Source: Gemmatales bacterium (GTDB lineage Bacteria; Planctomycetota; Planctomycetia; Gemmatales; HRBIN36). Taken from it: 64,000 bases of DNA. The stretch spans positions 32,001 to 96,000 of the forward strand of contig JBEPZY010000006.1 in assembly GCA_041640595.1 (NCBI GenBank), read 5' to 3'. Below the pieces are notes generated by a model, which searched no databases, was not told where the DNA came from, and saw nothing but the letters and a program-made list of their open reading frames with translations. The position numbers and the translations under genes were made by a program. How positions within the stretch are numbered: the first letter of the stretch is position 1; the number at the start of each line of letters is the position of its first letter. This document shows, piece by piece, positions 1 through 64,000 of this stretch.

Positions 1-557
1 CGACCGCGACGAACGACGTGGGCCTGGTGGTCCTCCACCTCCGCTTGCAACTCCTCAGCCATGTAGCCGGTGGAGAAAATGTGAATCAGCGTGGCCACCA
101 ACGTGATCATGACGAACATGGCGACGGTTAAACCATCCACATAAAAGCCCAGTCGAAATGCCGACGCCTGGCCCACTTCGCCGCTACTGGTTTGCGCCCA
201 GACTACGCCTCCCTGCCAGGGCGGTATCGCGGGATCACGCTTCCTGGCTGGAATATGGTCGTGGCTGCGGTCATGGCGATCAGACATGCCTCCCTGAGCC
301 GGCTTGTGTTCGTGCCCATGGCCGTGTTTATCGTGGTGGCTGGCAGAACCGTGCTCGTGGTCATGAGTGAGCAAACCACTGTAAGGCAAATAATAGGCAA
401 AGGCTATCACGCTGAGAACAAAAGCACCTCCGATGGCCGCAGTGGCCACCCAGCCTGCCATTCGACCCCAGTATCGGCCCCCAATGAGCAGGAGCAAAAA
501 CGAAACCAGTGGCAGGAGTGTGGCAGTGACCAGCAGCCAACCGGGATTTTCCATCAT
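1..557 (-). CDS. nuoL: NADH-quinone oxidoreductase subunit L (5' part; runs off the window edge)
   Basis: Manual translation from ATG at 557: MMENPGWLLVTATLLPLVSFLLLL...LGFYVDGLTVAMFVMITLVATLIHIFSTGYM; directly follows nuoK. Absent from the ORF track because it is truncated. Confidence 0.93.
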   Translation of the reverse strand, partial: MMENPGWLLVTATLLPLVSFLLLLIGGRYWGRMAGWVATAAIGGAFVLSVIAFAYYLPYSGLLTHDHEHGSASHHDKHGHGHEHKPAQGGMSDRHDRSHDHIPARKRDPAIPPWQGGVVWAQTSSGEVGQASAFRLGFYVDGLTVAMFVMITLVATLIHIFSTGYMAEELQAEVEDHQAHVVRRG

Positions 558-563
558 AGCCTT

Positions 564-878
564 TTATCCCTTCAGTTCCTCAGCGGTATCCACGTCCACG
601 GTGAGATAGTTGTTGTAAAAGTTCAAGACAATGGCCAGAGCGATGGCCGCTTCGGCAGCTGCGAGCACAATGGTAAAGAGTGCAAAAATCTGGCCTTCCA
701 CCCGGAAAGCCTCGTGGAACCGGGCGAAAGCAGCAAAGTTCACCGTGGCTCCGTTAAGCACCAGTTCGACACCCATCAGCACGCCGATGGCATTGCGTTT
801 GATGGCCATACACACTACACCGCAGACGAATAACACTGCACCAATCAGCAGATAGTGCGTTAGTCCAATGCCAGTCAT
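564..878 (-). CDS. nuoK: NADH-quinone oxidoreductase subunit K
   Basis: 104 aa, three TM helices, RNAIGVLMGVELVLN and LAAAEAAIALAIV motifs. Confidence 0.97.
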   Translation of the reverse strand: MTGIGLTHYLLIGAVLFVCGVVCMAIKRNAIGVLMGVELVLNGATVNFAAFARFHEAFRVEGQIFALFTIVLAAAEAAIALAIVLNFYNNYLTVDVDTAEELKG

Positions 879-985
879 GTGGATATCCTTGCTGAGTTAG
901 GCAATGATTGCTCACCTCGCTGAGCCGCGCTTCGGGCCGATAGGTGTAACAATCCACGCACCGAGGCGGGCGTAATCAAAGCCTT

Positions 986-1642
986 TCATCTTTCGGCTGA
1001 CGCCATGGAAGCCGCGCGTTTTCGCCGTGGCCGAGCCAGATAGGCCGCACCGATCAGCACCACCAGTAAATGCACCGAGACAATTTCAAACGGTAGCAAA
1101 TAAGCCGATGCGCTGCGTTGGACTGATGCTTTTTTGCCTTTTTCAGGACCTGGAGCTTCAGCAGTCGGTTTGGCACTTACGTTGGGCAAAGCAGATCGCG
1201 GCTGCACGGAAACATCGCCGAGCAGCGCCCTCCCCAATTGCTCCGTGTGGTACATCTGCTTCGGGTCGTCGGGCATAGCCGCTTCCGGAAGCTTCGACCA
1301 GTCAGCGAAAAACCAGCTGGCGGCTATCAATCCATATAGCAATAAGCCGACGATAATCGCCATAGCCCATTCGCCTGCTCCCGCCCGCAACTGAATGAAG
1401 GGCCCGGTCGCGGTCAGCATCACGCCGAAAATCACCAGTACCAGCGTCCCGCCAACGTACACAAACAGCTGTGTAGCCCCCAGAAAATCGAGTCCGAGCA
1501 AGAAAAACAATCCAGCCGTTCCCGCGAGCGTAAAGAGCAACCAGATCGCGCAGCGCACGATGTGTTGCGTAATCACCACCATCACCGCACATACAGCGGT
1601 GCCGAGAGCGACAATCCAGAAGAGTATTTCGCTGGCGTTCAT
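986..1642 (-). CDS. nuoJ: NADH-quinone oxidoreductase subunit J
   Basis: QLFVYVGGTLVLVIFGVML and YLLPFEIVSVHLLVVLIGA motifs; start set at MNASEIL (the ORF track extends to 1696). Confidence 0.95.
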   Translation of the reverse strand: MNASEILFWIVALGTAVCAVMVVITQHIVRCAIWLLFTLAGTAGLFFLLGLDFLGATQLFVYVGGTLVLVIFGVMLTATGPFIQLRAGAGEWAMAIIVGLLLYGLIAASWFFADWSKLPEAAMPDDPKQMYHTEQLGRALLGDVSVQPRSALPNVSAKPTAEAPGPEKGKKASVQRSASAYLLPFEIVSVHLLVVLIGAAYLARPRRKRAASMASAER

Positions 1643-1704
1643 GCTTTTATGTCCCGAGCCGAAGCCGATAATCGTCTGATTTGTCCAGCCAGGCATCCAT
1701 AGTG

Positions 1705-2802
1705 TTACCGAGGAGCTGCTGGAAATGCTGGAGGATTGCGGAATGGTAATTTCACCCAGCTAGGAAAGACACTGTGCCATACCAACGGCAGCAGACTGGC
1801 GCCCAGCAACAAAAAGCAGGCGATGGGGAGCAGATATTTCAAACAGGTGGTCATCACCTGGTCAATCCGCAGCCGCGGCAAGGTCCAGCGAACCCACATC
1901 ATCACGAAAACCAGTATCCAGCATTTGGCGATAAAAACCAGCACGCTAAGCACTACGTAAAGCAACCAGGCGTTTTCAAACACCCAATCGCTCAAGCTCG
2001 CGGGTACTACCCCGGTGTGCCAGCCGCCTAAAAACAACGTCGTGGCAATACCGCTTACCGCAAACATTGAGCCATACTCCGCCATGAAGAAAAACGACCA
2101 GCGCAGTCCGCTATATTCAGTATGGAATCCCGCCACCAATTCGCTCTCGGCTTCGGCTAAATCGAAAGGAGCACGCTTGCAGCTAGCTGTGGCACAGGTG
2201 AAATACGTCCAGAACGCCAGAAAAGTGAACGGGTCGTGGAAGACATACCAGTTCCAGAACAGCCCGGCCTGCTGCTGGGAGATAACGTTGAGGTTGAGCG
2301 TGCCGGCCACCAGGACCGGTATAAGCACGCAGATGGCCATCGGCACCTCGTAACTGACCACTTGGGCAGCTTCGCGCATCCCGCCGAACAAAGCCCATTT
2401 ACTCCCCGAGCTGTACCCAGCCAGGATCACGCCGAACACTTCCGTCGCCATCACCGCAAGCATGAAAAAAAGGGCAATGTTCATTTGCAACGCCACCACG
2501 TCCCGACTGAACGGCAACGCCAGGTACGCCAGAAACGAACCGGTAAACGCCAGATACGGCCCCAGTCGGAATAGAAATTGATCAGCGTTGGCCGGTATAA
2601 GGTCTTCCTTCGCCAGCAATTTGATGCCGTCGGCGATGGTTTGCAGCCAGCCGAATTTACCGCCGGCTCGTGTGGGGCCAAGGCGGTCTTGAATTCGACC
2701 CGCGACCTTGCGCTCCAGCCAGATGAAGAATATCGCCGACAGTGCGACGAAAGTGACCAGCACAATCGCCGCTAAGGTCAATATCAGTAGTGTCCAGCCC
2801 AC
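1705..2802 (-). CDS. nuoH: NADH-quinone oxidoreductase subunit H
   Basis: ERKVAGRIQDRLGP, ADGIKLLAKED, RAPFDLAEAESELVAGFHTEYSG, RWTLPRLRIDQ. Confidence 0.98.
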   Translation of the reverse strand: MGWTLLILTLAAIVLVTFVALSAIFFIWLERKVAGRIQDRLGPTRAGGKFGWLQTIADGIKLLAKEDLIPANADQFLFRLGPYLAFTGSFLAYLALPFSRDVVALQMNIALFFMLAVMATEVFGVILAGYSSGSKWALFGGMREAAQVVSYEVPMAICVLIPVLVAGTLNLNVISQQQAGLFWNWYVFHDPFTFLAFWTYFTCATASCKRAPFDLAEAESELVAGFHTEYSGLRWSFFFMAEYGSMFAVSGIATTLFLGGWHTGVVPASLSDWVFENAWLLYVVLSVLVFIAKCWILVFVMMWVRWTLPRLRIDQVMTTCLKYLLPIACFLLLGASLLPLVWHSVFPSWVKLPFRNPPAFPAAPR

Positions 2803-3120
2803 AGCTGAGGTCCCAGATCGCTTTGCCGCAGGGGCAAGCCCTGCCCAGGAAAATGCGTCTTCTGCCGGATATGGGTTTAATCCGGAAAATTAGAGCGTGC
2901 GCCAACGAGTTGCCAGGATTGGCCGTTACTTTATAGGACAACCTTCCCTGTGGCCAGAAGCCTGGAGAAAAATTTGGCCAGGAGCTGAAGCTTGGCCGAC
3001 CTGGATTAGCCTGACACCAATGCGGATACATTGCAGCCGCGCTGGTCCTTGTTTGTGCAAGCAGGAGCGTCAATCCGACGGACGCCACTTACTCGTGCGA
3101 TACCACCGCCCTGGGAGAAG

Positions 3121-4263
3121 ATGATGCACGCCTATGGTGCTGGATTTGGTACGGTGAAATGCCTGAGTCTGTGCACTGCCCTGATGCTGGCCGGTTGCCA
3201 GGGAAGCCCGGGTACCAGCATGGAAAAGCCGACTCCCTCGGCAGGACAAACCGAAACAAAATCTGGCACTCATTCATTCGAGGACAGGACGGCAAGGGCG
3301 AATTCGGACGGAGCCAGCGAGGTAAATTCTGGGCAGGCAAAGTCCGCCAGCTCTGCCAAAGATAAAAAGGCTGCCGAAAAGCCCAAGAAAAAGCCCAAGC
3401 CGGGCGCTTCGTCGGCCGTGAACTGGCTAACCGATTATCCAGCGGCCCGGCAGCTGGCCAGGCAGACAGGCAAGCCGATTTTCGTGGTTTTCCGGTGAGA
3501 GCGGTGAGCGGATTGCACCGCATTTGACGAACAGGTGGTTCGTCCTGCTGACCCCGAACTGATTCACCTGATGCAGCAATTCATCTGCGTTCGCATCCTG
3601 CAGATGAACGGAGTGGATATCGGCCTGTTCCAGTTCGATTTCGACCTGACCTGGGCAGCGTTTTTCCTGAACGCCGATGAGCACATCTACAGCCGCTACG
3701 GTGGCCGCGATGCCGAGGATGCCGAAGGGCGGATGTCCGTGGCGGGGCTGAAATATACCATGCGGCTGGTGCTCGAAGCACATCAGCAAGGGGAAACTGC
3801 ACCAGCCGGACAAAAACGCGAGGTGTTACCTGTCGAAAAAGCGTTTCCTGTCAAAGGCAAAGGGTGCCTGCACTGCCACCAGGTTTACGAAGGCTTACGC
3901 AAAGAAGCGCGGCGTCAGGGAACCTTTCGTTCGGAAATGCTCTGGGTCTATCCCTTGCCGGAAAACATCGGCCTGACACTTGACATAGATGCTGGCAACC
4001 GCATTCAGCGTATCCTTCCCGGTAGCGCTGCCGATCGTGCCGGGCTGCAAGCCGGTGATGTGCTCATCAGGATCGGTACTATTCCGATTCGTTCGCAAGC
4101 CGACTGCATGTACGCTTTACATGTTGCTCCACAGCAAGGCGAACTGCCGTTGCTATATAAGCGCGGCACGCAAACCTGTAAAACAACTCTGCTACTGTCT
4201 TACGGCTGGAAAAAATCCGATTTCTCCTGGCGCCCCTCCATGCGTAAGGAGAAACCGCAATAG
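3121..4263 (+). CDS. Putative selenoprotein: lipoprotein with a thioredoxin-like (Trx7-type) domain carrying UxxUxxC, a CxxCH motif and a PDZ domain; two in-frame UGA at 3496-3498 and 3505-3507
   Basis: ORFs 3031..3498 and 3535..4263 are in the same frame. The junction reads KPIFVVFR-TGA-E-R-TGA-A-D-C-TAFDEQVV. Lipobox LAGC, GCLHCHQ, and PDZ-like ILPGSAADRAGLQAGDVLIRIG. GGAGA lies upstream of ATG 3121. Confidence 0.85.
3526..3544 (+). promoter_or_regulatory. Candidate bacterial SECIS hairpin
   Basis: Perfect 7-bp stem GACGAAC/GTTCGTC with a G-containing loop AGGTG, about 25 and 34 nt downstream of the two UGA codons. Confidence 0.65.
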
Positions 4264-4279
4264 CTTCGCCCGCAAGCTG

Positions 4280-4342
4280 CCCGAACAAGCTCGCCAGCGG
4301 TCCGAACCAGCTCGCCAGCTGTCGGAACGAGGTCGCCAAATT
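4280..4342. repeat. Degenerate 21-bp tandem repeat, 3 copies
   Basis: cccgaacaagctcgccagcgg / tccgaaccagctcgccagctg / tcggaacgaggtcgccaaatt. Confidence 0.65.
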
Positions 4343-4390
4343 ACTGGCGCAAGCGTTTTTCTAGAAAGGAAGTGCCTCGCTTGCAGGGAG

Positions 4391-4498
4391 GTGGCAACTT
4401 CCTCCATGTCCAGACGTCGGTAAGTCTGGCACTTCCCACCACTTTCCACAAACCCAGGTCGAGGCAACAATCCTCTCTATGTCGAGACTTCGGTAAGT
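4391..4498. repeat. Imperfect direct repeat pair, about 73-bp period
   Basis: atgtccagacgtcggtaagt (4406-4425) and atgtcgagacttcggtaagt (4479-4498), 18/20 identical, each preceded by ggcaac..tcctc. Confidence 0.55.
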
Positions 4499-4673
4499 GC
4501 CAGCGCTGTTCTATCTGTCAGGGATTACCAGTTGACGCTAAATATACTACCCGTGTCCAGGCGTAATCGAGATAGAACATACCGCCAAAACTCGGGCGGC
4601 CCTCCGTGTTCACGGCAGCTTCCGTTGCACCACAGCAATGGCTGGAATCTTGCCGATTGCCTGACTCGGATGC

Positions 4674-6512
4674 TCACACCGGTTCGGCAGCACTCGACGG
4701 ACATGTTTCCCGCGCAGGCAGGTAAATGCGAAATGTGCTTCCGCGACCTGGCTGGCTTTCCACTTCGATACGGCCACCAAGCATATTCACATAGCCCTGA
4801 ACAATGGCCAGTCCCAGACCAGCGTGTCCGTCACTTTCCCCACGAGACGTGTCGGCTCGATAGAAGCGCTGGAAAATACGTGCCCGCACTTCCTCGGTCA
4901 TGCCGACACCGGTGTCCTGGACTTCGATGTAAAGCGAACCATTGTTTTGTTCAGCGGAAACCTGGACGGAACCGCCAGGCCGATTGTATTGCACAGCGTT
5001 ATCGAGCAGGTTGATGAGGATGTCGCGGAGCTTAGCCGCATCCGTGTAGCACAGCACCGATGGCACCGATGCACTGAGGGCAACCTGCTGTTGTTTTGCC
5101 AGCGGTTCGACCGTGCGAATGCAGTCCTCCACCAGCGCGGCCAGATCAAACCAGTGCCGACGTACCTGGTCCACTCCCGCGTCCAGTCGCGCCAAAGCAA
5201 GCACACGTTCGGCGAGGTGGCGAAGCTGCCGGCCAATCCGCTGACAGTTCTCCAGAGTGGCACGGTATTCCTCAGCGCTGCGAGGTCGCCGTAAAGACAC
5301 TTCCAGGGTAGTCAGCAAAGCCGCGATAGGCGTGCGAAGATCGTGCGAGATGTCGGCGATGGCCTGCTTTTCTCGCTCGAATGCCTGTTGTAAGGAGCGA
5401 AGAGTTTGCTGCAATTTTTCCACAATCGGCACCAGTTCTCGCGGCACGGGCTGGCCATCCAATGGCAGCGAAAAAGTCTTTTCATTCACCTGACTGACTG
5501 CATCAGCGATTCGGGCCAGCGGTTTTAAGTTGTTCCGAATCAACGCCCAACCTCCGATCCCGGCCCCAGCAAAGGTGGCAAGATTGGTCAACAACAAAAG
5601 CAGCCCGAAAGATCGCAACGCCGAACGGGTGTCGGCTTCGCTTTGCCGCCAGCCTTCATCGCGGCGCTGGGCGAGTCGTTCCAGTTTTTCGGCCAGCGGA
5701 GCCGTACTTCTGGCGACGGAGATAAACAGTTGCGGAGCTGATTGGTCCACAAAGGGAGGCAAGTTTCCGACTGGCGGCTTGCCTGGCGTCGGCGGGCGAA
5801 GAGTGCGTCCGGGAAACTCTGAAGGTCGCCCGCGTCCGGAAGGTCCGCTTCGTTCTGCTGGCCAGCCTCTCCACAGGAAAAACCGCCAGCGGCTTACCGG
5901 CACACGCACCGTGACTCGCCGCATGGGTTCACCTTTGGGGCTTTGAATTTCGTCATAGTACGGCTCCAATAATCGCAACTGCTCCCGCCATGTCGTCGGC
6001 AGTCGCCACGGCTCGGATAGGTTGGGTGAATAGTGCAGCACCTCCCCGTTGGGAAACGTGAACTGATAATAGAGCTCCTCTTCGCCTTCGACAAAAAATT
6101 CCTCAGAAATTTCCAGATTGGGAGCCACCAGCCAGTGCAAACGCAGGGCCAGTGGCGTATAAGCATCCTGTCCGAGCCAAATCGGCACGGTCGCAAAGGC
6201 GTTGGCGTCGAGCACAGCCGTCAAACACCCCAGGGCGAAAAACCGCAACCGCGGCCAACGCCATTGCAATCGGGCAATCCCCGCCAGAGCGTGTGCCTGG
6301 TGAAGCAAACTTTCATCGAAACGCTCTCTTTCCTCCCGTTCCGCGCTTTCATATCGAGCCTGCAACATTTCCCGAATGCCGTTCTGGCGCACTTCCAGCG
6401 AATAACGAGCCAGCGCGTACGCTGACCACGACACCCATCCCAGGACCAGCCCAAGAACCACCAGCAAGCTTAACAGCAAGCGTAATCGTATCGAACGCAT
6501 CGCATCCCTCAT
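4674..6512 (-). CDS. Membrane sensor histidine kinase (HAMP, HisKA, HATPase)
   Basis: N-terminal and pre-HAMP TM segments, ISHDLRTPIA H-box, NLLDNAVQY, DTGVG, GLGLAIV. Confidence 0.96.
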   Translation of the reverse strand: MRDAMRSIRLRLLLSLLVVLGLVLGWVSWSAYALARYSLEVRQNGIREMLQARYESAEREERERFDESLLHQAHALAGIARLQWRWPRLRFFALGCLTAVLDANAFATVPIWLGQDAYTPLALRLHWLVAPNLEISEEFFVEGEEELYYQFTFPNGEVLHYSPNLSEPWRLPTTWREQLRLLEPYYDEIQSPKGEPMRRVTVRVPVSRWRFFLWRGWPAERSGPSGRGRPSEFPGRTLRPPTPGKPPVGNLPPFVDQSAPQLFISVARSTAPLAEKLERLAQRRDEGWRQSEADTRSALRSFGLLLLLTNLATFAGAGIGGWALIRNNLKPLARIADAVSQVNEKTFSLPLDGQPVPRELVPIVEKLQQTLRSLQQAFEREKQAIADISHDLRTPIAALLTTLEVSLRRPRSAEEYRATLENCQRIGRQLRHLAERVLALARLDAGVDQVRRHWFDLAALVEDCIRTVEPLAKQQQVALSASVPSVLCYTDAAKLRDILINLLDNAVQYNRPGGSVQVSAEQNNGSLYIEVQDTGVGMTEEVRARIFQRFYRADTSRGESDGHAGLGLAIVQGYVNMLGGRIEVESQPGRGSTFRIYLPARETCPSSAAEPV

Positions 6513-6635
6513 CGTTCTCCGACACTCTCAATTGCGGTTACCGTCCGTACGATTATCGGCGAGTGCCTGGATGGTCGCGGACCCAGGCACTTCTACGATT
6601 GGGCATTGCCAGTTTGAATCCACGCATTGCTGCCA

Positions 6636-7319
6636 TCATACTTCATCTTCCTCGCTTCGCAGCATGTAACCTTCGCCCCAGCGGGTCAGGATGAGCGGCG
6701 GTTCGAACCCTTTGTCAATCTTTTGCCGCAGATAGCGAATGTACACGTCCACGACATTGGAAGTATTTTCGTCATGTTCGTCGTAGAGATGCTCCCAGAT
6801 CATGGGACGAGTGACCACCCGACCACGGTGGAAGGCGAGAAATTCCAAGAGCGCGTATTCGCGCGGGGTGAGATGAATGACTTTGCCACCCCGTTTGACT
6901 TTTCGAGCGGCGGTGTCAATTTCCAGGTCGTAAATGCGTATGATGGGATTTTTCACCTGATGTTTGCGACGAACCAGCGCACGGATGCGGGCGAGCAGTT
7001 CCTCAAACTGGAACGGCTTGGCCAAGTAATCATCCGCTCCCAAATTCAAGCCGTGTACCTTTTCTTCCGTGCTCCCGCGAGCAGTCAAAACCAGGACATG
7101 GGTAGTCAATCCCCGTTCCCGCCAGCGCTTCAACAGCGTCCATCCGTCCACTTTCGGCAACATGAGATCGAGCACGATGACGTCGTACTCGTTGACCCGC
7201 GCTTTGTAGTCGGCTTCCTCACCATCGTAAGCCACATCTACGGCAAACCGCTCTTCCTCTAAACCTTGCTTGAGCGCTCCCGCTAAGGTTTTATTATCTT
7301 CGACGATGAGAATCCGCAT
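6636..7319 (-). CDS. OmpR/PhoB-family response regulator
   Basis: MRILIVED, LDLMLPKVDG, GADDYLAKPF, SNVVDVYIRYLRQK winged helix. Confidence 0.97.
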   Translation of the reverse strand: MRILIVEDNKTLAGALKQGLEEERFAVDVAYDGEEADYKARVNEYDVIVLDLMLPKVDGWTLLKRWRERGLTTHVLVLTARGSTEEKVHGLNLGADDYLAKPFQFEELLARIRALVRRKHQVKNPIIRIYDLEIDTAARKVKRGGKVIHLTPREYALLEFLAFHRGRVVTRPMIWEHLYDEHDENTSNVVDVYIRYLRQKIDKGFEPPLILTRWGEGYMLRSEEDEV

Positions 7320-7646
7320 GGTCAGCACTCACCGCCTTGGTCCACTGAAACCGACTCTTGGGCATCCCCCAAGGTAGTGTACGCCAGCAATTCTTAAATG
7401 GGTATGAGCAAATCAATCGCACACCGTTACGCTCACCGGGAATTGCTGGCGGGGCGAACAGGGAACACAGCTCGATAGATTTCTCGGCCCACCCTGAAGA
7501 TCCTGTATCTGATTCCGGGACCGATTGCTCTTGCCTACTTTTGTGAGCGCGGTTATGCAACCGGGTCTAGGCGGCGAGGTCAGCGGCTCGTCAAAAGGCA
7601 GGACCGCAAACCTCCCGAGTAGTACGGTGCAAACTCACGCAAGGAG

Positions 7647-8513
7647 ATGGTTATGGGCAGGAAGCCCTGGTGGCTGGCCATGATGGCTGTCAGTGTGGTG
7701 CTGGGTTGCCAAAACAGCAGCGGGTCGCGGCGTGCGAATCCGCCGGCCCCGAACCTGTCCGCCAACCCCAATCCATCCCCCAGCACGAGCGTTCCCCGTA
7801 ACGGCAATGCCTACCCGACTACTTCCGGGTGGAATGACCGCCTGCCTGGCTATACAGCGCAGCCTACCAGCGTCCCGGGCACTTTACCGCCTAATCCAAA
7901 CAATCCGGCTGCTCCAGTTAATCCCGGTATTTATCCGCCAGTCCCTGGCAATCCCAGTTCTTATCCCGCCCCCGGTGGAACTCCTATTCAACGGTCGAAT
8001 TACAATCAGCCGACCGGCTCTGCTCCTGGCGCGAATTTTCCCAGGTCCGACGCTTCCATGTTTCCTAGTTCGGCCTCGAACGCCAGGAGCTTTTCCAGTC
8101 CTGACACAGCAGGCAAATCAGGCACCGAGACGGTTAACGGAAATCGCCCAAGCAGCGGATCGTTTTCCGCCAGCCAGCACGCCGATACTGTTCCTTTACC
8201 GCCACTGCCGGGAACGTCTGGCAACGGAACCTTCTCGCCGGGCATGACGAAACCGAACGGCGACACGCAAATGCCCGATAAATACGTGCGCACAACAATC
8301 CCGATGGTTCCTCCGCCGCCTGCCAGTGCCGGCACAGCTCCCCATGTTGGTGGCGCCGAAAGTCCTGGCTCGCAATCTCCCTCCGGCTCGTCATCTCGCG
8401 CGTCAAATAATCCTTCCGAAAGCCTGGCCGTGCCTCCACCGCCTGTTCCAAACAGCAGCGGCAATGCGGAACCCGTGTTTCCAAGCTCACCACCACCTCC
8501 TCCCGTGCACTGA
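7647..8513 (+). CDS. Pro/Ser-rich, probably disordered lipoprotein
   Basis: AAGGAG RBS, signal peptide with lipobox VLGC, low-complexity P/S/N/G body. Confidence 0.75.
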   Translation: MVMGRKPWWLAMMAVSVVLGCQNSSGSRRANPPAPNLSANPNPSPSTSVPRNGNAYPTTSGWNDRLPGYTAQPTSVPGTLPPNPNNPAAPVNPGIYPPVPGNPSSYPAPGGTPIQRSNYNQPTGSAPGANFPRSDASMFPSSASNARSFSSPDTAGKSGTETVNGNRPSSGSFSASQHADTVPLPPLPGTSGNGTFSPGMTKPNGDTQMPDKYVRTTIPMVPPPPASAGTAPHVGGAESPGSQSPSGSSSRASNNPSESLAVPPPPVPNSSGNAEPVFPSSPPPPPVH

Positions 8514-8865
8514 CCAATCGGGGCAGCCTTGCCAGCGTATTCCAGGATTGCTCCGTTGCAGTTGGGATGTGCCGTCACGCTCAGCCGTTTCCTTCATTCA
8601 GCAGTAACTCCTGGCAATCACAGCGAACCGCACAACTACCCTGGCTGATGCGGAGTTAACTCAGCGTGGCACGGATGGGCAGCACCGAGTTACCAGCACA
8701 GTCGTTGCCATTTCGCATCGCGATACGGCTATTTCGCTGGTTCAAGCTGGCAGCGTGTAGAATAGTTTTTGAGGACGATATCCTGGCTGAACCATAGCAG
8801 CGCACGGCCTTACGCCGTCGTTGTGTCAGATGTAAGTCAGCCAGAAGCAAAACCGGAAACATCCC

Positions 8866-9336
8866 GTGAACGCAACCCAGACTGTATTGTCAGCCGAAAC
8901 CGCCGGAAAAGCATTAGCAGAATTACCCACCGATCGCCCGGTGGTCATATACGACGGTCAATGTCCACTGTGCCTGCGCAGTGTTGCTGTTTTGAAACGG
9001 CTGGATGTGTTTGGCCGGCTGGCCTATCACGATGCCCGACAACCTTTCGCTGTTCCTCTGACCTCACCGGCACTCGACCCGGACAAGTTACTGGTGCAGA
9101 TGCACGTGGTCACGCCGGGAACGACACGGCGGCGTTGTTACGGAGGTTTCTACGCCTTCCGCACCTTAGCCTGGTATTTGCCGGCTTGCTGGCCAATCCT
9201 TCCACTGCTTTACTTACCGGGAGCCGCCTGGGTCGGGGAAAGAATCTATGCCTGGATTGCCCGCAATCGCTTTCGGCTCCTGCCATGCCGCGGGAAAGTT
9301 TGCCGATTATCACCACCGCACCATGGGCAAGCATAA
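8866..9336 (+). CDS. DCC1-like (DUF393) thiol-disulfide oxidoreductase family protein
   Basis: VVIYDGQCPLC (DxxCxxC) and YAWIARNRFR motifs. Confidence 0.9.
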   Translation: MNATQTVLSAETAGKALAELPTDRPVVIYDGQCPLCLRSVAVLKRLDVFGRLAYHDARQPFAVPLTSPALDPDKLLVQMHVVTPGTTRRRCYGGFYAFRTLAWYLPACWPILPLLYLPGAAWVGERIYAWIARNRFRLLPCRGKVCRLSPPHHGQA

Positions 9337-9419
9337 ACCCCGATGCAGCCCACGCCGTCGGTTTCCCAATTCCACCATGACCTGGCCAATTCCTGGTAAT
9401 GCCGTCGAGGAGGCCAACC

Positions 9420-10304
9420 ATGTCTGTCCCGGTGCTGGCGCCGGTCTTGGATCGCGAGGAATATGTCGAACAAGCCTACTTCTTCCGCACCTTTGCCGAG
9501 CGCCTGCGCGAAGGTGTCCCCGCACAAATCGCCCTGACGCAAATCCGCGATGAATTGCTGACCACAACGAAATTGCCCCTCGCCCTCGATTACCTGGCCA
9601 CGGAACTGAAACACTCCGGCTTATTAGGAGTCGGAATGAAGCGCTTGCCGCACTATTTCACGCCTTTCCAGGCCTTTGTCGTGTGTAAGGCGGAAGAGGA
9701 AGGCCTGCGCTTCAGCTTCGACCACGCCCTCAAAGTGCTCGAAGGAGAAGCGCGTTATCGCTCGGAAAAACCGACGCCAGCCGGGCTCTTTGTGTACGAG
9801 TTTGAAGTGTTGGCCCGCTGCCAGCTCGGTTATCAGGAGGGCCTCGATTGCATGGAGCAGGACAGTTTCTTCAACGAGGATTGGCGACGGTTCTTCGAAA
9901 CCCTGCGGCGAAGCATGGGTGAAGTCGAGTTCGCCGACCTGATTTATCTGCATTCCGAACAGTACATCCAGGACCAGCAGCGGCTGGGTCGTGAGGGCCC
10001 CTGGCCAACTCCCCTTTTCGGTCTCAAAGAAGGCCGCATCGCCAAAGCCAGTCACGGACGCGATCCGCTCTATCTGTTTGCGGCATTACAACGTCAGCTC
10101 GGCTATCCCGAGGTGCCACGGTTGCGGCCAGCAGCGGAAGAGCGCGGTGTGTTACAAATGCTGGAAAACAAAATCCGTGAGCTGGAGATGCGACTCCGCT
10201 TGCTGGAAGGAGAAGTCCGCGGCCAGATTGACGTAATCCAAAGCCTCGGCCAACCGGAAATCGCCGAACCGCCTCCCAACCCCCTCCACCAGCCGGAAGA
10301 ATAG
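9420..10304 (+). CDS. Conserved hypothetical protein (planctomycete-type)
   Basis: GAGGAGG RBS before ATG 9420; long ORF (LDREEYVEQAYFFR...) with a C-terminal coiled coil. Confidence 0.8.
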   Translation: MSVPVLAPVLDREEYVEQAYFFRTFAERLREGVPAQIALTQIRDELLTTTKLPLALDYLATELKHSGLLGVGMKRLPHYFTPFQAFVVCKAEEEGLRFSFDHALKVLEGEARYRSEKPTPAGLFVYEFEVLARCQLGYQEGLDCMEQDSFFNEDWRRFFETLRRSMGEVEFADLIYLHSEQYIQDQQRLGREGPWPTPLFGLKEGRIAKASHGRDPLYLFAALQRQLGYPEVPRLRPAAEERGVLQMLENKIRELEMRLRLLEGEVRGQIDVIQSLGQPEIAEPPPNPLHQPEE

Positions 10305-10499
10305 CCAGAGCCGGCAGCAACACGCCTAGGACATCGCATCATGAGCCAAACTTCCTGCAAAAACCAGGCCTTGAAACAAGCTCAACAAAATCTCTATCCT
10401 TGTGCTAAACAAACCCACGGGCACCAAAATCGCTTCGTAGAAGAACCCAGTAAACCGGTTCCAGAAACCGCGCCCAAAGCGCTTGAGTTTATCCCACCA

Positions 10500-10653
10500 C
10501 GGCGATCCCGTGAGGTCGACATAGGTGGCTTATTGAGCACATACTTGCCTTGTACACGTTCGTATCGCCGGCGGTAAGCGACAGCCGGTCCTCGCGCAGG
10601 AAGCGACCCGCTTGCGGATCGTACCAGCGGGCACGGTAGTAATACAGGTTCTG
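10500..10653 (-). pseudogene. RHS repeat-associated core remnant (frameshifted)
   Basis: QNLYYYRARWYDPQAGRFLREDRLSLTAGDTNVY, then YVLNKP and YVDLTG in shifted frames. Confidence 0.85.
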
Positions 10654-10993
10654 CCGGCACGCTAATAATACAGACTTAGGGCGGCGTCGAGTTCGCGGGC
10701 GGTGAACCTGAACCGGTCGCCCGCTGGTGGACTTGGTTCGTTCAACAGAGCGAGAAAACTGGCGTAGCCTAGACCACCGCTTAGCTACTGCTTTCATACA
10801 TCACAGATACGCGGTGAACGGGATGCAGACTCAGCTAACGGCGCACCGTGGGTCGTGTCATCTTCTTGAAATTGGTTCCTCACACCCCTAGCCTAGACGT
10901 GATTCGCCTAAGCATCTATGCAAATCAGTCCGTTATTACCCGACCGGTGATGCCGAGCATTCTTTTGGCATAGAAGACCAGCAAGCCACTGCC

Positions 10994-11311
10994 CTAGGCT
11001 CCGCCGGACCGTGTGCTTTGGATTTCCTCATATAATCGGAGGCCGCAGTGGATGCATCTTCCAGCCACCGTGTTAACATAGCACCATGTGCCATGCAGAG
11101 GCCTGCCACACCGTGGGCAAGGGAAATAAACCCAGCGCAGATTCAGCACTCCCCAAACCATGCATATAGCAATGAACAGTGCACCGGATGCCCAGAAAGG
11201 AAGCTCCAGCCAAGCCGAGACAAACATTAGACCGAACAGCATAGGTATCATAATTACAAACCAAATACGAGCAGCACGTCTTCGCCTTCGATAAACGTTC
11301 CACTCTTTCAT
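10994..11311 (-). CDS. Small 2-TM protein with a C-terminal zinc-ribbon-like motif; probable immunity protein
   Basis: GGAG RBS; two hydrophobic helices; CPRC...CIHC; lies downstream of an RHS toxin tip. Confidence 0.65.
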   Translation of the reverse strand: MKEWNVYRRRRRAARIWFVIMIPMLFGLMFVSAWLELPFWASGALFIAICMVWGVLNLRWVYFPCPRCGRPLHGTWCYVNTVAGRCIHCGLRLYEEIQSTRSGGA

Positions 11312-11436
11312 AGTAGCCAGTCTCCGTGAAGCCGAGCATTTTCTTTATACACACTGTCGGGGTACATTCCACAGTCAGAAACAACCTCACTACTGCTTGT
11401 GACTATCTCCGCCATTGACCAACAGTCTACGCTAGC

Positions 11437-11946
11437 TCAGAACCATTGCCACACCCAGGTTCTTAAGTCCCCCACATGTATCCCGCCACCTACAGTGAAC
11501 GGACTGGGAAGTGTTATGCTGAAACCTTCATACGGTGGAGGAGCCTGCCGGGGCGGCTGTGGATCTTCGATGAGATAGTCAAACCCGCAATACCGAGAAC
11601 TGAAACCTATGTACGTGGTCCAGCCGGAGAGGTCTGCAACAGATTCAGCAGTAGTGACGGTCACATATGGGGATACGCCTCCTCCGAGCCCTACTCCAAA
11701 CTGCGCGCCTCCGGTGAATGTCATGCCGCCACTAAAGCCTTTTTGCCAACTCCAACCGAACGTTATGTCTACATTCACCTGAAAATGCAATATACCCAGG
11801 TATAACTCTCCACTAACGCCCAATCCGATCGTAAGTAGCCCCGAAGGGTCTCTTAATACAACCGGATTATTGAACACATAGCGGTACAAATTCGTATCGC
11901 CGGCGGTGAACGACAGCGGGTTCTCGCGGAGCAAGCGACCCTGCTG
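11437..11946 (-). pseudogene. Orphan RHS core end plus C-terminal toxin tip
   Basis: GRLLRENPLSFTAGDTNLYRYVFNNPVVLRDPSGL (PxxxxDPxG boundary) followed by a tip of about 130 aa; no RHS body upstream. Confidence 0.85.
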
Positions 11947-12121
11947 CTCATGAAACTATAACAAGCAGCCGACTAGCGGATGCCACTTTGGTATGCGACG
12001 CGACTGCGGAGCGCAGGCCTATTGTCATGCATGTTCCGTTTTATGCTTAGGCCCGCCATCGCGTGAGTTATGGCATTTCGCCACTTTTTCGCTCTATTTC
12101 CATGTATGTTTTGTCGTATGG

Positions 12122-12337
12122 TTACGCACCTAGTCTTGCACGATATGCCGCTTCACTAAGCGCTGCAGCTAGTTTCTCCGCATCCTCAGGACGCAGGTCC
12201 ACTTCAATGTCATTGATTCCGAGAACGTTCAGCACTAGCCTGACGTACTTGCCCTCGATAAGGTAAACCCCAATATAGAGCTCCTGGCCTTCTAATTGGT
12301 CGGTGGTCGTATGCGACCAAAAGGGTTGTATACTCAT
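12122..12337 (-). CDS. Small hypothetical protein; probable immunity protein
   Basis: AAGGAG RBS; 71 aa, acidic; immediately follows a toxin-tip remnant. Confidence 0.65.
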   Translation of the reverse strand: MSIQPFWSHTTTDQLEGQELYIGVYLIEGKYVRLVLNVLGINDIEVDLRPEDAEKLAAALSEAAYRARLGA

Positions 12338-12358
12338 ATCAATCTCCTTGTGGAAGGC

Positions 12359-12893
12359 TCACTTCTGGAAACCCGGCATCGGGTCTCCGGGGACGAATGT
12401 GTCGCGCCTAACTCCGTGATAGTGTATATGCCAATGCGGATCCCTATGCTTTGGCGGGCTGTCGTATCATAAGGATGGGCTTCAAATGTGATTGTTATTC
12501 TATCAGAAGGCTGCCAGACGACCTTATTTCTGCCGGGGGTCACGGGGCTGTCGGGAATGCGCTTACCTTCGATGCCTAACAATCTGTCCATCTCCTCTGG
12601 CGTGCTGGGCCAAACTGTCCGCTGCGTCGGGATTCCTGGTCCGCTACGGGTAAGAACGCGGCGAATGCACCGACCAGCATAGCGACCAGCGTACACAAGG
12701 GCAACAGCCCGCCGTAAGGGCCGATGACTTCTCCCAGTGGTTCCGGGTCGCCGGTAACAATAGCCACCTTGATTTTCTCGTTGGGGCCGGGCAGGCCGAA
12801 CAGCACCTCGTCGAAACTGATGTGCGTTACGATTCGGATAAAGCCAGCTTCGTCGCCGGCGGTTAAGGAGAGTGGGTCTTGGCTGAACGGACG
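12359..12893 (-). pseudogene. Frameshifted RHS core remnant plus His-rich toxin tip
   Basis: FSQDPLSLTAGD core remnant; WPSTPEEMDRLLG...FEAHPYD, then HRDPHWHIH...GDPMPGFQK* in a shifted frame. Confidence 0.7.
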
Positions 12894-13357
12894 ATTGAAC
12901 CGCGGGCGGCTACTGTGTTCGACTCAGTTGCATACGGTTTTATAAAAAGCGAATAAGCGGGAGAGTGTGCTACCGAGCCAGGCAACACTAGACAGTGAAG
13001 GCGGCGCCGCTCGGTGATTTCGGTTGATCGATACTTAGGGCTAGCGCTGTTTGCCGGCAGCTGGGACTCATTACAGCAAAAGAGCCGAGAGTTAATCGCT
13101 GGAGCTTGACCTAAGCTACTCATCTATCGGTGAATGAAAGCAGTGTTCTGCACTAATCTAAACGCTGATTCGACAATCGCAGGGTTGAACGCTCGCTGAC
13201 TAACACCGATGTTCTGCACTAAGCTCAATACCAACGTGCCACCTTGCGTACGCTCTGACCTGCCCAACGTGTTTTGGTAACTTGCTGGGGTTTATAGAAC
13301 TTATACGGGCTGAGTACCGGTTGGCCGCTTGTAAGAGCTAAGCTTTCTGTCGAGCGG

Positions 13358-15121
13358 CTACGGTAGGGTTTGTACCAGTTCCTCGGCGAGTTGGTTGGTG
13401 AGGGGGTCGTCGTTGTCGCGGAGGGCCTGGAGGTTGCGTCGCACTCGCCGCGAAGCCTGGGCCAGGAACAACTGGCCGCGCTTCATTAGACTCGCAGCCG
13501 TCGTATCCCTATTTCGCTCAAGCAGCGTATCCAATCGGCTCAGGACACAGGAAGCCAGATACAGATCCGTCGCGGCATCAGCCAGTCGTTTCTGGATATG
13601 CTGTTTCTCGACAATCTCCTCACGATATTGCAGCAGGACCGATTCCACTGCTTTGCCAAAAGTGGCAATATCGCTGGCCAAGCGTGTCGCGGCCTCGGCT
13701 AATTCGGCATGGCGAATCGGGATGTGCGGAGGGCTGAAGTAAATGCGGCGACCGGCAAAGCGAAGTAAGGCTTGCCATTGCTCCCATGGTCGCCACAACG
13801 CTTCGGAAAGCAACCGCAATTGTTGGCCGACCTCGCGCAAACCCACCAGCGCGACAAACGCCCGCAGTACATCATTAGCCCCTTCGCCGATCAGGTTGAT
13901 GCGAGCATCGCGCATCATGCGTTCGTAAGGTTCGTCGCTGAAGTAAGCCTGGCCGCCGAAAATCTGAATTGTGTCGTTGACGATTCGCCACAACGCTTCC
14001 GAAGCGAATACCTTGACCATGGCGGTTTCGAGCATGTAATCGCCGGTCTGGGCATCGAGTAACGAAGCGGCGTGTTGCGTGGCTGATTCCATAGCGAAAA
14101 TGTCGGCGGCCATCCGGGCGAGCTTTTCCTTGACCATTTCGAACCCGGCCAGCGGTTGGCCAAACTGATAGCGGGTAGCCGCATGCCGAACCGCCGCCTG
14201 CAAGCAAACCTTAGCGGCTCCCGTACAAGTCGCTCCGAACGTGATCCGACCGTAATCCAGGGCCGTTAGCGCTAGTTTCAATCCTTCGCCAAGTTTGCCG
14301 AGCACATTCGCCGCGGGCACGGGCATGTGATGGAAAGCAAGCCGGCTGGTAACGGTGCCGCGAATGCCACACTTTGGCATCCGTGCCTCCACGATTTCAA
14401 AGCCGGGCAAGTCGGGGGTAACCAGAAAGGCCGTTACGTGAGTACCTTCACGTCCTGGCACAGGTGCCCGCGCCAGCACAGTGAGCACACCAGCGATGGA
14501 ACCGTTGGTGATATAGCGTTTCTCGCCATCGAGATAATAGACCTGCCCATCCGGGGAAGGCGTGGCCATGGTCTGAACGGCGGCAGCATCCGAACCGGCG
14601 TTGGGTTCGGTGAGGGCGAATGCAGCCAGGATTTCGCCGCGAGCCAGGGGTGGCAGCCAGCGCTGCTTCTGTTCATCCGTCCCGGCCAGCAAGATGACCC
14701 GCAGACCAATACTGTGATGGGCGTTAAGCATGACGGCGATGCTGGCATCCACACTGCCCACTGCCTCCATCACCTGACACGCCGCCGATTGCGATAATCC
14801 CAAACCGCCAAACTCACGCGGCACGGTCAGGCCGAACATGCCCAATCGGGCCAATCCGCGCATCACGGATGCCGGGATGTCCGCCAGACGGTCAATTTCG
14901 AACGGATCGATCTCCGCGTCGGAAAAAGCGCGAAACTCGTGCACCAGGTTCTGCACAGCCTGTTGCTCCGCCGGTGGCAATTCCGGCCACGGAAACATCA
15001 AATCCGAGCGAAACCGGCCAAAAAATAGGCTTCGGGCAAATCCTAACCGCCGCGCTTCCAAACCCAGCACTTCCTCGGCCTGACGAATTTTCGCACGGCG
15101 TTCCTCGGTTTGAACAGCCAT
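13358..15121 (-). CDS. Acyl-CoA dehydrogenase (long, ACAD9/VLCAD-like)
   Basis: AFALTEPNAGSDA, GEKRYITNG, IQIFGG, RDARINLIGEGANDVLR, C-terminal extension. Confidence 0.95.
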   Translation of the reverse strand: MAVQTEERRAKIRQAEEVLGLEARRLGFARSLFFGRFRSDLMFPWPELPPAEQQAVQNLVHEFRAFSDAEIDPFEIDRLADIPASVMRGLARLGMFGLTVPREFGGLGLSQSAACQVMEAVGSVDASIAVMLNAHHSIGLRVILLAGTDEQKQRWLPPLARGEILAAFALTEPNAGSDAAAVQTMATPSPDGQVYYLDGEKRYITNGSIAGVLTVLARAPVPGREGTHVTAFLVTPDLPGFEIVEARMPKCGIRGTVTSRLAFHHMPVPAANVLGKLGEGLKLALTALDYGRITFGATCTGAAKVCLQAAVRHAATRYQFGQPLAGFEMVKEKLARMAADIFAMESATQHAASLLDAQTGDYMLETAMVKVFASEALWRIVNDTIQIFGGQAYFSDEPYERMMRDARINLIGEGANDVLRAFVALVGLREVGQQLRLLSEALWRPWEQWQALLRFAGRRIYFSPPHIPIRHAELAEAATRLASDIATFGKAVESVLLQYREEIVEKQHIQKRLADAATDLYLASCVLSRLDTLLERNRDTTAASLMKRGQLFLAQASRRVRRNLQALRDNDDPLTNQLAEELVQTLP

Positions 15122-15369
15122 AGCACGCTTCTCCGCTCCCGTCGGTTCCCGTTTCAGCTCAGCAAGGCACGTAACCCATCGTTTCCTGGAAGTGTCATTG
15201 TCAACGAAGCCCGATGCTCTTGCCTCCTATGCCATTTTACGCTGTCCGTGCAAGTGCAAATTATCCCCGGCTGGACAGGAAAATCGGCCAGACTGTCGCG
15301 GTGATTGTTAGCGTTCTAAAATGGAGATGCACCGCACGATCCAGTACTTCCTCTAAGAAGAGTCCACGG

Positions 15370-16029
15370 ATGCGGATAGTCCTTTTAGGCCCACCGGGCA
15401 GTGGCAAGGGAACGCAAGCTGAGTGGTTGCACGAGCGCTTCGGATGGTCGCATATCGCTACCGGCGACATCCTGCGGGAAGCGGTACGTCTCGGCACACC
15501 GCTGGGCCAGGCAGTCCGGCCGTACATGGAACAGGGGCTTTACGTGCCGGATGAGCTGGTCAACAGCGTGGTGGCGGAGCGCTTTCGCCGGCCTGACCGA
15601 CCGGAACATTTTGTTCTGGACGGCTATCCCCGCACACGGGTTCAGGCCGAGGCACTCGACGCCGTGCTGGCTGAGATCGGCTTGCCTCTGAATTGGGCCA
15701 TCTGGCTGGACGTTCCTGACGAGGAAATCGTCCGCCGCATCAGTGGCCGACGCAGTTGCCCGAAGTGCGCCGCTATTTACCATCTGCTAAGTCGGCCACC
15801 TCAGCGCGACGAGCTTTGCGACCGTTGCGGCACGCCGCTGGTTCAGCGGTCAGATGACCGTGAGGAGGCGGTCCGCGAACGTTTGCGAGTCTATCACGCG
15901 ACGCTACCGGCCGTGGCAAGCCATTACCGCCAGCAGAACAAACTCCTAGAAATTAGTGGCCTGGGTGAGCCTCAGGAAGTGACTCGCCGAATTTGCCACG
16001 CCCTGCGGTTATGTCCGACTGATTCCTAA
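15370..16029 (+). CDS. adk: Adenylate kinase (zinc-lid type)
   Basis: LLGPPGSGKGTQ, LDGYPRT, CPKC...CDRC lid. Confidence 0.97.
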   Translation: MRIVLLGPPGSGKGTQAEWLHERFGWSHIATGDILREAVRLGTPLGQAVRPYMEQGLYVPDELVNSVVAERFRRPDRPEHFVLDGYPRTRVQAEALDAVLAEIGLPLNWAIWLDVPDEEIVRRISGRRSCPKCAAIYHLLSRPPQRDELCDRCGTPLVQRSDDREEAVRERLRVYHATLPAVASHYRQQNKLLEISGLGEPQEVTRRICHALRLCPTDS

Positions 16030-16066
16030 GTGGCCATGCTCAGTCCTACCGGATGGGAATTCACCT

Positions 16067-16855
16067 ATGCTCAAGAAAGTGCAGCAACAGAAAATCGAAT
16101 ATAAACGGCCGGAAGACATCGCCAAAATGCGGGAGGCGGGCAAAATCGTAGCCGCCGCTCTGCGTCTGGCACGCGAGATGGCCCGGCCTGGCGTTCGCAC
16201 TCTGGATATTGACCAGGCCGTCGAAGAGTTCTACCGCCAGCAGGGGGTCGAACCGCTTTTCAAAGGGCATCCAGGGCGGGTACCGTTTCCGGCCTGCTGC
16301 TGTATTACCGTCAATGAACAGGTGGTACACGGCATTCCCGGCCCCCGTGTCTTACGGGAAGGAGACTTGCTGAAGATAGATACCGCTTGCAAAAAAGACG
16401 GTTGGTGTGCGGATGCCGCCATCAGCATTATCGTCGGGGAAGGTAGTCCCGCCATTCGCCGACTCGTTCAGGTGGCTCAGGAAACCCTGGAACTGGCGAT
16501 CCGGGAAATGGGCCGGCGTCAGTGGTGGTCGGAAGTGGCCGCGCTGATGGAAAAGTACGTCAAGGAACACGGGTACTCGGTCGTCGAGAAATACGTTGGC
16601 CACGGCATCGGGCGTACTATGCACGAACCGCCTCAGGTTCCCAATTACACCAACTGGGAGCTTCGCCGCTCGGATTGGCGATTAGAGCCCGGTATTGTGG
16701 TAGCCGTCGAACCGATGGTGAATATGGGGCATAAAGACGTGGTTACTCTCCCCGACAAATGGACGATCGTGACCCGCGACCGTTTGCCCAGCGCTCACGT
16801 CGAGCATACCGTCGCCATCACCGAACACGGTGTCGAAGTGCTGACCCGCGATTAA
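16067..16855 (+). CDS. map: Type I methionyl aminopeptidase
   Basis: VVHGIP, GHGIGRTMHEPP, EPMVN, SAHVEHT. Confidence 0.97.
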   Translation: MLKKVQQQKIEYKRPEDIAKMREAGKIVAAALRLAREMARPGVRTLDIDQAVEEFYRQQGVEPLFKGHPGRVPFPACCCITVNEQVVHGIPGPRVLREGDLLKIDTACKKDGWCADAAISIIVGEGSPAIRRLVQVAQETLELAIREMGRRQWWSEVAALMEKYVKEHGYSVVEKYVGHGIGRTMHEPPQVPNYTNWELRRSDWRLEPGIVVAVEPMVNMGHKDVVTLPDKWTIVTRDRLPSAHVEHTVAITEHGVEVLTRD

Positions 16856-16856
16856 C

Positions 16857-18428
16857 TCAGCTTCCCTGGGGTGTGCAAAGTTCCCTGAATGAGTCCAAAC
16901 ATTCGCGCAATTGCTCCAGCTGGCGCTGCAAATCCTTCCGCCACTTTTCCAGGCGGTCTAGAATGTTTTTGCTGTTGTTGTGGATGGTCTGGGTCCAGGT
17001 CTGGAGTTGATCCAGCACCTGCAAGCCTTTCTCGATAGCTTCGATGGATTTCTCCATTTTGCCGATGTCCGCCTCTGCACTGGAACGCTGCCGCGCCTCG
17101 CGGACACACAAAGCCTCGGCAACCAGGATAGCGGCATCCAGATAAACGTTTGTGTACGGGTCGTCGCTATCCCAGACGGTGACCAGATAGTTATTGCCCC
17201 ACCGAAACAGTGGAACCAAGTTAGCAGGAGCCACTTTCCTGGAAAAAACGAAGATACCGATTTGTGCCTCGCGGTTTTCACAGGCTTCAGCGATTTCCTT
17301 CAACGCCTTTTGCAGGGTGTATCCTTCCTCTTCCTTGGCTTCGATAACGATACGCGCTCCTTCGGCAGCAGAGGTTTCGCCCAGCGTAATCACAATATCG
17401 CCGACCTTGGAGCGTGGCTTTTTGCCCGGCGTGTCCCCGACAAACTCCACCAGATGCTGCCGCGGTGTTAAAAGACGCTTCAAATGATCCGCGAGGACAT
17501 CCTGGAATTCGATACCGTGGGCCACCGACTTTTGCATTTCCTCGCGGCGCGCTTGCAATTTCGCCAGTTCCTCGCGAACTTTCGCGTGAAACTCCTGCTG
17601 CTGACGTTGCGACTTCTCCAGCAACTCGACCAGCTCCTTACGGGATTCGGCCAGACGGTTGATCAATTCCTGGCGTAACCGCGACAATGCAGAGTCGCCC
17701 TTATCGAGGGAGAATTCCGCAGTGATTTTCTTTTGTGCCTCCTCAACATTGCGAACCAGGCGACTCAATGCGGAATCCGGCCGATCCAGCGAAAATTCTT
17801 CAAAGACCCGTGCCATTTTGGTCTGCAAGTCACCTGAAACCTGGTCATGGTGTTCCCGCAATTGTTGCAGGAACCGACACAGTGCACCGTCGGAATTATC
17901 CAGCGAGAATTGCCGCAGCAACTGTTCTCGTTGCTCGATGAGTTTCTCTTCCAGAAACGCGAAAAACCCGGATCGCTGCTGGGGAGAAAGGTATTGCATC
18001 AGCGGGCTATTTTCCCCTACATGAGCCAGCAAGGTTTTGGACATCTCGGAATCTTCCTTGCCGATATAACGTCGGAGAAATCCCTCCAGTTCGCCCCCAT
18101 TCCCGAGCAAACGCTGAATCCGTTCCGGCAGCTTGCCGCTATTGGGATCGAAATACTCGCGCAAGGCGCTTTCCAGCCGATTTTGCAATTCCCGTTGATG
18201 CGTATCGAGGACCTGCTCCAGACTCTCCAGCAGACGATTGGCTTCATTACGCAAACCCTGAATATCCAGGTCGCCGCGAGCCTGTTTCAGGGCGAGAATA
18301 CCAATGCGTAACGCTGTACGGGCCAACTCGTCGCGTTCCTGACCCTCGGGGAGCCTGGTCAGTTCCTCAATCACTTCCGCGTCCCAGATTTCTAACTCCA
18401 GGCGCAGTGGACTCACGGCGGCAATCAT
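16857..18428 (-). CDS. Coiled-coil protein with a C-terminal PD-(D/E)XK-like domain
   Basis: 523 aa; heptad-rich; GIEFQD...GDIVI...IVIEAKE motif. Confidence 0.7.
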   Translation of the reverse strand: MIAAVSPLRLELEIWDAEVIEELTRLPEGQERDELARTALRIGILALKQARGDLDIQGLRNEANRLLESLEQVLDTHQRELQNRLESALREYFDPNSGKLPERIQRLLGNGGELEGFLRRYIGKEDSEMSKTLLAHVGENSPLMQYLSPQQRSGFFAFLEEKLIEQREQLLRQFSLDNSDGALCRFLQQLREHHDQVSGDLQTKMARVFEEFSLDRPDSALSRLVRNVEEAQKKITAEFSLDKGDSALSRLRQELINRLAESRKELVELLEKSQRQQQEFHAKVREELAKLQARREEMQKSVAHGIEFQDVLADHLKRLLTPRQHLVEFVGDTPGKKPRSKVGDIVITLGETSAAEGARIVIEAKEEEGYTLQKALKEIAEACENREAQIGIFVFSRKVAPANLVPLFRWGNNYLVTVWDSDDPYTNVYLDAAILVAEALCVREARQRSSAEADIGKMEKSIEAIEKGLQVLDQLQTWTQTIHNNSKNILDRLEKWRKDLQRQLEQLRECLDSFRELCTPQGS

Positions 18429-18448
18429 AGAGCGCTCCAGTTACCAGT

Positions 18449-19015
18449 TCAGGAAGAAAGAACTTTCAGGAATTGCGCCAGCCAGGCTGGATGTGCTGGC
18501 CAGGCCGGAGCAGTGACGAGATTCCCGTCCGTAATGGCCTGGTCCACGGGAACCTCGATATATTCGCCACCTGCCGCTCGCACTTCTGGTCCGACAGCTG
18601 GATAGGCGGTCACTTTTCTTCCTTTCAAAATACCCGCCGCTGCCAGTAATTGCAAGCCATGACAAATGGCGGCGATCGGTTTGCCCGCCTGGGCAAAATG
18701 CTGCACCATTTGTATGACACGCGAATGGAGTCGCAGATATTCTGGCGCTCGACCGCCCGGCACGACCAGAGCGTCGTAATCTTCCGGGCGAATCTCATCG
18801 AAGCTGGCGTTGAGGCGAAAGTTGTGGCCGGGCTTTTCGCTATACGTCTGGTCGCCTTCAAAATCATGGACAGCGGTACGGACGGTCTGACCCGCACGTT
18901 TGCCCGGACAGACCGCGTGGACGGTGTGGCCAAGCATGCTCAGAGCCTGAAACGGCACCATCGCTTCATAATCTTCCACATAATCGCCCACCAGCATCAG
19001 AATTTTCCTGGCCAT
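18449..19015 (-). CDS. DJ-1/PfpI family protein
   Basis: [24 protein letters not shown] nucleophile elbow. Confidence 0.95.
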
Positions 19016-19032
19016 GTTCGTCCTCCACCATG

Positions 19033-20028
19033 CTAACGTGGGAAAAGCGACAGCACATGTTGGATCGCATCCTCCTCGCTGGCTATTTTTTCCCGGAACG
19101 GCCTGAGTTCCCAGGTTTCGGTGTGCAAAACTTCTTCGCCTGGCTTGAGCGTAACCAGCGGCCCGAGCGTTTCCATCTCCAGCATGTCCTCGTTGGTAAA
19201 GGTCTCGTAATTAACGCCGAAATCGGGATACGTGCGGTCGGGAAAGTGGTTGAACCGTTTGATGAAAAGTGCTCCGCGATTCGCATAAGCAGCCCAGCCG
19301 AGTGTGTGGCGCAACCCGATCTTGGTTGGGCCGCGCTTGGCATCCTGGCGCAAAAGAATTACTTGCCGGCCGAAGGTATATCGCGGGTCGGTGAAATCAA
19401 AGTACGGCCACAGCACTAAGACCTGATTGGGCAGCAGGGCTTGCGGATGCGGTCGCTTGGGCGGCAAGGGAATAATCTCTACACCACCCGGAGCCATCAC
19501 GCTGATCGCCCACGGTGCAAGTTCCGTTGACGTTTTGCCCACATTGCGAATGCGATGTAACACTTCCACCCGGCTTCCCTGCGGGCTAAGGAACAGTTCT
19601 ATCTGTTTTTGCAGGCCCCACGGAGACTCCGGCGACGGGGTCAGAACCACTCGACCAGCCCGTTCTTCGTAGGCCACCCCTGCGTTATCCGGGAAATAAG
19701 TACGCTTCTCATCCTCGGGAGCGACCCACAGCCGATGACCGCCGCGAATCTGCCAATCCTTCTCACCGGATTTCCCCAGCTGGTCGGTGTATTCTTTGAA
19801 AACGTTTTCACCGCCGACAAACCCGTAACGGATCACGCGGGGGCCGATGTCGAGCGTGGCGATTAATTCAACCTGGCCGTTGGTGATACGCAGATTATTC
19901 GCCCAACCGCCGTAGGCCACTTTTTCGATTTTGACCGCAGGTTGGGCCTGACTTTGCGTCGGTTCCGTGGCAACAACCGCTAACCAGCACGCTGCAATCC
20001 CAGCCACCCAAGTCCCATGCCGAAGCAT
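19033..20028 (-). CDS. Secreted beta-sandwich (galactose mutarotase-like) protein
   Basis: Signal peptide; [36 protein letters not shown] before ATG 20028. Confidence 0.75.
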
Positions 20029-20283
20029 ACCTGACTCCCGTTTCTCCAATCCTCTATTCCACTCACCAATGCTGGCGTGATTATAGCTGCAAATGGATAG
20101 GCTGGCATGGGCGAAGAAGGAACCGTAGGAGCCGTAGGGGAAAATGTGACTCCATCCCAGTTATGGGACGATAACAACGCTGGCTGGTAGTTCAGAAGCG
20201 AACCGGTAACATCCACCCCCCTGGTCCAGTGCCAAGTAAGAGCAAACGCTCGCCAGGCTGAGTCTTCCAGCAAGTTCGGGCCA

Positions 20284-20331
20284 ACCGAGTCCATGACGGC
20301 TTGGTACACCGAGTCCCTGATGGCATGGTAC
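20284..20331. repeat. 24-bp tandem duplication
   Basis: accgagtccatgacggcttggtac / accgagtccctgatggcatggtac (21/24). Confidence 0.75.
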
Positions 20332-20723
20332 AATGTAAAGAGCAGCACTCTCGCAGGCGGCGAAGCTGGGTGCTCGTGGGGAGGGACAAGGCGACACGCG
20401 GTCTGTCGCACCCAGGGTCGGAGAGAATAAAACCGCCGACCCAAGCGACTCGCACACTCGGTCATACTCGGTAACAGGCATCAACAAATACTTCGCGGAA
20501 CTAAGTGACTCGCACACTCTGACGGTCCTGGTGCTCAGCCGGGCATCGCCTTAGGCCAGACGCAACCGCAAGCCATTGTTGCGCGTTTCAGCGCTGGATA
20601 TCGGATAGCCTGTCCAACTAGCGCAGCGCGACAAGCTCCCGACCACGGAGACACAAAATCAGCTGTAAATGGCTGGGCGAGCAACGGCAGCAGCATGAGG
20701 GACTTATCGGCTCAGAATTTGCC

Positions 20724-22253
20724 ATGCTTTGCGTCAGCATCGGGCGCACCCGACACAAGATGATGATTACGGAGATTCACGAAGCCGCACGTCGGGGCGC
20801 GCAATTTATCGAATTGCGGCTGGATTTTCTGGCGAAGGCCCCCGATTTCAACCGTTTGTTTGGCTATAAACCGTGCCCGTTCGTGGCGACCATCCGGCGT
20901 CAGGAAGACGGCGGACGATGGAACCGCAGCGAACAAGAGCGGCAGACGCTGCTGCGTTTGTGCATCGCCTCCGGCCATTTCGATTGGGTGGACCTGGAGA
21001 CCGACATCGCCGACAAGATTCCCCGTTTCGGCAAGGTCAAGCGGATCGTCAGCTATCATAATCCCCGCGAGTTTCCCAAAGATTTGGAGGCGATCCTTCA
21101 GAAAATGGCCAAACAGGATGCCGACGTTTTGAAGATCGCTGTGCGGGCCGAGCGTCCGGCCGACAATATTCGCGTGCTCTCGCTGATTGCCAAGTCGCCC
21201 AAACCGCTGGTGTCGCTCTGCCTCGGCGATCTTGGCGTTCCCAGCCGGATTCTGGCTGGCAAGTTTGGTGCGCCGTTTACTTATTGCGCGTTTAACAAAG
21301 AACGGGGAATTGCACCCGGGATACTTTCCATGGAGGAAATGCAAAAAGTTTACGCTTATGACCGGATTAGCAAAAACACGCAGGTGTTTGCAGTGGTGGG
21401 CGATCCGATTGAGCACAGCCTCAGTCCGTTAGTGCATAACGCCGCTCTGCAAGCGCTGGGTCTGGATGCTGTGTACATTCCTATCCGTGTTCCGCCGGGT
21501 GAATTGCCAGCCACGCTGCAAGCCTTTGAACAGGTACCTGTGCAGGGTTATAGCGTTACGCTACCACATAAAGAAACGGCAGCTCAACTGGCCCGCGATA
21601 AGGACGAATTGACGGCCCTAACTGGCAGCACCAATACGCTGGTGCGGTTGCCGCAAGGTGGTTTTCGCGCGTACAACACCGACGCTCCCGCAGCACTGGC
21701 CGCTCTGCAGGATAAGCTTGCCACCTTACCGGGCAAGCCGAACTTACAGAACCTGCATGTGCTGGTGCTCGGTGCAGGCGGAGTGGCTCGCGCAATTGTG
21801 TTTGCGCTGGTGCGGGCCGGTGCTCAGGTAGTGGTGGCCAATCGCACACTGGCTCGCGCTGAAAAACTCGCTCAGGATTCTGGCTGCCGCTTTGTGGATT
21901 GGAATGCACGGTACAACGTCAAGTACGACTTACTCGTGAATTGCACCTCTGTTGGTATGTTTCCCAACCTCGACGAAACACCGATGCATCACAGTGCGCT
22001 GCAACCGGGACAAATCGTGTTTGACACCGTTTACAACCCAGAAACAACGCTGCTGATTCGAGAAGCGCGAGAGCGCGGTTGCGAGGTGATTACGGGCGTG
22101 GAAATGTTTGTCCGGCAGGCAGCTTTACAATTCCGTCTATTCACTGGCAAAGAGCCGCCTCTCGACCTGATGCGCAAAGTGGTTCGACGGGCTCTGCTTC
22201 CGGTTCATCTGCGCGAGGAAGAAGAATTGCCGGAGCAAGACAGCAAGGCGTAA
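20724..22253 (+). CDS. aroDE: Bifunctional type I 3-dehydroquinate dehydratase / shikimate dehydrogenase
   Basis: ELRLD, IVSYH, LKIAV (DHQase I); HSLSPLVHN, SVTLPHK, NTD, GAGGVARA, GVEMFVRQA (AroE). Confidence 0.95.
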   Translation: MLCVSIGRTRHKMMITEIHEAARRGAQFIELRLDFLAKAPDFNRLFGYKPCPFVATIRRQEDGGRWNRSEQERQTLLRLCIASGHFDWVDLETDIADKIPRFGKVKRIVSYHNPREFPKDLEAILQKMAKQDADVLKIAVRAERPADNIRVLSLIAKSPKPLVSLCLGDLGVPSRILAGKFGAPFTYCAFNKERGIAPGILSMEEMQKVYAYDRISKNTQVFAVVGDPIEHSLSPLVHNAALQALGLDAVYIPIRVPPGELPATLQAFEQVPVQGYSVTLPHKETAAQLARDKDELTALTGSTNTLVRLPQGGFRAYNTDAPAALAALQDKLATLPGKPNLQNLHVLVLGAGGVARAIVFALVRAGAQVVVANRTLARAEKLAQDSGCRFVDWNARYNVKYDLLVNCTSVGMFPNLDETPMHHSALQPGQIVFDTVYNPETTLLIREARERGCEVITGVEMFVRQAALQFRLFTGKEPPLDLMRKVVRRALLPVHLREEEELPEQDSKA

Positions 22254-22316
22254 ATGTTTCGCCAGCCTCGGATGTCAACAAGCTGCATGGCCTCTCGCCT
22301 CAGGCAACCAATTAGC

Positions 22317-23744
22317 TCACCGTAGTAGCAACAGGCCAACTACGAAGCCGACCAGGGCGAACAGCAGAAGCAACAACCAGGTGGCGAGATCAGCAGCGCT
22401 ACGACCTGGGGTCTTGCTGGCCGGGATAGATGCCTTTGCCGCGGACGGTTGTGCGGATTGTGGCACGGCAGGGACACCTTGCCTTGCTTCCGAGCAACCT
22501 GCTGGAGCGTGTCCGGTTTCGGTTTCAGGCGTCTGCCCGGCTATCTCTTTCCTGGCCGATGGTGCTGGGTGCGCTGCCCCTGGCTCAGGTGACGCGAACC
22601 GTTTATCCGTAGCAGCAGGAATGTACGTGCTTTGCTTCAACGCTTGCTGGCTGGCACGCGGCAAGGATAAGGCTCCCGGCTGCATGACCAGGTCCCGCAA
22701 TTCGGCAAATTCACGCAGCGGTCGGAACGGGCCTTCCGCACAAAAACCAACCTGTACCTTATCCAGCGGGCCGCATTTTCCCTCCAACAAAGCCCGGCGG
22801 ATCGCTGCTAACGAGCCTTTCCGCGTGACCACGTGTCCTTCCAGGGTTGCGTAAAAAACATACCAATCTTCCGCTGGCCGGGCTACTACACGAAACCGAT
22901 CGTCCGCCTCCTCTACCTGCTGCCCCAGCAAATCTTCGACAAACTCGCGGACGTCTGCTGGCCTGCGATCCGGATCGGCACTCATGGCCCGCCGAATTGC
23001 CCAGTCCACGCGGGAGCTCAGATCCGGTCGCAGCTGTCGCGGTGCTGGCAAATCATTGTTGATTTTGCGAATCCAGGCGTCCAGCGGTGAACAGGAACGA
23101 AACGGCAACTGACCGGTCACCAGCATGTACAGGGTAGCCCCCAGCGAATAGATGTCGCAACGCACATCGGCATTCTTAGCATTGCGAAACTGTTCGGGAG
23201 CCATGAAGTGAGGTGTGCCCAGTCCGCGACCGGTGCGAGTAAGATTGAGGTCGGCATCGAGGTCTTTCACTAACCCCAAATCCGCCAGTTTGGCTCGGCC
23301 TTGACCATCTACCAGAATATTGTCCGGTTTGACGTCGCGGTGGATGATACCCAGCTGATGCGCCCGATACAGTCCCTGGGCTACCTGAACGATGTAATCC
23401 ACCGCTTCAGCTTCAGGGAGCCGGCCCAATCGTTCCACACGCTGACCCAGCGATTCTCCGTCCACTAACTCCATGACGATATACGGCACTTTGCCGTGGC
23501 GTCCCAGTTCGATCGCCCGCACAATGTTCGGATGCACGAGCCGGCTGGCCGCACGAAATTCCTGCTCGAATCGCTGCAACAACACGGGATTGTTCGCCAT
23601 CGCCGCCGGCAGAACTTTCAGCGCCACCAGTTCCCCATTTTCTCGATGGCGGGCACGATATACCGTCCCCATGCCCCCCTCGGCGATCAGGGCAAGGATT
23701 TCGTATGGCCCGATTTCCTTGAGTTCCATCTTGGTGGCGGACAT
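22317..23744 (-). CDS. Hanks-type Ser/Thr protein kinase with a C-terminal TM anchor
   Basis: EGGMGTVY, VALK, HRDVKPDN, DLG, GTPHFMAPE. Confidence 0.95.
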   Translation of the reverse strand: MSATKMELKEIGPYEILALIAEGGMGTVYRARHRENGELVALKVLPAAMANNPVLLQRFEQEFRAASRLVHPNIVRAIELGRHGKVPYIVMELVDGESLGQRVERLGRLPEAEAVDYIVQVAQGLYRAHQLGIIHRDVKPDNILVDGQGRAKLADLGLVKDLDADLNLTRTGRGLGTPHFMAPEQFRNAKNADVRCDIYSLGATLYMLVTGQLPFRSCSPLDAWIRKINNDLPAPRQLRPDLSSRVDWAIRRAMSADPDRRPADVREFVEDLLGQQVEEADDRFRVVARPAEDWYVFYATLEGHVVTRKGSLAAIRRALLEGKCGPLDKVQVGFCAEGPFRPLREFAELRDLVMQPGALSLPRASQQALKQSTYIPAATDKRFASPEPGAAHPAPSARKEIAGQTPETETGHAPAGCSEARQGVPAVPQSAQPSAAKASIPASKTPGRSAADLATWLLLLLFALVGFVVGLLLLR

Positions 23745-23840
23745 TTACTCAGCGCAGTTGATTGCTCAGCGGAATATGGTCACGCCTGAACCAACCTCCA
23801 CGTATTCAAGTTTAGCCCAAAATTGCCGTCCGCGAAAGGA

Positions 23841-25442
23841 TCACGCAGGCAACCAGGACTCTTCGAGGGTTCGCTGTACCAGTGCCACCGCTTCGGCAAG
23901 AACGGTGTCGAAATCACGGTCAGTATGCAGCGGGCGAGTATGCAACTGCGTTGACGGTCCAGGCAATTCCCAGTGCTGCGCCATTCCTTCATAAACCGAC
24001 CAGGTAGCATCGGAAATGTCCCCCTGGCGTTCGGCTAAACGTCGGCGTACGACGCTCGGATCGGCCTGGCAAAGCAACAACAGTGCCGGCACTGCCCATT
24101 GCTTTGCCAGGTTTAAAAACTGCTGGCGGTGTTGCTCCTGGGCGAACGTCGCATCCACTATCACACGCCGACCATCAGCCAGTAACGATTCTGTGCGACG
24201 GAGCATCTCCGTGTAAGTCCGCTCTGTCCACTGCGGCGTATAAATGCCCTGGCCAAACGATGTTGCCGCAGCACCACCCGCAGGCAACCCGGCCAATTCT
24301 TTGCGAATAGCATCGCTCCGCAACCAGACGGCGTGCAATCGCTGAGCCAGGGCCTGAGCAAGACGCGACTTACCTACCCCAGGCAGACCGCTGACCAGTA
24401 CCAGCACCGGACGATAGTCCGGACTTTCCAACACTTGCCAGGCCAGCATCCAGTACCGTCGTGCTTCCTGCCAGGCTCGCTGTTGCGACTCGGCGGGTAC
24501 TTCCGGTTCTTGCGCGAGCAAGCTTCTGACTTTGCCCCGCACCGCTGCACGATAACTTACATACCACGTCAGCAACTCCCGACCGGTTTCATCACCGCTG
24601 GCTTGAAAATAACTCTCCGCGAAAAACCGGGCCCAGTTGGGGCGATCTTCGTACAGCAGATCCATCACCACAAATGCCATGTCTGCCACCGGGTCTGCGT
24701 AACGGAAGCTATCATTGAACTCCACGCAATCAATAATGGCAATGTCATAGGGAGGCGGTTTGTCGGGGAAAAGATAAATGTGTTCCAGCCTCAGGTCGCC
24801 ATGCGTATCACAGGGTACGCCTCGTGCCACTCGTTCCTCAAACCTGGGGCGCAACTTTTCCAGCCACTGCTCAGCAAGTTGCTGTAAACGCTGCCAAACT
24901 GAAGCGGTGATAGTCCGGCCCACCTGTTGCTGGCCGACCTCAAGGTTCTCCCGGCATAGTCGCGCAAGGACTTCTGTGCGGGCATAGCAGGCAATCTCCG
25001 GGCTGCGTTCCGCCTCCCTGTGAAATTTTGCGATTCGCTCTGCCAGCCGCCGTAACGTTTCCAGGTCGAGTTCGGAGTGTTGCACCTGCCATTCCAGCGT
25101 CGCTTCTTCTGGCAACCGAACCATTTTCACTGCCCATTCACACACGGGCCCCGGTTGCTCGAAGGCCAGACCGGTGTCTGTTTGTGCAACAGGCACCACT
25201 GCTTGATAAACTTGCGGCGCCAGTCGCCGATTCAGCAATAGCTCCCGCTCGCAATAGTACCGCCTTTTTTCCAGCGTGCTAAAGTCCACGAAACTGAAAG
25301 CAATGGGCTTTTTGATCTTGTAAGCCCAGGGACCGGCCAGAAATACTACGGAAATGTGCGTTTGCCGCACCTCCACGTCCTTCACCGCAAACGGATACGC
25401 ACTAGGCCTGGACAGTTCCGCGATCAGATGCTTCAATTCCAT
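23841..25442 (-). CDS. Bifunctional aminoglycoside-phosphotransferase-like / P-loop (AAA_33) protein
   Basis: QTHISVVFL, HGDLRLEHI, IDCVEFN; GLPGVGKS Walker A, VIVDATF. Confidence 0.92.
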   Translation of the reverse strand: MELKHLIAELSRPSAYPFAVKDVEVRQTHISVVFLAGPWAYKIKKPIAFSFVDFSTLEKRRYYCERELLLNRRLAPQVYQAVVPVAQTDTGLAFEQPGPVCEWAVKMVRLPEEATLEWQVQHSELDLETLRRLAERIAKFHREAERSPEIACYARTEVLARLCRENLEVGQQQVGRTITASVWQRLQQLAEQWLEKLRPRFEERVARGVPCDTHGDLRLEHIYLFPDKPPPYDIAIIDCVEFNDSFRYADPVADMAFVVMDLLYEDRPNWARFFAESYFQASGDETGRELLTWYVSYRAAVRGKVRSLLAQEPEVPAESQQRAWQEARRYWMLAWQVLESPDYRPVLVLVSGLPGVGKSRLAQALAQRLHAVWLRSDAIRKELAGLPAGGAAATSFGQGIYTPQWTERTYTEMLRRTESLLADGRRVIVDATFAQEQHRQQFLNLAKQWAVPALLLLCQADPSVVRRRLAERQGDISDATWSVYEGMAQHWELPGPSTQLHTRPLHTDRDFDTVLAEAVALVQRTLEESWLPA

Positions 25443-25614
25443 AGTCGCCGCCCTGAGAAACGCGATGCTTCATCGGAGTCCGGCAGGCATACCGGTACGA
25501 GTCCCGTCTTGGTCAACTTAGGCAAATCCGCAGCCGTGCCAACCGGCGCATCGGCAACCGTGTTTATACCAGCCCGCTTCGACGCTGTGCCCAGGCCGAA
25601 TTTCCTGGCCGTAT

Positions 25615-26094
25615 TTACCAGGCAAAATGAGCGAAAGCCTTGTTGGCTTCGGCCATTTTGATGGTATTTTCGCGTTTGGTCATGGCGTCGCCTTCGCGGC
25701 GATAGGCGGCCATGAGTTCGTCGGCAAGCTTGAGGAACATAGGTCGGCCCTTCTTGGCGCGGGCGGCCTGAATAATCCAGCGGATGGCCAGGCTTTGCTG
25801 GCGTTTCGGTTCGACCTGCATGGGTACCTGGTAAGTAGCGCCACCAACTCGCCGCGACCGCACTTCCAGCGTCGGCTTGACATTCTCCACAGCTTGCTCG
25901 AAAACTTCCAGGGCATTTACGTTTTCGCCCATTCGCTTCTGGATCTGCTCCAGGGCTTTATAAAAGATGCGTGCCGCCGTAGCTTTTTTGCCTCGCTGCA
26001 TCAAGCAGTTAATGAATTTGCTCACCAGAAGCGAGTTATATACCGGGTCGGGTCGCAATGTTTCTTCGCTAGCCGTCTTCTTTTTCCGTCTCAT
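25615..26094 (-). CDS. rpsG: 30S ribosomal protein S7
   Basis: [32 protein letters not shown]. Confidence 0.98.
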
Positions 26095-26247
26095 GGCGAA
26101 TGCACCCACTCATAGTCAAGCTACAATCAGCAGGCATGAGCCCGCAGCATTCGGTAAGGCATCACTGTGCCATTTTCAGCGCAAGACCTGTCGGATGAAG
26201 CCCAAGCCAGGGCCGGCTCTGCTTCTAGGCCCCTCGTAGAAACGGGC

Positions 26248-26622
26248 TTATTTAGCCTGTTTCTTGGCACCATATTTGGAACGTGCCTGTTTGCGATCCT
26301 GCACGGGCGCGCAGTCATAAACACCACGAACGATATGGTAGCGGACACCTGGTAAATCACGGACACGCCCGCCACGCACCAGAACCACAGAGTGTTCCTG
26401 CAAATTATGCCCTTCGCCGGGGATGTAGGCGGTAACCTCGATCCCGTTGGACAGCCGAACACGAGCCACCTTACGTAAGGCGGAGTTCGGCTTCTTGGGC
26501 GTCATGATTTTTACTTGCGTGCAGACCCCTCGCTTGAACGGACACGCCTGCAAAGCAGGTCGTTTAGTCCGCCGATGCTGCACGACACGGGGGCGTCGGA
26601 CGAGTTGATTGATGGTCGGCAT
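26248..26622 (-). CDS. rpsL: 30S ribosomal protein S12
   Basis: [29 protein letters not shown]. Confidence 0.99.
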
Positions 26623-26942
26623 GGCTTCTTTTCGTAAAAGTACAAAATTGTCTTCGCGGCGCTAGCCACGGACGCGGAAAAGAGAGTGGACACTCCCAGC
26701 CAGTATTTCCACGTTGATCGGATCAGCTTGTCTTTCGGATGCTGGGCTTCCATTCGGCATTGCCGTGGCCAGCGAGTACTTCATGCTATGAAGAAGGCTA
26801 CCACCAGTCAAGTGAGTGGCTGACCAGCGCGGTTACATTTACATTTTGGGGCAAGCTTCACAGAACCGGTAGGCTGTCAGGCGTGTCAAGCTATTCGGTA
26901 ATTTGCGGATTTGCTCGTTCCGTTAGCCGATCGGCAGGAAAG

Positions 26943-31331
<4,389 letters not shown>

Positions 31332-31534
31332 GGTTGTTCTCCTTGCCCTGGGAAAATCCCCTGCTGAAAAGCTACCGAGCTAGCCTGGGAAAATGGCTAG
31401 CCGAAATGGCGGTTGATTGCGGCGTGTACCGGTTAACCGCAGACCGCGACCTGCACCCCGCTGGTCCGCGGTGGGGATCGAAATAAGAGTTCCCCGCTGG
31501 GCCCTGTTTGCGGTACAGGCAATGTTCGTGGGGA

Positions 31535-34500
31535 TCACAACCCTCTTCCTTCCACCGGCAGCAACTGTTGCTGCTTGCGGATGAGCTGGAGGTTCAGCCC
31601 CAGCCCTTTGATTTCATGCGTGAGGACTTCGAAGCTTGCGGGAGTGCCAGCTTCTAATTTTGGCAGCCCCTTGACGATGGACTCGTAAATTTTCGAGCGG
31701 CCATCCACGTCGTCCGATTTAACCGTCAGCAATTCCTGCAACAGGTAGGCCGCACCGTAAGCTTCCAGGGCCCAAACTTCCATTTCGCCGAAACGCTGCC
31801 CGCCGGAGCGTGCCTTGCCTCCCAGCGGCTGCTGAGTGATCAGCGAATACGGCCCGGTGGCCCGTGCGTGAATCTTGTCATCCACCAAATGATGCAATTT
31901 CATCATGTAGAGGTAACCGACCGTGACCTCCTGGTCGAAAGGCTCTCCCGTGCGGCCATCGTAAAGGCGAACCTTGCCGTGTTCCGGAAGGCCTGCTTCT
32001 CGCAAGCACGCACGTATCTCCTCTTCGCTGGCACCGTCGAAAACCGGGCTGATAGCACGGAATCCCAATTTCGCCGCCGCCCAGCCCAGGTGCGTCTCCA
32101 GAATCTGCCCAACGTTCATACGCGACGGCACGCCCAGAGGGTTGAGGATGATATCTACCGGTGTTCCGTCTTCCAGAAACGGCATATCCTCGATAGGCAG
32201 GATTTTGGCGATAACCCCCTTATTGCCGTGCCGGCCTGCCATTTTATCGCCCACAGAAATACGCCGTTTCGTGGCCACCCACACTTTCACCATTTGCTGC
32301 ACGCCGGGTTGCAGTTCGTCGCCCCGTTTCAGGTAATTGATCTGCCGCTCTTTCTCGTCCAGGATCTGGCGAATGCGCTCGACTGCGTACCGGTAAGCAT
32401 CCTCCACCTGCTTCTTGCGCTCCGGACTGCGCAACGGTTCCAGCAGTGCCTGCAGGAATTTTTCCTCGGGATCAGCAGTAGCTAGCTTGACCGCCTGCTC
32501 GTATTGCAACTTTTCGCTGCCTTCGCGGCCGAGAATTTTATCGTCCGGCCCGCGAATGTCCTTCTTTTCGAGAATGCGTTGCAGGTTTTCGACGAACTGG
32601 CGATATTCTTGAACGACCGCCCTGGTCGCTTGCTGTTCAATTTCCTTTTCCTGGCGGTCGAGTTCCTTCCGCTCCTCCTCGCTGAGACTGGCCCGACGGC
32701 TGTACCTCTCGGCATGGATGACAATGCCTTCCACACCCGGAGGCACTTCGAGGCTTACGTTCTTTACATCCTCACCAGCCCGGCCAAAGATCGCGTGCAG
32801 CAGCTTCTCTTCGGGCGTGAGTTCCGCTTTCGATTTCGGAGCAATCTTGCCCACCAGGATATCGCCGGGCCTCACATAAGTCCCGACACGGACTACACCG
32901 TGCTGATCCAGGTTGGCCAGCTGCTTGGTGCTTACGTTGGGGATATCGTTGGTAAACTCCTCTTTGCCCAGCTTGGTTTCCCGGATTTCCGTTTCGAACT
33001 CCTCGATGTGAATGGAAGTGTAAATATCCTCCTGCACCAGTCGCTCGCTGATGATGATGGCGTCCTCGAAGTTATAACCTTCCCAGGACATGAAGGCGAC
33101 CAGGACATTGCGACCCAGAGCCAGTTCCCCCTTGTACGTGGCTGGGCCGTCGGCGATCACCTGTCCTTTTTTGACCCGCTGGCCGATACGAACTATGGGT
33201 TTCTGGTTGAGACAGGTTTTCTCGTTGAGCCCGAGGAACTTTCGCAAGACGTATTCGCGAGCCCCTGGTTGGGAACGTGCCAGTTTCAATAGCGCCTGCG
33301 GACCGCGGGCTTTGTCCATCTCCTCCTGGCTGAGCGGCGCGTCGCCCGTGATAATGCGCTCCCCGTCCACATACAGGACATAGCCGTCCTTGGCGGCACG
33401 CAACACCATGCCGGAGTACTTTGGCACCTCGGTTTCCATGCCGGTCGCCACCAGAGGTGGTTCGGTTTCCAGCAACGGTACGGCCTGGCGCTGCATGTTG
33501 GCGCCCATCAAGGCACGGTTAGCGTCGTCGTGTTCGAGGAACGGAATCAGCCCGGCCGAAACGCCGACGATTTGTTTCGGCGAAACGTCAATAAATTCCA
33601 CTTCCTTCGGGGAAACCTGCACCAGTTCACCGCCGCGACGGACTTGAATGCGGTCGCCCAGCAACTTACCGTCCTGGCGGGGTGTATCGGCAGGCGCCAG
33701 GGCATGTTCCGCCTCTTCATCGGCCCGCAACCAGACCACCTCGTCGGTAACTTTGCCATCCTTGACCCGGCGGTACGGCGTGATCAGGAAGCCGTGTTCA
33801 TTCACGCGGGCGTAGATGCCCATGCTGGAAATCAAACCAATGTTGGTTCCTTCAGGCGTTTCTATCGGGCAGATGCGACCATAGTGGGAGATGTGCACGT
33901 CGCGAGCTTCGAAGCCAGCACGCTTCCGATTCAATCCGCCGGGACCCAGCGCACTGAGCCGACGCTCATGCGTCAGCTGCGACAGCGGATTGGTCTGGTC
34001 CACGACCTGGCTCAGTTCGCCACGACCAAAGAAGTATTCGACCGCCGCCGACACATGCTTCGGGTTGATCAGGGTTCGCGGAGTCATCTCCGACGGGTCT
34101 TTCATCTGCATGCGTTCCCGAACGGTGCGTTGCAACTTGAGCAAACCCTTGCGAATTTCGTCGGCAGCCAGCTCGTCTATGGTGCGAACACGGCGATTGC
34201 CGAGATGGTCAATATCGTCCACCTGTGCCTGACCGTCCGGATCGCGCAACCGCAAGATGTAACGGATGCACTCCACCAGATCCTCGGCCCTTAAGGTCAT
34301 TTCATCTTCGGGGACGTTCAGGCCGAACTTGCGATTCATGCGGAATCGGCCGACACGCCCCAGGCGATAGCGGGCGGGATCGAAAAAACGTTCCCGGAAC
34401 AGCTCGATGGCTTTATCCAGTTGCGGCGGATTGCCAGGACGCAAGCGCCCGTAAATTCGCAATAAAGCTTCCTCGTGCGTTTTCGCCTTGTCTTCAGCGA

Positions 34501-35374
34501 GCGTGTTCAGGATAAGCGGATCGCGAACATCCCCCAGCACTTCGATTTCTTGCAAATTGCTGACGATGATTTGATCCACATGCTTGGCCGTCAACTCGCT
34601 GCCAGATTCCAGGAAAATTTCTCCCGTCTTGGGATCCACAACATCGCCAACCACACGCCGACCCACCAGTTTGTTGGCACTTTGCGGAGTAACTTTGATT
34701 CGCTCCGTGGGGTAAAAGGTCCGCAGAATATCAGCGTCGGTGGAATACTTGGGCGACATAGCCCGCAGCAGCGTCGTGGCCGTGAACTTGCCGCTCTGGT
34801 CAATGCGGACCGCCAGCACGTCTTTCTTGGTAACATTCATCTCGATCCAGCTGCCGCGCTCAGGAATGATACGGCAGCCGTGAAACTTACGATCACCCTC
34901 TGTTTCCACCGTGAAATCTACGCCGGGACTCCGATGTAGTTGGCTAACCACAACCCGCTCGGCACCGTTGATGATAAACTCTCCACCCCCAGTCATGATG
35001 GGGATGTCGCCGAGATAAACGTCTTCATCTATCACCTCGTCCCCGCGGTGCAGCCTCAGGAAAACGCGGAACGGTCGCCCATACGTCAACTTCAACTGTC
35101 GGCATATATCGGGATCAAAGCGCGGTTTGCCCAGCTCGTAGTAAAGGTACTCCAGGCGCACGCTTTTGTCGTAATTTTCGATAGGAAATGTCTCACGAAG
35201 AATGGCCTCCAGTCCAATGTTCTTGCGCTCTTTCGGCGGAACATCCGCCTGCAGGAATTGCTCGTAAGAGCGAATTTGCACTTCTACCAGGTTGGGTACA
35301 GGAATGGCATCGCCATAGCGGCCAAAATTGCGGGTCTGTTTTGGGATGATTGTCCGCTGGGTTGGAATCGGCAT
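31535..35374 (-). CDS. rpoB: RNA polymerase beta subunit
   Basis: [37 protein letters not shown]. Confidence 0.99.
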
Positions 35375-35744
35375 ACGACAGGCTCCTCGTTAGGCAAAGC
35401 CGTGCAAAGGTCAGACCGTCCAGGACGGTCGCGACCTGAGCTGTGTGGAAATTGCGTTCCCCAGGTAACAAAGATTCTCCGCCACCGGTCCAGCAACACC
35501 GGCGCAAACAGCTAGTACGCCACCGAGTATTCCTCGGCCAAAAAGCAAAATTTCCCTGCTCAACTGCCAGGACACCAGACTTTCTTGCCTCACCACGACC
35601 TGGGACGCCGAACTGCTCCGAGTAAGATGATCGGCAAGCGCACCATGAGCATGCCAGCACCGTACCCGGAGAGATTCCGCGGACCGGACGGTTCCAGTCC
35701 AACCGTCCGATCGCCGCCGGGTTGACAAGCCCTGCTCCCTGCAA

Positions 35745-36161
35745 TTATTCCAGGACGACTTCCGCACCGACCTTTTCCAGGCGCTCCTTGATTTTTTCTG
35801 CTTCTTCCTTGGAAACGCCCTGCTTGATCGGCTTGGGGGCTCCCTCGACAAGGTCTTTGGCTTCTTTCAGCCCCAGACCGGTAATTTCCCGGACCTCCTT
35901 GATGACCTGAACCTTCTGGGCACCAAAGCTCTTGAGAATGACGTTGAACTCCGTTTTCTCGGCCTTCTTTTCCGCGGGGGCAGCACCCGGTGCCGCTACG
36001 CCAGCAACCGGCATAACTGCTGCCGCAGCCGCCGCCTTGATGCCATGCACTTTTTCGAGGTATTCCGAAAGCTGCACGCACTGAGCGACGGTGAGCGCGA
36101 CAATGCGGTCGCCGAGTTCACGAATTTCTGGTGCCCAGACTTGACCGTTGCCTTCTGCCAT
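35745..36161 (-). CDS. rplL: 50S ribosomal protein L7/L12
   Basis: [21 protein letters not shown]. Confidence 0.98.
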
Positions 36162-36274
36162 AGCGCTGTTCCTTTCTTCCCTGGATGATTGTTTTCAGCA
36201 AATCTTGCTGTGTCAAGCCCGATCACGGCTGCTAGCTGGCCCCATGTCGCCGCCAGCAGCTGCACGATGGATTT

Positions 36275-36814
36275 TTAGGCAGGAGGTGAAGAAGGTGATT
36301 GTTCGGGGCGTGCCTTGATCTGGCCAGCCAGTCGGGCGCCAGGACCTCGAAGTTGGGCTACCAAATTGGCCGCCGGCCCCAGAATCAAGCTGACCAAGCG
36401 ACCCAAGGCTTCTTCCCGAGTCGGGAACCGCTTCGCCTCTTCGAACGAAACGCTCCGTTTCTCAACGATGGCCACCTTGGGTTCAAAAATTACCTGAGGC
36501 TTTTCGCTTTTGATTCGCTCGGCCCATTGTTCGATTTCGCGAGCTAATTGAGCGATACTGGTTGAACCCCAGGCAACGATGGTCGGCCCTACCCAGCATT
36601 GCTCAGGCACTTCCAGCCCCAGTTCCTTGAACACACGCGAGGCCAGAGTGTTTTTGACCATGTGCAAGCGAATGTTTTTCTTACGCAAATCGAGGCGCAT
36701 CTGCGTGGTTGTGCGGGCGTCCAACCGCTGCACATTCAGCAGCACCATATCCTGCACGCCGCTGAACGTCCGCCGCAGTGCTTCCATCTGCAGTTGCTTG
36801 ACCAGCTTGCTCAT
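36275..36814 (-). CDS. rplJ: 50S ribosomal protein L10
   Basis: MSKLVKQ..., MVKNTLA, PTREEALGRL; sits between rplA and rplL. Confidence 0.95.
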   Translation of the reverse strand: MSKLVKQLQMEALRRTFSGVQDMVLLNVQRLDARTTTQMRLDLRKKNIRLHMVKNTLASRVFKELGLEVPEQCWVGPTIVAWGSTSIAQLAREIEQWAERIKSEKPQVIFEPKVAIVEKRSVSFEEAKRFPTREEALGRLVSLILGPAANLVAQLRGPGARLAGQIKARPEQSPSSPPA

Positions 36815-36963
36815 GGCCCAATCCTGAAATCTATCCCTTGCAATAATTCCTATTGCGACTGCCGCGCCTTCACCAGTCCCGTCCGGGGAACAGAAATTTG
36901 TACGCGAATCATCGGCCAGTGGCAAGGGCTGCGAAATTTTTTCGCGGTTTCATCGGTCCTCAA

Positions 36964-37881
36964 TTAGACGGCGATGCGAATACCCGGGCCCATGGTGGAG
37001 CTCAAAGTAACGGATTTGATGTATTGCCCTTTGACTGCCGCAGGCCGAGCTGCTCGCACGGCTTCGATAAATGCCTGGGCATTTTCCACCAGTTTGTCGG
37101 TTTCGAAACTGAGCTTGCCAATGGGAGCGTGGACATTGCCAGTCTGGTCAACGCGATACTCCACCTTGCCCATCTTGAATTCGCGGACGGCTTGCCCAAT
37201 GTCGCCTGTGATCACCGTACCGGCCTTGGGCGAAGGCATCAATCCCCGCGGGCCGAGCAGTTTTCCAAGCCGACCGACAATACCCATCATATCCGGAGTG
37301 GCCAGGGCAACATCAAAATCAAACCAGCCCCCCTGAATCTTTTTAGCCAGATCATCTGCGCCGACGTAATCCGCTCCGGCTTCTTTAGCCCGCGTGGCAT
37401 TCTCGCCGGCCGCGAAAACCAGCACCCGTACCGGTTTACCGATACCGTGCGGCAAAGCTACCGCTCCCCGCACTACCTGGTCGCTCTGTTTCGGGTCCAC
37501 GTTCAGGTGCATGTGAATCTCTACGGTTTCATCGAATTCAGCACGGCGGTGTTGTTTGAGGAAGTCAATTGCCTGCCGCAGAGACATCGGCTCCAGCTGG
37601 CGGATTTTTTCCTTGAGTTGCTTGAGCTCGTTGCGTTTCTTCCTGCCCAGCGATGGCGCCTGACCGGGCTTACGCTTCTTTTCTTTAGCCGGTGCCTGAA
37701 CGGCAGTTTTGCTCTCGGCCTCCTTTGCAACCTCAGGCGGTTTGGGTGGCGGTGCGGGTTCCGGCTTCGCTTGCTCTTTCACAGCTGCTTTAGCTTTAGC
37801 CGGCGCTTCTTTTTTTTCAGCAGTAGTTTTTTCTTCCGCCGGTGCTGGCGTGGCTGCTTCAGCGGTTTTCTTTCTTCCCAT
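36964..37881 (-). CDS. rplA: 50S ribosomal protein L1 (long N-terminal extension)
   Basis: [36 protein letters not shown]. Confidence 0.98.
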
Positions 37882-38028
37882 TGGTGGTCTCGCTTCTGGT
37901 AAAGAGTCGCTTCCGTTTTTGCCTTTCCCGCAGCTTCAGCACAGTAGCTGCGTTTGATGGCGTAAGTGCTCAGAAATTAAAAACCAATCGGGCCAGATAA
38001 GCGGATTCCTGTCCGAAATCGAATCGGA

Positions 38029-38508
38029 TTAGACGATGCGTAGCCCCATACTGCGAGCGGTGCCTTCAATGATGCGAATAGCGTGTTCCAAATCGCGAGC
38101 GTTGAGGTCGGCCATTTTCCGCTCGGCGATCTGCCGCAGCTGGTCGCGGGTCACGGAAAAATTCGAATATTTACCCGTGCGTTTGGCTTTTTCCTCTGGC
38201 GGCAGGACTTCGCCGCCTTTCTTCTTTTCGATGGGGATGCCGGCTGCCTGCTTCAACAGCACGGCCGCCGGTGGGCTTTTGACCACAAATTCGAAGCTGC
38301 GATCGCTATAGACCGTGATCTCCACCGGCAGCATCAGGCCACGCTGATCCTTGGTGCGTTCGTTGAATTCCTGAACGAACTTACCGATATTGACACCATG
38401 CTGGCCCAGCGCTGGCCCTACAGGGGGCGCCGGTGTCGCCATACCGCCAGGACACTGCAGTTTGATTTTCGCTTTTACTTCTTTTTTTCCCTTAGCCGGA
38501 GGTGGCAT
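38029..38508 (-). CDS. rplK: 50S ribosomal protein L11
   Basis: [25 protein letters not shown]. Confidence 0.98.
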
Positions 38509-38649
38509 GGTGACATCACTCCCTAGCACACCGCAAGGCAATATCCGCCCGGTGTTGAAATCCCATCAGCGCCGCAGATTTACCCACGTGGGAATGGGAA
38601 TGTAGGATTGTAGCAATTACGTCAAGGCACCGACAAGGGGCAAGGTTAT

Positions 38650-39273
38650 TTAGACCGCTTCCAGCTGCCAGGATTCGACTTCCACAGGCACATCGCGACC
38701 GAATATTTTGAGCATGACGCGGACGGTGCCCTTCTGTTCGAGAATTTCCGCGACCTCCCCTTCCATGCCTGCAAAAGAACCTTCCCGGATTTTGACGAGG
38801 TCGCCTTTGCTGAAGCGAATCCGCGTCGTCGGTGCCCGCTGGTCTATCGTTTCCGGACGCAAACCGAGAATCTGTTGCACTTCATGTTCGGGCAGTGGCT
38901 GCGGTGGTCGGCCCGGCCCAGCCCCGACAAAATCAATGACCCCCGGGGTGCTGCGAATCAAATAGTGCAACTTGTCGTTGAACTCCAGCTCGACAAAAAT
39001 GTAGCCGGGGTACAGCTTGGTTTTGCGTGTGACGCGTTTTCCCCGCACCATCTCCGTGACCTTCTCCATGGGGATAACCACCTGGCCGAACGACTGCTCG
39101 AGACCCTCGATTTTGACACGGCGTTCAATGGCCTTTTTGATGGTCTCTTCCTGGCCCGCGGTAACCTTGACCGTGTACCACTTCTTGCCCCCCGTCGTCG
39201 CCGATGCGGCGGCGGGTTGGTTGGCGCTGCCACCAGCTTCTGTTTGGCTTTCCGCCCCGTCCGGCAGGCTCAT
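38650..39273 (-). CDS. nusG: Transcription termination/antitermination factor NusG
   Basis: KWYTV, LYPGYIFVE, TPGVIDFVG, KOW domain, IFGRDVPVE. Confidence 0.97.
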   Translation of the reverse strand: MSLPDGAESQTEAGGSANQPAAASATTGGKKWYTVKVTAGQEETIKKAIERRVKIEGLEQSFGQVVIPMEKVTEMVRGKRVTRKTKLYPGYIFVELEFNDKLHYLIRSTPGVIDFVGAGPGRPPQPLPEHEVQQILGLRPETIDQRAPTTRIRFSKGDLVKIREGSFAGMEGEVAEILEQKGTVRVMLKIFGRDVPVEVESWQLEAV

Positions 39274-39396
39274 AGCTGAGTCTCCACAGTGCTTCGGCAA
39301 CCAGATTTTCTACAGCTGGCCTCGCCAGCTCTCCCCATTGAATGTCGTCCGCTTACCGTGTCGCTTCTTGGTGCCTGATTCCAGGAAATCCTCCCA

Positions 39397-40356
39397 TTAT
39401 CCTCCCAAAACTCCCAAAAAGCGACCCAAAATCAGCGTCCACAAGATGTCCATCAGGTACAGGAAAATCGCCAGCAACACCATACTCACCAGAACCACCG
39501 CAGTATCACGCCATAAACTCCGCCAACTTGGCCAGTACACTTTCACCATTTCATTCTCAGCAGAAACCAGAAAGTCGGTGAAACGAGGATAGTTCACCAA
39601 CCGCCAGGCAAACCAGCTTCCCAACCCCAGCACGACCAGACTCAGCGTCAGCCTCGGCATGCGCACTACCGTAAAGGCCGTACCGGTAAACGGCAGAACG
39701 AGAGTCCATTCGCCGCTACCGCCCAGATGAAAATGCGTGTAATACCATATCCCGGCGACAAATATCAGAATCACGCCGATCATGGTGCCTCGCCGGAGCC
39801 AGATGCCCTGTCCCTTCTTATACAGCCGAAACGACACCCAGCCCTGCTCTTCTATAGCCAAACTCCAATCCCGGAAACGCGGCGATTTGGCCCAGCGGTA
39901 AAGCCAGACGATTTCCCCGACGGCCAGCGCCGCCAATAATCCCAGCCCCAGGTATTGCCCGGTCTGGCCCAAGTGCCACCAGCTGAACAGCCATTCCAGC
40001 AACCGGCCGCTGACCCACCAGATCGCGCCAGCCGCGAGCCAGCCCGCGGTCATTAACGTTACACCGCCCGATAAGCCGTCCATGCGGGGAAATACTTTCG
40101 GCCAGGCATACACCAGCCCAGCAGTCACCAGCGCCAGAACCCCCAATTTCAAAGTGCCGCCAAGAAACATGTTTCCTTCAAACCACTGCGCCACGTAGAT
40201 ATTCCACAACTCAGGCAACAAGTGATGGACTAACACAACGCCCATCCAGACATATAGACCCCCGATCAAACTGGCGAGCGGGAACGTCCAGGTCCAGACG
40301 GACGGTTTCTTGGTTTCGGCTTTGCTTTCGACTTTGTTCTGGACGGCATAGGCCAT
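39397..40356 (-). CDS. secE: Preprotein translocase subunit SecE with a large polytopic N-terminal extension
   Basis: C-terminal DFLVSAENEMVKVYWPS plus TM; sits between tRNA-Trp and nusG. Confidence 0.92.
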   Translation of the reverse strand: MAYAVQNKVESKAETKKPSVWTWTFPLASLIGGLYVWMGVVLVHHLLPELWNIYVAQWFEGNMFLGGTLKLGVLALVTAGLVYAWPKVFPRMDGLSGGVTLMTAGWLAAGAIWWVSGRLLEWLFSWWHLGQTGQYLGLGLLAALAVGEIVWLYRWAKSPRFRDWSLAIEEQGWVSFRLYKKGQGIWLRRGTMIGVILIFVAGIWYYTHFHLGGSGEWTLVLPFTGTAFTVVRMPRLTLSLVVLGLGSWFAWRLVNYPRFTDFLVSAENEMVKVYWPSWRSLWRDTAVVLVSMVLLAIFLYLMDILWTLILGRFLGVLGG

Positions 40357-40602
40357 AGGGAAAATCCTTCGCGGCGTTTGCCAGCCGATCGGCTTTGCGG
40401 TTAGTGGCGACCAGCAGCGAGTCTTATTGTAGCAGAAAGCAATTGACCCTTACACCCCCATTGTGCCAGAGCAGATGCGTGGTCCTGGTTGATAGACGAA
40501 GAGAAATAGACTATCGCAAAACTTACGCCCGGCTTCGCAGTTCCTCGCGGCAGAGGAACAGTATATGGGCCAAAATCCCTGAGGAATAGCTTCCGATGTC
40601 AG

Positions 40603-40675
40603 CAGGGGCAGAGGGATTCGAACCCCCAACCTGCGGTTTTGGAGACCGCTGCTCTACCAGTTGAGCTATGCCCCT
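40603..40675 (-). tRNA. tRNA-Trp (CCA)
   Basis: Cloverleaf AGGGGCATAGCTCAACTGGTAGAGC..CTCCAAA..GGTTCGAATCC..TGCCCCTG; 3' CCA not encoded. Confidence 0.97.
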
Positions 40676-40730
40676 GGGCGAACGAGTTTGTTTCGCCGAC
40701 GGTACTGGTCACGGCGTAGCTGCGCAGGGA

Positions 40731-40895
40731 CTATTTCTTCCGCGACTCTTTATGCACAGTGTGCTTGCGCTCGCGTGGGCAGAATTTTCGCAGTTCCAGC
40801 TTATCAGTGCTGCGGAGGTTTTTCTCGGTACGATAATTTCTCTCACCGCAGCTGGTACACTCCAGCCAGACGTAATCGCGTTTCTTTTCCGCCAT
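40731..40895 (-). CDS. rpmG: 50S ribosomal protein L33
   Basis: Manual translation [54 protein letters not shown] (54 aa, below the ORF-track cutoff). Confidence 0.97.
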
Positions 40896-41004
40896 TGTCA
40901 GCCTCGAATGCTGGCTAGCTTACACTCACGAAAAAGGTCACGGGGAGCGGACACTCCCCGTTGCTGTTGCTCCATTTATTCACAGATACCGCTGGCGATT
41001 CTGT

Positions 41005-42219
<1,215 letters not shown>

Positions 42220-42497
42220 GATGACTCCCGTTCCTTTCCCGTTAGGGGCAAAGCCAATTTGCCCCGATCCTTGATGCTCCGGGCCGCCCCAGTTGGCTGA
42301 CCCACTTTCTTCTAGGTAGCAACGCCCCTGCCTCGTCGCGGAAAGCACAAATGGCCGGGCCTGCTACCTGCACCTGGCCATATCCATTGTACCGATCCGC
42401 CGCTGGTTAGCCATTCGCTCGCGGAATCGGTAGGCCCACGCGTACGGCTGGCAGACCACAGCCAGTTTTGCTCTCAGCTGTTTCCGCCAGCCAGCAG

Positions 42498-42570
42498 AGC
42501 TGCTGATGGGACTCGAACCCATGACCTCGTCCTTACCAAGGACGTGCTCTACCAGCTGAGCTACAGCAGC
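42498..42570 (-). tRNA. tRNA-Thr (GGT)
   Basis: GCTGCTGTAGCTCAGCTGGTAGAGC..TTGGTAA..GGTTCGAGTCC..CAGCAGCT. Confidence 0.97.
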
Positions 42571-42579
42571 AAGTTCGAG

Positions 42580-42650
42580 AGCGGGTGATGGGAATCGAAC
42601 CCACATCACCGGCTTGGAAGGCCGGGGCTCTGCCATTGAGCTACACCCGC
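42580..42650 (-). tRNA. tRNA-Gly (TCC)
   Basis: GCGGGTGTAGCTCAATGGCAGAGC..CTTCCAA..GGTTCGATTCC..CACCCGCT. Confidence 0.97.
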
Positions 42651-42706
42651 ATTTTCGCACCTGAGCCGAGGCTGCTCCCCTCGTCTATCGTACGTCCTAG
42701 CGGTAA

Positions 42707-42791
42707 TGGGCAGGGAGGGATTCGAACCCCCGTAGGCCGTAAGGCCACCAGATTTACAGTCTGGCCCCTTTAGCCACTCGGGCACCTGCCC
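42707..42791 (-). tRNA. tRNA-Tyr (GTA)
   Basis: GGGCAGGTGCCCGAGTGGCTAAAGG..CTGTAAA.., long variable arm, GGTTCGAATCC. Confidence 0.97.
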
Positions 42792-43094
42792 TGGTGCATC
42801 ATGTCCAAGTGTAGTCAGGCGAGCAAAATATTTTCGCAGCACTCAGCCAGAACGTCCAGTCCCGCAGGACAAAAGTTTGCAGTTGTTCGCCTGATAATAC
42901 AGGGCAACAGATATTTTACCGACCAACCTGCGACTCTGCAAGATGGGCAACTTTCAGGCTGAGTTGAGCCCTTCAGAGTCTTCACGAGCTTTTCCGGCCC
43001 TCCCCAGGCCGAAATATGTTGCCCACCCTTAGAGCGGGGTTTGTGCAGAAAAACCTGACGCTGGTGCTTCCACTTCCCTGCACCGTTGTTTTAG

Positions 43095-43184
43095 CGGAGA
43101 GGGCGGGATTCGAACCCGCGGTATCCCTTTTGGGGATACACGGCATTTCCAGTGCCGCGCCTTCGGCCACTCGGCCACCTCTCC
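43095..43184 (-). tRNA. tRNA-Ser (GGA)
   Basis: GGAGAGGTGGCCGAGTGGCCGAAGG..CTGGAAA.., long variable arm, GGTTCGAATCC. Confidence 0.96.
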
Positions 43185-43461
43185 CAGGCTCACTCGTACA
43201 GTCGCGGAATAGGTCGTTCCACCACGCGACCAATCCCATTTTACACGCCATCCGACCAACCGGGCAGATTCTTCTGCACAACCCTGTTCCTTTCGACCTG
43301 CATTTTCCCACCACCGTGAGTTGACGAATTGACCCTGCAAATCGTTACAATCCGAATCGGCTTGCACGGACGCTGCGTCAATCTCTTGCCCGCACCACTA
43401 TGAAAGCTCGCAGCTTTGCCCTCGTGAAATGCGGTTCCTGCCAGCGTATAATTGGAGCGAA

Positions 43462-45651
43462 ATGAAGGATTTGACAGAAACGATTCTGCAATACGTCCGA
43501 CGTCCCAATTATCAGCCCGTAAAGGTCAAGGCGTTGGCCCGGCGTTTGGGAATCGCTGCCGAAGATTATGCCGAGTTTCGTCGCACGGTGAAAAACCTGA
43601 TTCGGCAGGGACAACTCAGCTGGGGCCGCAATCACGTTGTGCGCCCGGCCGACCAGCAGGCCAGCGAGGGTAGCACCGTTGTGGGTATCTTTCACAAGAC
43701 CGCGGGCGGCTTTGGTTTCGTTCGCCCCCACGGCGTGGAAAAATATAGCCCCCGCGAAATCTTCGTCCCCGCTCATGCAGTCGGAGACGCCGCCACCGGC
43801 GATGAAGTGCTGGTGCGACTGACACGGCGACCCACAGGCAGTGACCGTGGGCCAGTTGGTCGCATCGTCCGTGTCGTGGAGCGTGCCTCCCACCATTTCG
43901 TTGGCACCTACGTGGAACGCGGTGGGGAAGGTTTTGTCATCGTGGACGGCACACAATTCAACGAACCGATCTGGGTCGGTGACGCCGGCGCCAAAGACGT
44001 TCGCCCGCAGGACAAAGTGGTCGTGGAAATTGTGCGTTTTCCCTCCCCTGGTTTACCTGGCGAGGGTGTCATTACAGAGGTTCTGGGACCGCGCGGCGCC
44101 CCAGGTGTGGACACCCTTTCGGTTATCCGTGCCTTCAATTTGCCGGTGGCTTTTTCCGCAGAAGCGCTCGCAGAAGCTCGCCAGCAAGCCGAACGATTCC
44201 GCGAAGACGATCTCCAGGGACGCGAGGATTTTACTTCCTGGCTCACTATTACTATTGACCCGGAAGATGCCCGCGATTTCGATGACGCCGTTTCGCTCAG
44301 TTATGATTCCCATCGCCGCCACTGGCATCTGGGCGTGCATATTGCCGACGTGTCGCATTTCGTTCCGCCGGGCAGTGCCCTGGATCGTGAGGCACGCGAG
44401 CGAGGCAACAGCGTTTACCTGCCGCAACGGGTTCTGCCCATGCTGCCCGAGGTGCTGTCAAATCACCTGGCCAGTTTGCAACAGGGCCGCGTGCGCTATG
44501 TCAAGAGCGTGCTGATGGAGTTCACCCAGCACGGCCAGCGGGTGCACACACGCTTTACCGAAGCAGCCATTCGTGTGGCTCGGCGATTTACTTACACCCA
44601 GGTCCAGCAAATTCTCGATGCTGCCGGTGACCAGCACCAGCTCGCCAAGCTCCAGCAAAGCCTGCAACTATCGCCGCAATTGTTGGACCTCTTGTTCCGT
44701 ATGCGCGACTTCGCCATGATTCTGCGCGAGCGGCGCAAAAAACGAGGCGCTCTGGAGCTTTACATACCGGAAGTCGAACTGGAATACGATGCCGAGGGCC
44801 GGGTTTGCGGTGCGCATTACGTTCCCCATGACATCAGCCATCAGATTATCGAGGAATTCATGCTGGCAGCGAATGAAGCGGTTGCCGAACATCTGCAATC
44901 GCTCGGTGTGCCCTTTTTACGCCGCATCCACGCTCCTCCAACACCGCACAAACTCCGGGAGTTCGCGGAATTCGCACGGGAGCTCGGATATGACATTGAC
45001 CCCCGCTATGCTACCGATCGCTTCCAGTTGCAGCGCGTGCTTGAACAATCGCGGCATCGCCCGGAGGTTCACGCTGTTCATTACGCCTTACTACGCAGCC
45101 TCAAACAGGCCGAATACAGCCCCGTGGAAGAAGGCCATTACGCCCTGGCCAGCGAGCATTACTGCCACTTCACTTCTCCCATTCGCCGGTATCCCGATTT
45201 GACAGTGCATCGCTTGCTCAGCCGCTGGCTGCACACCGGCAAAGTCAGCGCTGACGAACAGGAACTGCTGGCTCTGGGAGCGCATTGCAGTTTCACGGAG
45301 CGCCGCGCTGATGAAGCCGAACGTCAGCTCATCCGCATGAAACTCCTCGCTTACTTGAGCGAACGAGTCGGCATGGAGCTGGAGGCGGTTATTACTGGAG
45401 TTGAGCCATTTGGGTTCTTTGCTCAGTCCCCTTTGCTCCCGGTGGATGGTCTGGTTCATGTGAGCAGCCTGACCGACGATTACTACTACCACGACGAAAC
45501 TACGCACAGCCTGATCGGTCGCCGGACGAAACGGCGCTTCCGTCTCGGTGATCGCGTCCGGGTCAAAGTCGTCCACGTGGACCAATACCGCCACGAACTG
45601 GATTTCCGCGTCGCCGACCTGGATAAACGCCACGAACCACGAGGCCGTTAG
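43462..45651 (+). CDS. rnr: Ribonuclease R
   Basis: TIDPEDARDFDDA, HFTSPIRRYPDL, C-terminal S1 domain; GGAG RBS. Confidence 0.97.
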   Translation: MKDLTETILQYVRRPNYQPVKVKALARRLGIAAEDYAEFRRTVKNLIRQGQLSWGRNHVVRPADQQASEGSTVVGIFHKTAGGFGFVRPHGVEKYSPREIFVPAHAVGDAATGDEVLVRLTRRPTGSDRGPVGRIVRVVERASHHFVGTYVERGGEGFVIVDGTQFNEPIWVGDAGAKDVRPQDKVVVEIVRFPSPGLPGEGVITEVLGPRGAPGVDTLSVIRAFNLPVAFSAEALAEARQQAERFREDDLQGREDFTSWLTITIDPEDARDFDDAVSLSYDSHRRHWHLGVHIADVSHFVPPGSALDREARERGNSVYLPQRVLPMLPEVLSNHLASLQQGRVRYVKSVLMEFTQHGQRVHTRFTEAAIRVARRFTYTQVQQILDAAGDQHQLAKLQQSLQLSPQLLDLLFRMRDFAMILRERRKKRGALELYIPEVELEYDAEGRVCGAHYVPHDISHQIIEEFMLAANEAVAEHLQSLGVPFLRRIHAPPTPHKLREFAEFARELGYDIDPRYATDRFQLQRVLEQSRHRPEVHAVHYALLRSLKQAEYSPVEEGHYALASEHYCHFTSPIRRYPDLTVHRLLSRWLHTGKVSADEQELLALGAHCSFTERRADEAERQLIRMKLLAYLSERVGMELEAVITGVEPFGFFAQSPLLPVDGLVHVSSLTDDYYYHDETTHSLIGRRTKRRFRLGDRVRVKVVHVDQYRHELDFRVADLDKRHEPRGR

Positions 45652-45897
45652 GCGTTTTCCTGGCTATTCCGGGTTCCAATACCTCGGAACTGGTCATCGT
45701 GTAATCGTTTTCCCATCTGCCGTTGACCGTTTGACTACCACCAGAGCCAGGCCGCCCACCGACCACTACCCGTGTTGTTTCAGCACAAACATGTGGTAAG
45801 CGGGGTACTTACCAGCTTACAGATTCCCCCATACCGAACACTAAACGCTTCCGCCCATGCCCTGCTCCGCCCTGCATAGCGCGAAAGCAGTCGCACT

Positions 45898-46004
45898 GTC
45901 AGAACGCACCTCGGAACGGTTTCAAACGTGTCACCCCTTTTGTTTTTCTCGCCTCATCCTCGTCAGAACGCGTCTCGGGACGGGTTCCAACCCGTGAACG
46001 CCTT
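45898..46004. repeat. Degenerate direct repeat pair (about 42 bp, 64-bp period)
   Basis: gtcagaacgcacctcggaacggtttcaaacgtgtcacccctt versus gtcagaacgcgtctcgggacgggttccaacccgtgaacgcctt. Confidence 0.6.
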
Positions 46005-46292
46005 AGCGGTGAGGAGGGGCTGAAACTGTAGCAAACGACTGAACGCGGATAGCAAAGGGGTGCCTGATCATCAAATACGCAAGCGGGCTGGGGTTTCGCA
46101 ATGTTTGACCCGCCTGGAAGCGGCTACTAAGGACTGCTAGCCAGGCACCTTGTCTCACCGAAATACCGGCGGGACTGCTAACCAGGCGATTTTGTGTCAC
46201 TAATAGCGGGAGGCTTTCGTTAATCCATCAGGGGAAATGGCGGTGTAAGGCAGCGCATCGCCAGGACAATTTCCCTGTTGCAGGGAGATGCC

Positions 46293-46793
46293 ATGCTGGA
46301 GTGGCTTGGGCAAATCGCCTGGAGTGCTGTCACTGGCGGGGTAGGTGTGGTCGCAGGATGGCTACTCAACGAATGGCGGAACAAATACCGTCTGCATGTC
46401 ATGCGCAAACGCCTGGATGAATTGAGCCGTGAACGCGGATGCGCAGAAGCGGTTCTCATTGTTTCCAACCGCGAGGATATCCGCCCCAGTGTGGAACGTT
46501 ACTTGCGGGAACAGCAAAAACCGCACTTACCCACGTTCCACGTTCATCGCCCGGAGCTATTCAGCGATGACGAGACCGAATGGCACGGATTTATCGAATC
46601 CGTACGCAGGGAAGCGCAAAATCTACGCCAGCATGGGCCGACACGAATTTTGTTGTTCACCAACGTCCCTGTCGCCATGGGCATCTGTTTGGGAGCCTTA
46701 CTGGATAACGGCCCGGAGGTCGTGGTGCATCACTACTTCAACGGCATGTATCGCCCCGTAAGCCGGTTAGCCTCGGAGGTCGCTAAACTTTGA
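46293..46793 (+). CDS. Single-TM, SAVED-like domain protein
   Basis: GGGAG RBS; N-terminal TM (IAWSAVTGGVGVVAGWLL); C-terminal RILLFTNVPVAMGICLGALLDNGPEVVVHHYFNGMYRPV resembles the SAVED C-terminal signature. Confidence 0.75.
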   Translation: MLEWLGQIAWSAVTGGVGVVAGWLLNEWRNKYRLHVMRKRLDELSRERGCAEAVLIVSNREDIRPSVERYLREQQKPHLPTFHVHRPELFSDDETEWHGFIESVRREAQNLRQHGPTRILLFTNVPVAMGICLGALLDNGPEVVVHHYFNGMYRPVSRLASEVAKL

Positions 46794-46813
46794 CCGACTC
46801 AAGAGGGCAAACC

Positions 46814-48178
46814 ATGAACAAGGACCTACCACCCGATCAACTAATTGGCGAATGGCTGAGCGATTTTGTGCCCGAAGCTGAGCGCCTGCAACCTGAAGCG
46901 AGCGCTGACAAAGAGGCCAGTCCTGATTCCGCGACTTCGGACTCAGAAAGCAGGAATCTGTCGCCCGCTTCTGATACCGCGAATACGAACCGCGTCGTTC
47001 CTGCTCGCAATCGCACTGATTCCGAAACGGAACCCCACTCCTTTTCGGAAGCCCAGCTGAGCCACGTGGATGTGGGGCGTATGGTTTTCAGTTTCTACTG
47101 CATTGCTCCGGATAGCGAATCTGCTAAAGCTCGAGTCGAGGCGGTTTATCAGCGGCTGCTCCAACTGGTCGAACAGTCCTCGGATTTCCCGCAACCGGAA
47201 CGAGGTAACTTTGGCACTCCTACTGTGCGCTGGCTGGATTGGTCTCTGCAAGCGCCTCAGACCAACTTGAGCTGGTGCGGAGTTTGTGAGCTGATTCTGG
47301 AAGCCGAGCATCTCCAGCAGGGTCAGGGGTGTCTCTGGCGGCTGGAGCAGTATAAACGGTTCGCCCGCTGGCTTGACCGGCTGTTGGGGCAGGCAATTAC
47401 CGAAACAGCCGCCGAGTTTCCTTCGGTGCGACTTGACGATAAACCGTTCCTGTGGACGCTGGCTCTCGATCTCACGCCGCGCGTGGTTTGGACTGACCAG
47501 GCACTGCAGCAATATCGCCGTTCGCTCACCGACTTGCTCCGGGTTCGCTCCGAAGATTCCCATATTTACACCGACCGTGCCATGCAAGAATTACTGCGCA
47601 GCAACCTGGCCTATACGACCGAAGAGTTGCAGCTATTGCATTACAATACCGGCCTCATCTACGTGGCTCATGAGCGATTCTGTAGCCGCGACGGTTTCGG
47701 TTACGTGCAACAGGCCCTGGTGGATAGCAACGCCCTGATTCGCGCCGTTCGGGCATGCTTACTGCTATTCCGGAAGGAATTGAACGACCGGCTCCACAAA
47801 TGGCTGCAGGAACGATTACGCGGACGGCGACTGCGACGTGTCCTGCGGGAAACATTCAGCTATGCCAGCCTCGCTTCCCAGCTACTTCGGCAATTAGATG
47901 AGCAAGCCTTCTGTGCGACCCGCCAGGTCGGCCACCAGCAGACAGTCTTTCGTGCCTTGCTGCACCGTTATCACGTCCCGGAACTGGTCGCCGGTTTACA
48001 GCAACAGGTAACCGAGCTGCATCATCGTATTGCCGACTTGCAGAATCAGTTTCAGGCGAGCCAGCTGCGTTTGATTAATGTGCTGGTGGTAATTCCGGCT
48101 CTGTATTACCTCTGGCGTTTCGTGCATGAATTCTGGCCCGTTTTGCAGCCCCTTTTTGACGCATGGCTGGGCCTCTGA
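46814..48178 (+). CDS. Divergent CorA-like (alpha/beta domain + coiled coil + C-terminal TM) membrane protein
   Basis: GAGGG RBS (an alternative TTG start at 46790 overlaps the upstream stop); NLAYTTEELQLLHYNTGLIY, long helical stalk, TM LINVLVVIPALYYLW. Confidence 0.55.
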   Translation: MNKDLPPDQLIGEWLSDFVPEAERLQPEASADKEASPDSATSDSESRNLSPASDTANTNRVVPARNRTDSETEPHSFSEAQLSHVDVGRMVFSFYCIAPDSESAKARVEAVYQRLLQLVEQSSDFPQPERGNFGTPTVRWLDWSLQAPQTNLSWCGVCELILEAEHLQQGQGCLWRLEQYKRFARWLDRLLGQAITETAAEFPSVRLDDKPFLWTLALDLTPRVVWTDQALQQYRRSLTDLLRVRSEDSHIYTDRAMQELLRSNLAYTTEELQLLHYNTGLIYVAHERFCSRDGFGYVQQALVDSNALIRAVRACLLLFRKELNDRLHKWLQERLRGRRLRRVLRETFSYASLASQLLRQLDEQAFCATRQVGHQQTVFRALLHRYHVPELVAGLQQQVTELHHRIADLQNQFQASQLRLINVLVVIPALYYLWRFVHEFWPVLQPLFDAWLGL

Positions 48179-48250
48179 GCCGGAATAGACGCAACCCAGG
48201 CACCAGGAGCACCTGCAAAATCAGACACAGGCAGATCGAAGGTTTTACGA

Positions 48251-49327
48251 TCAATGCCGGAACAAAAATAGCGCCACCAGGTCAATGATAAACAGCAGTA
48301 CGATGGCCGCTTCCATCCAGAGCATGCGCCGCTCATAAATCTCGCTCTGGAAAATCTGGTACAGGTGGTCGAGCTGGCTCAGACGTTGCTGCACACTTTG
48401 CCGCCAGTCGTCCAGATGGAAGCGTTCTTTAGCGCCAAGATAAACCCGGGCCAGATACCAGTCGCCGAGGAATTTGGTAATGTGCGTTACCTCATCGGCA
48501 ATGCGGGTCACATCCACGCGGAAACGTCGCAGCTTCGATAAAGTTCGCCGTAACCCGAACAGGAACGCCCAGCGCATTCGCTCCAGGTCTTCGTAGGCAC
48601 GGTCGAGATACTTATCGAGCCGGTGATCCATCATGCGAAACTCTTCCAGCTGCAAATTGGCCAGCTCCAGCACGTAGAGCACATCTTCCATGTACCCTTT
48701 GGTGTCCACCACCAATGCAGCATCCCAGTCAATGACGACCAGATCGGTTCTTTCGTAGGCCCGGCGAATGCGCAAAGTCTCCTGAATCTGGTCTTCGCTC
48801 AGGGTTTCGGGCGAAGTTTGCGTGAGCAAGCCGGCAATTTCGCGGCGATTCTTCACGAACCACTCCGAAGCGTCGCCCTCCGCACCCAGGTCGGTAATGC
48901 AGAAAACGGTATAGGCTTCCGGTTCGATGATCCGGGAGCTGCGTATCAGCACAGGTCGCAAACCCTCGTACACCTCATCGCAAATCCGCCGGGCAAAACG
49001 ATCCAGCGTATCGCCGGAATCCAGTCGTGGGTCATGCAGAGCCATCAACGAACGCAGACTGTCCCCTTCCCAGGGGACGCGAAAGGTAACCGAAATCACC
49101 CCCACACCGTAAACCCGCACCAGCACTCCAACCGGACGCTCGCCAATCGTGGCGGTGACCAGAGGTTCCACTGCCAGCGGCTGATACAGCGGCAATTCGC
49201 GCGGAATCTGGCTGGACAAGCGGACAACGAAAGGCACCGCCTTTTTGGAAAGTATCTCGGTGACCAGTCCGAGGGCGATTTCGTCGGCCACGTCGAATGC
49301 GTACAGGTAAACCACCTCGCCTTTCAT
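48251..49327 (-). CDS. Conserved hypothetical membrane protein, CorA/RMD1(DUF155)-like architecture
   Basis: YLYAFDVADEI, DLVVIDWDAALVV, LELANLQLEE, KFLGDWYLARVY, C-terminal TM MEAAIVLLFIIDLV. Confidence 0.7.
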   Translation of the reverse strand: MKGEVVYLYAFDVADEIALGLVTEILSKKAVPFVVRLSSQIPRELPLYQPLAVEPLVTATIGERPVGVLVRVYGVGVISVTFRVPWEGDSLRSLMALHDPRLDSGDTLDRFARRICDEVYEGLRPVLIRSSRIIEPEAYTVFCITDLGAEGDASEWFVKNRREIAGLLTQTSPETLSEDQIQETLRIRRAYERTDLVVIDWDAALVVDTKGYMEDVLYVLELANLQLEEFRMMDHRLDKYLDRAYEDLERMRWAFLFGLRRTLSKLRRFRVDVTRIADEVTHITKFLGDWYLARVYLGAKERFHLDDWRQSVQQRLSQLDHLYQIFQSEIYERRMLWMEAAIVLLFIIDLVALFLFRH

Positions 49328-49525
49328 AATGTATCAGCATAATGCCGCAGGAACCGGACTGCCAGAGTACGATCCGAACAGTTTCACCTTGCCTGGCATC
49401 GCTGCCGTAACGCGGGTAAAATATAGCAGGCAGAGTCAGGACAAATCCAGCCCGCAAAAGCTTTTCCGGGTAAGGGGCATTCTCGATCGGCCCAGGTCTC
49501 ATAATGGCATAAGCGGAGAAGGCAG

Positions 49526-50182
49526 GTGACCGCAGGCGAACGGGATCGCGAGTTAGTTGCACGCTGCCTGCGACGGGAACCGGCGGCATGGCGCGAGTTT
49601 GTTGACCGGTATCTGCCGCTGTTGTACTACGTCATCCAGCACACTTCCACGCAGTTGAGTGTGCCTGTATCGCCCGAAGAAACCGAGGATTTAGCTGCGG
49701 ATGTGCTGACGCAGCTTATTCAGGATAATTTTCGCGCTTTACGGCAGTTTGAGGGGAAGTCGCGCTTGAGCACCTATCTGGTGGTGATCGCCCGCCGACT
49801 GGTCCTGCGTCAGTTGCGAAAAAAGCTGACCGGTCCGGTGGTTAAACCTTTGCCAGATGGCCAGGCCCTTGGCGATGAAGGCCAGGATTGGCGACGCCAG
49901 AGCACTCGCCCGGAGATTATCGAGGAAATACACGAACTGCTTCGCCGCTTGCCTCGCCGCCTTCGCCAGATTGTGCGCATGTACTACCTCGAAGGTCGCA
50001 GCTACGAAGAGATCAGCACCGCCCTGAACATTCCCGTCAACAGCATCGGTCCCGTACTTACGCGGGCCCGACGGTTGTTGCTGACTCGGCTGCGTGAACG
50101 GGAGCAAGCGGGCGGCTCTGCTTCCGAAAATTCCGCAACCCAGCACACTTCAGCCGATAAACAACCGCCGGAGCCGAGTTGA
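49526..50182 (+). CDS. ECF-type sigma-70 factor
   Basis: AWREFVDRY, EDLAADV, LSTYLVVIARR, YLEGRSYEEIS...SIGPVLTRAR. Confidence 0.93.
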   Translation: MTAGERDRELVARCLRREPAAWREFVDRYLPLLYYVIQHTSTQLSVPVSPEETEDLAADVLTQLIQDNFRALRQFEGKSRLSTYLVVIARRLVLRQLRKKLTGPVVKPLPDGQALGDEGQDWRRQSTRPEIIEEIHELLRRLPRRLRQIVRMYYLEGRSYEEISTALNIPVNSIGPVLTRARRLLLTRLREREQAGGSASENSATQHTSADKQPPEPS

Positions 50183-50274
50183 GCCGAACTCCCTGCAAAC
50201 CCCTTTACCGTCCTGGTATCTGCATGGGTCCCCAATGGGGCGTGTTCCGGTTCCTTCCGTTACAGGTAGCCAGT

Positions 50275-51741
50275 TCAAGCGAGGATGTCGTACACCACCC
50301 GGCCGTGCACATCGGTGAGACGAACGTCGCGGCCTTCAAAGCGGAAAGTTAGCTTTTCGTGGTCGAGCCCAAGCAGGTGCAGGATGGTTGCCTGAAGGTC
50401 GTGCACGTGAACAGGATTTTCGACCGCGAAGTAGCCGAGTTCGTCGGTGGCACCGTAGCTGAAACCGGCTTTGACACCGCCACCGGCCAGCCAGATAGTG
50501 AAGGCGTGCTGATGGTGGTCACGGCCCAGCCACTTGGAGCCGTTGCGTTCCTCGTTCATCGGGGTTCGGCCAAACTCGCCGCCCCAGATCACCAGCGTGG
50601 TGTCGAGCAAGCCCCGCTGTTTGAGGTCGCGGATAAGAGCAGCGCAGGCCTGGTCAGTTTCCCGGCACCGCTGCACCAGCCCATAGCGCAGATCGTTGCC
50701 CATGTGGTCGCCGTGCTGATCCCACCCCCAGTGATACAGTTGCACAAACCGCACACCTGCCTCCACCAGTCGCCGAGCCAGTAAACAATTGTTGGCGAAC
50801 GAACGCTGACCGGGCGTGGTGCCGTAAAGCCGGTGGATGTACTCGGGCTCCCTGGAGATGTCCATGACCTCCGGCACGCTGGTCTGCATACGGTAGGCCA
50901 TCTCGTACTGATTGATCCGGGTCAGAATCTCCGGATCGCCGACCGCCTGTAACTGCAATTCGTTGAGCCGACGCAATGCATCTAGCGACTGGCGCCGCAG
51001 GTCACGATCCAGACCAGGCGGGTTATTGAGGAACAACACCGGTTCGCCATCGGAACGCAGACGAACGCCCTGATGAACAGTGGGCAGGCAACCGCTGCTC
51101 CACAGCGCCGCCCCGCCATCCGGTGCAGCCGTCCCAGAAATCAACACCACGAAGCTCGGTAGATTGCGATTCTCCGTCCCCAGGCCATACGATACCCACG
51201 AACCCATACTCGGCCGACCGGGCCGCGGAAAACCGGTGTGCACAAACAACTGGGCCGGCGCGTGGTTGAATTGATCCGTTTTCATCGAACGAACCACGCA
51301 CAGTTCGTCGGCAACCGTGGCCAGATGCGGCAGAATGTCGGACATCATCTGCCCGCACTTCCCGCGCGGGGCAAACTTGTGCGGCGTGCCCAGCAATTTC
51401 GGTACGCCACGGATAAACGCAAACTGCTGCCCCTTGTAATACGATTCCGGGCACGGCTGGCCATTCAGTTCCAGCAGTTTCGGTTTGTAATCGAACAAAT
51501 CGAGCTGGGAAGGAGCGCCAGCCATGTGCAGATAAATCACGCTGCGGGCACGTGGACGAAAATGGGGCGGTTTGGCTGCCAGCGGATCGGCTGCTGCACC
51601 CCGCTCGCTCTGGGCAAACGCCTCCGGACACAGTAACGACGCCAGGGCCAACGTCCCTAATCCCACGCCACAATCCCGGAAAAACTGCCGACGCGTCCGA
51701 TACTTCAGATATTCCAGGCGTACCAGTTCTTGCAGATTCAT
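50275..51741 (-). CDS. DUF1501 domain protein (Tat signal)
   Basis: TRRQFF Tat motif, [38 protein letters not shown]. Confidence 0.95.
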
Positions 51742-52030
51742 GCGGGCTCTCCCTGACAGCTCAGCCTGCTATTTATGATGCACCTCCGACCAGAAAAAGC
51801 AAGTGGCCGAACCGGTTTGAAAACGAGTCTGCTGTTGGCGCAGCCAACCGCAAGATATGGCGAAATCGGGCTTGTCTGGACTGGCTCGACAAACACTTCC
51901 TGCGTCGCCTTATCCCACTGACTTGCGCGAAACCCGCCTGGACTTGCCACCCTGTGCCCCGCGGCTAGTGTAACTGCAAGCGGGGAAACTTCACCGAATC
52001 CACGGGCCTTGTTCCGAAAGGAGGTCAACC

Positions 52031-52984
52031 ATGCACAGGGTTCGACGGCACCGGGGCATGCACGGCTTCACGCTGATCGAGTTGCTGGTGGTCATCGCCA
52101 TTATTGGGCTGCTGATGGCGCTATTGCTACCGGCAATTCAGCGTGTCCGCGAGGCAGCCAACCGAATGCGCTGCAGTAACAATCTCAAGCAAATCGGCAT
52201 CGCCCTGCACAATTACCACAACGATTACAACTCCTTCCCGCCGGGTGGTGTAACCGAAGGATGTTGTTGCAGCACCCGGAGTGGTATCACCTGGACAATA
52301 GCCATCCTACCCTACATGGAACAGGATGCCCTGTACAAGCAGTACAATCAAAACGCGTTCAATGAGGACACTGTTAATGCACCAGTAGTGCAGGCGCTGG
52401 TCAAACCGTATTACACCTGCCCCTCCGATATCGAAACCGACCGGCTGGACTTTCCGGAAAGCGGGCCAGGTTCCGGGTTACTTTATCGTCGGGGTTCGTA
52501 CCGTGCAGTTTCCGGAGGTAGCGATGGATTGGCCTGGTTCGACGATTGCTGCAACAACCTGCCGGTGAATTGGCGCGGTGCGATGCACTCTACCTGCCAG
52601 ATGCGCAATCTGACTACCGAACGGCTCGACGATATCCAGGATGGGACATCGAACACCATCATTGTGGGCGAATATACCAACCGCGATCGCCCTCGTCGCC
52701 GCACTTTCTGGGCTTACACCTACACTTCGTACAATCAATCTTCCATCACCCAGAATCAATCTCGCATGTTGATGAACGAATATAACCGTTGCGCTGCGGT
52801 AGGCGGCACCGGCGGTGACAATCCCTGCAAGCGCGGTTTTGCCAGCATGCACGCGGGTGGAGTCATCAATTTCCTGTTCGGCGACGGTCGCGTCTTGCCC
52901 ATCCGCACCACAGTGGACATCAACTTGCTGTTCGCCCTGGCCACCATCCAGAACGGGGAAATGATCAACCTGGGCGGACTCTAA
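52031..52984 (+). CDS. DUF1559 prepilin-type N-terminal cleavage/methylation domain protein
   Basis: [38 protein letters not shown]-x-DG motif ([13 protein letters not shown]). Confidence 0.96.
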
Positions 52985-53038
52985 ACCAGCGGACGCAGTG
53001 CGTCGCGGATTATACGGCTGCTTTGGGGAGAACAAGTC

Positions 53039-53455
53039 ATGCGCAGGGCAGTGATATTGCTGGCTGGTGGCGCGGCGCTCATCCTGGCCGGTTGCGGCAA
53101 GGCATCCAACATTGTGCCGGTTTCCGGTCGCGTCACTATGGACGGCCAACCGCTCGCCGAGGCACGCGTGACATTCCAGCCTATCGGCGATTGGCAGAAC
53201 CCGTACCCCGGCCCGGCTTCCTATGGCGTAACGGACAGCAATGGCTATTTCACGCTGAGTCTGATGGATTCGGGGCAGTCGGGAGCGATGGTCGGCAAAC
53301 ATCGGGTCACCATTACGCCCAAGGAATCCGCGGTAACCAGTTCCGACGCCGGTTATTACAACGCCTTGCCCCCAGCGCAGCAGCCGCAAACCGTGGAATT
53401 CGAGGTTCCGCCGGGAGGTACCCAGAGCGCCAATTTTGACCTCAAAAGTCAGTGA
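53039..53455 (+). CDS. Carboxypeptidase-regulatory-like lipoprotein (typical DUF1559 partner)
   Basis: Lipobox LAGC, VSGRVTMDGQPL, GVTDSNGYFTL, GAMVGKHRVTI, ANFDL. Confidence 0.9.
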   Translation: MRRAVILLAGGAALILAGCGKASNIVPVSGRVTMDGQPLAEARVTFQPIGDWQNPYPGPASYGVTDSNGYFTLSLMDSGQSGAMVGKHRVTITPKESAVTSSDAGYYNALPPAQQPQTVEFEVPPGGTQSANFDLKSQ

Positions 53456-53694
53456 TTCGACCAACAGCTTGGAAAGGGCTTGTGTAACAGCGATCGGCTG
53501 GTCGCCCTCGCAATAAGTCGCGGCCTCACCGCGCCAGAGCCCTAGCCGATACCAGTAGCGGGCTGATGGGCAACGGCTGATGCGATTCGTTTATCGGCCT
53601 AAATCACATGGTCCGCGCGTTGCCACTCAATTGCCTGGCTCGCGTGTTTTCATTGCCACGGCGAGCTGACATCGGCCGCTGAACAAGCACGAAT

Positions 53695-55533
53695 TTATCG
53701 AAGTTCGGCCTGCAACTTGACTTTCTTTTCGCCGCGTTCCACCGTGATCTCGATTTTGTCGCCGGCTTTGAAACTGGCCATCACCGCCATGTACGCGGTC
53801 AGGTTCGGCACCGGTTTGCCAGCAATTTCCACGATACGATCGCCGCGCTGCAAGCCTGCTTTGGCTGCCGGCGTATCCGGCACAACATCTTCAACGAGCA
53901 CGCCCGGTTTATTGTCGTCGTAATTGGGCATGATTCCCAGACGTGGCCCGCGTAACGGCGTAGCACCCGGCTTCGCCGGGGCTGCCACGGCAACATATTC
54001 CGGACGGGGCTGCATAGTGCTCAGCGTGGCAATCAATTCTTCCCCCATATCCACAATGCGACGAATGCCAGCTACGTTGATCGTATCCACGGTATCGGTG
54101 GGACGATGGTACTGGGCATGTGTCCCGGTGAAGAAATGGAATACCGGAATTTTGCGACTGTAAAAGGAAGCGTGGTCGCTCGGCCCGAAGCCGCTTGGTA
54201 CCTTGCCGATCTGGAAACCGTGCTTTTTCCCCAGCTCATCAATCAGCTTATCGAAACCCTTGGCAGTGCCGGTACCGTACACTGTCAACTTGTCGTCGCG
54301 CAATCGGCCTACCATGTCGAAATTAACCATGACCGCGGTCTTTTCGAGCGGGAAGATGGGATTGTTGCAGTAGTGGCGTGAGCCGAGCAATCCCTGCTCC
54401 TCGCCGGAAAAGAAAATGAAGACCAGCCGTCGGCCCTGTCGGTCGCGCATCTCGGCAAATCGGCGGGCCAGCTCCAGAACCGCTACTGTTCCGGAGGCAT
54501 TGTCGTCAGCGCCATAGTGAATCGCTTTGACTCCGCGGGCCAGACTGGCACGCTCTCCGTAACCGAGGTGATCGTAATGGGCCCCGATGACCACCGTTTC
54601 GTCGGCGAGTGGCCCTTTGCCTTCCAGAACGCCAATGACGTTTTTCAAAGTGATGTATTCGCGTTCCACTTCCGTTTGCAATTCCACCTGCCAACCGCGG
54701 ATAGGAAACGACTGCGGTCGTGCTTCGCGGCTCATGGCCGCTTCGAGGTCGCCAAGACGGTGACCGACACTGGCGAGCAGTCGATCTACCACCTCACGTT
54801 TGACATGGAGTACGGGCAACGAGGCAGGTTCGCGGCTCTGGGAGGTGTATTCAAAAGGCATCAGCTCATCCTTGTTCTGCGCTGCCAGAGGTGCGTCGTT
54901 GACAAACAGTACCGCAGCCGCTTTTCGCAGCGCTGCGTTGGCTGCTTTCGTCTGCAATGCTGCTGCCGGGTGATTGTTTCCGCCTGGGAAGATAGCCGCT
55001 TCCCCGTGGTCAACACGAGGCAACCGGCGCAGGATAACGACCACTTTGCCAGTCACGTCCACTCCTGCGAAATCGTCCCAGGCTGGCTGATTCGAAACCA
55101 CGCCGAATCCCGCAAACACGACTTCACCTTTTACATGCCCGGAACTGCCGAAACCGACAACCTGATAATGCTTGCCACGTTCCAGGATAAACCGCTGACC
55201 TTGCGGCCCGTGCAAAAGCAAACGTTGCGTCGGCCCAAGCTTTGCCTGACCAACCACGCGGAAGGGTTGGAAGTAGCCGGTCTCCTGGCTGATCGGTTTC
55301 AGTCCCAGGCGTTGCAGTTCGGCGGCAAGATAATCCGCAGCGCGATTAATGCCCTTGGTGAAAATGCCGCGGCCTTCACATTCGTCCCCGGCCAGGAATT
55401 TCAGGTCGGCGAGAATGCGACTTTCGACCGTCGCAGCATCCCGTCCTGATACCAGCGCCAGCCAGCACAACACTGCCAGTGCAGCCATGCTCAGTTGCCA
55501 GATACGGCCGGGTCGTTTAGTTTCCTCTCGCAT
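53695..55533 (-). CDS. M28 family peptidase with PA and PDZ domains
   Basis: GAHYDHLG, GADDNASG, SGEEQGLLGS, NFDMVGR, SDHASF, YHRPTD; C-terminal PDZ. Confidence 0.95.
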   Translation of the reverse strand: MREETKRPGRIWQLSMAALAVLCWLALVSGRDAATVESRILADLKFLAGDECEGRGIFTKGINRAADYLAAELQRLGLKPISQETGYFQPFRVVGQAKLGPTQRLLLHGPQGQRFILERGKHYQVVGFGSSGHVKGEVVFAGFGVVSNQPAWDDFAGVDVTGKVVVILRRLPRVDHGEAAIFPGGNNHPAAALQTKAANAALRKAAAVLFVNDAPLAAQNKDELMPFEYTSQSREPASLPVLHVKREVVDRLLASVGHRLGDLEAAMSREARPQSFPIRGWQVELQTEVEREYITLKNVIGVLEGKGPLADETVVIGAHYDHLGYGERASLARGVKAIHYGADDNASGTVAVLELARRFAEMRDRQGRRLVFIFFSGEEQGLLGSRHYCNNPIFPLEKTAVMVNFDMVGRLRDDKLTVYGTGTAKGFDKLIDELGKKHGFQIGKVPSGFGPSDHASFYSRKIPVFHFFTGTHAQYHRPTDTVDTINVAGIRRIVDMGEELIATLSTMQPRPEYVAVAAPAKPGATPLRGPRLGIMPNYDDNKPGVLVEDVVPDTPAAKAGLQRGDRIVEIAGKPVPNLTAYMAVMASFKAGDKIEITVERGEKKVKLQAELR

Positions 55534-55722
55534 AGGCGCCTCCGGAAGTTTGGGAAATTAGCTTGCCAATTTGTCAGGGCCGCGCGTTTACTGCCGGGCT
55601 ACCGTTGCCGCTGGAAACAGGCAACCGGTGCTCCAGGACGCAGGCATTGTATCTTAGTGGAAAGACGACTGACTCAGGTGTGGCCAACAAAACCGCGACA
55701 GGTTCACACTCGAAAAGGCCGC

Positions 55723-56898
55723 TCACATCTGACACCAATCCGGATGGGGCTGGGAGTGGATCGTAGGTGGGGATGATTGCAGCCGATGAATTTCCGTCAG
55801 CACCGAACGGATAGCATCGCGATTTTCGAGAACCTCGATACGCAACCAGGTGCGATACCGACCATGCGGTGGTAGCTGGATCACGCGACCGTGCTGGCGT
55901 TCAAAACTTTTGAAATTGGGAAAATTCGTCGCCGGTTCCAGCCCCGTGACATAGCCATCTTCGACCGCCGCTGTGTTTTTCCAGACAATGAAGCGAGGCA
56001 GCTGGGCGATACGAAACCGTAAGACCACTCCCCGCTCCTCGCTGCAATTGTGCAATAATGCGAGTGTGCCGCCGTCGGAATCGGCAAACAGCTCAGTGAA
56101 GTAAACCTGCTCAACAAAACCAGCGGTTGGCCCGGTATAGCTATCCCAGCTGGCGATGCCCTCCGCAGCACGAACATTGCGCGGGGCGAGTTCCCGCACG
56201 GGGGCAATAATCCGACTACCGTTCTCCAAAAAAGGCGGGCCAAAATTGCAATGGTATAACAACTCCAGTTCGGCTGGTTTGGGGCTCAGGTTGACTATTT
56301 CGTCCTCAATTTCCAACCAGTTGGCGGCCACCGCAGTGCGAATGGTGCTGCGTAACTCCAGATGCGTGAAAAATAATGTCGCCTCCTGAACCCGACCATG
56401 CACTTCCAGCCAGTACGGTGGCTGGGAACTCACCTGTACCGCAAGATAATGGGCGGGCTGGTTGGCGATCCGTCCGTGCAACGGGAGAAACTCCCCGGTC
56501 TGCGGATCGTGTCCTGGTGGGCCATTCGAATGCAGTCCGCAGCGACAAATCCATTCATCGAAACCGTCCAGCCAGCCCAGACCACCCCGGTCGAGTAAGT
56601 TCACCCACTGCGGATGTACTGGTCCGCGAATGGGAGCCTGCCAGCCCAAACGCAGACCGCGATACTCACCCCGCCACAGACCCATTCCGCGTGTCGGTAA
56701 GATGCACACCGTCAAAGCGCCATTGTGTACCTCAACAAGTTCCACGCCATCGCGCCGACCGCCACGCAACGTGCGTTTGTTCACAAACCACGAAGCCGGG
56801 AACGGCGTCGTGGGAAAATCGCCCGAACTCACATGAAAGCGCTCCGTCCACAAATCGGCCGAGACATCCGTCAGCAACCAGCGTTGCGTATCTGCCAT
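55723..56898 (-). CDS. Aldose 1-epimerase family (DUF4432-like) protein
   Basis: LPTRGMG, LHGRIAN, LYHCNFG, GYVTGLEPATNFPN. Confidence 0.88.
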   Translation of the reverse strand: MADTQRWLLTDVSADLWTERFHVSSGDFPTTPFPASWFVNKRTLRGGRRDGVELVEVHNGALTVCILPTRGMGLWRGEYRGLRLGWQAPIRGPVHPQWVNLLDRGGLGWLDGFDEWICRCGLHSNGPPGHDPQTGEFLPLHGRIANQPAHYLAVQVSSQPPYWLEVHGRVQEATLFFTHLELRSTIRTAVAANWLEIEDEIVNLSPKPAELELLYHCNFGPPFLENGSRIIAPVRELAPRNVRAAEGIASWDSYTGPTAGFVEQVYFTELFADSDGGTLALLHNCSEERGVVLRFRIAQLPRFIVWKNTAAVEDGYVTGLEPATNFPNFKSFERQHGRVIQLPPHGRYRTWLRIEVLENRDAIRSVLTEIHRLQSSPPTIHSQPHPDWCQM

Positions 56899-56944
56899 GC
56901 CGGGCTCCCCATCAGTGATAGCGAATCGCTCGATCGTTGCCGCC

Positions 56945-57886
56945 TCAAACGGCGTTCTCGGTCTCAAAGACGCCTCGCACCAGTTCCAGATCGCGAGCAA
57001 TCTGGTGGCAAAGTGCTTCCGCGGAGTCAAAGCGTTGCACATCGCGAAGGCGTTGCAGAAATTGTACCGTTAACGAAGCACCGTACAATTCGCCGCGGAA
57101 ACCGACCAGGAACACCTCCAGCTTGCGTTCCTGCGTGTCGAAGGTAGGATTAGGACCAACGTGGACAGCGGCCGGGTAACGCTGACCACGCCAGCAAACC
57201 GCCCCAGCATACACGCCTTCGCCCGGTATCAGTGTGCTCACTTCCATCAGATTGGCGGTGGGAAACCCCAGATCGCGACCACGACCGGCACCCGAACCCA
57301 CTTTACCGGAGACGGCGTATGGCCTGCCCAGCCAGCGTCGAGCACCGACCACATCTCCCGATAACAGAGCCCGGCGGATACGACTGCTACAGACTATTTC
57401 CCCATCGTCAACCACGGGAGGTACCACGTCGGCCAGCAAACTGTGCCGAACACACCAGCGAACCAGCAGTTCCGCATTGCCCCGGCGACCTCGCCCAAAA
57501 GTGAAACTCGGACCCTCCACCAGGCCCCGTGCGGCGAAGCGGTTCCGCACCACTTCCTGCAAGAATTGCTCCGGCTCTAACTCCAGCAGCGACCAGTCGG
57601 TCTGGAGCACCACGACATGGTCAATCTCCAGCGCGATCATCCGCCTGACACGCTCGGCCACCGTGGTCAGTAGCGGTTCTGCTGTTTGTGGCCGAAGCAA
57701 GGTCCGCGGATGGGGATCGAATGTAATCACCGTGGCGGGAACCCGCTGCCGCTGTGCATGTGCCCGCAATCGTCGCAACAGACTCTGATGACCTCGATGG
57801 ACACCGTCAAAGTTTCCGATGCTGATGATGCTATCATGCACCGCGGTCGGAATTTCCTCACGCCAGTGCAGATGCCAGGTAGCCAT
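56945..57886 (-). CDS. ribF: Bifunctional riboflavin kinase / FAD synthetase
   Basis: GNFDGVHRGH, TFDPHP, SSRIR, LGFPTAN, GPNPTF. Confidence 0.97.
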   Translation of the reverse strand: MATWHLHWREEIPTAVHDSIISIGNFDGVHRGHQSLLRRLRAHAQRQRVPATVITFDPHPRTLLRPQTAEPLLTTVAERVRRMIALEIDHVVVLQTDWSLLELEPEQFLQEVVRNRFAARGLVEGPSFTFGRGRRGNAELLVRWCVRHSLLADVVPPVVDDGEIVCSSRIRRALLSGDVVGARRWLGRPYAVSGKVGSGAGRGRDLGFPTANLMEVSTLIPGEGVYAGAVCWRGQRYPAAVHVGPNPTFDTQERKLEVFLVGFRGELYGASLTVQFLQRLRDVQRFDSAEALCHQIARDLELVRGVFETENAV

Positions 57887-58036
57887 AGTCTCCCTCGGTA
57901 CTCAGGCTCAGGAAAAAGCACGGGCGACCGCTCTCGGTCGCCCGACATTGCTGGCACATTCAATGTAGCAGAACAACCGAAGACCGGCTTGCCGAACAAT
58001 TCCAGGTTCGCAACAGGTTGCCAGCAGTTCGCTCGG

Positions 58037-58780
58037 CTACCAGGAGTTCGCCCGTCGGTAGTAAGAGCGATAATCCGAACGCTGGCCGAACACAAAAACC
58101 AATCCCGCACCTGCCAGAAAACCACCGATATGGGCACCGTATGCCACACCGCCGCCCATATCGATCCCGGCCATGATGAGCTGATAAATAAACCACACTC
58201 CTAACGCCACCCAGGCCGGTAGTGTTACCACTGCCCGGAAAAGGATTCCTGTAACCTGGCTATTCGGAAACAATACCATATACCCTCCCAGCACGCCCGA
58301 TATCGCCCCGCTGGCACCTAGAGTCGGTATATAGCGATACGGAGCCTCGGTATTCAAAAGTATGTGGACCACATCAGCAAGAATGCCACAAGTTAGATAG
58401 TAGAACAGATACCTTACCCGCCCCATGGCATCTTCCAAGTTATCACCGAATATCCACAAAAAGAGCATATTCCCTAATAGATGCAGCCAGTTGCCGTGCA
58501 GGAACATACTTGTCAAGAGCGTAAGGTAAATGGGCTTCGGTCCAGGCTCATGCGGAATGGTGATCCGCTCGCCCCAAGGACCGCCTCTTTCAGAAACTAC
58601 GACAGGATGAACTAAATCCTTACCGGTTAGAATCTCATGCGGTACCATGCTTAGACTATAGGTAATTGCGGAGGAAGTAAGTTGCAGCAGGAACATCAAA
58701 ACGTTGATAATAATTAGCGACCAGTTTACCACCGGAAATAAAGCACCGGGACGGTTTTCGTCGCGCAAAGGGATGAACAT
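58037..58780 (-). CDS. Rhomboid family intramembrane serine protease
   Basis: HLLGNMLFL, GASGAISG, AHIGGF. Confidence 0.96.
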   Translation of the reverse strand: MFIPLRDENRPGALFPVVNWSLIIINVLMFLLQLTSSAITYSLSMVPHEILTGKDLVHPVVVSERGGPWGERITIPHEPGPKPIYLTLLTSMFLHGNWLHLLGNMLFLWIFGDNLEDAMGRVRYLFYYLTCGILADVVHILLNTEAPYRYIPTLGASGAISGVLGGYMVLFPNSQVTGILFRAVVTLPAWVALGVWFIYQLIMAGIDMGGGVAYGAHIGGFLAGAGLVFVFGQRSDYRSYYRRANSW

Positions 58781-58851
58781 GGCGAATCTCCCTAAAGCGT
58801 TTATCGCGCCAGTGGCTGATTTGTAGGGCTCAGCACTTGATACTCTTTCTC

Positions 58852-59979
58852 CTAAATGATAAGCATAGCGTCGCCGTAACTATAAAAGCGATAGCGCTGG
58901 CGGATGGCCTCTTGATAAGCTCGCTGGATCAGCTCTAAGCCTGCGAAAGCGCTGACCAGAACTAATAACGAGCTGCGTGGTAGATGGAAATTGGTCATCA
59001 GGACATCTACCGCACGGAAAGTGAAAGGTGGGCGAATATAGAGGTGGGTTTCGCCGCACCAGGCGCGGATCGGCCCGGTTTGGGCTACGGTTTCTAAGGT
59101 TCGCACCGTGGTGGTACCCACTGCTACTACCCGTCCGCCGCGTTGCCGGCATTGTTGTATTTGCTGGGCTGTCTCTTCGCTTATCTGACACCATTCCGCG
59201 TGCATCTGGTGGCGGGCTGCATCGGTGACTGTGATCGGTTGAAAGGTGCCAACACCAACATGAAGGGTCACATAAGCAATGTCAATACCCCGTTCCTTCA
59301 GGCGATCGAATAAGCGTGGGGTAAAATGCAATCCCGCCGTCGGCGCTGCCACTGAACCAGGCTGCTGAGCGTAGATGGTTTGATAACGCTCACGGTCTTC
59401 CGGGCGATCACGCCCCTGGCGAATATATGGAGGCAAAGGGACATGCCCATAGATGGCCAGCAATTCTTCAGGCGGAGCATCTAAGTTCGGTCGGCAGAGC
59501 CAGTGCCCGTCTGGAGTGCGACCCTCTAATGTCAGAATCAAGGGTTCACGCTTGTCTTCGGCTAAGCAGGGCGCGATCACGAATTGCTCGCCAACTTGTG
59601 GTTTGCCACGGGTTTGTGCTAAGAGTTCCCATCGGCCATCCGGATAGCGACGCAGGAATAGTCCCTCCCAACGCCCGCCGGTCTTGCCCCGAACACCGTA
59701 CAGGCGAGCCGGGATCACTTTGGTGTTGTTCAACACTAATAAATCTCCCGGACGTAAAATGTTCGGCAGTTCATAAACATGGCGATGTTCCCAGGTACCG
59801 GTTCGACGATCCAGCACCAGCAAGCGAGCCTGGTCGCGCTCAGGTAATGGCTCCTGAGCGATTAGTTCCTGTGGCAAATCGTAATCGAACCACTCCAGAG
59901 GCAGGCTTTCCCCTGATTCGGAGCGATCGGTAAAGGCTGAGCGCGACTCAGCCGCCGTTACTTGAAACCCTTCAACCAT
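58852..59979 (-). CDS. queA: S-adenosylmethionine:tRNA ribosyltransferase-isomerase
   Basis: FDYDLPQELIAQ, AAPTAGLHF, TNFHLPRSS, FYSYGDAM; exact start uncertain. Confidence 0.97.
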   Translation of the reverse strand: MVEGFQVTAAESRSAFTDRSESGESLPLEWFDYDLPQELIAQEPLPERDQARLLVLDRRTGTWEHRHVYELPNILRPGDLLVLNNTKVIPARLYGVRGKTGGRWEGLFLRRYPDGRWELLAQTRGKPQVGEQFVIAPCLAEDKREPLILTLEGRTPDGHWLCRPNLDAPPEELLAIYGHVPLPPYIRQGRDRPEDRERYQTIYAQQPGSVAAPTAGLHFTPRLFDRLKERGIDIAYVTLHVGVGTFQPITVTDAARHQMHAEWCQISEETAQQIQQCRQRGGRVVAVGTTTVRTLETVAQTGPIRAWCGETHLYIRPPFTFRAVDVLMTNFHLPRSSLLVLVSAFAGLELIQRAYQEAIRQRYRFYSYGDAMLII

Positions 59980-60554
59980 TCGTCGAACCCCTTTTGATGC
60001 TTCGTTACGGTTACTTCTGGCCCGACCAGGCGAATAAAATAAGGCCCTTTTGGCGAGCGGAAAATGACACTAATCATGCGATGGTCTTTGCGTGGCTCGG
60101 CTTTAGGCGCAGCCGGGAAAGGACGGAACAAATACGTACCACGGATGTCCACATACACCACCGGCACTTCACCGACTTTAAATTCCGTGACCTTAGTAAC
60201 CTCGTCTATAGTTTTGCCTTCCGGAGGCTGAAACATGTTTTTCCAGCGCTTGATATTTTCGTCCACGCCCCCACCGCCGCCTTCTCCGAAATAAAAAATG
60301 ACCAGTTCAGCCTCTAAATCAGGTTTCTCGCCTGGCAGGCGAAACACCTTGTAACGGAATTGCTGATTAGTAGGCACCTCTTTCCAGTCGGCGGGGGTGC
60401 GGGATTGCAAGCCGTCCAGTTCGACGACTGTTCCAGCATTTTGTCCATGCCCTGCGGAGACGGCCGGCTTCCCTTCCATGCAGCCGGACGTGCCCAAGGC
60501 AATGATCGCAACGACTGCCGCCAGAAAGTGTCCACGCCAATATCCCGCTTGCAT
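59958..60554 (-). CDS. Hypothetical lipoprotein
   Basis: Lipobox-like TSGC; GGGGVDENIKRW motif. Confidence 0.8.
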   Translation of the reverse strand: MQAGYWRGHFLAAVVAIIALGTSGCMEGKPAVSAGHGQNAGTVVELDGLQSRTPADWKEVPTNQQFRYKVFRLPGEKPDLEAELVIFYFGEGGGGGVDENIKRWKNMFQPPEGKTIDEVTKVTEFKVGEVPVVYVDIRGTYLFRPFPAAPKAEPRKDHRMISVIFRSPKGPYFIRLVGPEVTVTKHQKGFDEWLKGFK

Positions 60555-60644
60555 AGTTTTTCTCCTCTAAGATTTGGGAAACCCGCTCCAGCAAGCCACT
60601 CGTTGCTATTTTAGACGCTTTTGCCGTGGTTCGACCTTTGAAAA

Positions 60645-61802
60645 TCACGCTGGCCGACTGGCCTGGCGTTTTTGCCAGTCCTCGACAAAGAGATTGAAAT
60701 GGCCATAGTTCGGCGGATGAGCCTGGATGACGTCCAGGTTCAGGGTCACGCCCAGACCGGGCCCATTCGGTAACGGGAAATAACCATCCACGACTGGCGG
60801 ACAACCGCTGGCACATTGCCGCGTGTGCGGTTCGGTGAAATCGTTGAAGTGTTCCTGAATCTTGAAGTTGGTGGTGCAGGCAGCGAAATGCAGAGCGGTC
60901 GCTGTTGCAACCGGGCCGGCCACGTTATGAGGGGCGACGGTCATGTAATACATATCAGCCATAGCCGCGATCTTTTTCGTTTCCAGCAAGCCGCAGCATT
61001 CGGTGATGTCCGGCTGAATAATATCGCAGGCCTGGCGTTCGAACAGTTCGCGGAATTCATACTTATGATGCAGTCGTTCTCCCGTGGCCACCGGAATGCG
61101 AACCTGCTGAGCGACTTTGGCCAGGGCAGCGATGTTATCCGCAGGCACCGGTTCTTCGATCCAGGTTGGATCGAAAGGTTCCAGCTCCCGAGCGATGCGG
61201 ATCGCTGTCGCCGGGCTAAATCGCCCATGCATTTCGATCAGCAATTCAACGTCTGGCCCAACCGCGGCCCGTACTGCTTCCACCAGGCTGATGCTCAGTA
61301 ACCTCTCTTTCCGCTCCAGTTCGTACCAGCCCGGACCAAACGGATCGAATTTCAGTGCGCGATATCCTTTAGCAACCGCAGCTTTCGCAGCTTCGGCAAA
61401 AGCGTCGGGAGTACGCGGCACCTGATACCAGCCATTGGCGTAGGCTTTGATGCGGTCGCGCACGGCACCACCGAGCAATTCGTAAACGGCTCGATTCGTC
61501 GCTTTGCCGATGATGTCCCAACAGGCAATTTCTACCAGCGCAATGGCCGTCGCCACTATTTGCCCGACGCGGCCATAATCATCGCGAAACATCCGCAGCA
61601 CGGTCTGTTCGATGCGAAACGGATCGTTGCCGAGAATGTAACGATTCTTTGCTTCCTCCAAGTAGCCCAGCAGCGCCTGGGTACGGTTAGAAATTCGAGC
61701 TTCGCTCACCCCCACCAACCCCTCGTCGGTGGTTAGTTGCAGGAAAGTGAGGTTTCTCCAGGCGCTGCCCATGACCCACACCTGCATCTGGCTGATGCGC
61801 AT
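60645..61802 (-). CDS. Mandelate racemase/muconate lactonizing enzyme family (galactonate dehydratase-like)
   Basis: YANGW, LKFDPF, EMHGRF, WIEEP, TGER, QPD, APHN. Confidence 0.93.
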   Translation of the reverse strand: MRISQMQVWVMGSAWRNLTFLQLTTDEGLVGVSEARISNRTQALLGYLEEAKNRYILGNDPFRIEQTVLRMFRDDYGRVGQIVATAIALVEIACWDIIGKATNRAVYELLGGAVRDRIKAYANGWYQVPRTPDAFAEAAKAAVAKGYRALKFDPFGPGWYELERKERLLSISLVEAVRAAVGPDVELLIEMHGRFSPATAIRIARELEPFDPTWIEEPVPADNIAALAKVAQQVRIPVATGERLHHKYEFRELFERQACDIIQPDITECCGLLETKKIAAMADMYYMTVAPHNVAGPVATATALHFAACTTNFKIQEHFNDFTEPHTRQCASGCPPVVDGYFPLPNGPGLGVTLNLDVIQAHPPNYGHFNLFVEDWQKRQASRPA

Positions 61803-61930
61803 GATCCTTCCTCTCCTGGTAGCGACCTGACGGCAGGCAGCTTTTCCGATATCCTGACCGGTGCTCGCAAGAAGCTCCGCTTGTTTTATGACTACCCTTA
61901 CGAACTGACGAGTCGGTCCGGGCTAATGCT

Positions 61931-62617
61931 ATGCCAGCCCCGCTTACTGTGGAACCGCTTGGCGACCAGGGCGTGCTTTTAGTTTTCGCTGCCGAAGGGC
62001 ACGCTCAAGGATTTGCTCGCACGTTACTTCAACGCCGCCCGGATTGGTTGACCGACCTGGTCGTGGCTTATCACAGCGTCGCCGTGTTCTACAATCTGGA
62101 AAAAGTCAGTTACCAAACCGTTGCCGATACATTGCGCTTCTGGCCCGCCGAATCCGCAGAAACTCGCGGTCGGCTGTACGAAATTCCGTGCTGTTATGAC
62201 CTCGGGCCGGACCTGGCACGGGTCGCGGAATTATGTCAGCGCAGTGTCAGCGAATTCGTGGCTCTGCATAGCGGCCCGATCTACACGGTTTATGCGATAG
62301 GCTTTGTGCCGGGCTTCCCTTACCTGGGCTATTTGCCAGAGCGCATAGCCGGAGTGCCACGGTTGGCCTCACCACGCCCACGAGTAGAACCCGGAAGCGT
62401 AGGCGTTGCTGGTCGGCAAACCGGAATTTATCCCTCAGCGGTGCCCGGTGGCTGGCATTTGATTGGCCGCACACCACTCGTCATTGCCGACCTGGAGGGC
62501 GAGTTTTTCCCCTTGCAAGTCGGCGACCGTGTTCGCTTTCGGCCGATCTCCGTCGAAGAATTTCGCCATCTCTCCGGCCAGCGACTGGATGAACGCTGGC
62601 TCGTCGTCGGCGAGTAA
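61931..62617 (+). CDS. pxpB: 5-oxoprolinase subunit B (KipI/AHS1 family)
   Basis: IGFVPGFPYLG, PRLASPR, GSVGVAG, SAVPGGWHLIGRT. Confidence 0.9.
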   Translation: MPAPLTVEPLGDQGVLLVFAAEGHAQGFARTLLQRRPDWLTDLVVAYHSVAVFYNLEKVSYQTVADTLRFWPAESAETRGRLYEIPCCYDLGPDLARVAELCQRSVSEFVALHSGPIYTVYAIGFVPGFPYLGYLPERIAGVPRLASPRPRVEPGSVGVAGRQTGIYPSAVPGGWHLIGRTPLVIADLEGEFFPLQVGDRVRFRPISVEEFRHLSGQRLDERWLVVGE

Positions 62618-62649
62618 TCTGCCGCTATCCCCCGGGTAATAAGGAAAAC

Positions 62650-63375
62650 CTACCGGCTCACCAGCGGCCGAATTCGCACGTAAACCTGTGTCCCCTCTTT
62701 GGGAGCCTTGCTGAGATCAAACTTGACCAGGGGTTTTGGATCATATACGGGATAGCGATTGTCAGCAATGATCCCGCCGGCACAATCGCACGGACAGGCG
62801 ATGCACCCCGTGCCCGATTTATGAATCACGCCGGAGCCGTGAAAGACGAAGTGTGGCGTCCAGGGTTTCTCCGTTGGCTTGCCCTCCACCAAGACCCGCT
62901 CAGTTACGAAATCCTGATAAGGACGCTCGACCCAACGCTCTCCTTCCTGCCAGAAAATGGAAATCTGCACCGGGTCGCCCTGCAAATAATCCTCGGGAGT
63001 TGTGGTCGGCTTCAAGCCGCTGCGTTTGCGGCCTTCCTGGATACTGTAATGCACACGCGGTTTGCAACCGAGTTGTATGAGCGCCTCGTACACCTCTTCG
63101 GTTGGGACATCCACCAGAAACACGAAATACTCGGCCATCTTCGCTTCGCCTCCCGCAGCACGAGCACACCCGACGAAGGCCTGCACCCGCTCGCCAAATT
63201 CGTCAATGCAGGGTTTGCCTTTCGGGTGTTGCACACGCGCCGAGAGAATCACTTCGCCTCGCAGCCGGTCGATCACCACCGTTCCCGGCTTGGGAAGTTT
63301 TTCCACCGGAGCCTGTGCTGGCGTAACTATGGGTAATGCCAGCACACCCGCCAGAATCCACAGTCCTCGCTTCAT
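62650..63375 (-). CDS. Secreted YdjY-like protein with a Cys cluster
   Basis: Signal peptide ending AQA; GCIACPCDCAGGII motif. Confidence 0.7.
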   Translation of the reverse strand: MKRGLWILAGVLALPIVTPAQAPVEKLPKPGTVVIDRLRGEVILSARVQHPKGKPCIDEFGERVQAFVGCARAAGGEAKMAEYFVFLVDVPTEEVYEALIQLGCKPRVHYSIQEGRKRSGLKPTTTPEDYLQGDPVQISIFWQEGERWVERPYQDFVTERVLVEGKPTEKPWTPHFVFHGSGVIHKSGTGCIACPCDCAGGIIADNRYPVYDPKPLVKFDLSKAPKEGTQVYVRIRPLVSR

Positions 63376-63822
63376 AGTTCTACCCTCCCTTCTTTCTGAT
63401 TCTGCCACTGCAAAGCAGATTCGGGGGAACAGCGTAAGGCTCTATCCACGTGGTTCGGCTAGCACGGCAGAAATTCCGTGGAGATGACGGTTCGCCACCA
63501 GCTCTCGCTGCGCGCAACGGACACGCCGGCCTAACCGGCCCCAACTCAGGTAAAGCCCGTCCCTGGTTTCACGGGCATATCGAGGTTGAGCAACTGGGAA
63601 ATGATCGCAGACGGCTTGCGTTCCATCATAAGGTTCGACTTTACTAAGCCAGCGGCCAGCGTCAAGTGGATGAAAAACTTTAGCGCAGGTAGCGGGATTT
63701 CCTCTGTGCACTTTCCGTTTAGAGAACCGCCGCAAGCAATATGAAGATAGCGTTCCGACCGCGTGTGCCGATGTTTCGGCTGACGAGCTTCTCTCTCGCC
63801 AGGAGCATAGGAGACGCGAATC

Positions 63823-64000
63823 ATGTCCACCGCTACCGGGAAAGGGCTGCCGAACTGGTCAGTTCTCGTGGCCGGGATGCTTGTGCTCGCACATGCCGCA
63901 AGCCAACCCGATGTTAGTTTCGCTGAAGAAAAGCCTTCGACTCAGCCGGCACTCTCGTCTGATATCCTGGGCCCCAGACCTAATGCACTGGAAGAGGTCT
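63823..64000 (+). CDS. Probable secreted protein (5' part; runs off the window)
   Basis: AGGAG RBS; open frame MSTATGKGLPNWSVLVAGMLVLAHAASQ... to the window end. Confidence 0.6.
   Translation, partial: MSTATGKGLPNWSVLVAGMLVLAHAASQPDVSFAEEKPSTQPALSSDILGPRPNALEEV

Follow-up and report, generated by a model that had tools for sequence, protein, structure and literature searches.

The window, the 64,000-nucleotide stretch of Gemmatales bacterium DNA analysed here, carries a gene (3121..4263, + strand) with two in-frame TGA codons, which encodes 380 amino acids when both UGAs are read as selenocysteine (Sec). Its product is a short form of the protein family NF041199 with one PDZ domain. The codons at its centre are TGA at 3496-3498 (UGA1, Sec126), TGA at 3505-3507 (UGA2, Sec129) and TGC at 3514-3516 (Cys132), all on the + strand; the reading frame closes with TAG at 4261-4263, and either ATG 3121 or ATG 3124 may be the start codon. 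Standard ORF calling returned two pieces, 3031-3498 and 3535-4263, just as an earlier note on this DNA had said of gene callers, and translating 3121-4263 (+) confirmed its claim that two in-frame ORFs are joined as F-R-U-E-R-U-A-D-C.

The neighbouring genes nuoH, nuoJ and nuoK (564-2802, - strand) are divergent from this gene, an arrangement also seen in the relative L020, and the opposite strand farther downstream (4674-7328, -) encodes a CusS/CusR-like two-component pair, which is not conserved in L020. The neighbourhood offered no functional clue, and no promoter-like site was found in it. Farther along the window, at 10489-12696, short ORFs with ends that look RHS-repeat-like by eye suggest the remnants of a polymorphic toxin cassette array.

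Identity and domains of the read-through protein

The read-through protein scored 357.9 bits against NCBIfam NF041199 (Trx7/PDZ domain-containing (seleno)protein; cut-off 300), so that the family named in the earlier note proved to be the right one. The match spans model positions 2-291 of 390, and the domain order, Thioredoxin_7 followed by PDZ, is that of NF041199 according to both Pfam and Foldseek. The full length of the family (~390 positions, two PDZ domains), which is not a criterion of the cut-off, is not reached: the second PDZ domain is missing, and 255 amino acids lie downstream of the motif, as compared with a family median of 368. The same short length recurs in the close relatives L020 and L242-L246, indicating a natural short form.

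The N-terminus is a predicted lipoprotein signal peptide (3121..3198, +), read by eye from the translation and ending in L-A-G-C (Cys26); a hydrophobic stretch followed by G-C is retained in the close relatives L020, L240, L244 and L245. Judged from these residues, the protein is probably exported and lipid-anchored. A low-complexity Ser/Ala/Lys-rich linker, poorly conserved among relatives (3199..3414, +), leads to the Thioredoxin_7-like domain (3415..3786, +), which was assigned by Pfam PF13899 (E=1.8e-11), the order of strands and helices in the structure model and AGR2/ERp19-like matches. Beyond it, a CxxCH motif (Cys249, Cys252, His253; 3865..3879, +) forms a pattern also found in relatives and is a possible heme c attachment site; a C..CH pattern 100-200 residues after the active-site motif occurs in 139/139 genes of our first gene set (see below). 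Two cytochrome c assembly proteins (PF01578) are encoded in the genome. The motif, a predicted export signal and maturation genes are all present, and no cytochrome family or fold was matched in Pfam, NCBIfam or Foldseek. The last domain is a PDZ domain of the HtrA/DegP type (3961..4155, +; Pfam PF00595, E=1.8e-7, with DegP/DegQ matches in Foldseek). The structure model is weak (pLDDT 71, pTM 0.53, with 52 over residues 129-138), and it still matched DegP-type PDZ and AGR2/ERp19-type thioredoxin folds.

Cys/TGA exchange, Sec machinery and the active-site register

The bare pattern of two neighbouring TGAs is common: 11 in-frame pairs, the present one included, were counted in the six frames of the genome when the two TGAs could be 3 or 4 codons apart and each side had to stay open for 100 codons. 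The pair in this gene is more than chance because the read-through product exceeds the NF041199 cut-off and because the two positions are Cys or TGA throughout the family. Of 401 genomes searched in the phylum, 137 have the family. A first gene set was drawn from 30 loci, 100 regions and 11 family loci, of which 140 were parsed and, after removal of one duplicate, 139 kept; a second set was drawn from 95 loci (80 from metagenomes, 11 from the same family and 4 unparsed earlier), yielding 94 rows, from which 13 duplicates were removed to leave 81. Across these 220 genes the motif was UxxU in 108, CxxU in 73, CxxC in 39 and UxxC in 0, proportions that do not reflect prevalence, as 16 listed matches, 11 of them Cys-type, were left unfetched. 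In 220/220 genes both positions were Cys or TGA and never another residue; Trp, the residue that would have spoken against Sec, was absent from the alignment of homologs. UGA as a Trp codon was rejected on this ground and because many homologs, at their usual C-terminal length, terminate in a TGA. The UxxU and CxxU forms are interleaved on the tree, with 22-25 changes, at least 6-7 of which are forced by strongly supported branches. Tandem UxxU paralog pairs were seen in two genomes (L114, L130).

The genome encodes the complete set of Sec factors that the earlier note had proposed looking for. Profile searches found selA, selB and selD, all above cut-off, with selA adjoining selB on contig C2 and selD, which has one in-frame TGA of its own, on contig C1; ARAGORN found one tRNA with a UCA anticodon, a canonical tRNA-Sec scoring 75.7 bits on RF01852, which supplies selC. 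Among the matches listed, selA was present in 89/92 genomes with a TGA-type copy and in 7/24 genomes with only Cys-type copies, a comparison that covers 116 of the 137 family genomes (33 family matches fall outside the listing) and includes non-independent kin. The three TGA-type genomes without selA are 67, 84 and 92% complete.

Both UGAs very probably encode Sec. That the TGAs are instead true stops, in a pseudogene, in two separate genes or through a sequencing error, is extremely improbable: although gene callers do return two ORFs and a same-genus UxxU ortholog (L240/L241) carries a frameshift ~110 codons past the motif, being itself a pseudogene or an assembly error, a break at this point would cut through a continuous thioredoxin fold, and across many families of the phylum the two positions are only Cys or TGA, with covariation in the SECIS described below. 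A sequencing error, which had been raised as a possibility, is further contradicted by contigs from four sequencing runs (at most four studies, none of them among those flagged as possible sources of the assembly), which differ from the window by 9-16 letters in their longest piece and keep both TGAs; no difference fell within 3481-3610 among the 40 differences listed of 42, those listed all lying elsewhere. In the RNA run X16 the gene is also covered by contigs, a cover that says nothing about expression. We consider it very unlikely that the protein has one Sec, at UGA2, and a Cys at UGA1 supplied by a tRNA-ReC-type system or near-cognate read-through. Position 126 is Cys in all other alleles, and the available sections of PMC13582414 warn that one or both UGAs of a UXXU motif may be Cys in tRNA-ReC genomes; against this, the present genome, 95.5% complete, has a single UCA tRNA, the canonical tRNA-Sec, with one SelB and one CysRS above cut-off, and the single CysRS means that it gives no sign of a UGA-to-Cys system. 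Taken together, the comparisons establish, at the level of sequence, that the frame is intact, that Cys and TGA replace each other at the two positions, that the Sec machinery is complete and that a predicted SECIS is fixed 25 nt past UGA2. The earlier proposal, a single 380-aa product containing Sec126, Sec129 and Cys132, has good support; neither non-Cys residues in homologs, nor missing Sec genes, nor a sequencing error came to light.

The same note had placed the two UGAs at the thioredoxin active site, which is correct for one of them. Alignment to solved thioredoxin-fold proteins put the canonical CxxC at Sec129-x-x-Cys132, with Sec129 aligning to the first Cys of 3fk8, 2lst and AGR2 and Cys132 to the second residue of the site; Sec126 occupies an extra, accessory position three residues before the canonical nucleophile, where those proteins have no Cys. 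Alignment to a DsbD-like selenoprotein of the same genome gave the same register. The first Cys of a thioredoxin CxxC is the usual nucleophile, according to the accessible text of PMC2757866. A canonical Sec129/Cys132 pair accounts for the distribution of the motifs: the UGA2 position is TGA in all 181 Sec-type genes, the UGA1 position is TGA only where UGA2 is also present, and UxxC was never seen. Position 132 is Cys in 127/139 and 78/81 genes of the two sets, and its loss (15/220) is confined to Sec-type genes. Since Cys132 can be lost and position 126 never is, a bond between 126 and 129 can still be envisaged; on these alignments such a diselenide may form, though it is not the first assumption.

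We lean towards an oxidoreductase role rather than a metal-binding one. Sec129 would act as the nucleophile at the N-terminus of the helix, pairing either with Cys132 (selenenyl-sulfide) or with Sec126 (diselenide). The PDZ domain would bind protein clients in the envelope, the heme on CxxCH, if present, would pass electrons, and the whole protein would be an envelope thiol/selenol oxidoreductase. Metal binding is the main rival: the three chalcogens may bind a metal or an iron-sulfur cluster, as in a sensor or chaperone, and not cycle as a disulfide oxidoreductase. This is unlikely, though less so than the alternatives discussed above, given that Cys132 is missing in 15/220 genes and that the nearest solved relatives are PDI/AGR2/DsbH-type proteins; the cis-proline column was placed from the weak structure model.

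SelL reportedly replaces CxxC itself with UxxU and forms a diselenide. The earlier comparison of the window protein with SelL holds for the thioredoxin fold and the two Sec three residues apart, which are also features of bacterial Prx-like UxxU proteins (PMC2398784 and PMC13188914, in the parts available), but not for the register, as the canonical CxxC here falls on Sec129/Cys132 and a third chalcogen is present. Two Sec in one UxxU motif, which that note called rare, are not rare in this family: UxxU is the commonest motif among the family genes fetched (Cys-only copies being under-fetched), and the available text of the respective papers already has bacterial UxxU motifs in the Prx-like, NF041115 and FmdB families (PMC13188914, PMC2398784) and in Group 4 hydrogenases (PMC13582414). 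NF041199 itself shares the Thioredoxin_7 and PDZ architecture, with Sec at the second motif position, and is listed as CxxU with 1 Sec in the accessible parts of PMC13188914 (Table 1) and PMC9312934, whereas the window protein is UxxU with two Sec; the window copy differs also in lacking the second PDZ domain and in having a lipobox and a long linker. The literature that we covered, including the available text of PMC13326102, PMC12013277, bioRxiv 2022.07.06.499078, PMC1976440 and PMC8659212, with subscription papers thinly represented, contained no UxxU form of NF041199 and no helper hairpin of the kind described below. UxxU members may already be known to the NF041199 curators or to the family's first describers. 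The protein family and bacterial UxxU motifs are already known; the UxxU form is under-described, and annotation splits it.

The SECIS and a probable helper hairpin

A hairpin with the features of a bacterial SECIS, H2 (3526..3544, +), has a 7-bp stem and a 5-nt loop with G at loop position 2, and folds at -8.2 kcal/mol. Its loop is downstream of both UGAs, 25 nt from UGA2 and 34 nt from UGA1; PMC13188914, in the text accessible to us, gives a spacing range of 16-37 nt and four constraints for bacterial SECIS elements, all of which H2 satisfies for both UGAs. The bacterial consensus (E. coli fdhF type; bSECISearch model) is likewise matched in loop size, loop G, spacing and energy. UxxU and CxxU genes alike have an H2-type hairpin at +19 to +37, counted from the second codon, with no shift in register, and CxxC genes lack it. 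The loop G is present in 178/181 Sec-type versus 7/39 Cys-type genes, and pair 23-33 is retained in 171/181 Sec-type genes through five pair types versus 6/39 Cys-type genes, counts that are favoured by our having defined the pairs from the sequences in which they were counted.

Between the second UGA and H2 lies a smaller hairpin, H1 (3508..3521, +), with 4 G-C pairs and a 6-nt loop, starting directly after the second TGA. In the window it folds at only -4.8 to -6.5 kcal/mol, and its register varies in the family. When the region 3496-3575 was folded as a whole, its stability was not exceptional (z -0.78); the RNA-structure signal emerges only from comparison across homologs. We scored H1 as present when the 18 nt after the second codon folded at -3 kcal/mol or better, which was the case in 96/108 UxxU, 15/73 CxxU and 5/39 CxxC genes (62/71, 12/43 and 4/25 in the first set). 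The excess over synonymous shuffles in the first set was -3.17 for UxxU, 0.00 for CxxU and -0.16 for CxxC, and was limited to windows starting at -3 to +4. A tree-based regression with Brownian covariance, on a quick tree built with the H1 codons left out, gave a slope of -3.1 to -3.4 kcal/mol (p <=1.1e-7). On this tree ~19/22 pairs of UxxU and CxxU genes pointed in the same direction when weak branches were included; strongly supported branches alone left 6 independent pairs, and the sign test on these was not significant (median p 0.25-1). Metagenome loci held out from the first set, many of them close kin, agreed, with H1 in 29/32 UxxU, 3/26 CxxU and 1/10 CxxC genes. In addition, 10 UxxU genes encoding an identical hexapeptide fold at -3.1 to -4.7, whereas the sole CxxU gene encoding it folds at -0.4. 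As judged from these comparisons, H1 shows the mark of synonymous-site selection in the double-UGA alleles only, and is likely to function in the reading of UGA1. Some natural alleles thus encode one and the same peptide but differ in how their RNA folds. The genome of the window offers an internal control of its own, the full-length CxxUxxC paralog L032 (G000:C4:309798-310904), which carries the SECIS as well and has a weak H1 (-2.7 kcal/mol).

Our overall reading, which we hold to be probable, is of an exported protein made by SelB-dependent insertion of Sec at both UGAs, with a single SECIS and H1 as its helper. SelB-GTP-Sec-tRNA would bind H2, which would serve both codons. For UGA2 the spacing of H2 would be the locally usual one; from UGA1 the loop is 9 nt further off. 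Given the footprint of the ribosome relative to its A site, H1, which starts 10 nt past UGA1, would begin at about the point where the mRNA leaves a ribosome with UGA1 in the A site. Folding of H1 would take up ~14 nt and bring H2 to a similar effective distance from UGA1, and the ribosome would melt H1 on moving to UGA2.

Whether H1 works mainly as such a spacer is, in our estimate, evenly balanced. The 34-nt spacing from UGA1 lies within the 16-37 nt given in the available text of PMC13188914, so H1 is not formally needed, and 12/108 UxxU genes do without it while 15/73 CxxU genes have it. H1 might also be a pausing or termination-blocking element at the mRNA entrance of the ribosome, resembling the eukaryotic Sec redefinition element (SRE), with one SECIS for both codons. 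Such a role is improbable as a replacement for the spacer, and the two are not exclusive: a start 10 nt past UGA1 (7-10 nt in the HMA family described below) suits a pause, and SREs beside a UGA boost recoding without being essential (PMC5727441, in the parts available), as would match the 12/108 UxxU genes without H1. CxxU genes, however, face the same competition and have no excess structure at the matching distance except the base of H2, and the hairpins occur where the SECIS is distant. We doubt more strongly that each codon has its own element, with H1 acting as an independent SECIS at which SelB binds for UGA1. The specificity of H1 for double-UGA alleles, a G within the first two loop positions in 52/62 H1 hairpins and a loop ~15-16 nt from UGA1, about where the published range begins, would all suit such an element, but when the SECIS model was applied to H1, a loop G followed by G/U was found in 7/62 and an energy of <=-7.5 kcal/mol in 10/62, and the window's own H1 does not conform to it.

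The two-hairpin arrangement has partial parallels in known systems. The bacterial SECIS model is a single stem-loop, whereas here a second hairpin, tracking the extra UGA, stands between codon and SECIS. The SRE is likewise an optional coding-region hairpin beside a UGA, separate from the SECIS (PMC5727441, accessible parts), but it is eukaryotic and accompanies a SECIS in the 3' UTR, while H1 is bacterial, lies upstream of an intragenic SECIS and is known from sequence. UXXU variants of Group 4 [NiFeSe] hydrogenase also have two UGAs three codons apart, in an unrelated protein; the sections of PMC13582414 examined propose a single downstream SECIS for the two codons, possibly aided by further factors, and describe no extra hairpin, a question on which its supplementary figures 3-4 may bear. 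That 2026 paper, as far as its available sections go, leaves open how a bacterial ribosome decodes a UGA pair with this spacing when the SECIS is intragenic and position-dependent. The worthwhile part of the present analysis is the predicted two-hairpin recoding layout, which appears in two unrelated families.

An HMA-domain family and other in-frame TGAs

The second family, HMA-domain proteins with a double UGA and the same apparent two-hairpin layout, is a new result. NF041115 (UxxU metal-binding (seleno)protein, HMA fold) gave no match above its cut-off of 95 in 301 genomes, and the search yielded planctomycete HMA domains with two TGAs at 55.8-63.8 bits. These relatives share the two UGAs and the two-hairpin layout with the window gene but have an unrelated fold, an upstream hairpin whose stem includes the second UGA, and UxxxU spacing in 19/34. 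Profile searches and parsing left 81 distinct HMA domains, comprising 34 with a double UGA, 8 with a single first-position UGA and 39 of the Cys type. The best G-loop hairpin lies 24 nt past the last UGA in 28/34 double-UGA domains (33 or 36 nt past the first), and excess structure from the second UGA onwards was found in 25/34 of them versus 3/39 Cys-type domains, these being distant controls compared without a tree. The upstream hairpin starts at +7 or +10 after the first UGA, as against +10 in the Trx7/PDZ family, so that the fixed distance is only approximate. With a single first-position UGA, the loop is at +21 to +26 in 6/8; among these single-UGA genes, L373 has an upstream hairpin stronger than that of any other gene. 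This agrees with a spacer role, yet it also means that such a hairpin can occur without a second UGA. The 34 double-UGA genes (L352-L359, L364-L405) encode exported or fused HMA/MerP-like domains of Planctomycetota with UxxU or UxxxU, and in L356 and L358 the fusion partner is a thioredoxin-like domain that contains another TGA.

Within the genome of the window, hand-picked single-UGA genes have their loops at +18 to +31, and single-UGA selD (+33) and a BCP-type peroxiredoxin (+39) have a distant loop with a hairpin in between, a comparison that rests on ~8 hand-picked genes and is anecdotal. The peroxiredoxin orthologs are mixed, with a plain loop at +26 in six and three ambiguous. Genome-wide selenoprotein screens were noisy, with 380 candidates by coding potential and 689 by loop pattern, and UGA1 of the window and selD were absent among the coding-potential candidates listed. 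It may equally be so or not that bacteria generally use a two-part signal, in which a collapsible hairpin 7-10 nt past a UGA brings a far-off SECIS into range and lets one SelB site decode two close UGAs in turn; the arrangement would have evolved more than once within the Trx7/PDZ family, with a separate origin in the HMA family, and would also serve single UGAs with a far SECIS. If true, it would extend the bacterial SECIS model, improve selenoprotein prediction and possibly help the expression of multi-Sec proteins.

An in-frame TGA was also found at the thioester Cys of an alpha-2-macroglobulin (Pfam TED domain; G000:C1:766827, -; L170, L210-L229). The site is TGA in 10 and Cys in 10 of the 20 loci examined, and one TGA is present in ~26 of the 48 matches listed, in 29/251 genomes; in the TGA forms a long-loop hairpin is stronger, and its loop lacks the usual G. 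The words 'macroglobulin' and 'thioester' are absent from the available text of the 2026 review PMC13188914, and a literature search gave nothing relevant; a selenoester macroglobulin, if true, would be worth a study of its own. Other likely selenoprotein genes of the genome lie at G000:C3:649976, C3:188085, C2:320003, C2:6353, C1:211390 and C6:160081, and are of ArsC-like, TlpA-like, DsbD-like, deiodinase-like and BCP peroxiredoxin types, together with a thioredoxin-like type without a family match.

Follow-up and report, generated by a model that had tools for sequence, protein, structure and literature searches.

A single-lobe SAVED protein with a predicted membrane anchor as a candidate receptor for type III CRISPR signals made elsewhere in the genome of a Gemmatales bacterium

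The effectors of type III CRISPR systems are usually sought beside cas10. One class, catalogued in PADLOC as SAVED4--SAVED_TM (PDLC02011), carries a name that reportedly derives from a 2020 CARF/SAVED classification and that implies membrane-bound SAVED proteins, predicted to be type III CRISPR accessories; no experimental study of the class was found in literature searches. Cam1, Csx23 and CorA are type III CRISPR membrane effectors (PMC11229360), and in CBASS, ligand-induced filaments of TM-SAVED open the membrane (PMC13434031). The cA4-activated CalpL of type III CRISPR also has ring nuclease activity (10.1101/2024.05.08.593097). Csx15, related to the SAVED subdomain and made of a single unit, dimerises, assembles into filaments on its ligand, breaks down cA3-cA6 and is able to act in trans; Cas10 is present in most Csx15 genomes, and N-terminal transmembrane helices occur in small Csx15 groups (10.64898/2026.10.26.761840).

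The two genes considered here lie in a 64,000-nucleotide stretch of DNA from a Gemmatales bacterium (the window), a core chromosomal region that holds rpoB/rpoC, EF-Tu, tRNAs and RNase R. No defence island and no mobile genes were found in the window, and a Pfam scan of 48 of its 60 ORFs of at least 80 aa detected no CD-NTase, Cas10 or TIR. An Rfam scan of the window returned five tRNAs only, and around the two genes neither predicted promoters nor predicted terminators exceeded shuffled expectation. The original prediction, which proposed a new two-part membrane effector at this site, had located both genes correctly, and their ORFs and codons agree with it. Two nearby genes were considered and dropped. 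The convergent 358-aa gene, a possible member of the unit, belongs to a very large family of high conservation (2919 homologs at E <= 1e-3, with PF27233 on 120 of 120 among the matches listed) and was absent near the pair in loci L001 to L006; a PDB profile search with the MJ0711-like family gave nothing below E 0.4. The ECF sigma gene at 49526-50182, 1.3 kb from the pair, was rejected as a CalpS-like output, being unrelated to the ECF sigma gene near the L035 homolog (BLASTP E 0.088), and in L001 and L005 the pair had no sigma gene close by.

The upstream gene of the pair (46293..46793, + strand; ATG at 46293, TGA at 46791-46793) encodes a 166-aa protein that matched the SAVED models of Pfam (PF18145, 41.7 bits, E 1.4e-10; cut-off 26.2) and NCBIfam (NF033611, 34.4 bits; cut-off 33). 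The best match in PADLOC was SAVED4--SAVED_TM (E 4.5e-23), as it was for all six further homologs scanned. The SAVED-like signature that had been noticed is real, since it passes both curated cut-offs, and it sits within the best-conserved block of a 25-sequence alignment. The search yielded 27 homologs at E <= 1e-3, with PF18145 present in 26 of them, and a homolog of 166 aa covered 100% of the window protein. The invariant block of the lobe spanned approximately residues 118-153, and the invariant residues included His146/His147, Asp138 and Tyr153. No relatives of the protein were found in viral contigs.

The AF2 model of the 166-aa protein (pLDDT 84.9; soluble part about 115 residues) consisted of a single helix spanning residues 2-47 and a predicted single SAVED lobe at approximately residues 48-163 (46434..46781, + strand), with five strands and three helices. 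The fold proposed for the small protein was borne out by Foldseek and by profile searches, both of which returned SAVED. Foldseek gave 20 matches at E <= 1e-3 and, in an independent structural search of 48,161 PDB representatives, the top 11 rows were all SAVED (Z 9.7-12.6, 105-114 residues aligned), with CARF rows reaching Z 8.4 at most. A PDB profile search with the family retrieved the CalpL SAVED-Lon protease, 3TM-SAVED and a viral SAVED ring nuclease, the C-terminal lobe each time. In both the profile and the structural search, each solved SAVED aligned through one lobe only, and the match to NF033611 covered only model positions 138-258 of 261, so that the description of the domain as roughly half a SAVED was accurate. 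Two fused lobes with a single pseudo-symmetric ligand site per chain were not found. Judged by its sequence and its predicted structure, the protein is a SAVED fold of single-lobe size.

The lobe is preceded by a hydrophobic helix at approximately residues 5-25 (46305..46367, + strand) followed by a basic stretch, a predicted membrane anchor according to the AF2 model and hydropathy. The Kyte-Doolittle maximum over 19 residues was 1.36 in the window copy, compared with a homolog median of 1.71 and values of at least 1.6 in 16 of 25 homologs. The size given originally was exact, and the one transmembrane helix assigned to the protein is plausible but, being moderately hydrophobic, borderline in the window copy.

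Outside the window, the genome contained three type III CRISPR loci (one III-A, one III-B, one III-D), all distant from the window. Their Cas10 proteins were matched with 621 bits (III-A), 286 bits (III-B) and, for III-D, by PADLOC Cas10 at E 1.2e-77, and the GGDD motif was intact in all three. The CRISPR arrays were very large, the repeat counts being no lower than 247 and 316. The earlier statement that no cyclase is nearby therefore holds for the window, as far as the 48 of 60 ORFs scanned, but not for the genome. The accompanying suggestion, that the signal is made in trans, is plausible because three GGDD Cas10 loci lie elsewhere in the genome. A match to PF09651 at C7 and one to PF09670 at C20 add at least two further CARF genes, so the 166-aa protein is not needed to explain the target of the Cas10 signal.

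Unlinked CBASS, which the original prediction had also contemplated, left no such trace: no SMODS (CD-NTase) cyclase was matched at E <= 0.1, although absence of a cyclase is unproven because the genome is 95% complete. No separate mCpol was found either, the sole match to the mCpol model being sub-threshold (16.3 bits) and inside the Cmr2 gene. Both results count against a Panoptes-like arrangement, in which a constant nucleotide would restrain the sensor and the sensor would fire when a phage sponge or nuclease removed the nucleotide, and the first counts against a sensor that answers a CBASS-type signal. What speaks for these arrangements is precedent. SAVED domains commonly serve CBASS, to judge from PDB titles, and in Panoptes an mCpol cyclase is paired with a ligand-restrained membrane effector, CARF or SAVED effectors also occurring with mCpol (PMC12657218). 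For the present genome such an arrangement was considered very improbable.

The reading favoured here, with moderate confidence, casts the 166-aa protein as a membrane-anchored receptor of a cyclic oligoadenylate, most likely cA4, and as a membrane effector too, serving the type III CRISPR systems of its own genome in trans. The family was carried by 10 of 61 related genomes and, in a phylum-wide sample, by 1 of 401 genomes, namely the present one. Cas10 (match E <= 1e-5) was found in 9 of 10 carriers vs 11 of 51 non-carriers (Fisher p = 7.8e-5, without a kinship correction; as the genomes are related to one another, the counts exaggerate how independent the observations are). When curated cut-offs alone were applied, the counts were 8/10 and 10/51. 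In genus g294, three of 13 genomes were Cas10-positive, and the sole SAVED-positive genome was among these three. Several observations run against the receptor reading, 1) the SAVED gene was unlinked to cas genes in 9/9 genomes with both, lying on different contigs or, in one single-contig genome, 2.6 Mb apart, 2) the setting is a core chromosomal one, 3) no Cas10 was found in one carrier (G405) and 4) the N-terminal helix of the window copy and the C-terminal segment of the partner are no more than moderately hydrophobic.

The neighbours of the homologs include CRISPR accessory genes. At L029/L035, the homolog adjoined Cas6 (PADLOC E 2.1e-20), followed by a Csx1-like CARF nuclease (E 5.1e-11), while a CARF + HD_4 fusion lay directly upstream of the homolog at L006. 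At L027, Csx3 (PF09620, 73.6 bits) was directly downstream. Csx3 is a ring nuclease family and, because of this, a sensor with its off-switch seems likelier at L027 than two ring nucleases in tandem. That locus bears on the main rival to the effector reading, in which the protein would be a membrane-tethered Csx15-like ring nuclease whose paired lobes stack on the cyclic oligoadenylate, cut it and so turn the alarm off. The size and architecture of the 166-aa protein are the same as those of Csx15, and the invariant His146/His147, Asp138 and Tyr153 could be catalytic. Moreover, the solved viral SAVED ring nuclease (9r8s) ranked high in the structural search (Z 11.8), and CalpL, which its PADLOC name places in the same SAVED4 group, has ring nuclease activity too (10.1101/2024.05.08.593097). 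Set against this are the tandem at L027 and the PADLOC search at E <= 1, which returned 11 families and none named Csx15, from a library that may hold no such model. On balance, a ring nuclease was judged unlikely.

The downstream gene (46814..48178, + strand; ATG at 46814, TGA at 48176-48178) follows a 20-nt spacer (46794..46813, + strand) with a purine-rich, ribosome-binding-like stretch ahead of the ATG, and encodes a 454-aa protein for which no named family was found in Pfam, PADLOC or NCBIfam. A longer, 462-aa frame from TTG 46790 is not supported, because the homologs have 454-455 aa. The tight spacing or overlap of the two genes recurred in L001, L003 and L005. The layout described for this protein at the outset, an alpha/beta domain leading into long helices with a hydrophobic segment at the C-terminus, was present in the AF2 model (mean pLDDT 67). 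Residues 1-80 (46814..47053, + strand) are low in complexity, weakly conserved and predicted to be disordered (pLDDT <50), and homologs lack this segment or diverge in it. The predicted alpha/beta domain, residues 84-291 (47063..47686, + strand), had a pLDDT of 80-95 over residues 81-220 and contained invariant columns as well as the best-conserved block of the protein, approximately residues 264-283, which is common to remote NUDIX-fused relatives. A long helical stalk is predicted at residues 296-416 (47699..48061, + strand; model helices 296-335, 340-369, 373-385 and 388-452), and this region matched many helical bundles in the structural search. The short hydrophobic segment at approximately residues 417-438 (48062..48127, + strand) is a possible tail anchor or single transmembrane helix; its hydropathy maximum, 1.54 at residue 420, was the only hydrophobic window of at least 1.5, and the stretch was kept in 9/9 homologs.

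The partner family is small. A protein search gave seven homologs, and 25 library representatives matched at E <= 1e-3, just seven of them at E <= 1e-30. Foldseek with the partner model gave zero matches in the PDB at E <= 1e-3, and a PDB profile search with the superfamily gave nothing below E 0.4. For a possible relationship to MJ0711_N (PF27233), the Atlas feature score to an MJ0711_N cluster was 0.93, BLASTP to the neighbouring member of that family gave E 0.029 and the profile-profile probability was just 7-10%. Of 17 remote relatives, 10 are fused to a NUDIX hydrolase. At 80 metagenome loci of the NUDIX-fused relatives, 588 ORFs with a minimum length of 60 aa were compared with the SAVED profile, and none matched at E <= 1. 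By eye, the surroundings at these 80 loci appeared housekeeping-like.

The partner was directly downstream of the SAVED gene in 4/4 genomes of a single genus, and the partner family was limited to that genus (4 of the 61 related genomes). The gene pair is conserved, as had been expected, but no further than this genus. It occurred in two settings, beside RNase R and the MJ0711-like gene in the window and, in L001 and L005, with a set comprising MFS, FHA and a sigma-54 activator. Of 12 distinct SAVED-homolog loci inspected, 8 lacked an adjacent partner, so the two genes do not form a system of general occurrence; elsewhere the homologs stood alone, or beside Csx3, Cas6 or CARF genes, without it. 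A complex prediction with the sensor and partner residues 81-454 scored 0.00 and gave no verdict, being uninformative either way. The two-part effector of the original prediction has as its one line of evidence the adjacency of the genes within one genus. A more specific version was considered rather unlikely, that the proteins form a split type III membrane effector in which the minimal one-helix half-SAVED would be a detachable cA4 sensor that pairs and stacks on its ligand and switches a partner of an undescribed family, whose alpha/beta domain is sensor-like and is joined to a stalk and a tail in the membrane, both genes being encoded far from cas so that three Cas10 systems could share one output.

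The partner also enters into a reading outside defence, in which the SAVED protein would be a housekeeping second-messenger receptor that senses some nucleotide signal of ordinary cell life and controls the membrane protein encoded beside it. The core chromosomal location in a window without mobile or defence genes fits this reading, as do the separation of the SAVED gene from cas in every genome examined, the NUDIX fusions of the remote partner relatives (10/17) and the lack of a SAVED neighbour at their 80 metagenome loci. The patchy spread of the family (10/61 relatives, 1/401 phylum-wide), the presence of Cas10 in 9/10 carriers and the adjacency of homologs to Csx3, Cas6, Csx1-like and CARF-HD genes do not, and a housekeeping role was regarded as improbable.

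For the favoured reading, that of a receptor and effector serving type III CRISPR, the following sequence of events is proposed. One of the three Cas10 complexes would meet phage RNA and produce the signal. A lone SAVED lobe would be an incomplete binding site and would pair with a second copy, the ring being clamped between the two lobes. Ligand-bridged stacking, as in other SAVED and Csx15 proteins, could then gather the membrane helices, and the gathered helices may damage or depolarise the membrane, so that growth of the infected cell would stop. In the genus that has the partner, the component that is switched is probably the 454-aa membrane protein encoded downstream, while in other lineages the sensor would act by itself or have different type III accessory genes for neighbours.

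The SAVED family was never beside cas10 in the genomes examined, yet tracks the presence of Cas10; therefore, part of the signalling output can be encoded away from the loci covered by surveys. With one helix and one SAVED lobe, the protein would be about as small a membrane receptor of cyclic oligonucleotides as can be conceived, and a handy object for following how half-sites pair and stack on a ligand, and whether the response is thereby executed or ended. If the partner is the component that is switched, this would be the first function for an unnamed family of membrane proteins.

Among known systems, the partner alone invites comparison with the CorA family, which includes magnesium channels and a SAM-AMP-activated type III-B effector. 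CorA chains were the sole matches spanning both the alpha/beta domain and the stalk (8zah, Z 9.4, rmsd 6.2 Å, 181 aligned; 7nh9, Z 8.6, 7.0 Å, 198 aligned; 4ev6, Z 8.3, 6.8 Å, 203 aligned), with Z values in a range common for helical models and a partner model of mean pLDDT 67. No CorA family match was obtained in Pfam (E <= 1), PADLOC (E <= 1) or NCBIfam (E <= 10), the GMN motif (G-[M/V/I]-N) was found in 0/9 homologs, and CorA has two transmembrane helices, whereas the partner has one weak hydrophobic segment. The label CorA-like is overstated; on the sequence comparisons the partner is not a CorA family member, and its likeness is a loose one of overall architecture.

CBASS TM-SAVED (Cap14/3TM-SAVED; 9wq2, 9wq3 and 9om7) was among the matches of the 166-aa protein and is likewise a membrane-anchored SAVED. 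It differs in having a full two-lobe SAVED and three transmembrane helices, in binding 2'3'-cGAMP and in adjoining a CD-NTase, for which the present genome, 95% complete, gave no match at E <= 0.1. CalpL chains were among the best matches by profile (9eyi, E 5.6e-7) and by structure (Z 10.2 and 9.9), and the PADLOC SAVED4--SAVED_LON and CRISPR-Lon models also matched the 166-aa protein. However, the SAVED of CalpL has two lobes and is joined to a Lon protease, and its partners CalpT and CalpS are soluble, in contrast to the one lobe, predicted membrane anchor and absence of a protease in the window protein.

The layout of the 166-aa protein resembles that of the cA4-activated Cam1 and Csx23, in which an N-terminal membrane helix or helices precede a small cytoplasmic cA4-binding domain that oligomerises (PMC11229360). 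Depolarisation is the outcome proposed for the window protein also. In those two, the sensor is CARF (Cam1) or a distinct fold (Csx23) rather than a SAVED lobe, and both are encoded inside type III loci, while the window SAVED gene is outside. The likeness to Csx15 is one of architecture: a lone SAVED-like unit, about 115-130 residues long, has to pair before a ring can be bound, it can act in trans on Cas10 signals, and fusions to transmembrane helices are reported; the 166-aa protein may be similar in these respects. The models that the 166-aa protein matched are the curated SAVED ones, and no Csx15-named structure was present among the Foldseek or structural matches.

The best PADLOC match by sequence is SAVED4--SAVED_TM, which shares the hydrophobic N-terminus followed by a SAVED4-type lobe. 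The window protein covered profile positions 145-271 of 278, and the homologs start at approximately 115-140; the catalogued form is therefore longer by about 115-140 positions at the N-terminus, presumably further membrane helices. The locus had been put forward as a candidate new system, a status that the best match to an existing class and the homologs without a partner do not sustain. From its profile matches, the sensor is instead a new member of an already catalogued kind, SAVED4--SAVED_TM.

The sensor, a SAVED protein of 166 aa, is encoded on the plus strand at 46293-46793, and the gene of its 454-aa partner (46814-48178, plus strand) begins 20 bases past its end. The ATG codons at 46293 and 46814 were preferred as starts over upstream TTG codons because the homologs are 166 aa and 454-455 aa long. 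The sensor scored above the curated cut-offs of both the Pfam (41.7 vs 26.2 bits) and the NCBIfam (34.4 vs 33 bits) SAVED models. The NCBIfam match spanned just positions 138-258 of 261, the second half of the domain, bearing out the original prediction that the protein carries roughly half a SAVED. Similarly, a profile of 25 homologs searched against the PDB found three solved SAVED proteins, the CalpL SAVED-Lon protease, a 3TM-SAVED and a viral SAVED ring nuclease, and matched the C-terminal lobe in each. The two-lobe feature that defines a complete SAVED domain was absent.

The AlphaFold2 model of the sensor (pLDDT 84.9) consisted of one long N-terminal helix followed by five strands and three helices. 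Foldseek returned 20 PDB matches at E ≤ 1e-3, the best of which were Cap4, CalpL, SAVED-CHAT, 3TM-SAVED and Cap14. In a structure search independent of Foldseek, the top 11 rows were all SAVED domains (Z 9.7-12.6), with 105-114 residues aligned to one lobe each, while CARF domains reached a Z of at most 8.4. The N-terminal helix is hydrophobic in the family, with a Kyte-Doolittle value of at least 1.6 in 16 of the 25 homologs and a median of 1.71; that of the window sensor is weaker (1.36). The best PADLOC model was SAVED4--SAVED_TM (E 4.5e-23), ahead of a 172-position model designated "CARF, 2 TMs" (E 6.5e-9), and SAVED4--SAVED_TM was also the best match for all six further homologs scanned. 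The sensor therefore belongs to an already catalogued class, for which no experimental study was found in the literature searched.

The pair lies in a core chromosomal region. A Pfam scan covering 48 of the 60 window ORFs of at least 80 aa found NADH dehydrogenase subunits, rpoB/rpoC, ribosomal proteins, NusG, SecE and EF-Tu, together with many of the DUF1501/DUF1559 genes typical of planctomycetes; the only Rfam matches in the window were five tRNAs. No cyclase, Cas10 or TIR gene was present among the 48 ORFs, in line with the original observation. The RNase R gene (43429-45651) lies upstream of the pair, and a convergent gene on the minus strand (48251-49327) lies downstream. The 358-aa product of the latter has a strongly hydrophobic helix at its C-terminus and is a member of MJ0711_N (PF27233), a large family that is highly conserved (56-87% identity among the matches listed, from several phyla). 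Past it, 1.3 kb from the pair, is an ECF sigma factor gene (49526-50182, plus strand). An ECF sigma gene is also close to the SAVED homolog in locus L035, but the two sigma factors are unrelated (BLASTP E 0.088), so the shared proximity is probably chance.

The signal was predicted to be made in trans, and a plausible source was found outside the window. The genome assembly (4.45 Mb, 42 contigs, 95% complete) has exactly one SAVED match, and neither a SMODS cyclase nor a separate mCpol was found in it, but it contains three type III CRISPR loci: 1) a III-A locus on a short contig, with Cas10 (621 bits), Csm2 and Csm3, 2) a III-B locus beside a type I-B locus, with Cmr1, 2, 3, 4 and 6 (Cas10, 286 bits), and 3) a III-D locus with Cas10 (PADLOC E 1.2e-77), Csx10, Csm2 and a Csm3-like gene. 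All three Cas10 sequences have GGDD. The genome also has very large CRISPR arrays: at least 247 repeats were counted at C1:359748-377934, and 37, 89 and 190 at C8:2-21080; the C8 arrays adjoin the I-B/III-B locus, and the same repeat recurs at the end of contig C10.

The accessory genes of this genome are generally scattered. Two CARF genes, PF09651 (Cas_APE2256; C7:75474-75875, in a 395-aa frame) and PF09670 (Cas_Cas02710; C20:2020-2424, in a 421-aa frame), lie on contigs that gave no Cas10 match. A 131-aa ORF located between the type I-B and type III-B genes (L019:6354-6746, minus strand; C8:30351-30746) matched Csx1/Csm6 CARF-HEPN profiles over the first ~59 profile positions only and appears to be an effector gene that has been truncated or broken. 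Weak, sub-threshold matches to a Card1-type nuclease (C1:13010-13300, 500-aa frame) and, 8 kb away, to Cas10 palm models (C1:21600-22112, 630-aa frame) could mark a further signalling module, or the genes could simply be GGDEF-like. The ORF openings beside the III-B Cas10 (C8, ~38.6-39.7 kb) and the III-D Cas10 (C3, ~418.4-419.2 kb) are almost identical over ~60-80 residues, which suggests a repeated element adjoining both loci.

The SAVED family was found in one of 401 genomes of a phylum-wide sample, the source genome itself, and in 10 of 61 close relatives (6 of 31 genera); no sensor relatives were found in viral contigs. Among the 61 relatives, the Csm1 model matched 18 and the Cmr2 model 19 (E ≤ 1e-5), 20 in all. 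Cas10 was present in 9 of the 10 carriers vs 11 of the 51 non-carriers (Fisher p = 7.8e-5, on counts drawn from related genomes and uncorrected for kinship), the exception being G405; with curated cut-offs only, the counts were 8/10 and 10/51. In no carrier was Cas10 close to the SAVED gene: the two were on different contigs in eight genomes and 2.6 Mb apart in the sole single-contig genome.

The neighbors of several homologs point to cyclic-oligoadenylate signalling. In G416 (L029/L035), the SAVED homolog overlaps a Cas6 gene (PADLOC E 2.1e-20; Pfam match below cut-off), and a Csx1-like CARF nuclease gene (PADLOC E 5.1e-11) comes next. In L006, from a contig recorded under a different phylum (Armatimonadota), the stop of an upstream CARF plus HD_4 fusion overlaps the homolog start; the fusion, the homolog itself, a membrane protein of 439 aa and a protein with a Tubulin_2 domain are encoded one after another on one strand (L006:3-5228). 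At the other homolog loci (L002, L004/L024, L026, L028, L030) the neighbors were unrelated. In G405 (L027/L036), a Csx3 gene (PF09620, 73.6 bits vs a cut-off of 21) lies 13 bases past the homolog. The strongest rival reading is that the sensor is a Csx15-like ring nuclease, tethered to the membrane, that would switch the signal off; a Csx3 gene in tandem with the homolog at this one locus counts only mildly against it.

Action as a cA4 receptor and membrane effector is the most likely course, given the SAVED4 affinity, the Csx3 neighbor, the requirement that single lobes pair up to build a site of two-fold symmetry, and published SAVED/Csx15 behavior. Published accounts describe ligand-bridged head-to-tail stacking of SAVED and Csx15 proteins (10.64898/2026.10.26.761840; 10.1101/2024.05.08.593097) and, as recounted in PMC13434031, TM-SAVED filaments that open the membrane. 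From the parts and associations observed, we infer a ligand, an oligomer, an output and a role for the partner: a Cas10 complex would make cA4, pairs of membrane-anchored SAVED lobes would clamp it and stack, and the gathered sensor helices, or the partner protein in this genus, would then disturb the membrane.

The description of the partner as CorA-like was not upheld at the level of sequence family; it falls outside the CorA family. Searches of Pfam, PADLOC and NCBIfam assigned it to no family, the GMN motif was absent in all nine homologs, and its only hydrophobic window is weak. In the AlphaFold2 model (mean pLDDT 67), 80 disordered residues precede an alpha/beta domain, which is predicted well, and this leads into long helices and a hydrophobic end that is short; the model gave no Foldseek match at E ≤ 1e-3. 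In an all-against-representatives structure search, most rows aligned helical bundles with residues 300-425. A few rows covered both the alpha/beta domain and the stalk, among them three chains of the CorA family (Z 8.3-9.4, rmsd 6.2-7.0 Å, 181-203 residues aligned), Z values that are common for helical models according to the tool's own warning. The likeness to the neighboring MJ0711_N protein was only faint (Atlas 0.93, BLASTP E 0.029, profile-profile probability 7-10%).

The close family of the partner is tiny, with seven homologs in one search and, against 1.84 billion representatives, 25 matches at E ≤ 1e-3, of which only seven reach E ≤ 1e-30. In the set of 61 relatives, the partner was confined to the genus of the window (4/4 genomes), where its gene invariably comes next after the SAVED gene; three of these four places have the coordinates of loci L001, L003 and L005, and each such place was counted once. 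We infer four further metagenomic pairs solely from the equal lengths of the longest contigs of sensor and partner homologs. The pair is old within this lineage, as shown by identities that drop to 46-52% for the partner and ~50% for the sensor, and its two different surroundings fit a unit moving together. Remote relatives (E 6e-15 to 5e-4) have a conserved central block in common with the partner, and in 10 of 17 a NUDIX domain lies at the C-terminus. Those in 80 metagenome loci (L037-L116, mean GC 32%), none with a SAVED neighbor, are membrane proteins of 550-615 aa that end in a NUDIX hydrolase, encoded on AT-rich contigs among genes that by eye look archaeal and housekeeping; this NUDIX-fused family appears to be undescribed.

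The sensor is a minimal, newly found member of a group already known, the SAVED/CARF membrane receptors of type III CRISPR, which includes Cam1, Csx23 and the SAVED4 TM class catalogued by PADLOC. Its notable features are its single lobe, its consistent separation from cas genes and its lineage-specific, unnamed membrane partner.
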